A stretch of DNA of 64,000 nt, taken from contig NW_025964334.1 of assembly GCF_023055435.1 (NCBI RefSeq), positions 57,846,001 to 57,910,000 of the forward strand, given 5' to 3'. Below are positions 1-64,000 of this stretch, piece by piece (position 1 is the stretch's first letter; the number at the start of each line of letters is the position of its first letter). A program made the translations under genes and the position numbers. Below the pieces are notes generated by a model that saw only the letters and a program-made list of their open reading frames with translations, was not told the DNA's origin and searched no databases. Origin of the DNA: Haliotis rufescens (taxonomy: Eukaryota).

Positions 1-1133
1 GTAAATTTTGTTCAATTTCATTTCCTACTTCAAGTGATAGAATGTCACCCTACCCTGACTGAATGTGAAGTCACAAAGCACACAAGATTCATTTCAATCA
101 AAGTTGTAGATCGATCTCAAATGTCGCTCATTATCATTGGAAGCAAACTGAGTTGAACTTTCACTTCAACCGAGCTCCTCACTCCATCGACAGTCGGACA
201 ATCATAAACATCCTTATTTTCTAAAATCAACATTGTTCTATTTTTATCCTGTCAATTTTGCTACCACAACCAACCAACTTCACAGGTAAATGATTCTGTT
301 GTGTGACTTGCATGACTCTTGATAAGGTTAGATGTCTAGGTGATTAAGATTGTTTGTTATGACAATAAGCATGATTATGCTCATTAAATTTGAATGGATG
401 GAGCTCACCAAGGACCTTGACCTTCCCGAATCTCTCGTACAAGTGTTGGGGGTATACATGCTGTACATAAAAGTAATACCAATGTCACAGTAGTATTTTC
501 ATAGGATCAAGGTTAGGTCAAATGATTGGGGACTTGTCACCTGCACAGTGCGATTTCCGTAACACCGAGTCGGATGTGTGCAACCATACTATTCAATATT
601 TGCCGGGGACGACACCTTAGATGACTATTTGTCCCTTAGCAAATGTTAAATAGTATACTTAGTCATCATAGAGATAGAATATGGGCTAGTTTGAGGCAAT
701 AGAGCCCTAACAGCAACGATACAAAATCAAAATGTTCTTTTCCAAATGGATCTTGTTGATCTGGGTGTATACCAGATGCCTTCTGGGGCGACGTTGTGTG
801 CACTGATGCATATCACGTTTTGATGGTGAGTATATGATCAGGTCCCCTTACACCTGTACAACAGACAGTGGGTGGGCTGGTCCATCAGTATTGACTATAG
901 GTAAACAACATTTTATTTGCTTTGAATATCCTGTAACGTGTACACTGCTTGGACAATGTTCTGTCTCAAACTTTTTGTCATGAATAAACTGGAAACAATT
1001 TACAGTGAACAAAACAGTTGTTGTTTTTCAATGTGTGATATTCCTGTGATGAGAAGTGGGCAATACCCTATATTGAAGAAAAGATGCCAGTCTTCATGGT
1101 ATGGTGACACAATAACACATCGTAGGTTCTCTG

Positions 1134-1456
1134 GACCGCCTCCGTGGTCTTGTGGTAGAGCGGAAGGTCCGGGGTTCGATCCCCGGCCGCGTCATACCAA
1201 AAGACGTTAAAAGATGGTACTTGTTGTTACCCTGTCTGATGCTCGGCATTAAGGGGCTTTAACAAGGACTGGTCGGCTCGGAATCAGTATACTGTGTCTG
1301 AGTGGGATATTCATGTTAAACTGTGGCATGGTATCTCAGTGAGCTAGCACTATAAATCGGCATCAGTCCGGACTAGTACAAGCAGCCACACAAACACACA
1401 CACGTACATGCACGTGCAATAATCTTGGACGCAACGTTAAACCCAATTTCACCTCA
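1134..1456 (+). mobile_element. SINE family A (tRNA head, Meta/RUDI-like central domain, CACCT tail)
   Basis: A box, B box GGTTCGATCCC, central CCAAAAGACGTTAAAAGATGGTAC; TSD catcgta(a)ggttctctg. Confidence 0.9.
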
Positions 1457-2009
1457 TCGTAAGGTTCTCTGAACTGTCTCACACACAAATGTAGAATGTT
1501 GTCCCCTTCTCAGCTAATGGAAAGATTGATTCTGCTGGAATGGTCCACTTTAAAGAATTGCCATGTTTGTAATTGAGTAATATTATGTGATTTAAAAATA
1601 AATATATATATTTGTAATTTGCAAACATATTACAGTAGATTGATATACCAATGATACATGTTTATGGCTCACAGCCTACCAACATTGACCATAATGACAG
1701 CAATCTCAAGGTGTGTCAATCACAGATGTCCCATGTGTTTGTTATTTAATCCAGTCAGGGGTGTTTGCAAGTACTTGCGAACACAGCCCTGTCATTGCCA
1801 TTTCATCCACACACTGAAAGTCTTGGTGTACCGCCATGTACTAAGTCCCAAAACATAGTTTCTGACCTTGACATTAAGACAACTTCTTGATAACCAACAC
1901 TTGCCCAAGTCTCAAGATTGAACTAGTGAAAGTAACTGGCAATAAATGATACACCCATGTTTCACAATAACCTCAAGATGACAAAGCACCAATGTCATGA
2001 TACAGGCAA

Positions 2010-2868
2010 AAACAAGAGTTTGCCACTACCATGGCTATATCCCCCACCCCTGTTGCAGAATTTATGACATTATTAAATCTAAACAAACCCTAACCTTTTT
2101 TAACCGAGGTGGAACTTGTCATGGAAATTGTAAAAAAAAGATGAGTTTGAAACCTAAGTCCACCTTGTTGCCATGGAAAAGTAAAAAAATAAATATTTCT
2201 AAAATTTCTCAATAGCAAAAGGCACCAGTTCAGCATGTACCTGACAGACCTGCAAAGTTTGATGAAAAAATATTGAATTGTTTATGAGTTATGCTCCGGG
2301 AACGAACCCTACCCTCACAGAACCTAAGTCCATCTTGTTGCCATGGAAACGTAAAAAACAAAAATTTCTAAAATTTCTCAATAGCAAAAGGCACCAGTTC
2401 AGCATGTACCTGACAGACCTGCAAAGTTTGATGAAAAAATATTGAACGGTTTATGAGTTATGCTCCGGAAATGAACCCTACCCTCACAGAACCTAAGTCC
2501 ATCTTGTTGCCATGGAAACGTAAAAAACAAAAATTTCTAAAATTTCTCAATAGCAAAAGGCACCAGTTCAGCATGTACCTGACAGACCTGCAAAGTTTGA
2601 TGAAAAAATATTGAACGGTTTATGAGTTATGCTCCGGAAACGAACCCTACCCTCACCGAACCGAAGTCCACCTTATTGCCATGCGTAAAAAAATAAAAAA
2701 TTCTAAAATTTCTCAATAGCAAAAGGCACCAGTTCAGCATGTACCTGACAGACCTGCAAAGTATGATGAAAAAATATTGAACGGTTTATGAGTTATGCTC
2801 CGGAACGTGACGGACGGACGGAGCCCGTTTCTATATCCCCCGCCAACTTCGTTGGGCAGGGGATAATA
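2010..2868. mobile_element. Helentron-associated (HINE / pearl-like) element with about 4 x 169-170 bp core repeats
   Basis: AACAAGAG start, repeated TATATCCCCC subterminal motif, tandem core 2150-2806, (GGAC)n microsatellite, terminal hairpin TATCCCC...GGGGATA, A/T-run flanks. Confidence 0.8.
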
Positions 2869-3968
2869 AAGTTTCAAAGAGAGGTCCTCAGGTCCTCTAA
2901 TATCAGCAATCTTTACACCATATTATGACAAAATATGATGAAACTACTGTAGGAAATGTGACCTTGACCTTTGCCAAAATGCAATTGACCTTTGAAGTAG
3001 GATTTCCAAAGAAAAACCAAACAAATCTTAAGCCTGTAGACCTCTAACTGACAATAACATAACCCTGTCTCACAATATTGCATTAATACTTTTTTAGAAA
3101 TTGTAAACGGATGTACTAGAATACATTATTGTCTCTCTCATATTGGTTATCATGCACAGGGGTCAGTCTCTACAATACCCTATGTGCCCTGCAGTCAAAT
3201 CATGCTGTATCATGTAGCTAAAATATCCACAAACGATCACAAGAACAAGATAACATGGTTGAAGTTAAAACATCATTTTATTTACCACACTATTTTTTTA
3301 TCGCTTTGTACAAAAAGAAGAGAAATGTTGTGTATGGACAAACCAGGTGGAAGGTGTTCAAACAAATATCAAGTGGAAAATACCTCCTGAGGGGGGTGGT
3401 CAGGAAAAATCGAAACAATCAAACAGTTTTCATCAAAGCTAATGCTCACATTTTTAGTCGTCGCTTAAGGGGATATTTTTCACAAATCTTTTTCCACATT
3501 TCTCAGTGCTTCATTGTGTGCTGTAACCGAACATTCTGAAACTTGCAGATAAAATACTGTCTCAAATATTCTCACAATCTAAAACACTAAATTACAAAAA
3601 TGACAAGATGTTGTCAACAGGATCCAGTTGCCGGACAATCAACTTAACTGAAATTAGCGCATATGGTAGTTGTCAGACAGCAATGAGAGAAATGTACATA
3701 TCCACAATGTTCTTATAGTCCATATCACAGCGCCCACAGCTGCTGCAAGAATGTGAGTCACCACCAAGCATGACTCCAACTTGGAAACCTAGGATCACTT
3801 CCCTGTGACGGAAGTCACACAATCTCTACATAAATAGGATTATTCTATAAACGAAACTGTTTCCAATATCAAAATATTGGTCCGGATAGATTTCAAAATC
3901 AATGTTACAACACAAGTAACTCCATCTACGTAAGCATGGCAAAATATCCTTGAACACCGTAAAGTGGA

Positions 3969-3974
3969 TTTATT
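3969..3974 (-). terminator. Candidate SKP1 polyadenylation signal AATAAA
   Basis: tttatt on + about 250 nt past the stop; other sites are possible. Confidence 0.4.
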
Positions 3975-4222
3975 GAAAAGTTGTATGTAATTACTCCTTG
4001 CAGGTTTCAAAAAGAAACTGTTCCAATTTGTTTTCGCCATAGCTGATCCTTCCAGAAGTTAACAATTAAGAGCTGGTTACATCCTGCATGACATGATGGC
4101 ATCAGGGTGATAATGGTGATGATGTTGGTTCCCCCAACAGTGGATGTTGTTATTGATGACGGACAGCTGGCAACCATAAATACCTGTACTGCCAGCCGGG
4201 AGGTGTTTGCCACGCCCACGGC

Positions 4223-4258
4223 TCATTTCTCTTCACACCACTCATTCTCCTTGCGAAC
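4223..4258 (-). CDS. SKP1: SKP1 last coding exon (VRKENEWCEEK*)
   Basis: tttcag|GTTCGCAAG...AAATGA; canonical SKP1 C-terminus; total CDS 162 aa. Confidence 0.96.
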   Translation of the reverse strand, partial: VRKENEWCEEK

Positions 4259-4349
4259 CTGAAATATACACACAAAAATTAGAACTGATATCTAAAAGGT
4301 CTTGGGCCTTTCAACAAAACAATCTTGGCACTGTGGTGATCGTAACTTC

Positions 4350-4505
4350 CATCTGTAGAAACTAACATTTTCAGTCCACTAGTCCTTATAATGATAACAT
4401 AATATTATAGCAAAACCCAAATGGACCCCAAAAAAGTCCTTATGATACCTTAACTATTTGGCAGTTTAGCATGGACTACAGGACTAGTGCCAGTTTCTAA
4501 CAGAC
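4350..4505. mobile_element. MITE of about 155 bp with CAGCGGTAGAAA-type ends (copies at 9791-9941 and 38461-38618)
   Basis: Three homologous copies; TIR clearest at 38461/38618. Confidence 0.65.
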
Positions 4506-4899
4506 TACCATACTTAAAATAGACTTACGACAGCCGTAGTGCTACGATTGCAATGTGGAACTCAAACTTCATTTCATACTAGCTCATATGAGCATAAGCA
4601 GAGGCAACCATTTGCAATAAATTGCAACAGTGATTACACATGGGTGAACAGTAATCATGAAAACAAATATAATGTTCCACTTTCCCATACACACAAGGAT
4701 GTGTCCAACAATTGTGTCTATTGGCCTGAAAGTGCCTCGTGGCACCATTCACTGTATCCTAGAGGGTATATACATATCACAATACAGATACCTGTATCGC
4801 AATATATTGCAACACTAAGTTTTTTTGCAAATACACAGCTATTGATCAATAAGCTGTTTTCCATACTTACCTGAGAAGTTCTTACATGTCCTTACTGAT

Positions 4900-5153
4900 T
4901 GTCTGTTTTTTGTTTAACGCCGCACTCAGCAATATTCCAGCTACATGATGGCGGTCTGTAAATAATCAAGCCTGGACCAGACAATCCAGTGATTGATATC
5001 ATGGGCATCCATCCATTCAATTGGAATATCATGACATGCATCAAGCAAGTCAGCGAACCTGACCACCTGATCCCATTAGTTGCCTCTTACGACAAGCATA
5101 GTCACCTATTAAAAATGGGTTGCTGAAGACCTATTCTACCTCGAATGTTCACG
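4900..5153 (-). mobile_element. Retroposon family B (no Pol III boxes, structured head, AAAC tail)
   Basis: Homology to 13821-14088; flanked by a cttactgat repeat. Confidence 0.85.
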
Positions 5154-5290
5154 TCTCTTACTGATCATTTGTATTAACATTTTTATGAACATGCTTGTAA
5201 CACATTGTTGTGGTATTCACATTCACTTCATCGGTGTTAGATAGGTGGTCGTGGTTTACACGGATAAGTGCGTAGTCACTGACTAGATCA

Positions 5291-5527
<237 letters not shown>

Positions 5528-5816
5528 TTATGTACCAGTGAACATATTCCATCAGGGAAATGCAGTCAAACTCTTAACCTAATGCACGCAAAAAAGCTAT
5601 GTTCAAGATTTGCAAAATGCTCAGAAATAACGCTTCTGTATTTTTTCCTGCTTGGGAAATTTCCCTGAAAATGTGTATGTAGTCTGTCAGTGTTTTCAAG
5701 AATACAGTCTTATCAAAAACATATGAACATCAAAATGTGTCATTCAAATACCTAAGCGACTAGACGCTTGTCCAATGCAAAAGCAGTATATCGTTTAAAC
5801 TTAACATTAAAAAATT

Positions 5817-5887
5817 CTTGTTCAATGTCTAACACTGTGGAAGATGATGAACTTGTTCAATGCCTAACACTGTGGGAGATGATGAAC
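5817..5887. repeat. 35-bp tandem duplication next to the SKP1 exon 2 donor
   Basis: cttgttcaatg(t/c)ctaacactgtgg(a/g)agatgatgaa x2. Confidence 0.85.
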
Positions 5888-5891
5888 GTAC

Positions 5892-6106
5892 CAGGATAAG
5901 TTCAAAGAGGGTTCCCTGATCGACTTTCAGGAACTCTGCATCCCAGGAGCAGATATCATCCGTTCTCTTCTCCTTGTTCTCGTCGTCTTCTGGTGGTGGG
6001 GGGTCATCCTTGTGGTAGGTGCACCACTGTACCACCTTCTTCAAGATGGCTGCATTCACATTAGGAAGAGGGACTGGCTCTTCCTCATCCTCGTCCATTC
6101 CCAGAT
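5892..6106 (-). CDS. SKP1: SKP1 coding exon 2 ([35 protein letters not shown]...QGTLFELIL)
   Basis: Within ORF 5829..6116; acceptor tttcag|AT, donor CTG|gtacgt; 215 nt, restores phase 0. Confidence 0.97.
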
Positions 6107-7009
6107 CTGAAAACAACGAAGTTCACTTTGAAAATATAATGAAACCATGGTAACCCATCAACTGTAATTTATCACTCAGCTTGTCTTAATGAGACATAAC
6201 CTGATAGATTTCCACATGTTCAATGGTCCTGGGATATTTCTGGATGTAAATTACTTGTCCAATTAGTTGTCTATTAAACATAATTGTACATCTTCCGTCT
6301 GTGCCTTCATCACTAATCCCCAAAGGCCATGTCTAGCACAATTCTTATCGTCTAGTAAGATCAGCTTGTACAGGTCAATATACCAATATAGTCTGAAAAT
6401 AATGCCAAAAGAGAAGTTTGGATTAGAAGACTCAAAAGTGCTTGGCACAGATTGCATCTTGATCTGAAAACAGCAGTCTCCAAACCAAAGAATACCAGAA
6501 TGTCTGTATCAATTTACTAAAACAGTGTTCCAGAAAAATTGCCATACAGAGCACTGCTGACTGCTGAGTCAGCTTACAATTCATTAGACATTATCTTGGC
6601 CACATTTATGTCTATCCATTGAATGTGTGCCTTGCTGTATTGTATATTTAGCTGTAAACTCATGTAACTGCTTAATCACATAAATTGATTTGGAGTTTCA
6701 AACATATATTTGTCATTGTTAGTGAATGTGGGGATTAACATCGCTTTGAACAGCATTTCAGTTATATCATGGCACATCCGATCGATTTCGGAGGAAAGCC
6801 TGAAGTGATGCAGGTTTTAGATGTTTACCACTTTGGTGAAACCACAAGCATGAGAATGGTGCTGACAAACTATAACATAATCAGAGCAAACCAGCATTTG
6901 AACCGACAGTGATTATTATTACGCCAAAAGTGTAATGGTTGGCATCTCTGTTCATTGTAGCAGTAAGTTATCTTACACGTTTAAACTTTGTTCAGAATTT
7001 GCTCATTTT

Positions 7010-7285
7010 GTCAATTTGACAACATCTCCCAGCATGGTAGTCTAATAATACATAGAAGCTATTCAAGATTGTTACAGTCAATTTGACAACATCTCCCTGC
7101 ATGGTAGTCTAATAATACATAGAAGCTATTCAAGATTGTTACAGTCAATTTGACAACATCTCCCTGCATGGTAGTCTAATAATACATAGAAGCTATTCAA
7201 GATTGTTACAGTCAATTTGACAACATCTCCCAGCATGGTAGTCTAATAATACATAGAAGCTATTCAAGACTGTTACAGTCGATTT
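7010..7285. repeat. 67-bp tandem repeat x4
   Basis: Period measured at 7011, 7078, 7145 and 7212. Confidence 0.95.
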
Positions 7286-7620
7286 GATTGGTTGATGATG
7301 GTTACTCAGGAAACACTCCAGTGCAGTGGTGACTTAGCATTACACCACTGTCACGGGCTAATTTGCATATCATGTGACCAGACTTTTCTCTTGTTTGTAA
7401 ACAAACAAGGTTATTCTGAAAACAGAATAGACGACCTGATGTAAGCCTTTCAGACGGTGGGCTACCTTCTAAAGTTCTGGGTTACCAGAATAAACTTCTT
7501 GATAGCCCAATGGGCTATAACTATAAGCATGATAAGTGATTTGTTTCAATGTCATACACTGGACAAAGTACAATTTACATGATAAAGCATCACACAGACT
7601 CATCTAACAGGCTCAGGTTA

Positions 7621-7809
<189 letters not shown>

Positions 7810-8298
7810 TTATAATTATTAACTACTTATTTATCATCATGATCAAAATTCAACAAAACACCGTCAGCTCATACTCACAACAGACAAAAACACAAAACCA
7901 GGGACAACAGCAAGTTAGCGTCAGTCAAGGAAACCTAGCATTGATCATCCATGGTGTACATGGTGTATTAAAAAAAAAGACTATCAATATCATATATCCA
8001 TTTGTACATTATTGTAGAAAAAGCTCAACAAGTTGACTACCATAGCTTTTTTTTGTAGGCCAACCAAAAAAACAAGTCACTAAAAATAGCCTTCCAATCA
8101 TAAAAAAATCCTTGATGTGAAGATGAAGGTTGTCATTGTCACAGCAGAGCTAATGATGGGTCACCCATGGGTCGTGTATCCCTAACGTAAGGAGAGGCCA
8201 TAGTGCTGATCTGTTTCTTGTTTTTCAGAGGTCAGTGACCAAAGGGCAGAGTGGGGTTTGCATCATGCTGCATGGTATGGACAAACGAAAATATTCTA

Positions 8299-8558
8299 AG
8301 GTGAGATGAAATGGTATTTAACTGTGCATTCTAGGTTATTGCACTTATATAGTTACACATATGTGCTTGACCACTGACAACATGGCTCCACTCAGGCTCA
8401 GTTTACGGACTCTGAGCCAACCAGTCCTTGCCTTATCCCCTTAATACCAGGCAGGGTAACAACAAGTACCATCTTTTGGTATGCTCCAGCCAGGGTTCGA
8501 ACCATCAACCTTGTGCTCTCCAGGCAGGCTCTCTATCCACTAGACCACAGAGATAGTC
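8299..8558 (-). mobile_element. SINE family A, degraded
   Basis: Homology to other copies; TSD gaaaatattctaagg. Confidence 0.8.
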
Positions 8559-8923
8559 GAAAATATTCTAAGGAGGTAATGTTATCAGTGTGTTTTCAAA
8601 CAGTATTACTCAATTTACTCAACAATGCTCAAGTATATTAAACATGTTAAACAGAAATGTGTTTTGGTTGCGTGTCTTGACATTCTCCTTGATAATGGAA
8701 TATTTACAGAATAACCAACAGTTTCAGGTTGGACATTCTCTATATTTAATTTTTTTTTGTTATTTTAAGAAAGAAATTTAAGTAAAATGTAAGACATGTC
8801 ATTGTCAAGTTCTGTCAACCCTACAGATAATCACTGAAGTACACCTATCAGTCAAACGACTTTTTGGTATCAATTTGTGAGGTCATGAACAATGGAAGAC
8901 ATCATACCACTTCATCTGCAGAA

Positions 8924-9432
8924 CAATCTCATTAAAATCAGATCTTAGTTCTCGCTACCGCTAAACAAAGATCTGAGGACATTGCATTAGGGTTCTCGTC
9001 AGAACGACCTTTCATCCGACCAATCAGAGCGTCGCTTACCAGATCATGAAAGTGACAGTCGGAATGTGATTTCTAATCATGCAGCCCCGAAAACCTTAAA
9101 ACGGGGTATTCCGAACGACAGTTACGGGCTTAATGACTGAATCTATACAATCTAGACCATATATTAGCCATTCAAGAATGTTCTTTTGTTCAGGTTTCAA
9201 ATTTATAAAATATAAGCGAGAATTTGTCAAAATATGTTTCGAAGCGTAGTCGCCAATTTGAAATTAGTGCCATAAAGCACAATAAAGCTGCCTTATGATT
9301 GGCTAATATCAACTTCTTGTCAGTAATTCCATTGGTCGGTCACAAAAGTGGGTCTGACGTGACCCGTAATGGGATATCCTCAGATCTTTGTTTAGCAGCA
9401 GCGAGAACTAAGATCTGATTTGAGTGAGATTG
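8924..9432. mobile_element. MULE-like MITE with long TIRs (CAATCTC...GAGATTG)
   Basis: TIR of about 55 bp; exact 9-bp TSD TCTGCAGAA. Confidence 0.88.
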
Positions 9433-10282
9433 TCTGCAGAATAAGCTTTGAGACTCGCCAAAATGATGGAAATTTATCCCACTCGACTATCCAGACCTAC
9501 AGTTAGTCACATGAAATAATGTTTAATGACAAAAACAATAAAACTCCATGGTTATACTTTAAGTTGTTAATGTTCGCATTTCTTTCAGACCATGTCGCAT
9601 TCCTTCTGATTTTTACATGATTGAGTAATGACAAAGCTTCAGTCAACTTCAGTGTATGCATGATCAGATCACTTTATATATGTTTTGCCAGAACCCCAGT
9701 TTAACAATTCCCAACAGGATATTTTGTACCCAACTTGAGGCCAACAACGGGTAGGGTCGGGTACCAGTAGTAACTTTGGACTCTTAATTGCAGCGTAAGA
9801 AACTGGCATTAGTCTTATAGTCCTTACCAAACTGCCAAGTAGCTAAGGTATCATAATGGGTAAAATTTGCCATTTTTAAGTGTTTTGCTATATGTTGTCA
9901 TTATAAGGACTAGTGGACTAAATATGTTAGTGTCTATCGCTGTGATTGCATTTGACTTCTCTGATAGCCATGATAATTTATATTTGACAATGAACCCTAA
10001 GGCATATCACCTCCCATCAAAATTTACAATATACATTTATGTAAGATTCTATAAGAAATATCATCTAATAATAGTGTATGACACTTTCTGAGACACATAG
10101 GGCAATTGATTCGACTCTTTACCAGGTGGAATAGGCCCATCAGATCATTAAAATGTCAAGCTGTACTATTTTCCAGACGCCAAAAGTTCATATTAAGATT
10201 CTAGTTTCTACATACACAATGTGGCCATCATCATACGACGAAAACTTGGGTTATTGGACCATTTGTGAAAATCCAAACATGA

Positions 10283-10500
10283 CGCCATGTTTGTTGGCAA
10301 GGAGGTTCAGACGACACAATAAATGTCTACAACAGAGGTATATGTCACTCAAATACTTCTATTCTTCGACAGCTGACACTAGTGTATTTGCAAGTATATA
10401 CTACCTTGATGTCGTTAACCTGCAACTCGAGATTCCCAAGTAAATATGATCTGTACGGATAGAAGTTGTCCACTGGTGAAATTCACGCACAACACTATAG
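10283..10500 (-). promoter_or_regulatory. Candidate SKP1 non-coding first exon and promoter-proximal region
   Basis: SKP1 needs an upstream exon because an AG directly precedes the ATG. A donor ...CATCAAG|gtagt (GT at 10404-10403) would give a CAAG-ATG context. A YY1-type motif CGCCATGTTT lies at 10283-10292 and CpG content is locally raised. Confidence 0.45.
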
Positions 10501-11467
10501 CGACCCCTGGATCAGGAACGATAACTCTAAATCTTTCAAGTCATGACAGGTTTTGTCATTTCTTCCACGCTGAGTCGTTTCTATGTATAATTCCAAAGTC
10601 TGTTAATAGAAAAAGGAAATGTTTAGTTAAATGCTAACAACAATAAAAAAATATATTTTTAAATAATTAAAAATAACGACCACACAATCATCTAATATGT
10701 ACAAGAACTTCATAAATATGATAAATATCTGTACCCATTTAATCAAAAGTGAATTATTTTGGTATTCATTAACACAGAATTAACATCTTATTGGAAGTTT
10801 CATTGATTTTCTTACTTTGGTTTCTGTGTGATAGTAAAGCTTGTAAGAGCTATTGGCCATTTAAAGGTGTATGGTATCTGAAAATCGATTATGCAATACG
10901 TGCCCATATATGGAGAACCGACTAAGCGTCTACCTTGCGACTAAGCGTGTTCGATCAACGAATAGAAGTATGACGTGTTTGTGTGTCATACCTAACGATA
11001 GTATACAGCGTCTTACGAGGAGAAATACCACGAGGACGTAATTAACCAAAATTAGCTTGTGTCTTCCATTGTTAGTACGTTCTGCCATATCATTAACGTA
11101 ACAATCAAAGACCAAAAGATTTTGTATATTCTTTGCAATCTCCACGTTCTTACTGTGAATCTCTGTCATGCATGACGATGTTCACGAGAGACATTGAGTT
11201 CTGTTTATATACAGTACGTATCTCTTTTGTAAACATGTACACAAATAAGCTGCCGGACAAAATAAAGTATACATTTGAAAATTGATTTAAAAATATGACA
11301 AACGTCAAAAGCCTGGAAACACTCGCCGAAACACTACAAACTTAATATCCAAACACAACTACGATATCCGTTTAAAAAACAAAATAAACCATCACTATCG
11401 AATAATCATTTCTTGTTTGTTTTATTTTAGCCACCATTAAACATATGTGTATACTTTATATTGCGCA

Positions 11468-11752
11468 GACCGCCTCCGTGGTCTAGTGGTAGAGCGTCCG
11501 CCCGGAGAGCGGAAGGCCCGGGGTTCGATCCCTGGCCGCGTCATACCAAAAGACGTTAGTAGATTGTACTTGTCTGCCCTCGGCATAAGGGGTTAAAACA
11601 AGGACTGGTCGGTTCGGAGTCAGTATACTGTGTCTGAGTGGGGGAGTCAGGACTAGTACAAGCAGCCACACACACACACGTGCATGCACGTCGCTATATA
11701 AGTGCAATAATCTTGAACGCGACGTTAAACCCCATTTCACCTCACCCCACCT
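11468..11752 (+). mobile_element. SINE family A with internal deletion
   Basis: Head TGGTCTAGTGG / GGTTCGATCCC and the family tail. Confidence 0.88.
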
Positions 11753-12507
11753 GTATTTCACGCAGCAGTTTATATACAGAATGAGTGAAGTCTATATACA
11801 TGAACAGATATCCATGTATAGTGTGCGAGAGGCCAAATACCCTCTGCTATTTATATGTGTTCGCTCGGCTGTATCAGTGAGAATGTGCAATATTTGGGAT
11901 GTGTATTTTGTACAGCGTGGAGGACAGTTGGGGCAGCAGTGCCCTGTTCTGAAATAATAGAGTACAGTCAATCTTCAGGTTGGGGAATTTGGGGGAAATG
12001 ATGGACAGTGTGTCTGTGCGTGCGTGCGTGTTCTGCATCTATTTCTGTGTGCGTGCGTAAGTGCGTGCGTGATCGTCATACTTTAAAAGCATTATGTCAA
12101 TGCACATGCCTTAAGCCGGATGAGCAGGAAGACCGTTTGCGCTATAATAATCCTTTAAAGATGACTCTCGACAAAAATAAAAATATTATTGGCTCCAATA
12201 CTTTCTTCATAACTATTTCAGCGTGGGGATCTTATATATAAATAGCTGTGTGTCTGTGCATGAGAGTACACGTGTACCGTTCTGTATTTCTCAAATCAAT
12301 CTTCTGAACACAGTGTCACTCGTTTGTTGCTACTATATATTTACCCTGGGGCTTGAAAACGTTTTAAAAATATATTGAATTAATACAAGGATATTTTATT
12401 TTCATTGTTTATTCACTTCAATTAATATAGATTACAGTGGTAACTATATTTATCTATGTAGATATGCTTGCCGTGAAACAGAAAATACTTTATAGTTACG
12501 GACAGGT

Positions 12508-13107
12508 GAGACCCGTGAAGATCTGGGAAACAATTGGTCTTCAGCAACCCATGCTTGCCGTAAGAGGCAATGTTCCAGCTATATGACGGCGGTCTGTATA
12601 TAATCGAGCCTGGACCAGACAACCCAGTGACTGATGTCACGAGCATCGATCCACGCTTTTGGGATTCGATGACATGCATCAACCAGGTCAGCGAGCCTGA
12701 CCACCCGATTCCGTTAGTCGCCTTTTACGACAAGCACAGTCGCTGTTTATGGCAAGCAGTGGTTGCTGAAGACCTATTCTACCTCGGATCTTCACGGGTC
12801 CAGTGCCCGATTTGGACCCAGGACGACATGGCGCTTCACCTTCCTGCATGAGTGGAACTGCGAAGATCCGGGTTGAGAATAGGTCTTCAGCAACCCATGC
12901 TTGCCGTAAGAGGCGTCTAACAGGATCGGCTTGTTCAGGTTCGCTGACTTGGTTGATGCATGTCATCGTTTCCCCAATTGCGATGATCGATGCTCATGAC
13001 GTCAATCATTGGATTACCTTGTCCATGGTCCAGACTCGATTATTTACAGACCGTCGCCATACAGCTTGGATATTGCTGAGTGCGGCGTTAAACAACAAAC
13101 CAACAAC
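12508..13107. mobile_element. Family B cluster: + head fragment (12508-12569), - copy (12570-12800), + copy (12861-13107)
   Basis: Direct comparison with other family B copies. Confidence 0.85.
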
Positions 13108-13291
13108 ATATGGGGGACATGCCCATCTGCCTATAGAACAAGGGCGCCTTTAATGCAACTAGAATTGTCAATTTCGAAGTTATATTTTAGAGCTATAGCA
13201 TTACAATTAGGGATGGGTGGAAGGGAAATGTGGTTCAGGGACTGAGACTATATACATGACTATATACCTAATTCCCCATCAGTTCATATAC

Positions 13292-13453
13292 GGGGGCGGT
13301 CGGGTAGCCTAGTGGTTAAAAGGTTCGCTCGTCACGCCGAAGACCCGGGTTCGATACCCGACATGGTCACAATGTGTGAATCCCATTTCTGGTGTCCCCC
13401 GTGATGTTGCTGGAATATTGCTAAAAGCGGCGTAAATCAAACTCACTCACTCA
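13292..13453 (+). mobile_element. SINE family C (about 160 bp, tRNA head, ACTC tail)
   Basis: A box TAGCCTAGTGG, B box GGTTCGATACC, tail gctggaatattgctaaaagcggcgtaa. Confidence 0.9.
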
Positions 13454-13820
13454 TGTACGGGGCTATTGATTCTACTTCCGGATTCCACATATTCTCATTA
13501 TTTCTCCATTACATAACCACTAGAGCTGCTTACATCAGTGATTGAGGGGAGAACGAAACTCTCTCCCTCACACTCAACACAATGTATAGATCTGACGGCT
13601 TGACCAGTGGTTCCACTGTCCAGTCTCCACGCCCAATACATATACGTCTACATGCGTCAAGTCGGTATAATTAAAGGGGCCTTGTGGGTTATTGGGGTAA
13701 TCGGGTATTGATACATGCATGGCTTCACATTGGGTCAGGAAACGGTTAAAGTTTGTGTTAACTACTCATAGACTTGCTGAAAATGCAATATAACTTGAGC
13801 CCTCCCCTTAATCTTCAGAG

Positions 13821-14088
13821 ACCCGTGAAGATTCGGGGTGGAATAGGTCTTCAGCAACCCACGCTTGCCGTAAAAGATGACTATGCTTGTTGTAAAAGGC
13901 GACTAACGGGATCGGGTGGTCAGGCTCGCTGACTTGGTTGATGCATGTCATATATCCCAATTGCGTGGATCGATGATCATGATTTCAATCACTGGATTGT
14001 CTGGTCCAGACTCGATTATTTACAGACCGCCGTCATACAGCTGTAATATTGCTGAGTGCGGCGTTAAACAACAAACCAAAACCAAAAC
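13821..14088 (+). mobile_element. Family B full-length copy
   Basis: ACCCGTGAAG...GCGGCGTTAAACAACAAACC; TSD cttaatcttcagag. Confidence 0.9.
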
Positions 14089-14279
14089 TTAATCTTCAGA
14101 GTGAATGTTTTAGTATTTCAGTATATCATTATCAGAGAGCATCCTATCTCCTGCCAGCTAAGGGACGCAACTCTGCGACGCCTCATCGTTCAGACACTTG
14201 TGTTTCCTCTAAACTTAAGAGCCCACAGTTTCAGGCCACAAATAAAACAACATTGCACAACATTATATGATAGTATTGT

Positions 14280-14285
14280 TTTATT
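14280..14285 (-). terminator. ANKRD9-like polyA signal
   Basis: AATAAA on minus followed by a GU/U-rich tract (14240-14260); implies a 3' UTR of about 0.8 kb. Confidence 0.55.
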
Positions 14286-15071
14286 CATGTATATATTGTG
14301 TATCTCTATAAGAAAGCAGAATTCATTCCCAATTAACAACAACAAACATTCAAGCATTCACCCAGATAAAAATGTTACAAGCTTGTACACAGCCGCATAA
14401 ATTAGAATAATAATAATAATAAAATTAGTAACAGATAATAACAAGATCTCGTGATTTTGATTTAATAAATTAAACACGAATCTCATTCTATAATTTACTC
14501 CATGATTACGAATAACAAAATAAATATCAGATGACAATTACAGATATTCATTCTACCATAACGTTACAACTAATTTGACAATCTGTATCTTTGAGCTATG
14601 TAGAGGGAGGGGTGTCTTAAAAATAAAAATTAAATTTCATGGTTAAACACATCAGACACAATACACAGACCCGTAAAGTGCAAACGTTGAGATATATTTT
14701 TAAAAATGACAGCAGACGGTTGCAGTGTCAATGTGCATAGTTGTGGGACTATTCATGTGTTCGTGGACACGGGTCCCTACACGTCAATAAAGGACATTTT
14801 GCATATATGTGGTAAATATATGCCATGGCAAATATATTAAAGAAGATAAATAAATTAATACTCATACACTAAACACACAAACATAAACACGACCTAGACG
14901 CTCTTGACCTATAAATACACTAGGTGATATGTACAATACTTCCCACTGACATGTATTAATACAGTATTGTCACCGTGACCTCACACGTACAACCATGTTA
15001 TTAACCCAGTCACTAAACCTTATCACATACACACTATCATGGGCCCTAAATCGTTTTAAGTGTCCATGATG

Positions 15072-15854
15072 CTATGTACCGTCCTCGTTGTCCTGGAACG
15101 ATATGGACTTGCGAACAATAAATGGCAGCGGTAATGTTTTAACTATTTGGGGAAGGTGTATTCCAAGAGTCATACGTATGCTACATTTGCTGAGGTGTTC
15201 TAAGCTGCTCGGCTGAACAGAAGTCGGCACAAATTTGCACACGTCACAAACACCGTCAACATGAACTCGGTCGTGAAGAGTTATTAATAAGGGAAGCAAC
15301 TCGTTCTGAACCTGTTTTTCACACTTGAGTAGCTCAACACAACACCTTAGGTTGTTCAGCGTTGCTCGGTATTTTCTGCACGATTTCTCCAAAGGTGTCA
15401 TGCGAGTGGAATCTTTCAAGGTGGGGTTCGCTCCATGTTGTAATAACACCTTCGTACAGTTCACGTATCCCAGCTCGGCGGCAGTGTGTAGCGCTGTCTT
15501 CCCGTTCTCCATTAGGTCACAACCTCTTGAATTTACATAATTTATGTTCACCTTGCCACCGATTAACCGGCTTTCCTCGCAAAGTAATTTCAGCATTGCC
15601 TCGTCGTTAAGTCTGACAGATAATAATAGAAGCGGGCAACACAGACTCACTCTTAGAACCTCCTCACCAAATGTCCGAAGAATGTGGCGTGCATAATCCA
15701 GATGACTGTACATTACTGCAAAGCGAAGCGCTTCCAAGGGAGGATACAATATGTCCCCTCCCCCGTCCAACATATCCGTGTCGCTCTTCACTCGCCATCG
15801 CTCGATTTCTTCAACAGCAGATCCATTCCTTATTGCGCTTATGAATCTAAACAT
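15072..15854 (-). CDS. ANKRD9: ANKRD9-like ankyrin-repeat / SOCS-box protein (CRL5-type substrate receptor), single coding exon, 260 aa
   Basis: The motif series YPPLEALRFAVMYSHLDYARHILRTF, LCCP, RGCDLMENGKTALHTAAEL...LLQHGANP...TPLE and the C-terminal PSSLEHL...LPLP are collinear with ANKRD9 as recalled ([45 protein letters not shown], PPSL...LPLP). Confidence 0.85.
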   Translation of the reverse strand: MFRFISAIRNGSAVEEIERWRVKSDTDMLDGGGDILYPPLEALRFAVMYSHLDYARHILRTFGEEVLRVSLCCPLLLLSVRLNDEAMLKLLCEESRLIGGKVNINYVNSRGCDLMENGKTALHTAAELGYVNCTKVLLQHGANPTLKDSTRMTPLEKSCRKYRATLNNLRCCVELLKCEKQVQNELLPLLITLHDRVHVDGVCDVCKFVPTSVQPSSLEHLSKCSIRMTLGIHLPQIVKTLPLPFIVRKSISFQDNEDGT

Positions 15855-15979
15855 TGCGATTCCGCAAAGTTACCCTCCTTATCCAGTGGCGGGGTTATAT
15901 CCGGAAAAAAAAACTATGCCCCGTTCTCAAAATCTGTCCTGTCTAACAGTAAACACAACACGTCAGGTCATGTGGTTGG

Positions 15980-16062
15980 CTATAAATAGACTAAGCTGGC
16001 CATTTGTGGCCGAGGAAATCGATACCTGACTGTGACGTCACAGAAAGGTTGGCATTGATTGG
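15980..16062 (-). promoter_or_regulatory. ANKRD9-like promoter: MEF2/TATA (CTATAAATAG, 15980-15989), palindromic CRE (CTGTGACGTCACAG, 16030-16043), CCAAT (16058-16062)
   Basis: Consensus motifs in canonical order 125-210 nt upstream of the ATG. Confidence 0.65.
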
Positions 16063-17838
16063 TTGAGCGTTTCTACGTCGTCTGTCGTAAACCCTTACAA
16101 CCGATCGACCATTCGGCAAGCTGTTGGATAATATCGTGACTGTTTTGGTGATATATTTCTATTCTGATAATTAATTGACAGGAAATATATTGATGAGAAG
16201 TAATGATGTGAAAAGCGGCTGGGGAGAAAACATGATGAAAGTTAGTCTATACCGGGACAAAATAATAATAAGAGTCGACAACCTAGATGGTCATTAGTTA
16301 AAATAGATAATAACATAATATACAATGAGTGAATAAACAGAAGGGGCTCACAAAATGTAATGAACAATCGACACCAGAATATTTACTGCCTTGTGTCTGA
16401 CTCATGTCTCTACACGTGTAAGAGGACAATCTTGTGAACTCAACTGATACCAAATAAGGCAGTTGGATATTCAAATTAGCGGGGTCAATGACGGATTGAT
16501 TTCCCCCCACAGCCATATGAGCGTGATTGAATAGGTTATATAACCAATATCATTCAGGAAGGACATATCGCTCCCTGTGAATCACTGTTTGATTCAACTG
16601 GCTTATTGTATATCTTTGTTTAGTTGTTTGTTGTTTTGTTTTACGCCATACTCAGCAATACTCGAGTCTGGGCCACAGTTGCGTGGGTCGATGCTTACGA
16701 TGGGTAACAAATGTAACCATTAACTGCAAGTAGATATTTACATTCAACTGTGTGGTGTTTGAATAACTTGAAACAAATTTGCTGGGTCTGTCAATCTGGC
16801 AGAGTCAAGTCCCCCTTTAACTAATCACGTGGATGGTATAATCACGTTTGGGCAAAACATTGAAATATAATGTGTTTTTTATCTGGTTTCGTGACGTAAT
16901 GTTGTTTGTATTAACGCCGTATGTGAGTGGCGTCAATTAAGTGCACGTTGATTAAATAACTAAGACAGTATAAGCAAACGTTTCAATGCATTCATGTATA
17001 AGGAATTCCTGTACATTCTACATACAAGTGTACGGTTTTGATCTTTTCACACACGCTATGCGTGTTGGAGCTGCTGTCGTCAATACAATGATGATACAGA
17101 CCATATACCCCACACGTACTTATAACAATTTGTTTCGGACGAGCATATCTAACACCGTGTAACAGCGATTTAAATGTTTCGTTAAATTCAAATATGTTTA
17201 AAATCCTTTTAAATTTCATTTTGCCTCCTGCCCAGTATAATGATCAAGAAAATACGTGAAGCAAATCAATATATTTGTCTGGCCCAAATATTACATTATT
17301 AACGTGTGCCACATTCGTAAAGAGTTTTATTTCCTTTGCAACGGGTTCATCCTCCTTAAAGACGAGGGACGAAATCACAGGCCTGTGTTTCCGAGTCGAC
17401 ATAGTTATTTAGGTTACCAAAGCAACATTGTCCACAATCAGATTATTGTGCTAATGCTCATTAATGGTTCTTGTCATCACTGTAATTCAAACAGGTGCAT
17501 CGATCAAAGCACTCAACATAATGTGTTTAATTGACAACACTAAAGATCGACGCACGTACTTACGTAAGACCATCTATCGAGTGACTTACCAACTTGCATT
17601 AATCAGTGAGCATTGAGTCCATATCCCTGGATTTAATCAATTAACGTGTTATTTCCTTATAATCCGATGATAAAATGAAAACAATATAAATTATTTCCGA
17701 GGCGTATTAGGGACTGGCCATTTGGTAGTCTGGGAGACCTGGGATTTGGTAAGGTTGGTAACAAACACGCAAACATCAAAATTGTGCACCGTGCATGAAC
17801 ATGCACCTGCAAATTGTGAATCACGACCTTAAAGCCAA

Positions 17839-18006
17839 GAGTGAGTGAGTGAGTGAGTATGGTTTTACGCCGCTTTTAGCAATATTCCAGCAATATCACG
17901 GGGGAACCAGAAATGGGCTTCACACATTGTACCCATGTTGGGAATCGAACCCGGGTCTTCGGTGTGACGAGCGAACGCTTTAATCACTAGGCTACCGACC
18001 GCCCCT
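17839..18006 (-). mobile_element. SINE family C
   Basis: TSD taaagccaagag. Confidence 0.9.
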
Positions 18007-18313
18007 AAAGCCAAGAGATGTCTTCATGAATATGTTTTGAAAGATGCATTATTTAATTTCCGAATATATTTATTTTTTCTTAAACTGTATATGAAGCACA
18101 GTTACTTTATTCTGTTAGTATATTTACTGTGCAATGCTTGCAAGGAGAAGTGTACTGTCCCCTTTAACCATTCTTTGTACCGCATATGTTGCGGTGTACC
18201 ATATTACTGTACATGGACCGATGGCCCACTCCCATCTGGAATTGAATACATAGTTTGTTGTTTACAGGCACTAGGAAATATTCCAGCTGTACATGACAGC
18301 AGTCTGTAAAATA

Positions 18314-18608
18314 GACTGCCTTCCTGGTCTAGAGGTAGAGCGTTCCCCTGGAGAGCAGAAGGTCCGGGGTTCGATCACCAGCCACGTCATACCAAAAGAC
18401 GTTAAAAGATGGTACTTGTTGTTACCCTGTCTGGGGCTCGGCACTAAGGGGTTAAATCCAGGACTGGTCAGCTTGGTGTCAGTATACTGTGTGTGAGTGG
18501 GGTATTCATGTTAATCCTGCTGCATGGTATCTCAGTGAGCTAGCACTATAAATCAGCATCAGTCTGGACTAGTACAAGCAGCCAGCCAGCCAGCCAGCCA
18601 GCCAGCCA
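18314..18608 (+). mobile_element. SINE family A ending in (AGCC)n
   Basis: Homology to the 1134-1456 copy. Confidence 0.85.
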
Positions 18609-18864
18609 ACCCCTCTCCCTCTCCCTCTCCTTTACGACTTAGCGCGCATCTCTTTCAAATACAACATTAAAATGACTCATATAAAACAAACTTCAAACAT
18701 AATGTTGGTCTCTGTAGCCTTACACATACCTACAGTAAGAGCTTCATAAAATACACATTTAACCGCTCAGTTGATCCAGCACAATGCTTTCATAAAACTC
18801 ATTCATCCAAACACAAACGCAAAACATAAATTGAAAACAAACCAGTACCACCAGTTCATGTCGT

Positions 18865-18870
18865 TTTATT
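18865..18870 (-). terminator. Strong minus-strand polyA site (possible distal end of the SIAH transcript)
   Basis: AATAAA followed on minus by a long GU/U-rich downstream element (18800-18850). Confidence 0.45.
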
Positions 18871-19238
18871 GCATAGCTAACATATTTACAGCTAAGCTTA
18901 TTCTAGCTATCTACAACCGAATGCTTGATCATTCCTGTATCAAAACAGAATAATTTATGTCAATACACTGTCTTAGACAAAATAGCCTCTGTACAATAAA
19001 TCTCTATGTAACATGGCACAGTGGGGGCATCAAACCACAACTCCCCCCAGTTCTAGCAGCAACAACCAATTCAGTATTTCTCATTCTTTCTTCTGAAATA
19101 AAGACCTGAAAAGATGCATTCATGTTCTTCCAAATTCTAAATGCCTAACAAAGACCATGTGTATGACATCTGTCCCCAGTGGCAGTAAGAGAAATATACC
19201 TACCACAAGTCAAGTAACGTACCTGTTTTTGTATTATA

Positions 19239-19350
19239 CTACTCAAAAGAAGTTAAGGCCCACTGTTTATTTCATATTATAGTGAATATGTCATGGTGGA
19301 TTAAAAAGTAATCTGAAAGAATCAGGTGGTCCTTAACTTCTTTTGAGTAG
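19239..19350. mobile_element. Tc1/mariner MITE
   Basis: TIR CTACTCAAAAGAAGTTAAGG; TA TSDs. Confidence 0.88.
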
Positions 19351-19847
19351 TATATGTACCTGTAGCATAAAAACTGACTTAATGAACATTTCTCAGTGAG
19401 TTTGGATAACAGTTGTTCAGGCCAGGGAGATGTCTCAACTCACAATACCAACAATAAAATATAATAATTTCTTCTTAGGAAATTACGAGAAACAAGTACT
19501 GAGTCTGTTGAGGCAACCACCTGGTGATTGGAGCCACCTCACAAAGTAGACGGACATCTTATTTATACAAAAACTCTCCACAGAAATCTGCACTGCAGCT
19601 AGATGAACACCACCAGTCAGCCCCTCCCATGTGTGAGTGGTGAGTTGAGTGGTGAGTTGAGTGGTGAGTTGAGTGGGTGAGTTGATGGGGCTCTAGGTTA
19701 CAGAGGTTAGCAAGTCCGGAGCAGGCAAACCATTGCAGCATTGTTACAGGCCATCCATACACGGGTGTGATGTCAGTAAGCATGAATGGGCCCATCTGCA
19801 CAAAGTGACCTTAGCCATAATTACTGAAAACCTAACTTACAGTACAA

Positions 19848-20661
19848 GGCTCCATTTCACAAAACGAGTGTAGCACTACAACTGCCTTGAGCCCCCTACC
19901 TAAAGATTGACATACGACTGTTGTAGTATTAGGATTGTAGTGATTGAGGGCCCTGTTTCACAAAGCAGTCATAGGCCACGACTGTTTTATTCCAAGGCCT
20001 GCAGTTGGGCACAAAAAAGTTTAAGAGGTGTGTTTTGTTGGACATGAATTATTACAAACAAATCCTAAAAAAACATTTGCTATCTGTGACCTGTTTCACA
20101 AAGTAATCTTTGCACTATGACACAATTCTAATCTTACATTCTAACACCAGTCATACCACCAAGCTCACTTCAATGTCACAAACCTCTCAGCTTTAAGACT
20201 AAGGTCAGTCGTATTCGATAGTCAAAACATTCTAATAACAGTCATAGCATCATCAATATTGCATCAACTTCGGAACTTAATCACAAACTTACGTACACGA
20301 GTCAGTTTAACTGCTATGCTTAACAGAAACTGATGAACAATGTAGCAATTCAATAGGTCTATCAACTCCGAGCACAAACCACCTTCAGTTGTAACACTAA
20401 AAGCAGTCAGTACAAGTCATAATTCCTATACTTACACAAACACAACATACGACAGTCGTAGCGCAAAGATCACTTTGTGAAGCAGGACCAAGACAAGAAC
20501 TGAAAGATCTTCCTTTGTGGTCACCATTGGTTACCAACACACAGCATCGTGGCCTGGGTCCATATTCACAAAGCAATTCCAGAACTTCAGCAATCGCAAT
20601 TAAAATATCTTAACAGACATACAACAGTTATAAAACTAAGATCGCTTTGTGAACCTGGTCC
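19848..20661. mobile_element. Cluster of related MITE ends (GGNCC..TTCACAAAG type, Harbinger-like)
   Basis: Inverted pairs at about 20087/20489 and 20556/20661, plus solo ends at 19848 and 19948. Confidence 0.5.
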
Positions 20662-20856
20662 TTCATTAACAAGCACTTGCAAATCAGTACCTACAATATG
20701 TCAGTGGTGATCGGTGAGGGTAAAATGGCATCATGGGTGGGGCTGACAAGTTGCAGCAGTTCTATGGATCACAGTGGAATCACCATAATGGGAGGAAAAC
20801 TTCACACAACCGGGCGGTGTCATTACATCGATGAACTGATGGATGATTAAAATATA

Positions 20857-21038
20857 CTACTCAAAAGAAGTTAAGGACCACCCAAGTCTTTCACATGATG
20901 AAAAGTAATCTGACGTGCCATGTTAAGGACCATCCAATTTTTTTCATGTTAAATGTACTAAAGATAATCTGTCATGCCAGGACTGATTAACTATAGTAAC
21001 ATGTAGGAATTGATTGGTCCTTAACTTCTTTCGAGAAG
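20857..21038. mobile_element. Tc1/mariner MITE, same TIR
   Basis: TIR plus TA flanks. Confidence 0.85.
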
Positions 21039-21256
21039 TATAACTGAAACTGACTAACGTGATGTGTTTAGACAGGCAGTTGCACAGGGCTACTGATCTC
21101 TCTGCATCATGGGACATTTCCTGACCTATGCTTCCACAGTTCTAAGCTGATTAGTAAGAGTAACAAGGGCACTTGTTGTGTCAGCTATCAAATCATAACA
21201 CTCAGCTCATGAAGTACTGTACATCATAGCATCATACAAGACTTTTAAACAAGTTT

Positions 21257-21420
21257 AGAGTGAGTGAGTATGGTTTTACGCCGCTGTTAGCAATATTCCA
21301 GCAATGTCACGGCGGGGACACCAGAAATGGGCTTCACACATTGTACCCATGTTGGGAATCGAACCCAGGTCTTCGGCGTGATAAGCGAACGCTTTAACAA
21401 CTAGGCTACCCGAACTCCCC
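21257..21420 (-). mobile_element. SINE family C (further partial or degraded copies at about 22456-22595, 24540-24632, 28910-29060, 48862-48965, 48992-49084, 51736-51798, 56243-56340)
   Basis: Homology among copies. Confidence 0.88.
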
Positions 21421-21585
21421 AATATGTTTGGAAAAATAAGAAAAGTTATAGCATTAGCATCTTTGAAATGATAAAAGAGAAGGTTTCTAAAGAAGGGGTG
21501 CCCTAATTGTAAGTGTCCTGTGTTTCTGGCAGACGATCTGACCCATCTTTAAACTTAATCCCTGTGTGAAACACTGACTTAATAT

Positions 21586-21953
21586 TAGTAGAGGGACGAT
21601 ACACCAATGCATCGGTGGATTGCGGTTTTTCACTTCTCGATACACAGTATCGAACACGGTCACAAACAAAGTAAAAAGTATCGATTCTTACCATAAGTGT
21701 TTTCTTGAATAACACCAAACACTAATTACTAGTGAAAATGAGTACTGAAAACGTAAATAATTTCATTCATTGTGCCATACCTGACACTGCCAACTGTTAA
21801 TCATTAGTGTGCCAGGTATTTGGCAATCCTGTCTATGAAAAAGATGGCTTACGCACCACAGTGCACATGCAAGTTTCGCGATACATATCGCATCGTGAGC
21901 AAGGTATCGTGATGCGTATCAGATTGCACAGCTGGTGTATCGTCCCAGCCCTA
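21586..21953. mobile_element. hAT-like MITE (GGGACGATACACC TIR)
   Basis: Inverted termini; partly conserved 8-bp flanks. Confidence 0.65.
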
Positions 21954-22593
21954 GTGAATATGTTGCCATGATGGTCAATTCTCTGTCAGCCTTTACACCA
22001 CGTCCTCCGCGACCAGCTGTGCCTACTGCTCCAGTCTGTTGGACTACAACAATTAGGCTCACATCACGGCCACTATCCTGACTCTCAGGAGTTGGGTGTA
22101 ATGTCGTGCTGAACACTAGTTCCGTGTCAGTTTCAGTTCAGTCGCATCTGGCGACATCCACGGCACAGGAATGTGGCTGATAAACTAAGGATTATAATCA
22201 GGGCCAACAGGATCTGACCTCTCGACCACAGACCCTGGCATGATTAAGAGTGGCCAAGACCTCTTGGTCAGCCATGAAGCGGTGTTAACAAATCCTAATT
22301 ACAGAGTACAGTTTCCATAGATCCATGTCTTCTTATCATAATACATTCACAATCAGCCTAAACCATGTAAGACTCTAGTCCTATGGATTATCTATGCTAA
22401 AGGTCAATCTATGGCAAGCTTTGCCATGTGAAGTAGGCTTGTAAAATAGCAGATGTGAGTGAGTGAGTATGGTTTTAAGCTGCTTTTAGCAATATTCCAG
22501 CAATATCACAGTGGGGGGCCCCAGAAATAGGCTTCACATATTGTACCCATGTGTGGAATTGACTGTGACTTCGCCGTGACAAGTGAAGGCTTT

Positions 22594-22800
22594 AGTTGTT
22601 GGATTCTATAACACTCCACTCAGCAATATTCCAGCTATAAGATGGAGGTCTATAAATAATCAAGTCTGGACCAGGCAATCCAGTGATTCATGGTCATTGA
22701 TCAATACAAATGGGTTATGCTGACATGCATCAACCAAGGCAGTAAGCCTGACCACCCAATACCAATACAACCACCCTCTTATGACAAGCATGGGCTGCTG
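22594..22800 (-). mobile_element. Family B, degraded
   Basis: Homology to other copies. Confidence 0.75.
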
Positions 22801-24961
22801 CATGTTACGTATTGAAAGTGGAACTATTAATGACGACTAATGTAAAGGTCAGACAGTCACTGTGGTCGTACTCAAATATTTCCCCAAAATGATCATCACG
22901 TTATTGAAAGACACAAATGAACAAGGTAAAAGAACATCTAGCACGTCATGTTGGCTCCACAGAGCGATAAACACGAACAGCGTCTAAATGAACCAATAAT
23001 GGACATGAAGTTGAAAATATTCAATGTTATTTTCCATGAATGTAAAATGATTTCATTACAATAATATCCTTCCCTTTCAAATTAAAAACAAATAGAAAAT
23101 GAATCTCATCTGTAATAAACAGATAATTGCAAACAATTGTTACATTGTCCATGACAGCAATTAATAATTATGACAATATTAGAAAGGAGTAGGATACATA
23201 GCCATGCATACAACAAGAAATGGGTGGTTATAATGAGGGTCGCTCAACATTCTCTTGTTTTTTTGTCTAGTTGTCCCAGGAACACTAAAAGAGTTGTGTC
23301 TTAATTTTAGAGTTCATTAAGAGCATATTTAAAGATGTCTAAAAGTAATATATCACCATCAATGCTTCTGTGAGGATCATGTTGTAGATGGGGTATATGT
23401 AATAGCACAGACAAAGGGTTTCGACAGGGAGGTTATCGTATGCGAGTGTCGTACCTGTTACAATGACATCAGCTTGTAGTAATTTGATAGTTACTGAATC
23501 AAAAACATAAAAAACAGACAAAAGAATTTCTACCAATGTGTGAGGAATCAAGTGTTACTACTTCTGTGCACATATTAGTGTGTCCTGGACTGGTGGATAT
23601 AGAAGTTATCTACCAGTACATTGTCCAGGGCTGAAACCCACCATATCCATCGAGCCACTCTAACGGGTGGCATATATATAGGGCTACCGACGTTGTTAGC
23701 TGTTGAACAGCAGTGTGATGTACAGAGTGAGTGAGTGGCTTGGGTTTGATGCTGCTTTTCACAATAGAAGAAACAGGGTGGAGATAATAAGAGACTACCT
23801 CTTGGGAGCCAGCCTAGGCATTGCTCATGGCAAGCTGACACTCTATCCAGTATTCACTACACAATTACAATTGAAACAAAATTGCAAAGAAAGAATTCAA
23901 GATTTTTTTACTCCTTTGAATGTAACAAAACAATTCTCATCAACTTTTCACACACATTCTCAAAATCATTACAGCATGTTTTCATGATAATGGCCTGAAT
24001 CGGCCTGCTCCCAACTATCAGTCTGGATGAATATTCTACAGGTGGATCATGTCAAGCAGGGACCATACAACCAAGGTGATATATAATGTCAAACAAAATC
24101 CTCCTAGCTAGTAAATTACAGCAACACAAAAAAGCTTAAATCCAAGGATGCAAGAGGATGAAGGCTTAATGACATGCAGATATAAGTGAAGGAACACCAT
24201 AAACTAGTTCAGTGAACCCCCATTGTTTCAGTGAGTCCACAGTAGAACCATGTACAGCCAGAACAATAAATGCTTTCATTTTACAGACAAGTGCACTGGA
24301 AATTAAATTTAAACAAAATTAACAATGTTCTTTCTTTCTTGTTTGTAATTTCTAAAATAAACTCAGAGCTTTTCAGAAAACAATTCAGGCATGCTGCTAT
24401 TTTAGTGAGAATGAGACCAGGAAAATCTGTTCCAGAAGAAAACTAAACTTGTCTGGCCTTGCACAGTGATGGTTCTAGACAGAGAAGACTGTGATCTTGC
24501 ACTGCTTGCTGTTGGTGGGGTGGAAAGACACACTAGGGAGTACAGTTTTACGCCACTTTTAGCAATATTCCAGCATATCACAGCGGGCACCCCAGAAATG
24601 GGCTTCACACATTGTACCAGGATTCAAACCCAGAATCTGGTGTCCCCAAGGGATGCAACTCCACATAGCGAATAGCAGCGTCTTGGACTGGTCCACCTGT
24701 GCCCCTTATAAACCAAGCAAGATGGTACAAGTAGCATACTTCAGACACATAAAAAAACTTGAAGCATTCAAGTATATCCTGAATAAAGTCCTACTTTTCC
24801 AGCCAGTGTATCATCTGACACTCTTCTGAATACATTTAAACAGAACTGAATTATAGGCAATAGAAAGAAGATATCATAGGGGTAACGCTATTTTTCGCGA
24901 CATTATCATTTGCAGAAGCCCGAGGTCTTCCATTAACTGCCTGACGAAGGAGCTACCGTTA

Positions 24962-25261
24962 TTATAGCTAAAATGGATGGAATTTGTTATCAAATAAAAA
25001 GAAACAATATCAGTCTTGAAACATTAACTGCAATCAACACGAATGTCACTGACCCACTTTCACAAATATGGAAACGTCATAGAACAAACCAGATGACATC
25101 ACTATTGAAAGTGATGTCACCTATCCCATCCCTATGACGTCACCTAACAACAGGCGTGATAATGGCCCGTCGTCAAGCAATATGAGGGCATTATCAAGTT
25201 ACAGTAACCCGCTCATTTATGATAACATGCGGGCGTTTAATTCTATCCATTTTAGCTACAA
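24962..25261. mobile_element. MITE with TAGCTAAAATGGAT TIR
   Basis: Inverted termini of about 22 bp. Confidence 0.6.
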
Positions 25262-28056
25262 TACTGTACAAAATATATGTATTTCACATTGGTAATTGAA
25301 TGTATACTAGTCGGCTGGTATTCTCGAGCCTCCAGCTGATATGGAAATGTTATTGACAGATTGACAATTGATATGGTCTGCAGTGTCTGTCTGGTAATAG
25401 AAAACAGACAACTTGTGATGAAGAAACATTTTCATGAGCATTACTCTAATTCTTGGACAAAGTAACATTAGTTTACTCAAAGAAGGGGAAGGTTCCTCCT
25501 CATGGCCATGCAATCTGCTAGTTCAATGCCTGGAGTAGTGCAAACCTAACCTTTACATAACATCGGTATCATAACTCTCATCAAAACATTTTCAAAATAT
25601 TTCCTTTTTGAATTGAGTGAATAGAGTTTTACGCCACTTTTAAGAATATCAGTGTCAAATGAATATTTCTAAATATCACGATGAAAATGGTAGTAACTTA
25701 GTGATCAAATACAAAATGCAGAGATATCAACTTATTACTCAGGGAACAGCAAACATGATATGAACAATACGTCTGGGATCCCAGGGGAATATGGATCTTC
25801 ATCGACAAGTTTGGCACTTTACTGGTTGGCTGGTGGGCCAATATCAGAGTGAGTGAGTGAGTGAGTGGTTTAATGCTGTTATATCACAGCATCATACCTT
25901 ACAGTCCATACATTTTACCAAGGCTGAAATCAAACCCAGGCCTTCAGAAATGACAAGCCAACGCTTCTACCACTACCACCCACCTTAATTCTTTCCAAGT
26001 AGTTATTCATTTTTGGTAAGTCCTTTCATCAGTATTTTTCAGTTTGCATCTGTGAAACTGGTAAGAAAGTAAGCTAGTGTCCCTTGTGTTTGTGGGATGA
26101 CATTCTGACCTGATAGTTATGTGGAGCTCAAGGAAATGGCAGACGTTTGCAGCATCAGCTTTATAAAAATTGTACTTTGTAGCAAATCCTATTTATTTAA
26201 TGTAAGAATGTAAGACCTAATTACATGATGTTGGTGAATTAGATAAAGTTGTGTTTGATCAACTCTTAACATGATTCAGTTGCGTAGGAGTTCTTCTTAC
26301 ATTTTTCTACACGAGGGCATTAGCAACCACTGACTTATCAGAATATTTCCACTGAAGACAGTGACTATCCATATTTACTCTACAAAACACTATCCTCTGA
26401 CTCATCACACATGCTACTCAACATCTGATACAGAAACTCAGCTACTCCATACTGTAACAAAGCCAAGAGAAAACATTTGACGAAAGAATAAAGTTAAAAA
26501 TAAATGCATCAGTTTTATAGAAATATTGAATACTGTTCAAATGACAATGTCTCCAAGAACCTTCAGTCTAACCCTGGAAAGAATGTCCCTATAAAGTGCT
26601 GAGTGGTATACACATTAAGGTAGAAATGTAACAAGACTTGAACATGCTTAAACTTTTCATACCTCTCTTTTCCAGCTCACTTCTACAAACCAACTGTTAT
26701 ATTTGTACTGTCCATAAAACACTGGTTCTGGTGAACTGGACATCAGTGCTATTTATGCATCAATCACTTAATCACAGCTAGTATATAGGTCACAGGTCCA
26801 TGAAGGTAACTGACAACCATCCAAGTTTTAATCAGGAAATATATTAGGAAACCGCAATGCATGCTGGTATAGCCACCTGGTACAGTCATGTAACCAATAG
26901 CAACATATGCTTGTCCACAGACAACAGACTTTAATACCTTTTGCAAGATATAATCCCTTAAAAAAATATGTCTCTTTCACCGTCTTAAATTAAAGCATTA
27001 TACAAAGAGATACTTTTGTATATTTCCATCATTTAAAACACTGCTTAGTTTCCTCATAATTCTACACAGGGAGATGTTGTCGACAGAACACACTGATATT
27101 GACTCAGTACCGTCTGTGCTCCATACATTTAGGAATTGCATGACAAAATTAAATATAGTATTTGAACTTACTTTCCAGCCTAAGGCCAGACATGTATGTT
27201 TATTTTTTGGGGCTACAGATTTTTGGCCCCAAAATTCAGGATGTAGGCAGAAAAACATATCACCCTTTTCTAATATGTTTCTTATTTCCTCAATGTGTTA
27301 AGTAGTTAACAAAAAAGTGGGAGTGGGTGTCATAGGGAAAGAAACAAGTTTAGAGTAACCTCCCTTCCATTCCAGACCCAAATCCGTCACAATATTCGTT
27401 GTTTTGAAGGTTAACGATAAATTTTCAACAGATTTTAATTATAGCATTTCAAAGTTTTTAATCATATGGAGGATGAGTTGTAGATGGAATAACCAAAAAT
27501 GCTTTTCATTTTTTAATTTATTTTCACATTTCAATTTTTTGGGAGTTGGCAGATTTGGAAACCAAGCTTAAAAAAAGTCTGGCCTTTAAAAGATCATGAC
27601 ACCTTCCCACAAAGTAACGTACTGCTAAAGCAAGAGTAATCCTATACTTTAGCACAGACCTACAGCAGTCGTAGCTCCGAGATAATGTGTGGAACGGGGT
27701 CAAGATTTGTGTCCATGAAGCTGACAATAACCCCATCTTAAAAACTCAATGCAGATCCAATATAAGATTAAAGCAAGCATGGTGAATATTCCAATTACAG
27801 TATGCAACTGGTTTCCCTTCTGGAATAACATGGTCCTAGTTTCTGGGGGTGTAACGATAGGGTGACACATCTCCATACTATGCCGTAGTCAAGACGCTCA
27901 CTTCAAGGCAGATACAACACAGTGAATGTGTTTAGTTTGTTCAGCCACAACACACAAGGCTATGTCCTCAAACATGAATACATCTCAATAATCATTAATA
28001 CACCATCATGGTGTATCGTGATATGTATTCTGTTGGAACTCTTATCATGATAAGTA

Positions 28057-28561
28057 CAATCTCATTCCAATCAGCTCCTAGTCCTCGCTACGGATAAGCA
28101 AAGATCTGAGGACATCCCTGACATCCATGTCAGAATGAACTTTCATCTGACCAATCAATGCGTCGCTTACCTGATCATGAAATTGACAGTCGGAATGTGA
28201 TTTCTGATCGTGCATAATCAAAAGATTTAACAAGGGGTATTCCGAACAACAGTTATGACTGAATCCATACAATCTAGGCCATGTATTAACCATTCCAGAA
28301 TGTTTGTTTGTTCCGTTTTCAAATTTTTAATTTTTTCATTGAGAATTTGTCAAAATATGTTTCAAATCATAGTTGCCAGTTTGAAACTAGTGCCATAAAG
28401 CACGAAAAAGCTGCCTTCTGATTGGCTAATGTGGACTTCTTGTCAGTCATTCCATTGGTCGATCAAAATTTGCGCAAGTTGGTCGACGTGACCCGTAATG
28501 GGATGTCCTCAGATCTTTGTTTAGCCGTAGCAAGAACTAAGATCTGATTTTAATGAGATTG
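28057..28561. mobile_element. Same MULE-like MITE family
   Basis: Degenerate TSD tgataagta / tgatatgtt. Confidence 0.85.
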
Positions 28562-29474
28562 TGATATGTTACGCATCACAGCCCTGCTCCACCACACTCT
28601 TGGTCCTGCAACTGTCCTATCTTTCAGTCTAACTCAAAGTGGCAAATACACAACATACATGTTCCTGGTGGCCTGGTACTGACCTATCAACCTTGCAACC
28701 AACAATGGTTTTCCGTGGCTCAGTGTTCGACAAATACGATCTCTACCACACAAATGACAGTAAACATAAAACAGGACTAGCAATGATAAAAGTTCTCGGA
28801 CAGGCTAGTGGACAAAATGAATTGCAAGCTCCTGATTAAGCTTCCTTTAACTGAATTAGGAGTACCCGGTAGAACCTTTTTCAATTTTGTAGGTATCTAG
28901 AGATTCAGGATGGTTTTACGCTGCCCTTAGCAATATTTATTTACATCGAGAAAGGGGACACAAGAAAAGGATTTAATACATTGTACTCAAGTGAGGAAGC
29001 AAACCAAGGCCTTTGGCATGATGAGCTAATACTTTAACCACTAGCCTAATCCACCACCCTTAGTTACCTAGTAGCCTAGGTAAGGATAAGATTTATGGAC
29101 CTGGTCCAGCTGGTAACATGACAAAATTGTGTTTGTCGAAACCCTGAATGAGATTTTTTATTCATGTCTCCCTCCTCAGTCATTAATATCAAGGACATTA
29201 ATCAGTCCATACCAACAGTTTTCCCAGGGATGTTGCATGTTATTTGGGCCAGGATCTGGTTGTGGAACCGGTCACTTTATCGTTACCCCCACACTCTATT
29301 TGTCTCTCCCCTCCCCATGAGAGCCAGGGTTATTTTGAGGTATATGCACCCACCGATAATGTGATCAGCCGGTCAACTGCACCGTCCGTGGACGTCTAGA
29401 TCAAATGTACAATATAATCTTACAAGTCTATGTACAACGATGATATCAAACAGTAGTGTCTCCAGCAGATCCCT

Positions 29475-29658
29475 TTATCTTTCACAGACGGATATTGTAA
29501 CATTAATTCCAAGGTTGCCATGGTCTGCGAACAGTTGTGCGATGTTGGTGTCAAACACCAGGCAGTCACTGCTCATGATTGCTGACTGGATGCCGTCGTG
29601 AATGCTTCGTGGAGTTGCCTCCCATGTCAGACGTCTCCGATGACCGTTTAGTTCTAGT
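29475..29658 (-). CDS. SIAH1: SIAH last coding exon ([20 protein letters not shown]...[13 protein letters not shown])
   Basis: Within ORF 29475..29669; ttgcag|A. The spliced CDS is 828 nt = 275 aa + stop. It is a single SIAH/sina homologue, so the SIAH1 vs SIAH2 label is nominal. Confidence 0.97.
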
Positions 29659-29778
29659 CTGCAAAACATTCAAACATATTAGTTTTTTAGATGTTGACCC
29701 TAGCACACATATGAAAGAAGTGCGGTTTTCCCGCCTTTAGCGAGTGCAGATGCACTGGGCACTTTTATCTGCACTGAG

Positions 29779-29922
29779 GTTTGTTTGTTGTTTACTGACG
29801 CACTCAACAATATTTCAGCTACGTGTAAATAATGGAGTCTGGACCAGACAAATCAGTGATTGACATGATGAGCAGCAATCTATGCAATTGGGATACGATG
29901 ACATGCTTCAGCCAAGTCACCA
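29779..29922 (-). mobile_element. Family B 3' half
   Basis: Homology to other copies. Confidence 0.75.
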
Positions 29923-30497
29923 GACAGTGAAGATAACTTCTGTTGCAAATCTAAGGATTTTTATAGTCTGACGACAGCAAAGGTACAGGATTATGGCAAT
30001 AATTTAATAGAGAAAGGACAGGGTTCATGCGTAATGTGTAATGTGTAATGTGTTATGTGTAAATGTTGAGAATGGACGCAGAAAAAGAATAACGTACAAT
30101 AATATTCATTTGACCTACAGCGCATCAAGAGCAGTTATGGGAGTCTGTCATTTCAGCGATGAAACATGGCCTTACTCTCCATCACCACTGATTCATTCCA
30201 GACTCTAAAGTAATTATCAAAATGTACAGTTCACAACATCATTTCAATAGGACCCTCATATTGCCTGCAAGGACCCTTCAAATTACTTGTTGAGGGTCCC
30301 CTGGACCCCCACTGTTACAAGTCAAGGTAAAACTCAGGAACAGTACTCGTAGGAATAATATTACTTCATCATGTTCATGAACAATGTTTCAAACAAGATG
30401 AAGAATCTTTGTTATTTTTGTTATTTCAATAACGATAGGCTTGGGGTCCCGACACCAAGAATGTGCTTCACAGAATGCATCCACGAGGTCAAATATA

Positions 30498-32469
30498 CTA
30501 CTGACAAGAAATAAAGGAACTGTAGTGATGATAAATGTCTGAAAAATTTATTTTTTGCGTGTAAATCGAACTCTGGTGTGTCTACCAAGCTGGGCGATAC
30601 ATGCACTACACCTTAATGGCAAATGTTTGATTAACCTGCGTATGGTTGCCCTTGGTATTGCCTGTCATTCCACCTCAGGAGCAACCACAAGCTGAGCCAT
30701 ATTGGCGGTTGCTGGGTCTCTGGCCTATACACTCTGCCCGAGAACATCCCACAGATGCTCTATTGGGGACATGTCAGGGGATTCCGCCCGAGAACATCCC
30801 ACAGATGCTCTATTAGGGACATGTCAGGGGATGCAGCCCGAGAACATCCCACAGATGCTCTATTGGGGACATGTCAGGGGACTCCGCCCGAGAACATCCC
30901 ACAGATGCTCTATTAGGGACATGTCAGGGGATGCAGCCCGAGAACATCCCACAGATGCTCTATTGGGGACATGTCAGGGGACTCCGCCCGAGAACAACCT
31001 CCAGATGCTCTATTAGGGACATGTCAGGGGACTCCGCCCGAGAACATCCCACAGAAGCTCTACTGGGGACATGTCAGGGGACTCCGCCCGAGAACATCCC
31101 ACAGATGCTCTATTAGGGACATGTCAGGGGACTCCGCCCGAGAACATCCCACAGATGCTCTATTAGGGACATGTCAGGGGACTCCGCCCGAGAACATCCC
31201 ACAGATGCTCTATTGGGGACATGTCAGGGGACTCCGCCCGAGAACATCCCACAGATGCTCTATTAGGGACATGTCAGGGGACTCCGCCCAAGAACATCCC
31301 ACAGATGCTCTTTTAGGGACATGTCAGGGGATGCAGCCCGAGAACATCCCACAGATGCTCTATTAGGGACATGTCAGGGGATGCAGCCCGAGAACATCCC
31401 ACAGATGCTCTATTGGGTACATGTCAGGGGATGCAGCCCGAGAACATCCCACAGATGCTCTATTGGGGACATGTCAGGGGACTCTGCCCGAGAACATCCC
31501 ACAGATGCTCTATTGGGGACATGTCAGGGGACTCCGCCCGAGAACATCCCACAGATGCTCTATTGGGGACATGTCAGGGGATGCAGCCCGAGAACATCCC
31601 ACAGATGCTCTATTGGGGACATGTCAGGGGATGCAGCTGTCAGGGGATGCAGCTGGCCAGTCTACTTCCATTCACAATAACCAATTCAGTTCGCCTGTCA
31701 TGTGTGATTTCGCCACACACCATGACACTAACGCCCCCACACCAATCAGGGTCAAGAATTGTTGCCCTGACATACCTCTCACCGCTTTGTCGCCAACAAC
31801 ATTTTCTGCCATCTGTGAATCAGAGGCAAAATGTTGATTCCCCTGTAAACATGGTGTAACGCCACTGGCTTACAGCCCGTCACAGGTTACCCTATGCTAA
31901 GCAGTTAGGGTCACACCCTTCACATGATGCCTGGCTTTCAGGCGGAGGACTGCATAGAGCCAGTTATTAATGGCAGATGTTGATATTTGCCTTCCTACAG
32001 AATTCTCTATTGATAACAGGAGCAATTTAAATCTACTGCGTAGTACAATTAATGTCATGAGACGATCTTGTCTAGGTGTCGTTTTTAAGCCCTGCCACAC
32101 CAGGTCTCATTGCAACCCAACCTGTTCTAAAAAAACTTCTTTTTTATTTGCCAAATAATCGGATAATTTGGGAAAGTGATGTCCCCTCCTCAATCGTACT
32201 AACAATAAGCCATTTTGTCTGTTCTTTGAGATACTGTCTCAGAGGCATCATAAGCGTGTGCTCAATTCAATTGCAGTATTGATTGTGGGTTCCCTATAGA
32301 CGCACACACTTTTTTTTCTGTGTGCACGTGCATCACGTGCTGTTCATGAATGACGTGAAATTTCATTGTGGTTAAATGTTGTGTTCAGATGCAATGCCAC
32401 GCTATTGTAAATGTACACCTCAACGATAGCTACATTCAAATCATTAGTTCCCCTTATTTTTGTCAGTAG
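30498..32469 (-). mobile_element. Decayed Tc1 (DD34E) transposon in the last SIAH intron
   Basis: TIRs CTACTGACAAGAAATAAAGGAACT / AGTTCCCCTTATTTTTGTCAGTAG. Minus-strand translation gives FTGESTFCL..DGR..WRQSGERY...GGVSVMVCG, SPDMSPIEHLWDVLG and IPRATIRRLI...RCSACI...HTR. Confidence 0.9.
30737..31637. repeat. 50-bp minisatellite, about 18 copies, inside the Tc1 relic
   Basis: Unit cccgagaacatcccacagatgctctatt(a/g)gggacatgtcaggggactccg, with a gatgcag variant. Confidence 0.97.
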
Positions 32470-32544
32470 CATGTTTTAGGTTTAACAGTTTTGATCAATC
32501 TCCCCTCTTTCATCAAGCTACAGAATGCTGGGTACCCATTCTAC

Positions 32545-32837
32545 TAGCGGTGAAACGATACAGCAAGGTCCTGATACGCATATTTACGTCAAATCGCATG
32601 GAAACTTCTTGACAATAAATATTTCAGAGCAGGTTCAAAAGGAAAAGCTAGCTGTAGGCATATGTGCGGAAGGGTTATTTTTAGTAGCGAACTTGAAATT
32701 CTAATAACTGGTGCTTTATCTGACAAGACAAAAACGTCAGGAGTCATAAAATGAGTAGTAAGTAATTTATTTTAGCAAGTGTACCGTCTTGTATCGATAC
32801 AAAGAAAAACATATCACCGATGTATCGTTTCACCCTA
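32545..32837. mobile_element. hAT-type MITE
   Basis: TIR TAG(C/G)GGTGAAACGATACA; 8-bp TSD cattctac / cattatac. Confidence 0.8.
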
Positions 32838-33054
32838 CATTATACCCCATGTCCCAAACTCATCGGTTCAAATTATCGTTCCATTTGAAGTCACTTGGGT
32901 TCCTGTTATTATTGGCAAAGTTTACATAAGTGACAAGTTGTAATGAAATTATGAATTTCAGAAATGAGCAACTAATTCTTGTGATAGAAAAGGTTTTGTG
33001 ACAATAAAGGGGTGGGCCATAGCAACATCGAAAGAACGCATGCACTACATCGAG

Positions 33055-33770
33055 GTATGGATCGCAATTCATGAATCATTATTGCAATATACCGTGGTAT
33101 GGATCGCAATTCATGAATCATTATTGCAATATATCGTGGTATGGATCGCAATTCATGAATCATTATTGCAATATATCGTGGTATGGATCGCAATTCATGA
33201 ATCATTATTGCAATATATCGTGGTATGGATCGCAATTCATGAATCATTATTGCAATGTATCATGGTATGGATCACAATTCATGAATCATTATTGCAATGT
33301 ATCGTGGTATGGATCGCAATTCATGAATCATTTTTGCAACATGTGGCATGGGTCGCAATTCATGAATCATTATTGCAATATATCGTGGTATGGATCACAA
33401 TTCATGAATCATTATTGCAATATATCATGGTATGGATCGCAATTCATGAATCATTATTGCAACATGTGGTATGGATCGCAATTCATGAATCATTATTGCA
33501 CTACATCGTGGTATGGATCACAATTCATGAATCATTATTGCAATATATCGTGGTATGGATCGCAATTCATGAATCATAATGGCAATATATTGTGGTACGG
33601 ATAGCAATTCATTAATCATTATTACAATATATTGTAGTCCGGATAGCAATTCATGAATCATTATTACAATATATTGTGGTATGGATAGCAAGTCATGAAT
33701 CATTATTACAATATATTGTAGTCCGGATAGCAATTCATAAATCATTATTGCAATATATTGTAATACGAAA
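33055..33770. repeat. 42-bp minisatellite, about 17 copies
   Basis: Unit gtatggatcgcaattcatgaatcattattgcaatatatcgtg. Confidence 0.97.
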
Positions 33771-33781
33771 TCATTACATAC

Positions 33782-33974
33782 CTGTATGCAAAGTTTTCAG
33801 CTTGTTTCCGTGTTCCTATTAACTGTACAATGGCATAAAACATCTGTAATCCATCATATTTTTCTTGTTTTTCCAGCACTAGCATAAAGTTCTGACCAAA
33901 GCATGACTGCATCATCACCCAGTCTACTGCCCCGGGCAGGTTGATGTCTGTAGCCAGGAACACAATATCTTCAC
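33782..33974 (-). CDS. SIAH1: SIAH exon 5 ([26 protein letters not shown]...AENFAYR), substrate-binding domain
   Basis: Within ORF 33745..34020; ttgcag|GT ... AG|gtatgt. Confidence 0.97.
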
Positions 33975-34136
33975 CTGCAACAAACACAGCATGCGTCAGC
34001 TGGTCATATTGGGCTGCCAAAAACTACATCACATGGTTTCGAATTTGAGAAACCTTTAACAATACTTGGCAGTTGTATATATTTAAGTGTGGATATGCAG
34101 ACTCATCGTGCCCTGTGGTTGCATACTGACTACTGA

Positions 34137-34836
34137 TCGTGTACTGACTCACCCTAAAGTGTTGTGTACTGACTCACCCTGTAGTGTTGTGTAATGCCTA
34201 CACTGGTGTACTCACTCACCCTATAGTACAGCGTACTGACTCACCCTGTAGTATGGTGCACTGACTGTACTATGGTATACTGACTCACCTTATAGTGTGG
34301 TGTACTGACTCACCCTGTAGCGTACTGACTCACCTTATAGTGTGGTGTACTGACTCACCCTGTAGTGTTGTGTGCTGACTCACCCTGTAGTGGGGTGCAC
34401 TGACTCACCCTGTAGTGGGGTGTACTGACACCATGTAGTGTGGCGCACTGACTCACCCTGTAGTGTGGTGTACTGGCTACAGTGGTGTACTGACTCACCC
34501 TGTAGTGTGGCGCACTGACTCACCCTGTAGTGTGGTGTACTGACTCACCCTCTGGTGTGGTGCACTGACTCACCCTCTGGTGTGGTGTACTGACTCACCC
34601 TGTAGTGGGGTGCACTGACTCACCCTGTAGTGTGGTGTACTGACTCACCCTCTGGTGTGGTGCACTGACTCACCCTGTAGTGTGGTGTACTGACTCACCT
34701 TCTGGTGTGGTGCACTGACTCACCTTCTGGTGTGGTGCACTGACTCACCCTGTAGTGTGGTGTACTGACTCACCCTGTAGTGTGGTGTACTGACTCACCC
34801 TCTGGTGTGGTGTACTGACTCACCCTGTAGTGTGGT
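34137..34836. repeat. 25-bp minisatellite overlapping the SIAH exon 4 donor
   Basis: Unit tgactcaccctgtagtgtggtgtac. Confidence 0.97.
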
Positions 34837-34930
34837 TATACTCTTGTGAGACTGCATGAGGTGAGGCATCACATTCTCCAGGGATCCCTGCCACTTGCAC
34901 GATGCTCCAGGACACGGACAGGTGTATGGC
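34824..34930 (-). CDS. SIAH1: SIAH exon 4 ([36 protein letters not shown]), zinc finger 2
   Basis: Hand translation; atgcag|G ... CAGG|gtgagt; phases match the neighbouring exons. Confidence 0.97.
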
Positions 34931-35220
34931 CTGCATCAACAACAACATGCTCACTACAACACAGCACTGGCTAACCCTGGTGTTCGCAGTGAAGGCGTCA
35001 AGGGGTAATTGAGGTTTGCTCCAGTAGTATTGGAGTCCTGGGACACATTCAGTCTTATCCTTTAACCCGACGGTCTATGACAAGGACCCCATGAATATCA
35101 TGCGTTATCTCAAACACCGCCAGTAACATTTTGAAACTGCCACAAGGGTTTTTGTTTTTTCATATTGTGCTACTGGACTTGCCAGTATAATCATGATAAT
35201 CACAGTGACTGTAATCACTA

Positions 35221-35455
35221 GAACCTGTGGGGTTCTGGGTAAGAATTTAGGTCCCCAGCAACCTATGAATGTCAAAAGTGGATCAGGAGGTCAGGTTTGC
35301 TGACTTGGCTGGTGTACGTCATCGTATTGCAATTGCATAGAATGATGTTCGTGATGTCCATCACAGGATTGTGTGGTTCTCATATGATTATTTACAGGCT
35401 GCCATAAAATAGCCGGAATATTGCTGAGTGTGGCATGAAACAACAAACAACAAAA
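35221..35455 (+). mobile_element. Family B, old degraded copy
   Basis: Tail ggaatattgctgagtgtggc...aaacaacaaac and a diverged body. Confidence 0.7.
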
Positions 35456-35585
35456 ACATAAGCACTGTGTGCAGAGTACCTACAATGACCAAGAATCCTT
35501 ATAGAGATAACCACAGCAGTTGAACATCCCCATTACCTGAATGTTTAGGACAAAAACACTTAAGAACCTAAGGTTTGTGACTGAC

Positions 35586-35718
35586 CTGAATTCACATGTT
35601 TCTTCATGGTCTGTCTTTTCTGTATGTAACAACGTCATCAAGCAGCCATTGTTGGAATACTTGCAGGGGAAATTCACTGTAGCTGCAACCTTCTCCATGG
35701 CTAGGTTCCTGATGTTTC
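35586..35718 (-). CDS. SIAH1: SIAH exon 3 (NIRNLAMEKVA...HEETCEFR), zinc finger 1
   Basis: Overlaps ORF 35480..35698; cccag|GA ... AG|gtcagt. Confidence 0.97.
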
Positions 35719-35796
35719 CTGGGAATACAGAGTGAGTGAGTGACTTGGGTTTAACACCACCTTGACCAGTATGTAAAGTGGCATTGAGTCGCTATA

Positions 35797-35936
35797 NNNN
35801 NNNNNNNNNNNNNNNNNNNNNNNNNNNNNNNNNNNNNNNNNNNNNNNNNNNNNNNNNNNNNNNNNNNNNNNNNNNNNNNNNNNNNNNNNNNNNNNNNNNN
35901 NNNNNNNNNNNNNNNNNNNNNNNNNNNNNNNNNNNN
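35797..35936. other. Assembly gap (140 N)
   Basis: Run of N. Confidence 0.99.
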
Positions 35937-36215
35937 GAGAGCATGCTCAAAGTGCTACATTATTACCCAGGTCAAAGGATCAGTGTGCACTCGATTTTCA
36001 TTCTCAGCTCCCTGGGGAATATACAACCCAAGCTTCCTGTGAGGCGCTATGAGGGTAACAGCCACATTACCATCTAATCCTACTGGGTACTCTCTCAATG
36101 CTGGGTGAACGGAGGCACATTTCGAACAAAGTCACTTGGCTTAGGAGACACTACATGTGCTAGCAATGCAAATTGTAGACAAATACCACTTTGGTGACTT
36201 CTACATCCAAGGTTA
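35937..36215 (-). mobile_element. Old SINE with Deu/Nin-like domain (second fragment at about 55685-55800, +)
   Basis: Motifs GTTCACCCAGC...GTACCCAG and TCCCCAGGGAGCTGAGAATG are typical of Deu/Nin SINEs. Confidence 0.6.
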
Positions 36216-36261
36216 TAGGGCTGACACAGCAAGGACCCTATCTGGTCGAATTCTGGAGTCA

Positions 36262-36605
36262 AGGTGAGGTGAAAAGCATTTAACGCCACGTTCAAAATTC
36301 TTGCACTTGTATAAAGATTTGCACGCACATGTGTGTGTGGCCACTTGTACTAGTCACAACTAAAGCAGGTTTATTAGTGCTAGCCCACTGAGATACCATG
36401 CCACAGTTTAACATGAATACCCCACTCAGACACAGTACACTGACTCCGAGCGGACCAGTCCTTGTTTTATCCCTTTAATGCTGAGAGCCAGGCAGGGTAA
36501 GAGGTACCATTTTTTACTCGCTTTTGGTATGACGTAGCTGAGGATCGAACCACTGAGCGTCGGCACTCCAGGTGGACACTATCCACTAGACCATGGAGGT
36601 GGTCA
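36262..36605 (-). mobile_element. SINE family A whose head seeds the 49-bp array
   Basis: Homology to other copies. Confidence 0.85.
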
Positions 36606-37486
36606 TTTGTGTCTCCAGGTGGACACTCTATCCACTAGACCATGGAGGTGGTCATTCGTGTCTCCAGGTGGACACTCTATCCACTAGACCTTGGAGGTGG
36701 TCATTTGTGTCTCCAGGTTGACACTATACTCTAGACCTTGAAGATGGTCTTTTGGGTCTCCAGGTGGACACTCTATCCACTAGACCATGGAGGTGGTCAT
36801 TTGTGTCTCCAGGTGGACACTCTATCCACTAGACCTTGGAGGTGGTCATTTATGTCTCCAGGTGGACACTCTATCCACTAAACCTTGGAGGTGGTCATTT
36901 GTGTCTCCAGGTGGACACTCTATCCACTAGACCATGGAGGTGGTCATTTGTGTCTCCAGGTGGACACTCTATCCACTAGACCTTGGAGGTGGTCATTTGT
37001 GTCTCCAGGTTGACACTATACTCTAGACCTTGAAGATGGTCTTTTGGGTCTCCAGGTGGACACTCTATCCACTAGACCATGGAGGTGGTCTTTTGGGTCT
37101 CCAGGTGGACACTCTATCCTCTAGACCATGGAGGTGGTCATTTGTGTCTCCAGGTGGACACTCTATCCACTAGACCTTGGAGGTGGTCATTTGTGTCTCC
37201 AGGTGGACACTCTATCCACTAGACCATGGAGGTGGTCATTTGTGTCTCCAGGTGGACACTCTATCCACTAGACCATGGAGGTGGTCATTTGTGTCTCCAG
37301 GTGGACACTGTATCCACTAGACCATGGAGGTGGTAATTTGTGTCTCCAGGTGGACACTCTGTCCACTAGACCATGGAGGTGGTCATTTGTGTCTCCAGGT
37401 TGACACTCTATCCACTAGACCATGGAGGTGGTCATTTGTGTCTCCAGGTGGACACTCTATCCACTAGACCATGGAGGTGGTCATTT
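36567..37486. repeat. 49-bp minisatellite, about 19 copies, derived from a SINE head
   Basis: Unit ctccaggtggacactctatccactagaccatggaggtggtcatttgtgt. Confidence 0.97.
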
Positions 37487-38033
37487 TAGATTCAAACCAA
37501 TGATTAGTACATTCTGTTTGTGTTACATTTGTCTAGGAATGCCAAGTTGCAAACATTTAGACCACTTTGCTTAAAGTACCACCTGGATATGCAGTTAATA
37601 CATATATCATCCCAGCTATCATGTATCTGCTGTATACACCACCACTGAGTGAGTAGCTAACAGATAAGTCCATGTTTTCCTGGTTAAATATCATAATGTA
37701 TAACCTCCTCATTCACCTGCCATCTTATCAGTCACACAAAATATAGATAAATGTACAATCAATTAATTTATCAGTTGACTGAACTGACATCATTCCTCTG
37801 CAGCAGCAAGGGGGATATATTGTGTACTGCTCATTATTTGAAGCAAAGCACATTCAACAAAACATAATACCCATCTAACAAAGAAAAAGCTATACTATCT
37901 GCATAGGTTTATAGTATTTTATAAATATCTAGTTCTAATAAAGCCATATTGATTACTAGACCAAAAGATTCTCAATTGGAACAAAGGATATCCATGACAA
38001 CGTCATCAAGAGTGTTAACTTCAAAAGTAACTA

Positions 38034-38394
38034 CCATATTCGACGTAATAAGCGCCTCGCTCCAATAAGCGCCCACTGCGATATTTGCTATAATGAACAA
38101 TCCCAATTAGCACCCCTTCCGATTGATCAATGTACACAAGACGTATTTAATTGTGCATAATACGCACTCATGTGTCATATGCACCCTTAGTTATGGGCAA
38201 TTAAATTCTGGAAAATATATTTGCTGTACATACTACGGACATACTTTTCTTCTGTATCATTTCAGGCTGTCAGCATAAACCACGAAATTTACGATCTTTC
38301 AACTGTTTTTTTCTCTCACCAAAATTATAATCTAATAAGAGCCCCCTATTTCTGATTTTGAGAGCGCCCCAGGTGCTTATTATGTCGAATACGG
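38034..38394. mobile_element. pogo/Tigger-like MITE
   Basis: TA + CCATATTCGACGTAATAAGC ... GCTTATTATGTCGAATACGG + TA. Confidence 0.75.
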
Positions 38395-38628
38395 TAATAG
38401 TTTTTCCCTATTTGCCTGGCCTTGCACTTGGTTAAGATCCTAGATAAATCTCTGACCATACATCGGTAGAAGCTAACATTTTCAGTCCCCTAGTCCTCAT
38501 AATGATAACATATAGCGAAACCTTTAAAAATGGCAAATTTCTCTACTAATCCTTGTGATACCTAAAGTAATGGGCAATTTGGCAAGGACTTTAGGACCCG
38601 TGCAAATTTCTACCGCTGACAAACTCAC

Positions 38629-38784
38629 CAAGAGGTCCTCGGCATGTTGGACAAGAAGCCAGTTTCTGACGACACGTCTGGCACACGATATGACCACTTT
38701 GACATTGCATGATGGGAGGAAGTGCATAGTCGAAGCAGACGGGGCATTCGAAGTAGCTGGCGAGGTCGTTATTGTTGGCATTTA
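38629..38784 (-). CDS. SIAH1: SIAH exon 2, RING domain ([16 protein letters not shown]...CPTCRGPLG)
   Basis: Within ORF 38591..38857; tttcag|TA ... G|gtgagt. Confidence 0.97.
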
Positions 38785-39929
38785 CTGAAAGTAAGAGAGG
38801 TTGAAGATAAGCGGAGGAAATAAGAGAGGATATCCACAATGGTACCAAAATGAGCAATGGTTGTACGTTTAACAGCTATGAGACATGGGGGTTTAGTTAA
38901 CTCAAAGAGAGATATATGTTGATCATCTTGGAAGCCAAGATTTAATCTCAGAGTGCAGGAAAAGGAGTTTCAGGGGTGAGTAGTTCTAAAATTTTCAGAG
39001 CCCCGCTAGGTGGTTAGATAAATCTCAGGTACGGACACTTTTCAGCTAACACCATTTAGTTGTATGCCAGTTAGTTTGAAGAAGGGCCAGTAACTTTAAA
39101 GGAGCAAGGCCTGCTGGCTACATACAAATTTGTTGTTAAATATACCCTTGTTGTCACAGCAACAGATGTAAGGACTGAAGCATGTGGCATGATCGTTAAT
39201 TGTTCTCGCTGGTGACCAAAACAAAGCATAGACATTATATATGGCTTTAAGTGTATCAACACACAAGAGATTAAGATGACATTCCTGGCCATATTTCTTT
39301 AGGTTAACTTTTTTAAGTAACAGTGGAAGAGTGGGAGGTTCAGGGGACACAGGTTCAGTTATGAGAAGAGTTCTCATGTCCAGTTTGGTTTAATTAAGAG
39401 TGAGCAAGCAGTGAATTGTCAACATCCCTTACTTCTGAAAATACAACATGGTCCATCTTCCCGAGGCAAGGGAGTTAACAGACTAAAAAAGTCCAGTTTC
39501 CACCCTTGCAGAACTAGGTAGGAATTTCGGAGTTACAATTTGGCTAGACTAACGAGTCTATGCATAATCTAATCGAAATCGCGTGACGAACTTGACATCC
39601 AGTGTAAACAACATGGATTTAAATAGGAGGGACATAGAAGGGACTTAACTCATAACTGCCACTGGTGGCACTATGATTGATCCACACAATTCTAGCCAAG
39701 TTAATCAAGGAAGTAAACTGGACTTTTATAGTCATTTAATGCCCTTGCCTCAGAAGATGAACACTGTCATACACATAACTAAACTGATTTAAATAAGAGT
39801 GAGCTATGTGATGAAGCAAGTGTGTTATGCTTATGCCGCTTGACAAGTTGAACAACATTTTAGTCCACTGAATCATGATCATCAGATCCTGGGACTTGAT
39901 GCGTCATGATGTCCTAAGACTGGACTCAC

Positions 39930-39984
39930 ATGGCGGGGCGAGTCCACGTCCTTTCCCTCCGGACGTAGGCTGCCTGTTCATCAT
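39930..39984 (-). CDS. SIAH1: SIAH coding exon 1 (MMNRQPTSGGKGRGLAPP)
   Basis: Acceptor ttgcag at 40001-40000, donor T|gtgagt. MNRQ resembles the SIAH1 start MSRQ, and phase 1 joins the next exon in frame. Confidence 0.75.
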
Positions 39985-40938
39985 CAGGGTTTCTGCGATC
40001 TGCAAACAATCAGTCCTAGGTCAGCACAATAACAAACTTCAAGACATGCATAGCAGGAAATAACAGGCCCAACCCAATTCAAGTAATATAAACAGATTTG
40101 TAGATCATGCTTACAGAATGTATTTCCTTATGATCAGGAGGTTCATTTATCTTACAATATTACATTACCAGCAAAACAAACAAAGTAAACTTCAAAGAAA
40201 TACAACCATAATAAATTCTAACAAACAAATTTCATAAACAACCAGCAATGGTCTCTAAGTTTATACCCTAGAAATGACATGGCCGCTATGGCTTGCATGT
40301 GTCAGCCTTGGGACTCCATGCTCTGCATCATATTTGGATAATTTTGTATTGACTGTTACATTTTACATCACATTTACTTTGTGATATTTTGCAAATGCAA
40401 AATTACTAATAAAAAGGATACACACTTATTAAACAAATGACAGTATAGATCCATGGTATTGTATTCTTATTGTCTATAGTATATGGTACACTTCACATGC
40501 ATGATGTCTCATACTAAACTGAATATACCGGTATATCGTCAGTGTGTGACAAACATATTCATCAGCCAAGAGTTTTCTAGTAAGCCTTCAACTGTTCGCA
40601 AGTATTTCTTTCACTATTTTGTACAATATAAGAAATCATAATATATCAGAACCAGAATCAACTATACTAATAAATAATCAGAATACCAAAGACAGAGCAG
40701 CTCACCCTTGGCGTCAATGTGTTGAAATGATCATGTTCAAGTGAGTGATGAACTTTAACACACAATAAACTGATTGAACAGAAGATGAATAATGATATTA
40801 GTGTTATTAGATCATGTAGACTGACTTCTGCACAAATGAAAGTTTTAATATCATAAATACAAGATGCCATTTAGCATGTTTAGAATTTGTTAAAAAGAAA
40901 AGCTAAACTAAACATTAACCCACATCTGATTTCATTAA

Positions 40939-41276
40939 AGGTGAGGTGAGGTGAAATTGGGTTTCATGTCGTATCCAAGATTATTGCACTTATATAGCGA
41001 TGTGCAAGCACAAGTGTGTGTGTGTGTGTGGCTGCTTGTACTTGTCCGGACTAATGCCAATTAATAGTGCTAGCTCACTGAGATACCATGCCGCACTCGG
41101 ACACAGTATACTGACTCTGAGCCGTCCAGTCCTTGTTTTAGCCCCTTAATGCAGAGTGCCAGACAGGGTAACAAGTACCATCTTTTAACGTCTTTTGGAA
41201 TGAGGCGGCTGGGGATCGAACCCTCGACCTGCTGCTCTCCGGGCTGACACTCTACCACTAGACCACGGAGGCCGTC
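40939..41276 (-). mobile_element. SINE family A
   Basis: Full length; TSD gatttcattaaa. Confidence 0.9.
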
Positions 41277-43714
41277 GATTTCATTAAAACAATATGTCAG
41301 AAGTAAAATATGTAAGATGTACTGAGACAAAAGTTTAGCATAAAGTAGGTATTCTTTGAAAAATAGAAGTATCTATAAATTAAAAACCCAATTTTGTTGC
41401 CATGGTTGTAGGCAGGGACATATTGAACATGGGCTGGTTTGTTTTCAGTGCAGTGCTAATCTTTGCAAACTGACGGCCGATGGATGACGGGCATGAACCC
41501 AAGGCAAAACCTCACACTGACGATGTCAAGATGAGCTCAAAACAGAAACCAATTGACATCATGAAGAAGCACTACAAAGCAAAATAGCAAATAATTATGG
41601 TACAACTAAATATTGATGGGAAAGAGAAGTGCAGTAATGTACAAATGCTTTCATATTAATCATGATTACTTGATAATCATGACAACAACCACAGCATTCA
41701 GCGTAGATAGAGCAACTTTGTAGACAGTTATCACAATGTGCATCACATGATAAACAGTGCAGAAACACCACAAGATTTACTTCCACCTCCAAACGGCATG
41801 GCAGACAAAGCCAGCATTTAGAAACTAAGGCCTGATATTCGTTAAACATGGTATCTATTTAAGCCTCATAAAAGAATAATTCTATATTTGCTTAAGTCAT
41901 GTGTGGACTAATAATGCTAATGACAGCATGAATATATGAAATTCAAATTATTTACGGCTGCTTCAGATTTTCAAACTGTTACTAGTACCCCTTCAACACA
42001 AATCGACCAATGATGGTTAACAAACCTGTTAAATATCAAGGTTGGTATTTTGGTATGGTTATACATAGGTGCAGATACAATACAACTTGTGGATACAACT
42101 TTATGCATTAAGATACAACTTTTGGATAACTCAAAAGGAGGTAAAATATTACAGAAGTATGTGATATTTACTAGTAAAGGATCATAAGTGTTTGTCATCT
42201 ATAGATATCAAGCAGTAGTTTGAATACTTTTCGTTCAGATTTTAAGTTACGTTTAAAGCTGCTTTACATAGTTTTTTTAGTTATTTCATGCTTGTTAAAT
42301 GAGTAATAATCAACTTTACATTACTTTCCATAATTAGTAATGATTAGATTACAGCAGTTCTAATTCTTTAAGTGACATTTCGAAGTTGTAAGGATGAACA
42401 AGGGAGAGAGTTCTATGGACATAAAACTTCTTTATTAAACAGTTATAGTATCTACACTGATATGTTGCATCCATGTTTTAATAAATTAGTTGTATATCCA
42501 TAGAACTATCTCCCTTGTTCAGGAATTTTGTTAAAAGACAGAACCTCCCATTTCACATTCAGCATCAACTTATTATTCTAGCTCCATATCCTGAAGATAA
42601 TGCCTTAATCATCATAATATGGATCGTGATTTTTTTACTTCTCGATACAAGTATTGATCACACTCACATAATAAGTATAAAATATCCATTCTTACTTTAA
42701 ACGTGTACTTTTATAACTGTTACACCAAACATGAATTAGTGGGGAAAATGTAAATATTTTCATCCATTGTGCAATACTTGACACACCCAGCAGGAAATTA
42801 TCAGAGTGCCAGGTTTTTGGCCATCTTGTCTATGAAAAGATGGTTACCCACCAGATATAAGAGCTCATGCTGGTTTCGTGATATGTATCGGATCGCACAG
42901 TTGGTTATTAGTCCCAGCCCTATATCTTACCATATCTATGATATCAGAACCTGTCCACACATCTTCCCTAGTAGTCATGTTAGTAGGACTATTCTCTCTT
43001 ATCACAAGCCAAGAGGCGTGACAGCAAAACATTATTTTGACTTTGTAAAATACGGTCCCCAGAGGTATTATGTGGGATCAAACATCCAAACAACAGAGAT
43101 GTATGAACTCGGACCATAGAGCAAGAAGTCTGCACTTACAATTTCTCAGACCAGCAGAAGTGTAGAGGTAACATATAATACCTTACCTTCAATTTCCTAT
43201 CAGGAGACTTCATTACACATGCATGTAGATTGAAAAGGATTAAGAAAATTGTTATGTCATAAAGATTATGACACAGACTAAAATAAGGAACTGAAAAGGT
43301 AAGTTATTCTCACGTAGATCATATTGATCTCAAACTACTTTCTGTCGATCACAACACCGATACAACTATCAGCTCCGTTTCTACACCAAACGTATCACTG
43401 ACAGATATACTATATGTGTGTACAGGAAGATTAAAAAGAAATGTGAAATAATTGATCAGATCTGAATAAAATCATATGCGCTAATCACAAATGAGTCACG
43501 AAAACATAGTTCAGGAATAGGATGCTAGGTTTTCCTATTGACACTTTGTTTACCTTTGCTTTACAACGCAATACTATCGCCTGTAAATGTATCAGCTGAG
43601 CTGCATATTGGAGAATATCTGTCAATATCATCAGATAAGATGCCAAGTTCGATTGATGTAAACACAATGCTCTCCTAAATATCTGAGCTTGCTCAACGAA
43701 AACATTGGAACGGG

Positions 43715-43980
43715 AACATGGCGGCAGAAATGCTCACTTGTCACGGCCTTTGGCGCAATAACATCGTGATGGCTAGAATATATTTAAGTATTTTCTGATT
43801 ACAAAATCACTGAATAATATAGCTGCAATACTTGACCCACCGTGGCCTCCACTATGATGGTTTAGGTGGACAATTTTGACAGACGAATAAAGGGTCAGTG
43901 TTCCCCTGAATCTGTACAATACGTCATCACAAATTGCGTATCACAATATTTAGGCAGCGCCATCATCGGCAATTTATATC
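43715..43980 (-). promoter_or_regulatory. Candidate SIAH promoter and non-coding first exon
   Basis: Donor CAA|gtgagc (GT at 43737-43736), YY1-type AACATGGCGGC at 43715-43725, half-CRE near 43921, CpG-richer patch. Confidence 0.45.
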
Positions 43981-45284
43981 TCAAAGAGAGATAACTCCAC
44001 GAGCACCTGTCCTAAGGTTCATTGAATTGCTGCGAGTAAAGAACCATAGGTTCGAATACCAGCGAATTTATCTTTAATCAAATAATTTTCACATTGAAAT
44101 ACCCAAGCTTTGTCTTAATTTGAAAATATACAAATATCTTGTAACAACATAATGGCCATAATTTATTTACGGTTCGTCAAAGAACGTGTGAGTGTGTGTA
44201 AATATTTATCTTATGTCTATAAATGTATTGAACAAAATCTGCAGACGTAGCATAATTATTTTCTGAAACTTCAGCGTGTAGACATACATGGGCATACCAT
44301 CATACCATCTTCGGAAACTGACAAAATAGTAATTTATTTTAAATGGAAACAACCAGAAACACCTTCTCACAATTCAATTATTCGTTTATGAATTTGACCC
44401 GCGGTGACGCAGAAGGATAGACTAACATGTAGACTCTGAAATGAACATGTTTTACATAAAAATATCCAGTTCTTAAATTATAGTTATGAAATATTATAAA
44501 AAGGGGCCCAGAGACTTTCTTCATTCCCGATACTGCAGTAATCTAGACTTGCTAAACATTATAGTCTTGCTTGGGCTCTATTGGATATATTTGTTTCAGG
44601 GTCTGTACGAGAGACTAGCGGAAGGACATTTGCACGAGTAAGAAATTATTAGTCATGGTTATGTTTTGCATGATTATGTGAATACAATCTCCATCATATT
44701 GTGTTGTTTTGTGACGTTGTTTTGAACAGTATTTCAGCCCGGGGTGAAGCACTTTGGTGAACACGAACACGGGTATGGTGCTGACAAACCTACGAACATT
44801 ATCAGGACGACTATTGGTTTCCAAATCACGATCATATTTTTTAGCATGCCTAAGGGACGCAACTCTGCACAGAGAATTGCTGAATGGGCCACCCATTCCC
44901 CGATTCAACAGGTAGGTTGGAAGATGGGACGGGAGGTGTTTATGCAGGTGAACTGTATCTGGATATCAAAGCCTGGACTTGACCCAACCTTAAAGTAAAT
45001 ACCTTGTTCTCGTGTACCAGTTGTCATCCACATACTTTAGGTGACATCAAGATGACATCCTACCGAGTGGCGACGACGTCATTTTGGTCGCCGATGACAA
45101 CTTCCGATGACAAGATGTTATTTTCTATTGACAGTGAGCTTCCATCATCCCGAGACACCTTCTCCTACCTAGGCGTTAAGTTTACTCACGCGAGCTGGTC
45201 GGTTTTGAACAGCATGTCAGTGGTATCGCGGCGTAGAAGGTTGAACGTCTGAAGTGATGGAAGTCTTTGACATTTATAACTTTA

Positions 45285-45494
45285 TTTTTGTTTTTGTTTT
45301 GTTTAACGTCACACTCAGCAATATTCTAGCTATATGACGGTTGTTTAAATGATCGCGTCTGGACAAGACAATCCACTGACATCATGAGCATTTGGGATAC
45401 GATAACAAGCAAGTCTGACCCCCCGATCCCGTTTGTCGCCTCTTACACAAGCATGGGTTGCTGAAGACCAATTGTAACCCGAATCTTCACGGGT
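45285..45494 (-). mobile_element. Family B
   Basis: Homology, including the head. Confidence 0.8.
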
Positions 45495-45669
45495 TTATTA
45501 CTTTAGTGAACGCACGAGCAGGGTATGGCCCTGACAAACCGAGGATCACAATCAAGGTGAATGTGAGAATCGAACCCACCTCATGTGATTCGGGTCGGCT
45601 AGGGGCCACAACTCTGCACAACGAAATGCGGCACCTCCGACGTTTGGGACACCGGTGCGTCCCGTACGA

Positions 45670-46518
45670 TAGGGTTGCGACCGGGTACGAAAACTGAACT
45701 CGAATACCCGGCAGACAATACCCGAACCGGACTCGAGTACCCGTAGTTCAATGTTGTCCCACTTGTTTGTAATGCTTTTGCGAATAAAAGGTCATCAAAC
45801 ATCTATTAATCTGTTCTAAGGTTTTATGTTTTTTATTAAATGCCTGCACGGCGTACCTAAAACCTCAAGTGACGCAGAATATCAAAGTAATCTGGCGCCA
45901 GTCATTGAGCACTGTCACCAAAACAGGCGTGAGCGGGAAACGGCAAGATCACATGACTGCCTGACACGTGAGTCGTGACATGGGTAATAAATCGATATGT
46001 GTCTGAGTGATCTAGGCTTGTATTGTAATTTGTAACATTGCACTATTTCAGTATTTCGTAAAATGATTTCGACAATAATGACAAACACAAGTAACATTAG
46101 ATTTCACATTTTTATTGAACAGATCAGCAAATTATTGAAAACTAGTTTTATGTTGAAATAGTCCAACAGAACAACTTTTCTGTTTTTTTTATCACGCTGA
46201 AGCATAAAGAGCAAAACTTGCAACTTTGAACAACCTAATTTGTTTTTTAACCGAACAAAAATAAAAAAATCAGTGATCATGAAAAGTTATCAAACGAATT
46301 TTAACTAACACTTGTGGAATGTCATTTGTGAGTTCTTATCACCACAACATGGACTTTCTCATTGTACGCCTGTCTCATGGAAAGTACTAAATCAGATCTG
46401 GTAAGTATCAGATCTAGACTACTGAGAACGGACTTAATTCATGATGATTGCATAACTATCTCCCCTAAACGGGTACTCGAGTCCTGAAAATTGGACTCGA
46501 GTACCCGTCGCAACCCTA
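45670..46518. mobile_element. hAT non-autonomous element
   Basis: TIR TAGGGTTGCGAC; 8-bp TSD ccgtacga / ccgtgcga; subterminal CTCGAGTACCCG repeats. Confidence 0.88.
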
Positions 46519-46560
46519 CCGTGCGAGGTAACAGTTTCACACAATACACATTCCTATGCA

Positions 46561-46713
46561 GGCCGAGAGGGGACATCGCTTTCTCGCCTTCAGTTATGAC
46601 CGCGATAAAGCTGTAAAACGAGACGAGAAAGCGATACGAGACGAGAAAGCGACAGCACGAGACGAGAATCGCTTTCGTAATTGAAGGCGAGAAAGCGATG
46701 TCCCCCCTCGGCC
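46561..46713. mobile_element. Short foldback MITE
   Basis: Arms of about 40 bp, GGCCGAGAGGGGACATCGCTTTCTCGCCTTCA..., around 3 internal ACGAGACGAGAA repeats. Confidence 0.75.
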
Positions 46714-46767
46714 ACAAAGCATTCGGCAGTTGAAGACTCAGTTCTGTGAAAACATTCCCTCCTCTAA

Positions 46768-46771
46768 CACA

Positions 46772-46815
<44 letters not shown>

Positions 46816-46816
46816 C
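46768..46816. repeat. (GCAC)n microsatellite
   Basis: Seen directly. Confidence 0.95.
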
Positions 46817-47466
46817 ACGTACGTTTGTTACATTTTACAAGTACGCACACCCACACACTTTTGGGTAACGGAGTTTTGGACAGGTTGTTCAACTATTTAG
46901 TGACGCAACAATGACAAATACAGAAGAAAGAGAATGCTGTGCTGGAAAAGTGTTTCAGTGTGGTTGACTATTGACGCATGATAAATGACAGTTCCAGCAC
47001 TTCTATCTGAGTCGTCCAAATGTCTTGTCTTGTTTCATGGTGTATAGATCAATTTAGCAGATAAAGGCTTACTCACTTACACAGGAAATGTTGGTGGGTT
47101 TGTCGCCTCCATTTGTTTTGTTCATTGTCACGTGGCAGTCGAGATTGTTGTAAGTTTATTTGGAGGGTTTTTCACTGGCAGCAAATGGTTGAAGAGCTGG
47201 TAAAATATCGAGTGCTGTAGCAGCCAGTTTTGAACAGGAAGCGTGATTAGAGTCCCCTGGTTGTTTATAAACACGACAGCTTCGATCGTTTGACAAGTTT
47301 CGGCCTTTTAGGCCTAGGCGTACATCGCATGCCAAGTACGGACATGATACCTATCTGAAAACAGACTCCAACACTTCTCCGGATTCAGGAACAGAGACAG
47401 GCTTGGTTCAAGACATTGGACGGGGAATAATTATGGACATTCGTGAAAGCACTGACATATGTTGAA

Positions 47467-47752
47467 TGTGAGTGAGTGAGTGAGATGGGTTTAACGCCGC
47501 TTTTTAACAATATTCCAGTTATATCGCGGCGTGTCAGCTTAATGTGGGAGGAAAGCCCGAAGTGATGCAGGTCTCAGACGTTTACCACTTCGGTGAAACC
47601 CACGAGCACGGGTATGGTGCTGACAAACCTAGAAACATAATTGGGGCGAACCGGGATTCGAACCCACAATCATAGGTTTCTGGCGTGCCCAAGGGACGCA
47701 GCTCTGCACAGCGAATCGCGGCGCCTTAGACGACTGGGCCACCCGTGCCCCC
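47467..47752 (-). mobile_element. SINE family D (tRNA-Leu/Ser-like head with long A-B box spacer)
   Basis: GGTGGCCCAGTCGTCTAAGGCG...GGTTCGAATCC; TSD gacatatgttgaa. Confidence 0.88.
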
Positions 47753-47859
47753 GGACATATGTTGAAGGGCTGCTGTTACCGGTTTTTATAGTAAATCTAC
47801 TACTGCGTGGTTCAGTATAATTCACTGGCTATTCAAAAAGAAACGCACAGGTAGTATGT

Positions 47860-48116
47860 TTTGGTTTGGTTCTTTGTTTTGCGCCGCACTCAGCAATATT
47901 CCAGCTATATGACGGCGGTCTGTAAATGACCGAGTCAGGACCAGACAATCCAGTGATTGAGCATCGATCCAAGCAGATGGGATCGATGGCATACTTCAAC
48001 CAAGGCAGCGAGCCTGACCTCCCGATCCCGCTAGTCGCCTCTTACGGCAAGCATAGTCGCCTTTTACGGCAAGCATGGGTTGCTGAAGACCTATTCTACC
48101 CCGGATCTTCACGTGT
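47860..48116 (-). mobile_element. Family B full length
   Basis: TSD caggtagtatgt. Confidence 0.9.
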
Positions 48117-48459
48117 CAGGTAGTATGTAGTTCATTGAACCTGACTACACACAAAATCCGGTATATAAATTGGATATATGTTATTGAAAAATGTAGGCGG
48201 CCTGATATTCGACAAACGGTGCGTCAAAACGCATCCATTGTCGATTTGCAATGTTTTAAACGGCATTGTTTTCACACTTGTTCAAAATCTTTTTTGAAGA
48301 GTGTATGTAACAGTTTCTGGGTAAACCTTTGCGTTTCAATTTGGAAATGACCTTTCAGCATCTCCCACGCAACAGAACTACGTGAGTATAATGTTGGACG
48401 TATTAATACGTCAGTCTGTGCTTCCCACCTAGATAGATGCGTCCACCGCCAAAAGTTAG

Positions 48460-48724
48460 GTTGTTGGTTTGTTGTTTAACGCTGCACTCAGCAATATTCC
48501 AGCTATATGACGGCTGTCTGTAAATAATCTAGTCTGGACCAAACAATCCAGTGATTAATATCATGAGCATCGATCCACGCAATTGGGATCGATGACATGC
48601 ATCAACCAAGTCAGCGAGCCTGACCACCCGATCCCGTTAGTCGCCTTTTACGACAAGCATAGTCACCTTTTACGGCAAGCATAGGTTGCTGAAGACCTAT
48701 TCTACCCCGGAATCTTCACTGGTC
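48460..48724 (-). mobile_element. Family B full length
   Basis: TSD ccaaaagttaggt. Confidence 0.9.
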
Positions 48725-49789
48725 CCAAAAGTTAGGTACAGTTATCTCAAAGACAACCAGAACCTTTCCGACAGAGACAGATATCAGGTTCGCAGATCCA
48801 AGAATCTGCCCTAACAATTTTCCCAACGGACTAGAGTTTGACACAATCCTCGGACACAGTGTTATCTCGTTCCGCCGAAGGCCTGGGTTCCATTCCATAC
48901 ATAGTACGATGTACAAAGCCCCCATTTCCGGTGTTCTCCGACGTCATATTGCTGGAAAACTGATAAGAGAATTCTCATTCAAATCAGAGTTAGTGAGTGA
49001 GTATTGTTTTACGCCGCTTTAAGCAATATTCCAGCAATATCACGGCGGGTGACACCAGAAATGGACTTCACATATTGTACCCATCATTCAAATCAGATCT
49101 TAGTTCTTGCTGCCTCTACACAAAGTTCTAAGGACATCCCATTACTGGTCACGTTTACCCGTTGTGTGAAAGTCATGTTGGGAAAGGTCAAGGTCGACTT
49201 CCAACGTCGTCGGACGATTAAGGTCGACCAGACTGGCAAGTCCTAGTCCTTATGAGAATTTTCATTTTTGACCTTAAATGCGACCTTGAGCACAACACTT
49301 CGGTGTCTTGGCCACATTTCCGACCAAATATCAAAATTGTCTGACGGGTCTCAGACCTTGCCAAACGAAGTTTTAGATTACTTGGACGGCTCTAAGATGC
49401 TTGTATACTGGTTTTTGTCGCCCCCAAAACGCCGCGTGAAAAAGGTGGGAAAGATCAAAACTTTATCGGAGGGTCAAGGTCGACACGCTTGGTGAGTTTC
49501 AAGTCGTTATGACAATATTCATTTCTTACCTTAAATGCGACCTTGAGCACAACACAACTGGCCCCCTAACCCATCGTGAAAAAGATGGCAAAGGTCAAAG
49601 TTCGACTGTTAATGTGGTGGGAGGGTCAAGGCCGACCCGCCTGTCGAGTTCAAGTCTTTTTTTTAATTCATTTTTTTTTATTCACTTCAAGAGTGGTTAC
49701 ATGGCAAGATAAACATCTTTGGTAGACAATAAACATTTGTGGTACAGACGTCAAGTGTTGGCAAAAGATGTACATTCCTGGTATTATTG

Positions 49790-50039
49790 TTGGTTGGTTG
49801 GTTGGTTTGTTGTTTAACGCAGCACTCAGCAATATTCCAGCTATATGACGGCGGTCTGTAAATAATCGAGTCTGGACCAGACAATCCAGTGATTAATATC
49901 ATGAGCATCGATTCACGCAATTGGGATCGATGACATGCATCAACCAAGTCAGCGAGCCTGACCACCTGATCCCGTTAGTCGCCTTTTACGACAGGCATGG
50001 GTTGCTGAAGATCTATTCTACCCCGGATCTTCACAGGTC
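49790..50039 (-). mobile_element. Family B full length
   Basis: TSD ctggtattattgt. Confidence 0.9.
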
Positions 50040-50109
50040 TGGTATTATTGTAAATGTACATAGGTATTATTGACCTTAAATATATGTATGATGCAAAGGA
50101 TGTACAAGA

Positions 50110-52550
50110 AAGTTGTGAGAACAGTATTGATCAATGCAGCAAAGATCACAGGATTTTATAGTTAATGCATTCTTAAGAAGTATCTCCATTTCTTTTCAAA
50201 CATATTCAGTTTGTTGCTTCTTTTAGCAATTAATTTTTCAATGTGGCACTGAATCATTGTAATTGTTTTTTTATACTGGATAAATAAATATGTCTTTTTG
50301 CTAAAGTTATGACATGGTTTAAAAGTTTGTCACCTGATATTGAATCAATAAAAATTATATTTCATCTAGGATTATTGGATGATCATAAATTTGTTCCATA
50401 TACACTCTTAAGTCTTGTACACAAGTGAAAAATACATGTTGTCAATCTTCTCTACTAGATTGACAAAAGCAACAAATAACATCGTCAACTAATTTCATTT
50501 TTAGCAATTCTTTCTTAGTATTAATTGCTCTATGCAAAAATCTATATTGAAAATCTAACAGTTTTACATCTTTGGTACAATGTCCAAATATATAAATAAC
50601 TTTGTTCCATTGAATAGTCTGTCATGATATATCTTCCCATTTCCTGTAGATTCTTAAATGAGATATGTTACATGAAATAAAAACATCATAAAACATTCTT
50701 CCACCTTTGGATGGTTTCCGTAATGTTTTTAAACAGTTACCTAGGTCTTGATTATAAAGATATTTAGTTGGTACATCAGAAATTAGCCTTCTCAAATTAT
50801 GAGGGATATTAAATATCATTTTTTTTGTGATCTAAAAAGGTACCCTTAATATCATATACATTCTTTAAACACTCTAAAAACATAATTCCATATTAATTAC
50901 ATATATCTTTAATTTTATGGATACCTTTTTTATACCAACTCTTAATAATCAGTTTTTCATTGTTAAATTTAGGGTTAAGCCACAACGGTTGTGACAATAT
51001 ATCATAATATTCATCACTAATGACAAAACATTTATAGTATTTGACCCAAGCTGTCAACACATCTTTCCAAAAAGGATTTTCATGGTTGCTATACTTTTGT
51101 TTGTTTATATATTTCTTAAGCAATGAAAGTTTTAAAATGTTATTGAATTTACAAATATCAATCATTCTTAAACCGCCATTCTCATATTTATTTGTCGATG
51201 ATCTTTTTATCTTGTCCTTTTTATTTTTGCAAATGAAATCATCAAATAGTTTGGTTAAAGCCTTCATAAAATCTTCTACTGTTGACATTGCTAATGATTT
51301 AACATCTGTTATTTTACAAATTAAAGTTAAGTTGATTTTTTCTCCAGTTTTCTAATAATCGTTTTATATTTTCTAGTCTCTTACAGGTATTAATTACCCA
51401 AAGGTCATTTAATTAATCATTTAGGGCAATACCTAGTACATGAAAATTACCATTGTGCCAATCTAATTTTTTGTGTGAACAAAATGTAATACTACTGCCT
51501 GACATGGAACCTAACCATAGGACCTTAGTTTTGTCAATATTGATCTTTAGACCAGACATATTATAAAATGTATCAAGTATATTAAGCGCATAACATTGAC
51601 TATGTTCAGATCCATCTAAACATAATTCTGTATCATCAGCATATTGATCAATTTTGTATTCATTATCATTTAGTCTGATTCCTTTAATTTTATCATTTGT
51701 TCTAATCATTATGCCTAAAATTTCTGCCACAAGAGAGGGGCGGTCGGGTAGCCTAGTGGTTAAAGCGTTCGCTCGTCACGCCGAAGACCCGGGTTCGACA
51801 TATTTTGTTGGTTTTTCGCCTTCTCATACCAGTTAATTCTGTTTCTTATATTAATTCCTTGAATTTCTTCTTCTTTAATTTTTTCAAATTTATTTTTCAA
51901 TTGGCTGAATTCATTTAATTTATTTTCATTAATGTTTTGGAAATCTTTTCTAATAATATCCTCTATCTTAGAAATATTATTTTCAAGTTTTTCATGTTCT
52001 ATATTTATTTATCTTTTTAAATGCAGAGAAAGAAATAGATTTTCCTCTAATTTTCATCAACAATGTTTCTCGGTAGAGAGAATCGTTTATTGATAATTTA
52101 AAATCTTTTGTCATCAACAATGTTATCATTAATAAAAGATTTATCCTTGTATTCATTTTTTTGTCTCTGCAATTGTATTTTTGACAAGATCAATACAATC
52201 TTTTGGATATAAAGGAGAGGTATTAAATGTCCATTATCCGTTCCCCCTATCTTCATTTCCAGCCTTTGTTAGAGCACGGACCTATACAAGTCCGTGGTTA
52301 GAGTGAGGGAAATAACGGAGAGATCCAATGTGCATCCTTGTCTATCCTCATCTAATATATCTTGTGAGGTTAGGATTTTGTTGTTGGCGGGGATTTTTTT
52401 TCCACAATGTATATTTATTTTCTTCTTTATTCAGTTGTCTCCAAACATTCAGAAGATCTAGTTCTTCAATTTTATCCATTAATAATTTTCTTGCTTTTGA
52501 ATTATTTACATGTTTGTAGTTTTCAAGATCTACATTTGGGTTTAACACTA
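50110..52550 (-). mobile_element. Degenerate L1/Tx1-clade LINE ORF2 fragments
   Basis: Endonuclease C-terminus (LNVWRQLN..YTLW), RT (AEILGIMIR..IKGI..QYADDT), GGL, FWKDVL, QPLW and a zf-RVT-like end; frameshifts, deletions and a SINE C insertion. Confidence 0.88.
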
Positions 52551-52559
52551 CATTCCAGA

Positions 52560-52806
52560 CTGGTGAATATCTGGTGTAGAATAGCTCTTCTGCCGTGAAA
52601 GGCGACTATGCTTGTTGTAAGAGGCGACTAACGGGATCGGGTGGCCAGGCTCCCTGACTTGGTTGATGCATGTCATCAATCCCATTTGCGTGGATCAATG
52701 CTCATGATATCATTCACTGGATTGTCTGGCCCAGACTCGATTATTTACAGACCGCCGTCATATAGCTGGAATATTGTTGTGCGGCTTTAAACAACAAAAC
52801 AACAAC
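52560..52806 (+). mobile_element. Family B abutting the LINE fragment
   Basis: Homology to other copies. Confidence 0.85.
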
Positions 52807-53043
52807 TAAATTCCAATCCCCACAAATGACCGTCGAGCCATTGTCAAATTCTGCCCTTTTTGGTCATTTGTGGGGAGCGTCCGCGACCCATCTTACTTCA
52901 ATTGCACTTACCATCCAATTGTTTCCAATTTTAGGGCCCATCATTGCTGAAAATGTGCAGGGGTATCTGGTTTTGCAAAATTGCGCAGCTACATGCATTT
53001 GTGTCTGATGTTGGAATTTGATGTTGGAATTTGGACTGACCTT

Positions 53044-53520
53044 CACCCAGACAAACTTTCACAGGAGTCATTCAAACTGGGTTTTGCAAGAATTTGACTC
53101 TGCAAGGAGGTAACACAACAGGAGAAGAAGTACAGACTTATTCACTTCCAGAACCTGATGAGATTCTCTGTTTTACATGGTTTTGGCAGGGCTCGAGATT
53201 ATCATTACTCTGTCTTACGTGACTTTGAAATAGGGTACTTGAGTCGGGAAGATCAACCTGGCATAGAAGGTATATCATGGACAGCCTTACAGAAGGGTCC
53301 CGGTAGTGGGTCAAGATCTGGGTCAAGACATGGCGAGAAGGAAGATGACAGTTTCTTATATTCAGCAAGGATTAAAGTCAAAGATTCCGGAAAATTTGAA
53401 CAGATGATATACTGGAGATACAACAATGAGATGGCGGATGGTGGAGATTGCCAAACTTTTCCAAAGGGGACATGCTTGTGTTGCTTGTGAGAGTAGAGGG
53501 TTCTTCCACAAGCACAAGGC
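53044..53520 (+). pseudogene. Possible DIRS/Ngaro-type gag relic
   Basis: DKLSQESFKLGFARI*...RLIHFQNLM...ARDYHYSVLRDFEIG...CQTFPKGTC resembles ORF1 of invertebrate tyrosine-recombinase retrotransposons (recalled pattern only). Confidence 0.45.
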
Positions 53521-53619
53521 TGAACTTGAGTGTTCCAAGGCCAAACAAGATGCTTGAGTGGTGGCAATTATGATTACTGTATCTTACCTTTCTCTTTATT
53601 AATTCCCATAATTTGGTCC

Positions 53620-53977
53620 AGGTGAGGTGAGGTGAGGTGAAATTGGGTTTAACGTCTCGTCCAAGATTATTGCACTTATATAGCGACGTGCATGCACATG
53701 TGTGTGTGTGGCTGCTTGTACTAGTCCGGACTGATGCCGATTTATAGTGCTAGCTCACTGAGATACCATGCCGCAGTTTAACATGAATACCCCACTCAGA
53801 CACAGTATACTGACTCCGAGCCGACCAGTCCTTGTTTTAGCCCCTTAATGTCGAGCGCCAGACAGGGTAACAACAAGTACCATCTTTTAACGTCTTTTGG
53901 TATGACGCGGCCGGGGATCGAACCCCGGACCTTCTGCTCTCTGGGCGGACGCTCTACCACAAGACCACGGAGGCGGC
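53620..53977 (-). mobile_element. SINE family A, near-consensus copy
   Basis: Full length; TSD aatttggtccagg. Confidence 0.92.
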
Positions 53978-54099
53978 AATTTGGTCCAGGAATGAGGAAG
54001 ATAATACTGTTGGGGACAGAAAATACCTGTACCTTTAAGACTGAATATTGTGCTGTGGTGTCATTATTGATGTGCACATAAAGTCAGTGTTCTAACCCA

Positions 54100-55053
54100 C
54101 TAAGCCACACTTGTCAGAGGGGTAGCCACACTTGTTAGAGGGGTAGCCACACTTGTTAGAGGGGTAGACACACTTGTCAGAGGGGTAGCCATACTTGTTT
54201 GAGGGGTAGCCACACTTGTCCGAGGGGTAGCCACACTTGTCCGAGGGGTAGCCACACTGGTCAGAGGGGTAGCCACACTTGTCAGAAGGGTAGCCACACT
54301 TGTTAGAGGGGTAGCCACACTTGTCAGAGGGGTAGCCACACTTGTCAGAGGGGTGGCCACACTTGTCAGAGGGGTGGCCACACTTGTCAGAGGGGTAGCC
54401 ACACTTGTCAGAGGGGTGGCCACACTTGTCAGAGGGGTAGCCACACTTGTCAGAGGGGTAGACACACTTGTCAGAGGGGTAGCCACACTTGTCAGAGGGG
54501 TAGACACACTTGTCAGAGGGATAGACACACTTGTCAGAGGGGTAGACACACTTGTCAGAGGGGTAGCCACACTTGTCAGAGGGGTAAACACACTTGTCAG
54601 AGGGGTAGCCACACTTGTCAGAGGGGTAAACACACTTGTCAGAGGGGTAGCCACACTTGTCAGAGGGGTAGCCACACTTGTCAGAAGGGTAGACACACTT
54701 GTCAGAGGGGTAGCCACACTTGTCAGAGGGGTAAACACACTTGTCAGAGGGGTAGCCACACTTGTCAGAGGGGTAGCCACACTTGTCAGAAGGGTAGACA
54801 CACTTGTCAGAGGGGTAGACACACTTGTCACAGGGGTAGCCACACTTGTCAGAGGGGTAGCCACACTTGTCAGAAGGGTAGCCACACTTGTCAGAGGGGT
54901 AGCCACACTTGTCAGAAGGGTAGCCGCACTTGTCAGAGGGGTAGACACACTTGTCAGAGGGGTAGCCACACTTGTCAGAGGGGTAGTCACACTTGTCAGA
55001 GGGGTAGACACACTTGTCAGAGGGGTAGACACACTTGTCAGAGGGGTAGCCAC
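54100..55053. repeat. 21-bp minisatellite, about 45 copies
   Basis: Unit gccacacttgtcagaggggta. Confidence 0.97.
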
Positions 55054-55099
55054 AAAGACGTGATCAAGACTACCAGTTGTTTGACTTCCATTTTTGTCG

Positions 55100-55225
55100 A
55101 AGCCTCGGTGGCTGAGTGGGTTAGAACGCTGACTTTGTGAGCTGGCGATTAGGTGCCTCACTCTGACAGTGTGGGTTGAAATCCCGGATGGGACTCAACC
55201 GCACAATGTACGAGAACCTGTACAT
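55100..55225 (+). mobile_element. tRNA-derived SINE head of another family
   Basis: TGGCTGAGTGG A box and GGTTGAAATCC B box, without a cloverleaf. Confidence 0.55.
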
Positions 55226-56435
55226 TACTAAGTAAGTGTTATCCTTTGTTACATTTGACCACTCTCTATATGGCATTGTGTGTTCATCCCTGATGATTGT
55301 CTCACATTTGTGTGTGACTGGCAGCATCAGTTACATCAGCTTCAGATGAATGTTACAGGGGCCCAGGAGACTGCGTATTCCACAGGACACTCTACCGATG
55401 TTTCTCACTGGAACACATGTTTTGCCTTATGTTTGTACTTTCAGTTGTTACCTGTGCCTGCGTCTCTCAAGGTCATGGTTTTGTTCCTGCAATGTATGAG
55501 CTGGACTGTGTCATCGTATAATATGTCAGTAACATTGTGTCTGGTGTAAGACAGTGACGTGCATGGACTGGTTTCACATTTACATGAAGCATCGAAGGTT
55601 TTTACTACTCATCTAAGAGGTCTGAGGAGGCAAACAGATTTGGAACTTCTGACTTCAACGGAACACCCTAGAAGATATCTTGGCTACCCGGTAGGATGCG
55701 ATGATTGTGGTGGTTAACCTTCTAGCGCCTAACAGGCAGTTGGGTTGTATACTCCCCAGGGAGCTGAGAATGATTGTTGAATGCACACTGATCCATTGAT
55801 CCAAATTTCATACTCTGTCATACAGACCCAGAAACAAATATAAGCAATAAAGCCCCTGTAAGTCTATATTAGTGGGCAAGTCTAGATTACTGCATTATCT
55901 GAAAATGAAGAGTCTCTGGGCTCCTTTTTATTATATTTTTATTAAGATAATTTAACTGTTTTTTTCTGTAAGATATGTTCATATCAGAGACTAGATGTTA
56001 GTCTACAAATTTCACTACGTTTTGAACATGGTCATATGTAGGTTTTTCAATATGGCTGCCATGGCATCAATACTGAATATCAGATTCAAACCTGTTGGAC
56101 AAACTGAAGTGTGGTCATTGGAGGGACAACCATGTGAAGTTTCAGTTTGGGTCCTGTTACTGCAGAGGAGATGATTACTGTATGACACACAACGGACTGA
56201 CAGGTCTAGGCATAAGTCCACTTCACTTTCCGTCAGGTGTTAGCTCGTCACGTAGACCGGGGTTCGATTCCCGACATGGGTACAATGTGTGAAGCCCATT
56301 TCTGGTGTCCCCGCTGTGATATTGCTGGAATATGAGCTAAAGAGACATTTTGTTCTGCCAGAACTATTTTATGCCTTTTCACAACGTTAACATTGCAATC
56401 ATGGACTTATGGAACACATTATCCTTTGATATAGG

Positions 56436-56691
56436 AGTGAGTGAGTGAGTGAGTGAGTGAGTTGGGTTTTCCACTGCTTTAAACAGTATTCCAGTTACAT
56501 CACTGTGCGTATAGCAATGCATGTCTTGGAAATTTGTAAAGTCATGAGCTGATGAGCCTAGAAACATAGTCGGAGTGAAAAAGAATTTGAACCCACGATC
56601 TAGGTTTCTGGCATGCCCAAGGGACACAACTCTGCACAGCAAATTGCGACACCTTAGACGACTAGGCCACCCGTGCAACCCGTGCCCCCCC
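56436..56691 (-). mobile_element. SINE family D (other partial copies at about 6720-6910, 44740-44902, 45505-45660)
   Basis: Homology to 47467-47752. Confidence 0.8.
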
Positions 56692-58050
56692 TTGATACAG
56701 TAACAAAAACAACATCAACTCGTGGATTCAGGTTAAATCTGTTTATTCCCATTGTCCAGAAACAAACCCACACGTCCACCATGCGTGAAGGACTAGCTAC
56801 AAGCCGAGTACATTTCACCCATCACTCTACAAGCGTTCGGACAGGCACTTGACATACAGATGTCCAACATAGGTCACGGCGCTTTAACAATGTCGTCCCA
56901 CTCTTTGTGTTACTGATCAACAATCTGTTCAATGAATATATAGTCCCTGTGTTAAAATAATACTGAAGAGAAACAGATTAAAAGAATACACCAATTCAAG
57001 ATTTGTTTGCTTCTGGTTAAAAAAGAGCATTGGTAAATAAAGTTTGTACGTTGTTTTAAAAAAATCAACTTTTGGGAATAAAAAAAATAATTCACAATAA
57101 TTATTGTTACCAATGTAAAAACAAGTATCTTAGACATTCAAGAATTTTGAAATCTTATTAAATGAGTAAATCTCTGAGATATCAAGATTTTTTGTCAACA
57201 CGCAAACATTATAGCCCAAAATTATGGTTATCCAAAGGCTTATGGAAAATATTAGCTCTGTACACTCGAGTTCTTAATATGAAAGTATTTGTAAACGTGC
57301 AACATCCTCCATACATATCATAAAACAAAGAGGGAACGATCAACTTCAACAGAACCCTTACTCAGCAAATATCAACAGTTGTGGGTTATCTCCCCTACAA
57401 CGGCATCGGACATAACAATCACACACTGCTACATGTGGAACAACTAGTCACGAGTCTGTGGCGACACCTACATGAACTATCATACAATGCTAATGAACTG
57501 CAAATGACTTCATAAAAATTCATGTACACTTATTCACATATATTTCAAAACTATGAAATGATATCAAAACAATATGTTGAAATAATAAATATTCATTTTC
57601 AAGTTTGTTCTACATCAATTCCACAATAGATAGTGTTCAAGTCATATTCCTTAATGCCGTGATGAACTTGCCGACTTTCTAGATAGAATACATATATACA
57701 CTATTTACATAATCACACACATAACTTTCCAATATTTCATACAAATTGAAATCAAATCTTCCATTATTAAAGCAGAATTTATTAAAGGTAATCAAGCTTA
57801 CTTTAATAGAATTCAGGTTGAATTTAACAAACTTGATTTCAATTCTTGCTAAAAACTCTTTCAATCTGACTAGTCAACATATAAATGATAACATAAATAA
57901 TACAATACACAAATATGTACTCGTCTATTATACAAATCAGTGTTGAGGTTAAACATAGGACTGGAAGCACTATTGGGCAAATTAACATGACTAGCACCTG
58001 CTCTATCGACCTGTCTGACTGCACCAGAAAAACAATATATGACCACAATT

Positions 58051-58976
58051 GGTGTCTTTAAGAGTCCCTCGACCCAGATACCAAGGCCCCGACCACCATG
58101 GGTGTCTAAAGAGTCCCTCGACCCAGATACCAAGGCCCCGACCACCATGGGTGTCTAAAGAGTTTCCAGACCCAGATACCAAGGCCCCGACCACCATGGG
58201 TGTCTTTAAGAGTTTCCAGACCCAGATACCAAGGCCCCGACCACCATGGGTGTCTAAAGAGTCCCTCGACCCAGATATCAAGGCCCTGACCACCATGGGT
58301 GTCTAAAGAGTCCCTTGACCCAGATACCAAGGCCCCGACCACCATGGGTGTCTAAAGAGTTTCCAGACCCAGATACCAAGGCCCCGACCACCATGGGTGT
58401 CTTTAAGAGTTTCCAGACCCAGATACCAAGGCCCTGACCACCATGGGTGTCTTTAAGAGTTTCCAGACCCAGATACCAAGGCCCTGACCACCATGGGTGT
58501 CTTTAAGAGTTTCCAGACCCAGATATCAAGGCCCTGACCACCATGGGTGTCTTTAAGAGTCCCTCGACCTAGATACCAAGGCCCTGACCACCATGGGTGT
58601 CTTTAAGAGTTTCCAGACCCAGATATCAAGGCCCTGACGACCATGGGTGTCTTTAAGAGTCCCTCGACCCAGATACCAAGGCCCCGACCACCATGGGTGT
58701 CTAAAGAGTTTCCAGACCCAGATACCAAGGCCCCGACCACCATGGGTGTCTAAAGAGTTTCCAGACCCAGATACCAAGGCCCTGACCACCATGGGTGTCT
58801 TTAAGAGTCCCTCCACCCAGATACCAAGGCCCTGACCACCATGGGTGTCTAAAGAGTCCCTCGACCCAGATACCAAGGCCCCGACCACCATGGGTGTCTA
58901 AAGAGTTTCCAGACCCAGATACCAAGGCCCTGACCACCATGGGTGTCTAAAGAGTCTCCAGACCCAGATACCAAGA
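58051..58976. repeat. 48-50-bp minisatellite, about 19 copies
   Basis: Unit ggtgtct(t/a)aagagt(ccctc/ttcca)gacccagataccaaggccc(c/t)gaccaccatg. Confidence 0.97.
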
Positions 58977-60940
58977 CTAGTTCACCAGAGTCATTAGAAT
59001 CAGAAAGCAAGAGCCTGACTACACAGAATGTCTTACAAATTCTCCTGAATTAGAAAATGAGGTGTTGACTATACCGGTAAGTTTCTTAAAGATGTTGTCC
59101 CCTTCAGCCTGACCACCACAGTTTATCTTAAGGGGACTTATCTCCATAAAATATGCTGGGTCTGCATTATATAAAACAAGTTCCTTGTGAGGAACTATAG
59201 ACCTTATGTGAGGTCAATACCTGGTTTTATTGACCTTGTATTGACCTCGTATAACGCCTATCATTGTTTTATTATATAATATAGAGACAAAAGTTACACC
59301 CCAGAGACATCTGATTGGCTTAGGTTTGGGAAATACAACTTCTGGGTAATTCCCATTCTATTTTTAGTAACTCAAGTCAAAACCCTAAATTATCAGACCT
59401 GACTTCAAGTCAATGTGTGTTTTTGTCAAATGATCACTTCTTGGCCAATGACTATGATGGAAAACTTTGCATTATGTAATGAAATCCATTTTCGCCTTGA
59501 GTGGTGACCACATATAAACATGGACGACACCATCACGGTCAGGATGACGGCACGGATGTTGGTTAACCTATGGTGATCATGGCTCGGTAGGTAAATGTGT
59601 TATATCACGGGTACTATCATGACGAGTGATGCTATAATGAGAAATATTCAACATCTTTTAAAAGCTGATAACATCAAATATTCTTGGTTGACAGAGAGGA
59701 CAAATTCTCTTTTTATAAATTAACCTAAAGGCAGACTCTCATTCAAAATGTCTCTGTGTAGACAAACACAGTAGAAACCTCTGCTAAATAAATCAGCATT
59801 AAGACATACCAGCTATACCTGCAAACAATATTCCCCCGACTGTGAAACCCAGTCCTCCTGTGACAGTATCAGAAGTCTTACCGGGGAGTCATAAAACATG
59901 TGTTAGATATCACCATATAACTTACACAGAGCTTGTGTCATTGACAATAAGTACAATTAAGCCTGGGCCACTACCGAGGAACAATCTCCCTTTTAGGTAA
60001 GTAGAGCTTCGACCAGATTGACCACTAGGATTCAACCGTCTGGTTTAAACACTTTAATGAGGCCAGACTGATGTAATTGCTTGTTGACCTGAATATTATA
60101 TAAAAACCAGACACCCAAACAGCAAAAGCTATAGATCTGTATCTGCAGCCTTTATACACCTGTTCTACGATCTGCATTAAATATGTGGCGGCCTGGTGTA
60201 GAAAACGTTCTATTGCCCCCATGGCACGAGGTCACATGGTCAATGCACAATCGTCACCTTAGTGGTGCTGCTTCTTACACATCTAATGCTGGAACGTCTT
60301 GTATTCAATGGAAGGGAATATTTGTCACAAAACACTATGCTGCTTTAGCTGAACGTATAAACAGTAATCAGTTATTCACATGTTGGTCATTTTCAAACTA
60401 TACACAAAATTTCAATGGTTTTCCTTGTGTTGAATGCTTTGTAACACTTTTTAATCTTTGCGTTTAAATTACTAAACTGATATTATGTCATTAAAAGTCT
60501 TTGTATTCTTGGCATCTGTTGTTTGTTTGTTGATTAACGCCACACTGCAATATTCCAGCCATACCATATTAACCTGGAAATAATCCAGACAAACAATCCA
60601 GTGACTGACACGCCGTGAGCACGATCCATGTCATCGGGGAAAGGGACACAACCACGTGACCGAGCCTGGCCACCCGAACCTATAGTCACAAGGAACAGAG
60701 TGGACCAGCCTATTTCAACCAGGATCTCCATTGGGTGCCTGGTCCATAGGAGGATCCAGAGGGTCCGGCCCCATCCTTTGAAAACCAAACGTAGTATGTT
60801 GAAGGCAGTAGTGACAGAGAGGATTTTGATATTTTCGACCCCTCCCTTTGGACAATGCTGGACCCGCCCTTGTGGTATCCATGTTTCATAGCCTTACAAT
60901 GGACATCGGTCATTCTGTTCCCATGTATATCATCAGTAGG

Positions 60941-61194
60941 GAAGATCCGGGGTAGAATAGGTCTTCAGCAACCCATGCTTACCGTTAAAAGCGACTATGC
61001 TTGTCGTAAAAGGCGACTAACAGATCGGGTGGTCAGGCTTGCTGACTTGGTTGATGCATGTCATCAATCTCAATTGTGTGGATCGATGCTCATGATGTCT
61101 GTCACTGGATTGTCTGGTCCAGACTCGATTATTTAGTCCGCAATCTCATAACTGGAATATTGCTGAGTGCGGCGTTAAACAACAAACAAACAAA
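60941..61194 (+). mobile_element. Family B, slightly 5'-truncated (a diverged - strand remnant lies at about 60518-60680)
   Basis: TSD atcagtaggga. Confidence 0.88.
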
Positions 61195-62596
61195 AAATCA
61201 GTAGGGATATAAAAAATACAAAATTTGGACGAATTGTCAACACATTGCCAGTAAATACTTCACATAGTAGATAAGAGTAAACAATGTAGGTATATACATA
61301 TATATGCAAGGTGACATTGTATTGTCAGTGAGTGGCTGTGGAAGAAGCTGCAGAGTATTAGGAATAGTAAAGCTGCATCAAGGGGTGCAGAAGTATTGAG
61401 ATTCAATATGTCCACATTTCAAAGTTCTGAAAAAAAAACTGAAATGAGACTGATAGTAGTAGATGAGAATGGATTGAAAAATGTTCTCATAACACTGAGA
61501 TCGTGAAAACAAAGATATTGCACAATTTGGGTAATATCAAATGAAAATGAAGTGATTTTAGTTTCAAAATTTTGTTGGTTCATCCTCATGAGTAATGAGT
61601 AATTAAAACTTTAAAGAATGGTCAATGACATCATCAGCGACACATTCTTACCGGGAATAGTAGCGGAGATACAAATGAGATATGAAATGAAAATGTTGCG
61701 TTGAGCAATGCCAGAACATATGGTTCGACTCTTCACGTGGGAATTCTTGCTGCGAAACTGTGATGTAATGTTCTCGAAAATAATCACTCTCAGATTTATC
61801 TAACAAAAGACAGAATCGGAGATGTGATCATGTGATACACTGAGCACCAACATTGTTGTGTATCACAAGAAATAGCAAGAATGTTTATGCTGCCGGTGAC
61901 ACAACTACTTTTGTATTATGATGAAAGAGTGAGAATCTGGAGTTGGTGGCATGTTTTGAACATGTGATAACAAACTCGTCCATCACCTTCAAAACCAACT
62001 TATTCACCTCTGTGGCATACAGTTCTTAATCAATTAAGATTTTGTTACCATTCAAAACTTTTTCATAATTAAATTAACATTAATCTGATAATTCATAATA
62101 TTAAAATATTTACTTTCAAAAATGTAAAGCAGAACAAATTTTCCTTTTCCTTTTAATACAGAAACAAAAGTAAATGAATAAAATCAAAACAATATTCATA
62201 GTTGATTTCAAATACAAGAACATCAACATGTCGGACCTCACACTTACTTGACACAATTGGTATCACAAGTTTATTAAGCAATGTTTATTAAGTTTATTAA
62301 GCTATGCAAAGCATTTGCAATAACGCCCACCACCAAGGCTGAGATTTGGAGAGTGAAAGATAAAAACAGTAGCTGTGCACGAAGGACAGGCAACGAAAAA
62401 ACGTGAAAGTCTTACAAAATACAAATCAACATTTTGAAGAAAGGGAGGCAACTCTTTCTATAAAACACTGCTACAACACAAGAGAAGATATCTATTGGAA
62501 GATGCACCCAAGTATTCATGGACCAGAAGTTTGCCATGATCATTTGCTTCAGTGTGCCATTTTGAAAATCTTATTGCATAGTTCAAATCTAATGGG

Positions 62597-62757
62597 AGAG
62601 TTTATCAGGGGATTCCCAAGGGTGAGTTTATCAGAGGATTCCCAAGGGTGAGTTTATCAGAGGATTCCCAAGGGTGAGTTAATCAGAGGATTCCAAAGGG
62701 TGAGTTAATCAGGGGATTCAAAAAAGTGAATTTATCAGGGGATTCAAAAAGGTGAGT
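62597..62757. repeat. 26-bp tandem repeat, about 6 copies
   Basis: Unit gggtgagtttatcagaggattcccaa. Confidence 0.9.
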
Positions 62758-62827
62758 CTACACATATTGGGATTCAATCCTAACATTTTTATGTGACCAA
62801 AAACACCCAAACTAAGGCTAACCATCC

Positions 62828-63428
62828 CAATCTCAGTAAAATCAGATCTAAGTTCTCGCTGCCGCAAAACAAAGATCTGAGGACATCCCATTACGGGTCA
62901 CGTCAGAACAACCTTTTGCGAACTTTGACCAACCATTGAAATGACTAACAAGAAGTCGACATCAGCCAATTAGAAAGCAGCCTTCTTGAACTTTACAGCA
63001 CTCATTTCAACCTGGCGACTTTCATTTCAGACTACGCTTGAAAAATATGTTGACACAGTTCTCAATTAAAATTTTGAAAACTGAACAAACGAACATCCCG
63101 GAATGTCTAATATATGGTAGAGATTGTATAACAGCGCTTCCCACGTACTGTGCAATGCCTCCTCTGTTTAAATGTTTATCCCAATGGGAAACGAAATAAT
63201 TTTGACTTGAATCAGTTGTATCGGCTGCAACTGTTGTTCAGAATACCCTGTATTAATGTTTTCAAGGTTGCATGATTAGAAAACACATTCCGACTGTCAC
63301 TTTCATGATCTGGTAAGCAACGCTTTGATTGGTCGGATGAAAGGTCGTTCTGACGTTACCCATAATGGGATATCCTCAGATCTTTGTTAAGCGATAGAGA
63401 GTACTTAGATCTGATTGTAATGAGATTG
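62828..63428. mobile_element. Same MULE-like MITE family, opposite orientation, with an internal insertion
   Basis: 10-bp TSD ctaaccatcc. A solo end fragment is also present at about 49086-49150. Confidence 0.88.
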
Positions 63429-63490
63429 CTAACCATCCCATCCTCCCTTAAACTGTTAAACAACTCTTCTCTACCTCGGCTTGGGAGGTA

Positions 63491-63603
63491 TCAGTATTTT
63501 CCTTCAGCAAAAGATTCTTCGATAGCCTTGGACCAGTGTTTTTGTTTTGTCATGACCTGCTGGCATTCCTCACTGGTGAGATAACGACTGACGCGACGGA
63601 TAA
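63491..63603 (-). CDS. Possible terminal coding exon of an unidentified gene (IRRVSRYLTSEECQQVMTKQKHWSKAIEESFAEGKY*)
   Basis: Open, protein-like, GC-richer segment after an aag acceptor preceded by TTAAC. No family recognised. Confidence 0.3.
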
Positions 63604-63714
63604 CTTGACATGTATGGGGTTAATGGGATGACTTGACATGGATGGGGTTAATGGGATGACTTAACATGGATGGGGTTAATGGGATGACTTGACATGGATG
63701 GGGTTAATGGGATG
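63603..63714. repeat. 28-bp tandem repeat x4
   Basis: Unit acttgacatggatggggttaatgggatg. Confidence 0.92.
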
Positions 63715-64000
63715 ATGATGATTGCTAGGACATGAAAGTTGAGCCCATGATACAATAATTATCATATCTAAGAAATTGCACATAGAATCTTTAAGAAATT
63801 AACCAAAGACTGAGCAAAGTAAAAAGCCATGTGACTGAAATGTTAGAGCATAAGGTCAGTCTGGACTTGGTTGCCATGGCAATGTGCCATGAAACATTTT
63901 TCATTAACAGAATCATCCAGAAAGGGGGAATTCTGGAATGACAGAGGTTCTTTGTATAAAATATTTTTTGACATCACACAGTAAAATGTCTTCTCTGAGT

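Follow-up and report, generated by a model that had tools for sequence, protein, structure and literature searches.

In 2016 Matetovici reported on LP-SINEs, retroposons of 255 bp from Haliotis, Ostrea, Saccostrea and Littorina, whose head of about 70 bp matches the 5′ ends of Nimb-17_LMi, I-3_DR and RTE-9_CPB (PMC4758252). The head was proposed to be a promoter, with Pr77 given as the analogy, and the partner LINE was called unidentified; in the parts consulted, the paper makes this proposal without an RNA structure, viral homologues or an upstream HDV-like ribozyme. Other non-LTR elements have their 5′ ends defined by HDV-like ribozymes, for which the sections consulted of PMC5786205 name six clades (R1, R2, R4, RTE, Ingi, LOA), Nimb not being among them. 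Beyond the HDV-like cases the exact 5′ ends of promoterless retroelements are an open question.

RNA 5′ ends are also set by xrRNAs, barriers to 5′-3′ exoribonucleases, which in viruses lie in 3′ UTRs, often in tandem, the flaviviral ones with a pseudoknot to the 5′ end (PMC8374639). The classes considered here (flavivirus 1a, 1b and 2, tombus/luteo, coremin) have either a three-way junction with PK1/PK2 or a 4-bp YGAD hairpin plus spacer, according to the parts consulted of PMC8374639 and PMC10520033. As that review put it in 2021, xrRNAs in cellular RNAs were still to be found (PMC8374639).

The retroposon at 13820–14087 (forward strand) of the window, a 64-kb stretch of the Haliotis rufescens genome, is a real element: it is full length, starts with the letter G (G1) and lies between 13-bp TSDs (13807–13819, repeated at 14088–14100; 14 bp if the next G, which is shared, is counted). 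A sequence-only reading of the window had given it a fixed edge at 13821; the edge is indeed fixed, but the coordinate is 13820. TSDs were found around all four copies named in that reading (13821, 48116, 48724 and 50039), the three sister copies being on the reverse strand at 47858–48117, 48456–48724 and 49794–50039, the last with a single hairpin and taken as family representative in the covariation tests. The estimate of about 14 copies was close: the window search gave 22 matches, 15 with head or body, two with tail alone and five that are tails of a different, tRNA-headed SINE; domain 1 of the head was matched 11 times at E ≤ 2. The tRNA-headed SINE (13396–13440, 17862–17904, 21273–21415, 24545–24586 and 49004–49048) has the same LINE-like 3′ hairpin and ends in ACTC repeats, as do LINE families A and B (see below). 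Between 12511 and 13108 a head fragment, an inverted full copy and a forward copy are clustered head to head, and in L013, L028 and L332 SINE copies are nested in other SINE copies, several at an identical body site. As had been claimed, there is no B box within 13820–14087, nor does the element contain an Rfam RNA gene, which does not fit a classical Pol III SINE with a tRNA, 5S or 7SL head.

The first 70–90 nt of the element are predicted to fold into a knotted RNA. It begins with GACCC (13820–13824), the 5′ strand of S1, predicted to pair with the G-run in the loop (13835–13839) as an H-type pseudoknot. Stem A (5′ strand 13827–13833, 3′ strand 13846–13852) starts 7 nt after the element boundary, and the loop continues with an A-rich conserved segment (13840–13845), AGAAUA in most families and GGAAUA here. 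There follow the 5′ strand of P2, CCC (13858–13860), upstream of the conserved hairpin a degenerate second copy of it (13867–13881), due to a 22-nt tandem duplication seen in 40 of 50 sampled SINE copies, the conserved hairpin itself, GUCG-UANRAGG-CGAC plus UAA (13889–13906, with one C>U change in this copy), and GGG (13908–13910), the predicted P2 3′ strand, where by duplex permutation and alignment the shared module ends. The SINE-specific body (13911–14027) had no credible LINE-derived match among 8 LINE stretches; it includes the GUCAG/CUGAC hairpin (13919–13933) of the sequence-only reading, which does form in the MFE fold but is outside the shared module. By shuffle-tested alignment the tail (14028–14068) is a homologue of the 3′ end that I-group (Nimb-type) LINEs have in this genome, and it is followed by a (CAAA/CCAA)n terminal repeat (14069–14087). 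On the reverse strand, at 13993–14022, a piRNA-like antisense small RNA of about 30 nt that starts with U dominates the reads of a related species; in three miRNA-seq runs of one study on another species, 116 and 144 reads were placed on the element, only 1–2 of them at the head.

The family is already published: judged by its sequence, the element is very likely the LP-SINE that Matetovici reported from Haliotis. In size and head it agrees with Hdi_LP/Hmi_LP (255 bp), and both have no tRNA head, a length of about 255 bp, TSDs, a CAAA-type tail and AATAT near the end (PMC4758252). The TSDs are variable and the tail is a short tandem repeat; the module lies 5′ of an I-group LINE ORF1, and the head is homologous to the Nimb 5′ domain of about 70 bp, core and stem being shared with the scallop ‘Nimb-17 homology’ region. 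The scallop head (Fig. S2 of PMC4758252) has, by eye, the same 17-nt core and AGAA loop, with compensatory differences within stem A. The start sequence of the head was absent from the supplement text searched (PMC4758252). We infer the identity with Hdi_LP, because the comparison was made without the Haliotis consensus (Fig. 3 of PMC4758252).

In the genome (1.33 Gb) the first 18 bases of the head have 16,132 exact matches, and the claim of a fixed 5′ end holds beyond the window: 26 of the 30 best genome copies start at G1. Among 59 sampled headed copies, 50 had a detectable tail and 32 of these a TSD of 10–16 bp, which in 28 of the 32 ends within 1 nt of G1; since the samples were chosen for having the head, the counts measure precision of the boundary and not the rate of truncation. 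Nine of 30 heads without a detected tail were arrays, truncations or diverged SINEs. Three of 30 pattern-picked heads (L292, L313 and L320, each from position 1501) are tandem arrays of domain 1 alone with a unit of 44–52 bp.

For the fold of the head, 24 family representatives, hand-picked after clustering with degenerate single copies dropped, were aligned with MAFFT from sequence only. Across these families covariation is strong in stem A and modest in the pseudoknot that joins the 5′ end to the loop. Stem A, paired as GAAGAUC/GGUCUUC in the sequence-only reading, has two-sided changes in all seven pairs, with 90.4% of the cells paired; S1, which involves the 5′-most nucleotides, is 78% paired and has two-sided changes at two of four pairs, clearly compensatory at one (columns 6/21: C-G in 17 and G-C in 4 of the 24 families). 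A model of S1, stem A and hairpin pairs 84.9% of the cells and reaches a covariation of 0.427 versus 0.145 for shuffled alignments (0/500) and at most 0.13 for slid controls. Register-free duplex permutation gave z values of −10.2 for stem A, −3.3 for P2 and −2.3 for S1 (−0.8 for S1 in retroelements alone), all inflated by relatedness among the families. The pair types over the 24 families include 19 G-U versus 2 A-C, which points to the sense RNA as the selected form. With a 2-nt first loop, a 7-bp second stem and an A-rich third loop, the strands follow one another as they do in classical H-type pseudoknots.

The sequence-only reading was right to see in the head a structured RNA that derives from the 5′ end of a LINE, but two of its pairings have no support in the covariation across families. 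Its pseudoknot of the loop with CAACCC gave a z of −1.0 across families, and its closing stem CCCGU/ACGGG, which does appear in the MFE fold of the SINE alone, gave +0.5; together they pair 46.4% of the cells and were equalled on covariation by 93 of 500 shuffles, in a test weakened by register variation. A better fit comes from the predicted 5′-end/loop pseudoknot together with a CCC/GGG stem that encloses the hairpin. All 24 families, a set mostly selected on the GUCG hairpin, have that hairpin unchanged, and it was kept in 59 of 60 LINE heads picked by domain 1, with loop variants that fit U-A-N-R-A-G-G, a pattern which we take to be reminiscent of a T-loop. By folding energy alone this copy was not better than shuffles (z +0.62 and +1.76).

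The head is shared with LINEs of the same genome. A genome search with a bivalve LINE ORF1 gave 30 loci, 28 of them with an upstream core match (up to 4 mismatches); two of the 28 are SINE insertions, leaving 26 LINE heads at about 560–640 nt before the ORF1 match. The partner-type LINEs, with a Zn-knuckle ORF1 and an APE-RT-RNase H ORF2, fall by their domains in the I-group and probably in the Nimb clade. Family B (37 exact copies) starts at the head, with U-CCCC in 27 of 30. Family A, the main I-group LINE family of the genome with 877 exact heads versus the 37 of ribozyme-less family B, starts 59–60 nt earlier with a canonical HDV-like sequence, separate from the module and upstream of it, that has P1 from G1, P3 with a UCCUCGU loop, GG for P1.1, a CUAA junction and P2 (28.5 bits and E 0.066 against Rfam RF02682, gathering score 44). 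All 30 sampled family-A copies begin at the HDV G1, their flanks being unrelated, in two full-length copies G1 is also where the TSD stops, and 834 of the 877 exact heads are directly preceded by P2′, the last strand of the ribozyme; copies that start at the head were 0 of the 30 sampled and are at most 43 of the 877. Behind the ribozyme the heads keep structure-preserving variants. The abundant young I-group (Nimb-type) LINE (L228-L230, L232-L240, L242-L245, L247-L283, L286-L289, L291) has a minimal HDV-like start of 58 nt with almost no P4.

The SINE head itself has no known ribozyme core, in agreement with the sequence-only reading. The HDV nested double pseudoknot (P1-P2-P3/L3-P1.1-J4/2) was matched by none of 59 SINE copies and none of 30 family-B copies, and by 29 of 30 family-A 5′ ends with the same descriptor; the hammerhead core CUGANGA ... 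GAAA was likewise found in 0 of 59 SINE copies. No Rfam model of twister, pistol, hatchet or other ribozymes matched, permuted forms being such as would escape the models. At the gathering threshold an Rfam search of the window returned one tRNA only; searched at E-value, neither the element nor any of 7 viral and 20 retroelement loci gave a relevant family. A permuted HDV core was set aside on the family-A argument (see below), and RNase P processing of a tRNA mimic for want of a covarying acceptor-like closing stem.

The tail of the SINE was compared with LINE 3′ termini of the same genome, and six of six beat the best of 200 shuffles, three narrowly; a bivalve LINE end did not rise above shuffles. 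Because the terminal repeats of the sampled LINEs are ACTC and those of the SINE CAAA/CCAA, the true mobilising LINE is, by this sequence comparison, likely a sister family of those sampled. A LINE with both a CAAA tail and this head variant was not found in this genome.

The head module is common to 18 retroelement lineages and 8 viral contigs. The 17-nt core was found at 9 viral loci, 7 of them with the whole module; of three relaxed scans, one gave 43 loci with the same 7 only, one 19 loci with none new and one 16 loci with L382 as new. By Pfam the viral contigs other than L382 are toti-like, tombus/noda-like and tetra-like, L041 having an S-domain capsid match only. In five RNA-virus contigs the module is on the sense strand and starts 4, 9, 20, 72 and 99 nt past the last stop codon; L041 and L382 have two copies in tandem. 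A DNA-virus contig of 212,482 bp, which we take to be invertebrate iridescent virus 6, has the module about 150 nt before an ORF. A domain-1 covariance model built from 18 retroelement rows, without the search 17-mer, found the viral sites at E ≤ 0.007 in five of the eight contigs and matched the other three weakly, these E-values being rough. In the toti-like L059 a second hairpin with a similar loop is close to the 3′ end.

Metagenomes contain at least 122 loci with at least 123 cores, 97 with the AGAA loop upstream among the matches listed; the loci look like several animal retroelement families. At one of them (L118:401-492), a metagenome retroelement, two heads stand directly in tandem. 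GTDB gave 13 matches: four without the module, one cut at a contig edge and eight in animal-type repeats or LINE ORFs; five of these genomes searched again had one copy each. A genuine bacterial occurrence was rejected, the matches sitting in animal-type DNA and being read as contamination or chimeras. This DNA includes a complete I-group LINE that carries the head at the 5′ end, and heads upstream of 5′ UTRs that from their motifs we presume to be RTE-type; the module is at the front of other short retroelements as well. The animal retroelements inside GTDB bacterial assemblies (L221/L223, L218-L220, L222) are likely contamination or chimeric contig ends. In one RTE-type element (L212:390-430) an apparent long hairpin is inserted in the third loop of the pseudoknot, where HDV has P4.

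We propose, with a probability of about one half, that the head is an xrRNA-like barrier to 5′-3′ exoribonucleases that would set the 5′ end of the element. The analogy is drawn from viral modules that are in 3′ UTRs, in tandem and with a pseudoknot to the 5′ end, as in the xrRNAs of the parts consulted of PMC8374639. The likenesses are the start in the 3′ UTR, tandem copies, a patchy distribution across families (PMC8374639, PMC10520033) and a pseudoknot with the 5′-most nucleotides, which in the module is predicted (PMC8374639). The module differs from these viral xrRNAs in sequence and, by eye, in lacking their three-way junction or YGAD hairpin (PMC8374639, PMC10520033), and unlike them it is at the 5′ ends of retroelements. 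Copies of the element would be transcribed by read-through from host promoters, Xrn1/Xrn2 would trim the upstream RNA and stall about 7 nt before stem A, and the ORF2 protein of an I-group LINE would bind the SINE tail and reverse-transcribe to the stalled end. Where an upstream ribozyme is present, it would make the end first and the barrier would never be reached; in viral copies a 3′ subgenomic RNA would result from the same block. For the invariant hairpin, docking on the pseudoknot or binding of a host factor is the probable role. More tentatively, and with odds somewhat below even, the module may represent a new xrRNA class with tens of thousands of copies in animal genomes, by which host decay would carve the 5′ ends of promoterless SINEs and LINEs from read-through transcripts, and which would have moved between retrotransposons, several RNA-virus families and a large DNA virus.

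What favours the barrier is above all family A. A cutter or a promoter at the edge of the head would remove the ribozyme, whereas a barrier would not, and a passive barrier fits the pattern because the outermost protected point becomes the end. Since family A keeps the HDV-like sequence, intact in 30 of 30 sampled copies, its head would neither cut nor start transcription at its own edge, where the edge overlaps the P2 helix of the ribozyme and a cleavage site could be masked; the self-cleaving head and the internal promoter of the sequence-only reading are thereby both disfavoured. That the head is a self-cleaving ribozyme of a new class, with its cut at the first S1 pair, appears quite unlikely. 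Such a ribozyme would account for a boundary that coincides with this pair, as HDV cleavage coincides with P1, for a domain 1 with the P1/P2 strand order of the HDV-like ribozymes of non-LTR elements (PMC5786205) without P3/L3, and for many near-invariant unpaired positions, and ribozymes do exist in linear RNA viruses (PMC13725137, in the part consulted). This reading is at odds with the adjacent tandem heads in L118, with viral modules whose cleavage would sever the 3′ end, with a varying first nucleotide and with the absence of the P3/L3/P1.1/J4-2 core or any other known core (0/59). Families without the ribozyme start 7 nt ahead of stem A, though not with one and the same letter: the SINE has G, LINE B has U. 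The U speaks against both a cap-derived G and a purine start by Pol II. An internal RNA polymerase II promoter from a LINE 5′ UTR, possibly dual like Pr77, is proposed in section 10 of PMC4758252 and would agree with heads at both LINE and SINE 5′ ends and with the G start of the SINE, as a cap-derived G would give; we hold it to be the least probable reading, because a promoter cannot explain conservation in RNA viruses, which have no DNA stage, because compensatory pairs and the G-U bias indicate selection at the RNA level, and because the head is not where family A starts and LINE B starts with U.

The barrier has evidence against it too. The predicted fold matches none of the xrRNA classes compared (no three-way junction, no coremin), the covariation of S1 is modest, family A has no direct footprint of stalling at the head (0/30), a mechanical block does not explain the near-invariant hairpin, and the SINE's own MFE fold prefers a competing 5′/3′ closing stem. 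Linear RNA viruses, moreover, tolerate slow ribozymes, mostly reported in 5′ UTRs so far (PMC13725137, in the part consulted). A rival reading is a non-cutting RNA that recruits the translation machinery or another host factor (like a viral 3′-CITE, or docking ribosomes in the SINE) and whose fixed 5′ end is a by-product of a compact fold or another process; a translation- or RT-recruiting RNA, which the sequence-only reading also offered, stays a candidate. Such an RNA would explain why family A retains the module when a ribozyme already makes the end, why it lies about 150 nt before a DNA-virus ORF and 550–640 nt before the LINE ORF1 matches, and why the hairpin is so often duplicated in SINE copies; tombus-like 3′ UTRs house cap-independent translation enhancers (PMC10520033, in the part consulted). 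Recruitment alone leaves unexplained a boundary kept within 1 nt in ribozyme-less families, and the SINE is non-coding; as the sole function we consider it unlikely, somewhat less so than a self-cleaving head. As a second role of domain 2 it is compatible with the barrier.

Two other structured RNAs invite comparison. The Chilo iridescent virus-derived ribozyme differs from the module in sequence (PMC6265322, in the part consulted). Like the module, the s2m element is a short RNA with a defined structure that lies near viral 3′ ends, has a scattered distribution over families and back-to-back copies, and is present in invertebrate genomes too; its sequence and fold are unrelated, and for insect s2m no retro-origin was found in the parts consulted, whereas the module heads retrotransposons (bioRxiv 10.1101/2020.06.29.177030). 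The core motif as text had no occurrence in the literature searched, and the searches found no prior description of a structured, virus-shared module or of a LINE with ribozyme plus head, nor of the module as a structure, for which subscription papers, figures or Repbase are possible places.

Whatever its function, the covarying module accounts for the 70-bp domain that had no explanation in 2016 and indicates an I-group partner of the LP-SINEs. Its three natural contexts, the head alone, ribozyme plus head and the viral 3′ UTR, make the proposal testable with one gel. If the head blocks Xrn1, retroelements would have a third means of obtaining a 5′ end, next to promoter and ribozyme, and the head would be a cellular xrRNA and a mobile module common to transposons and viruses.
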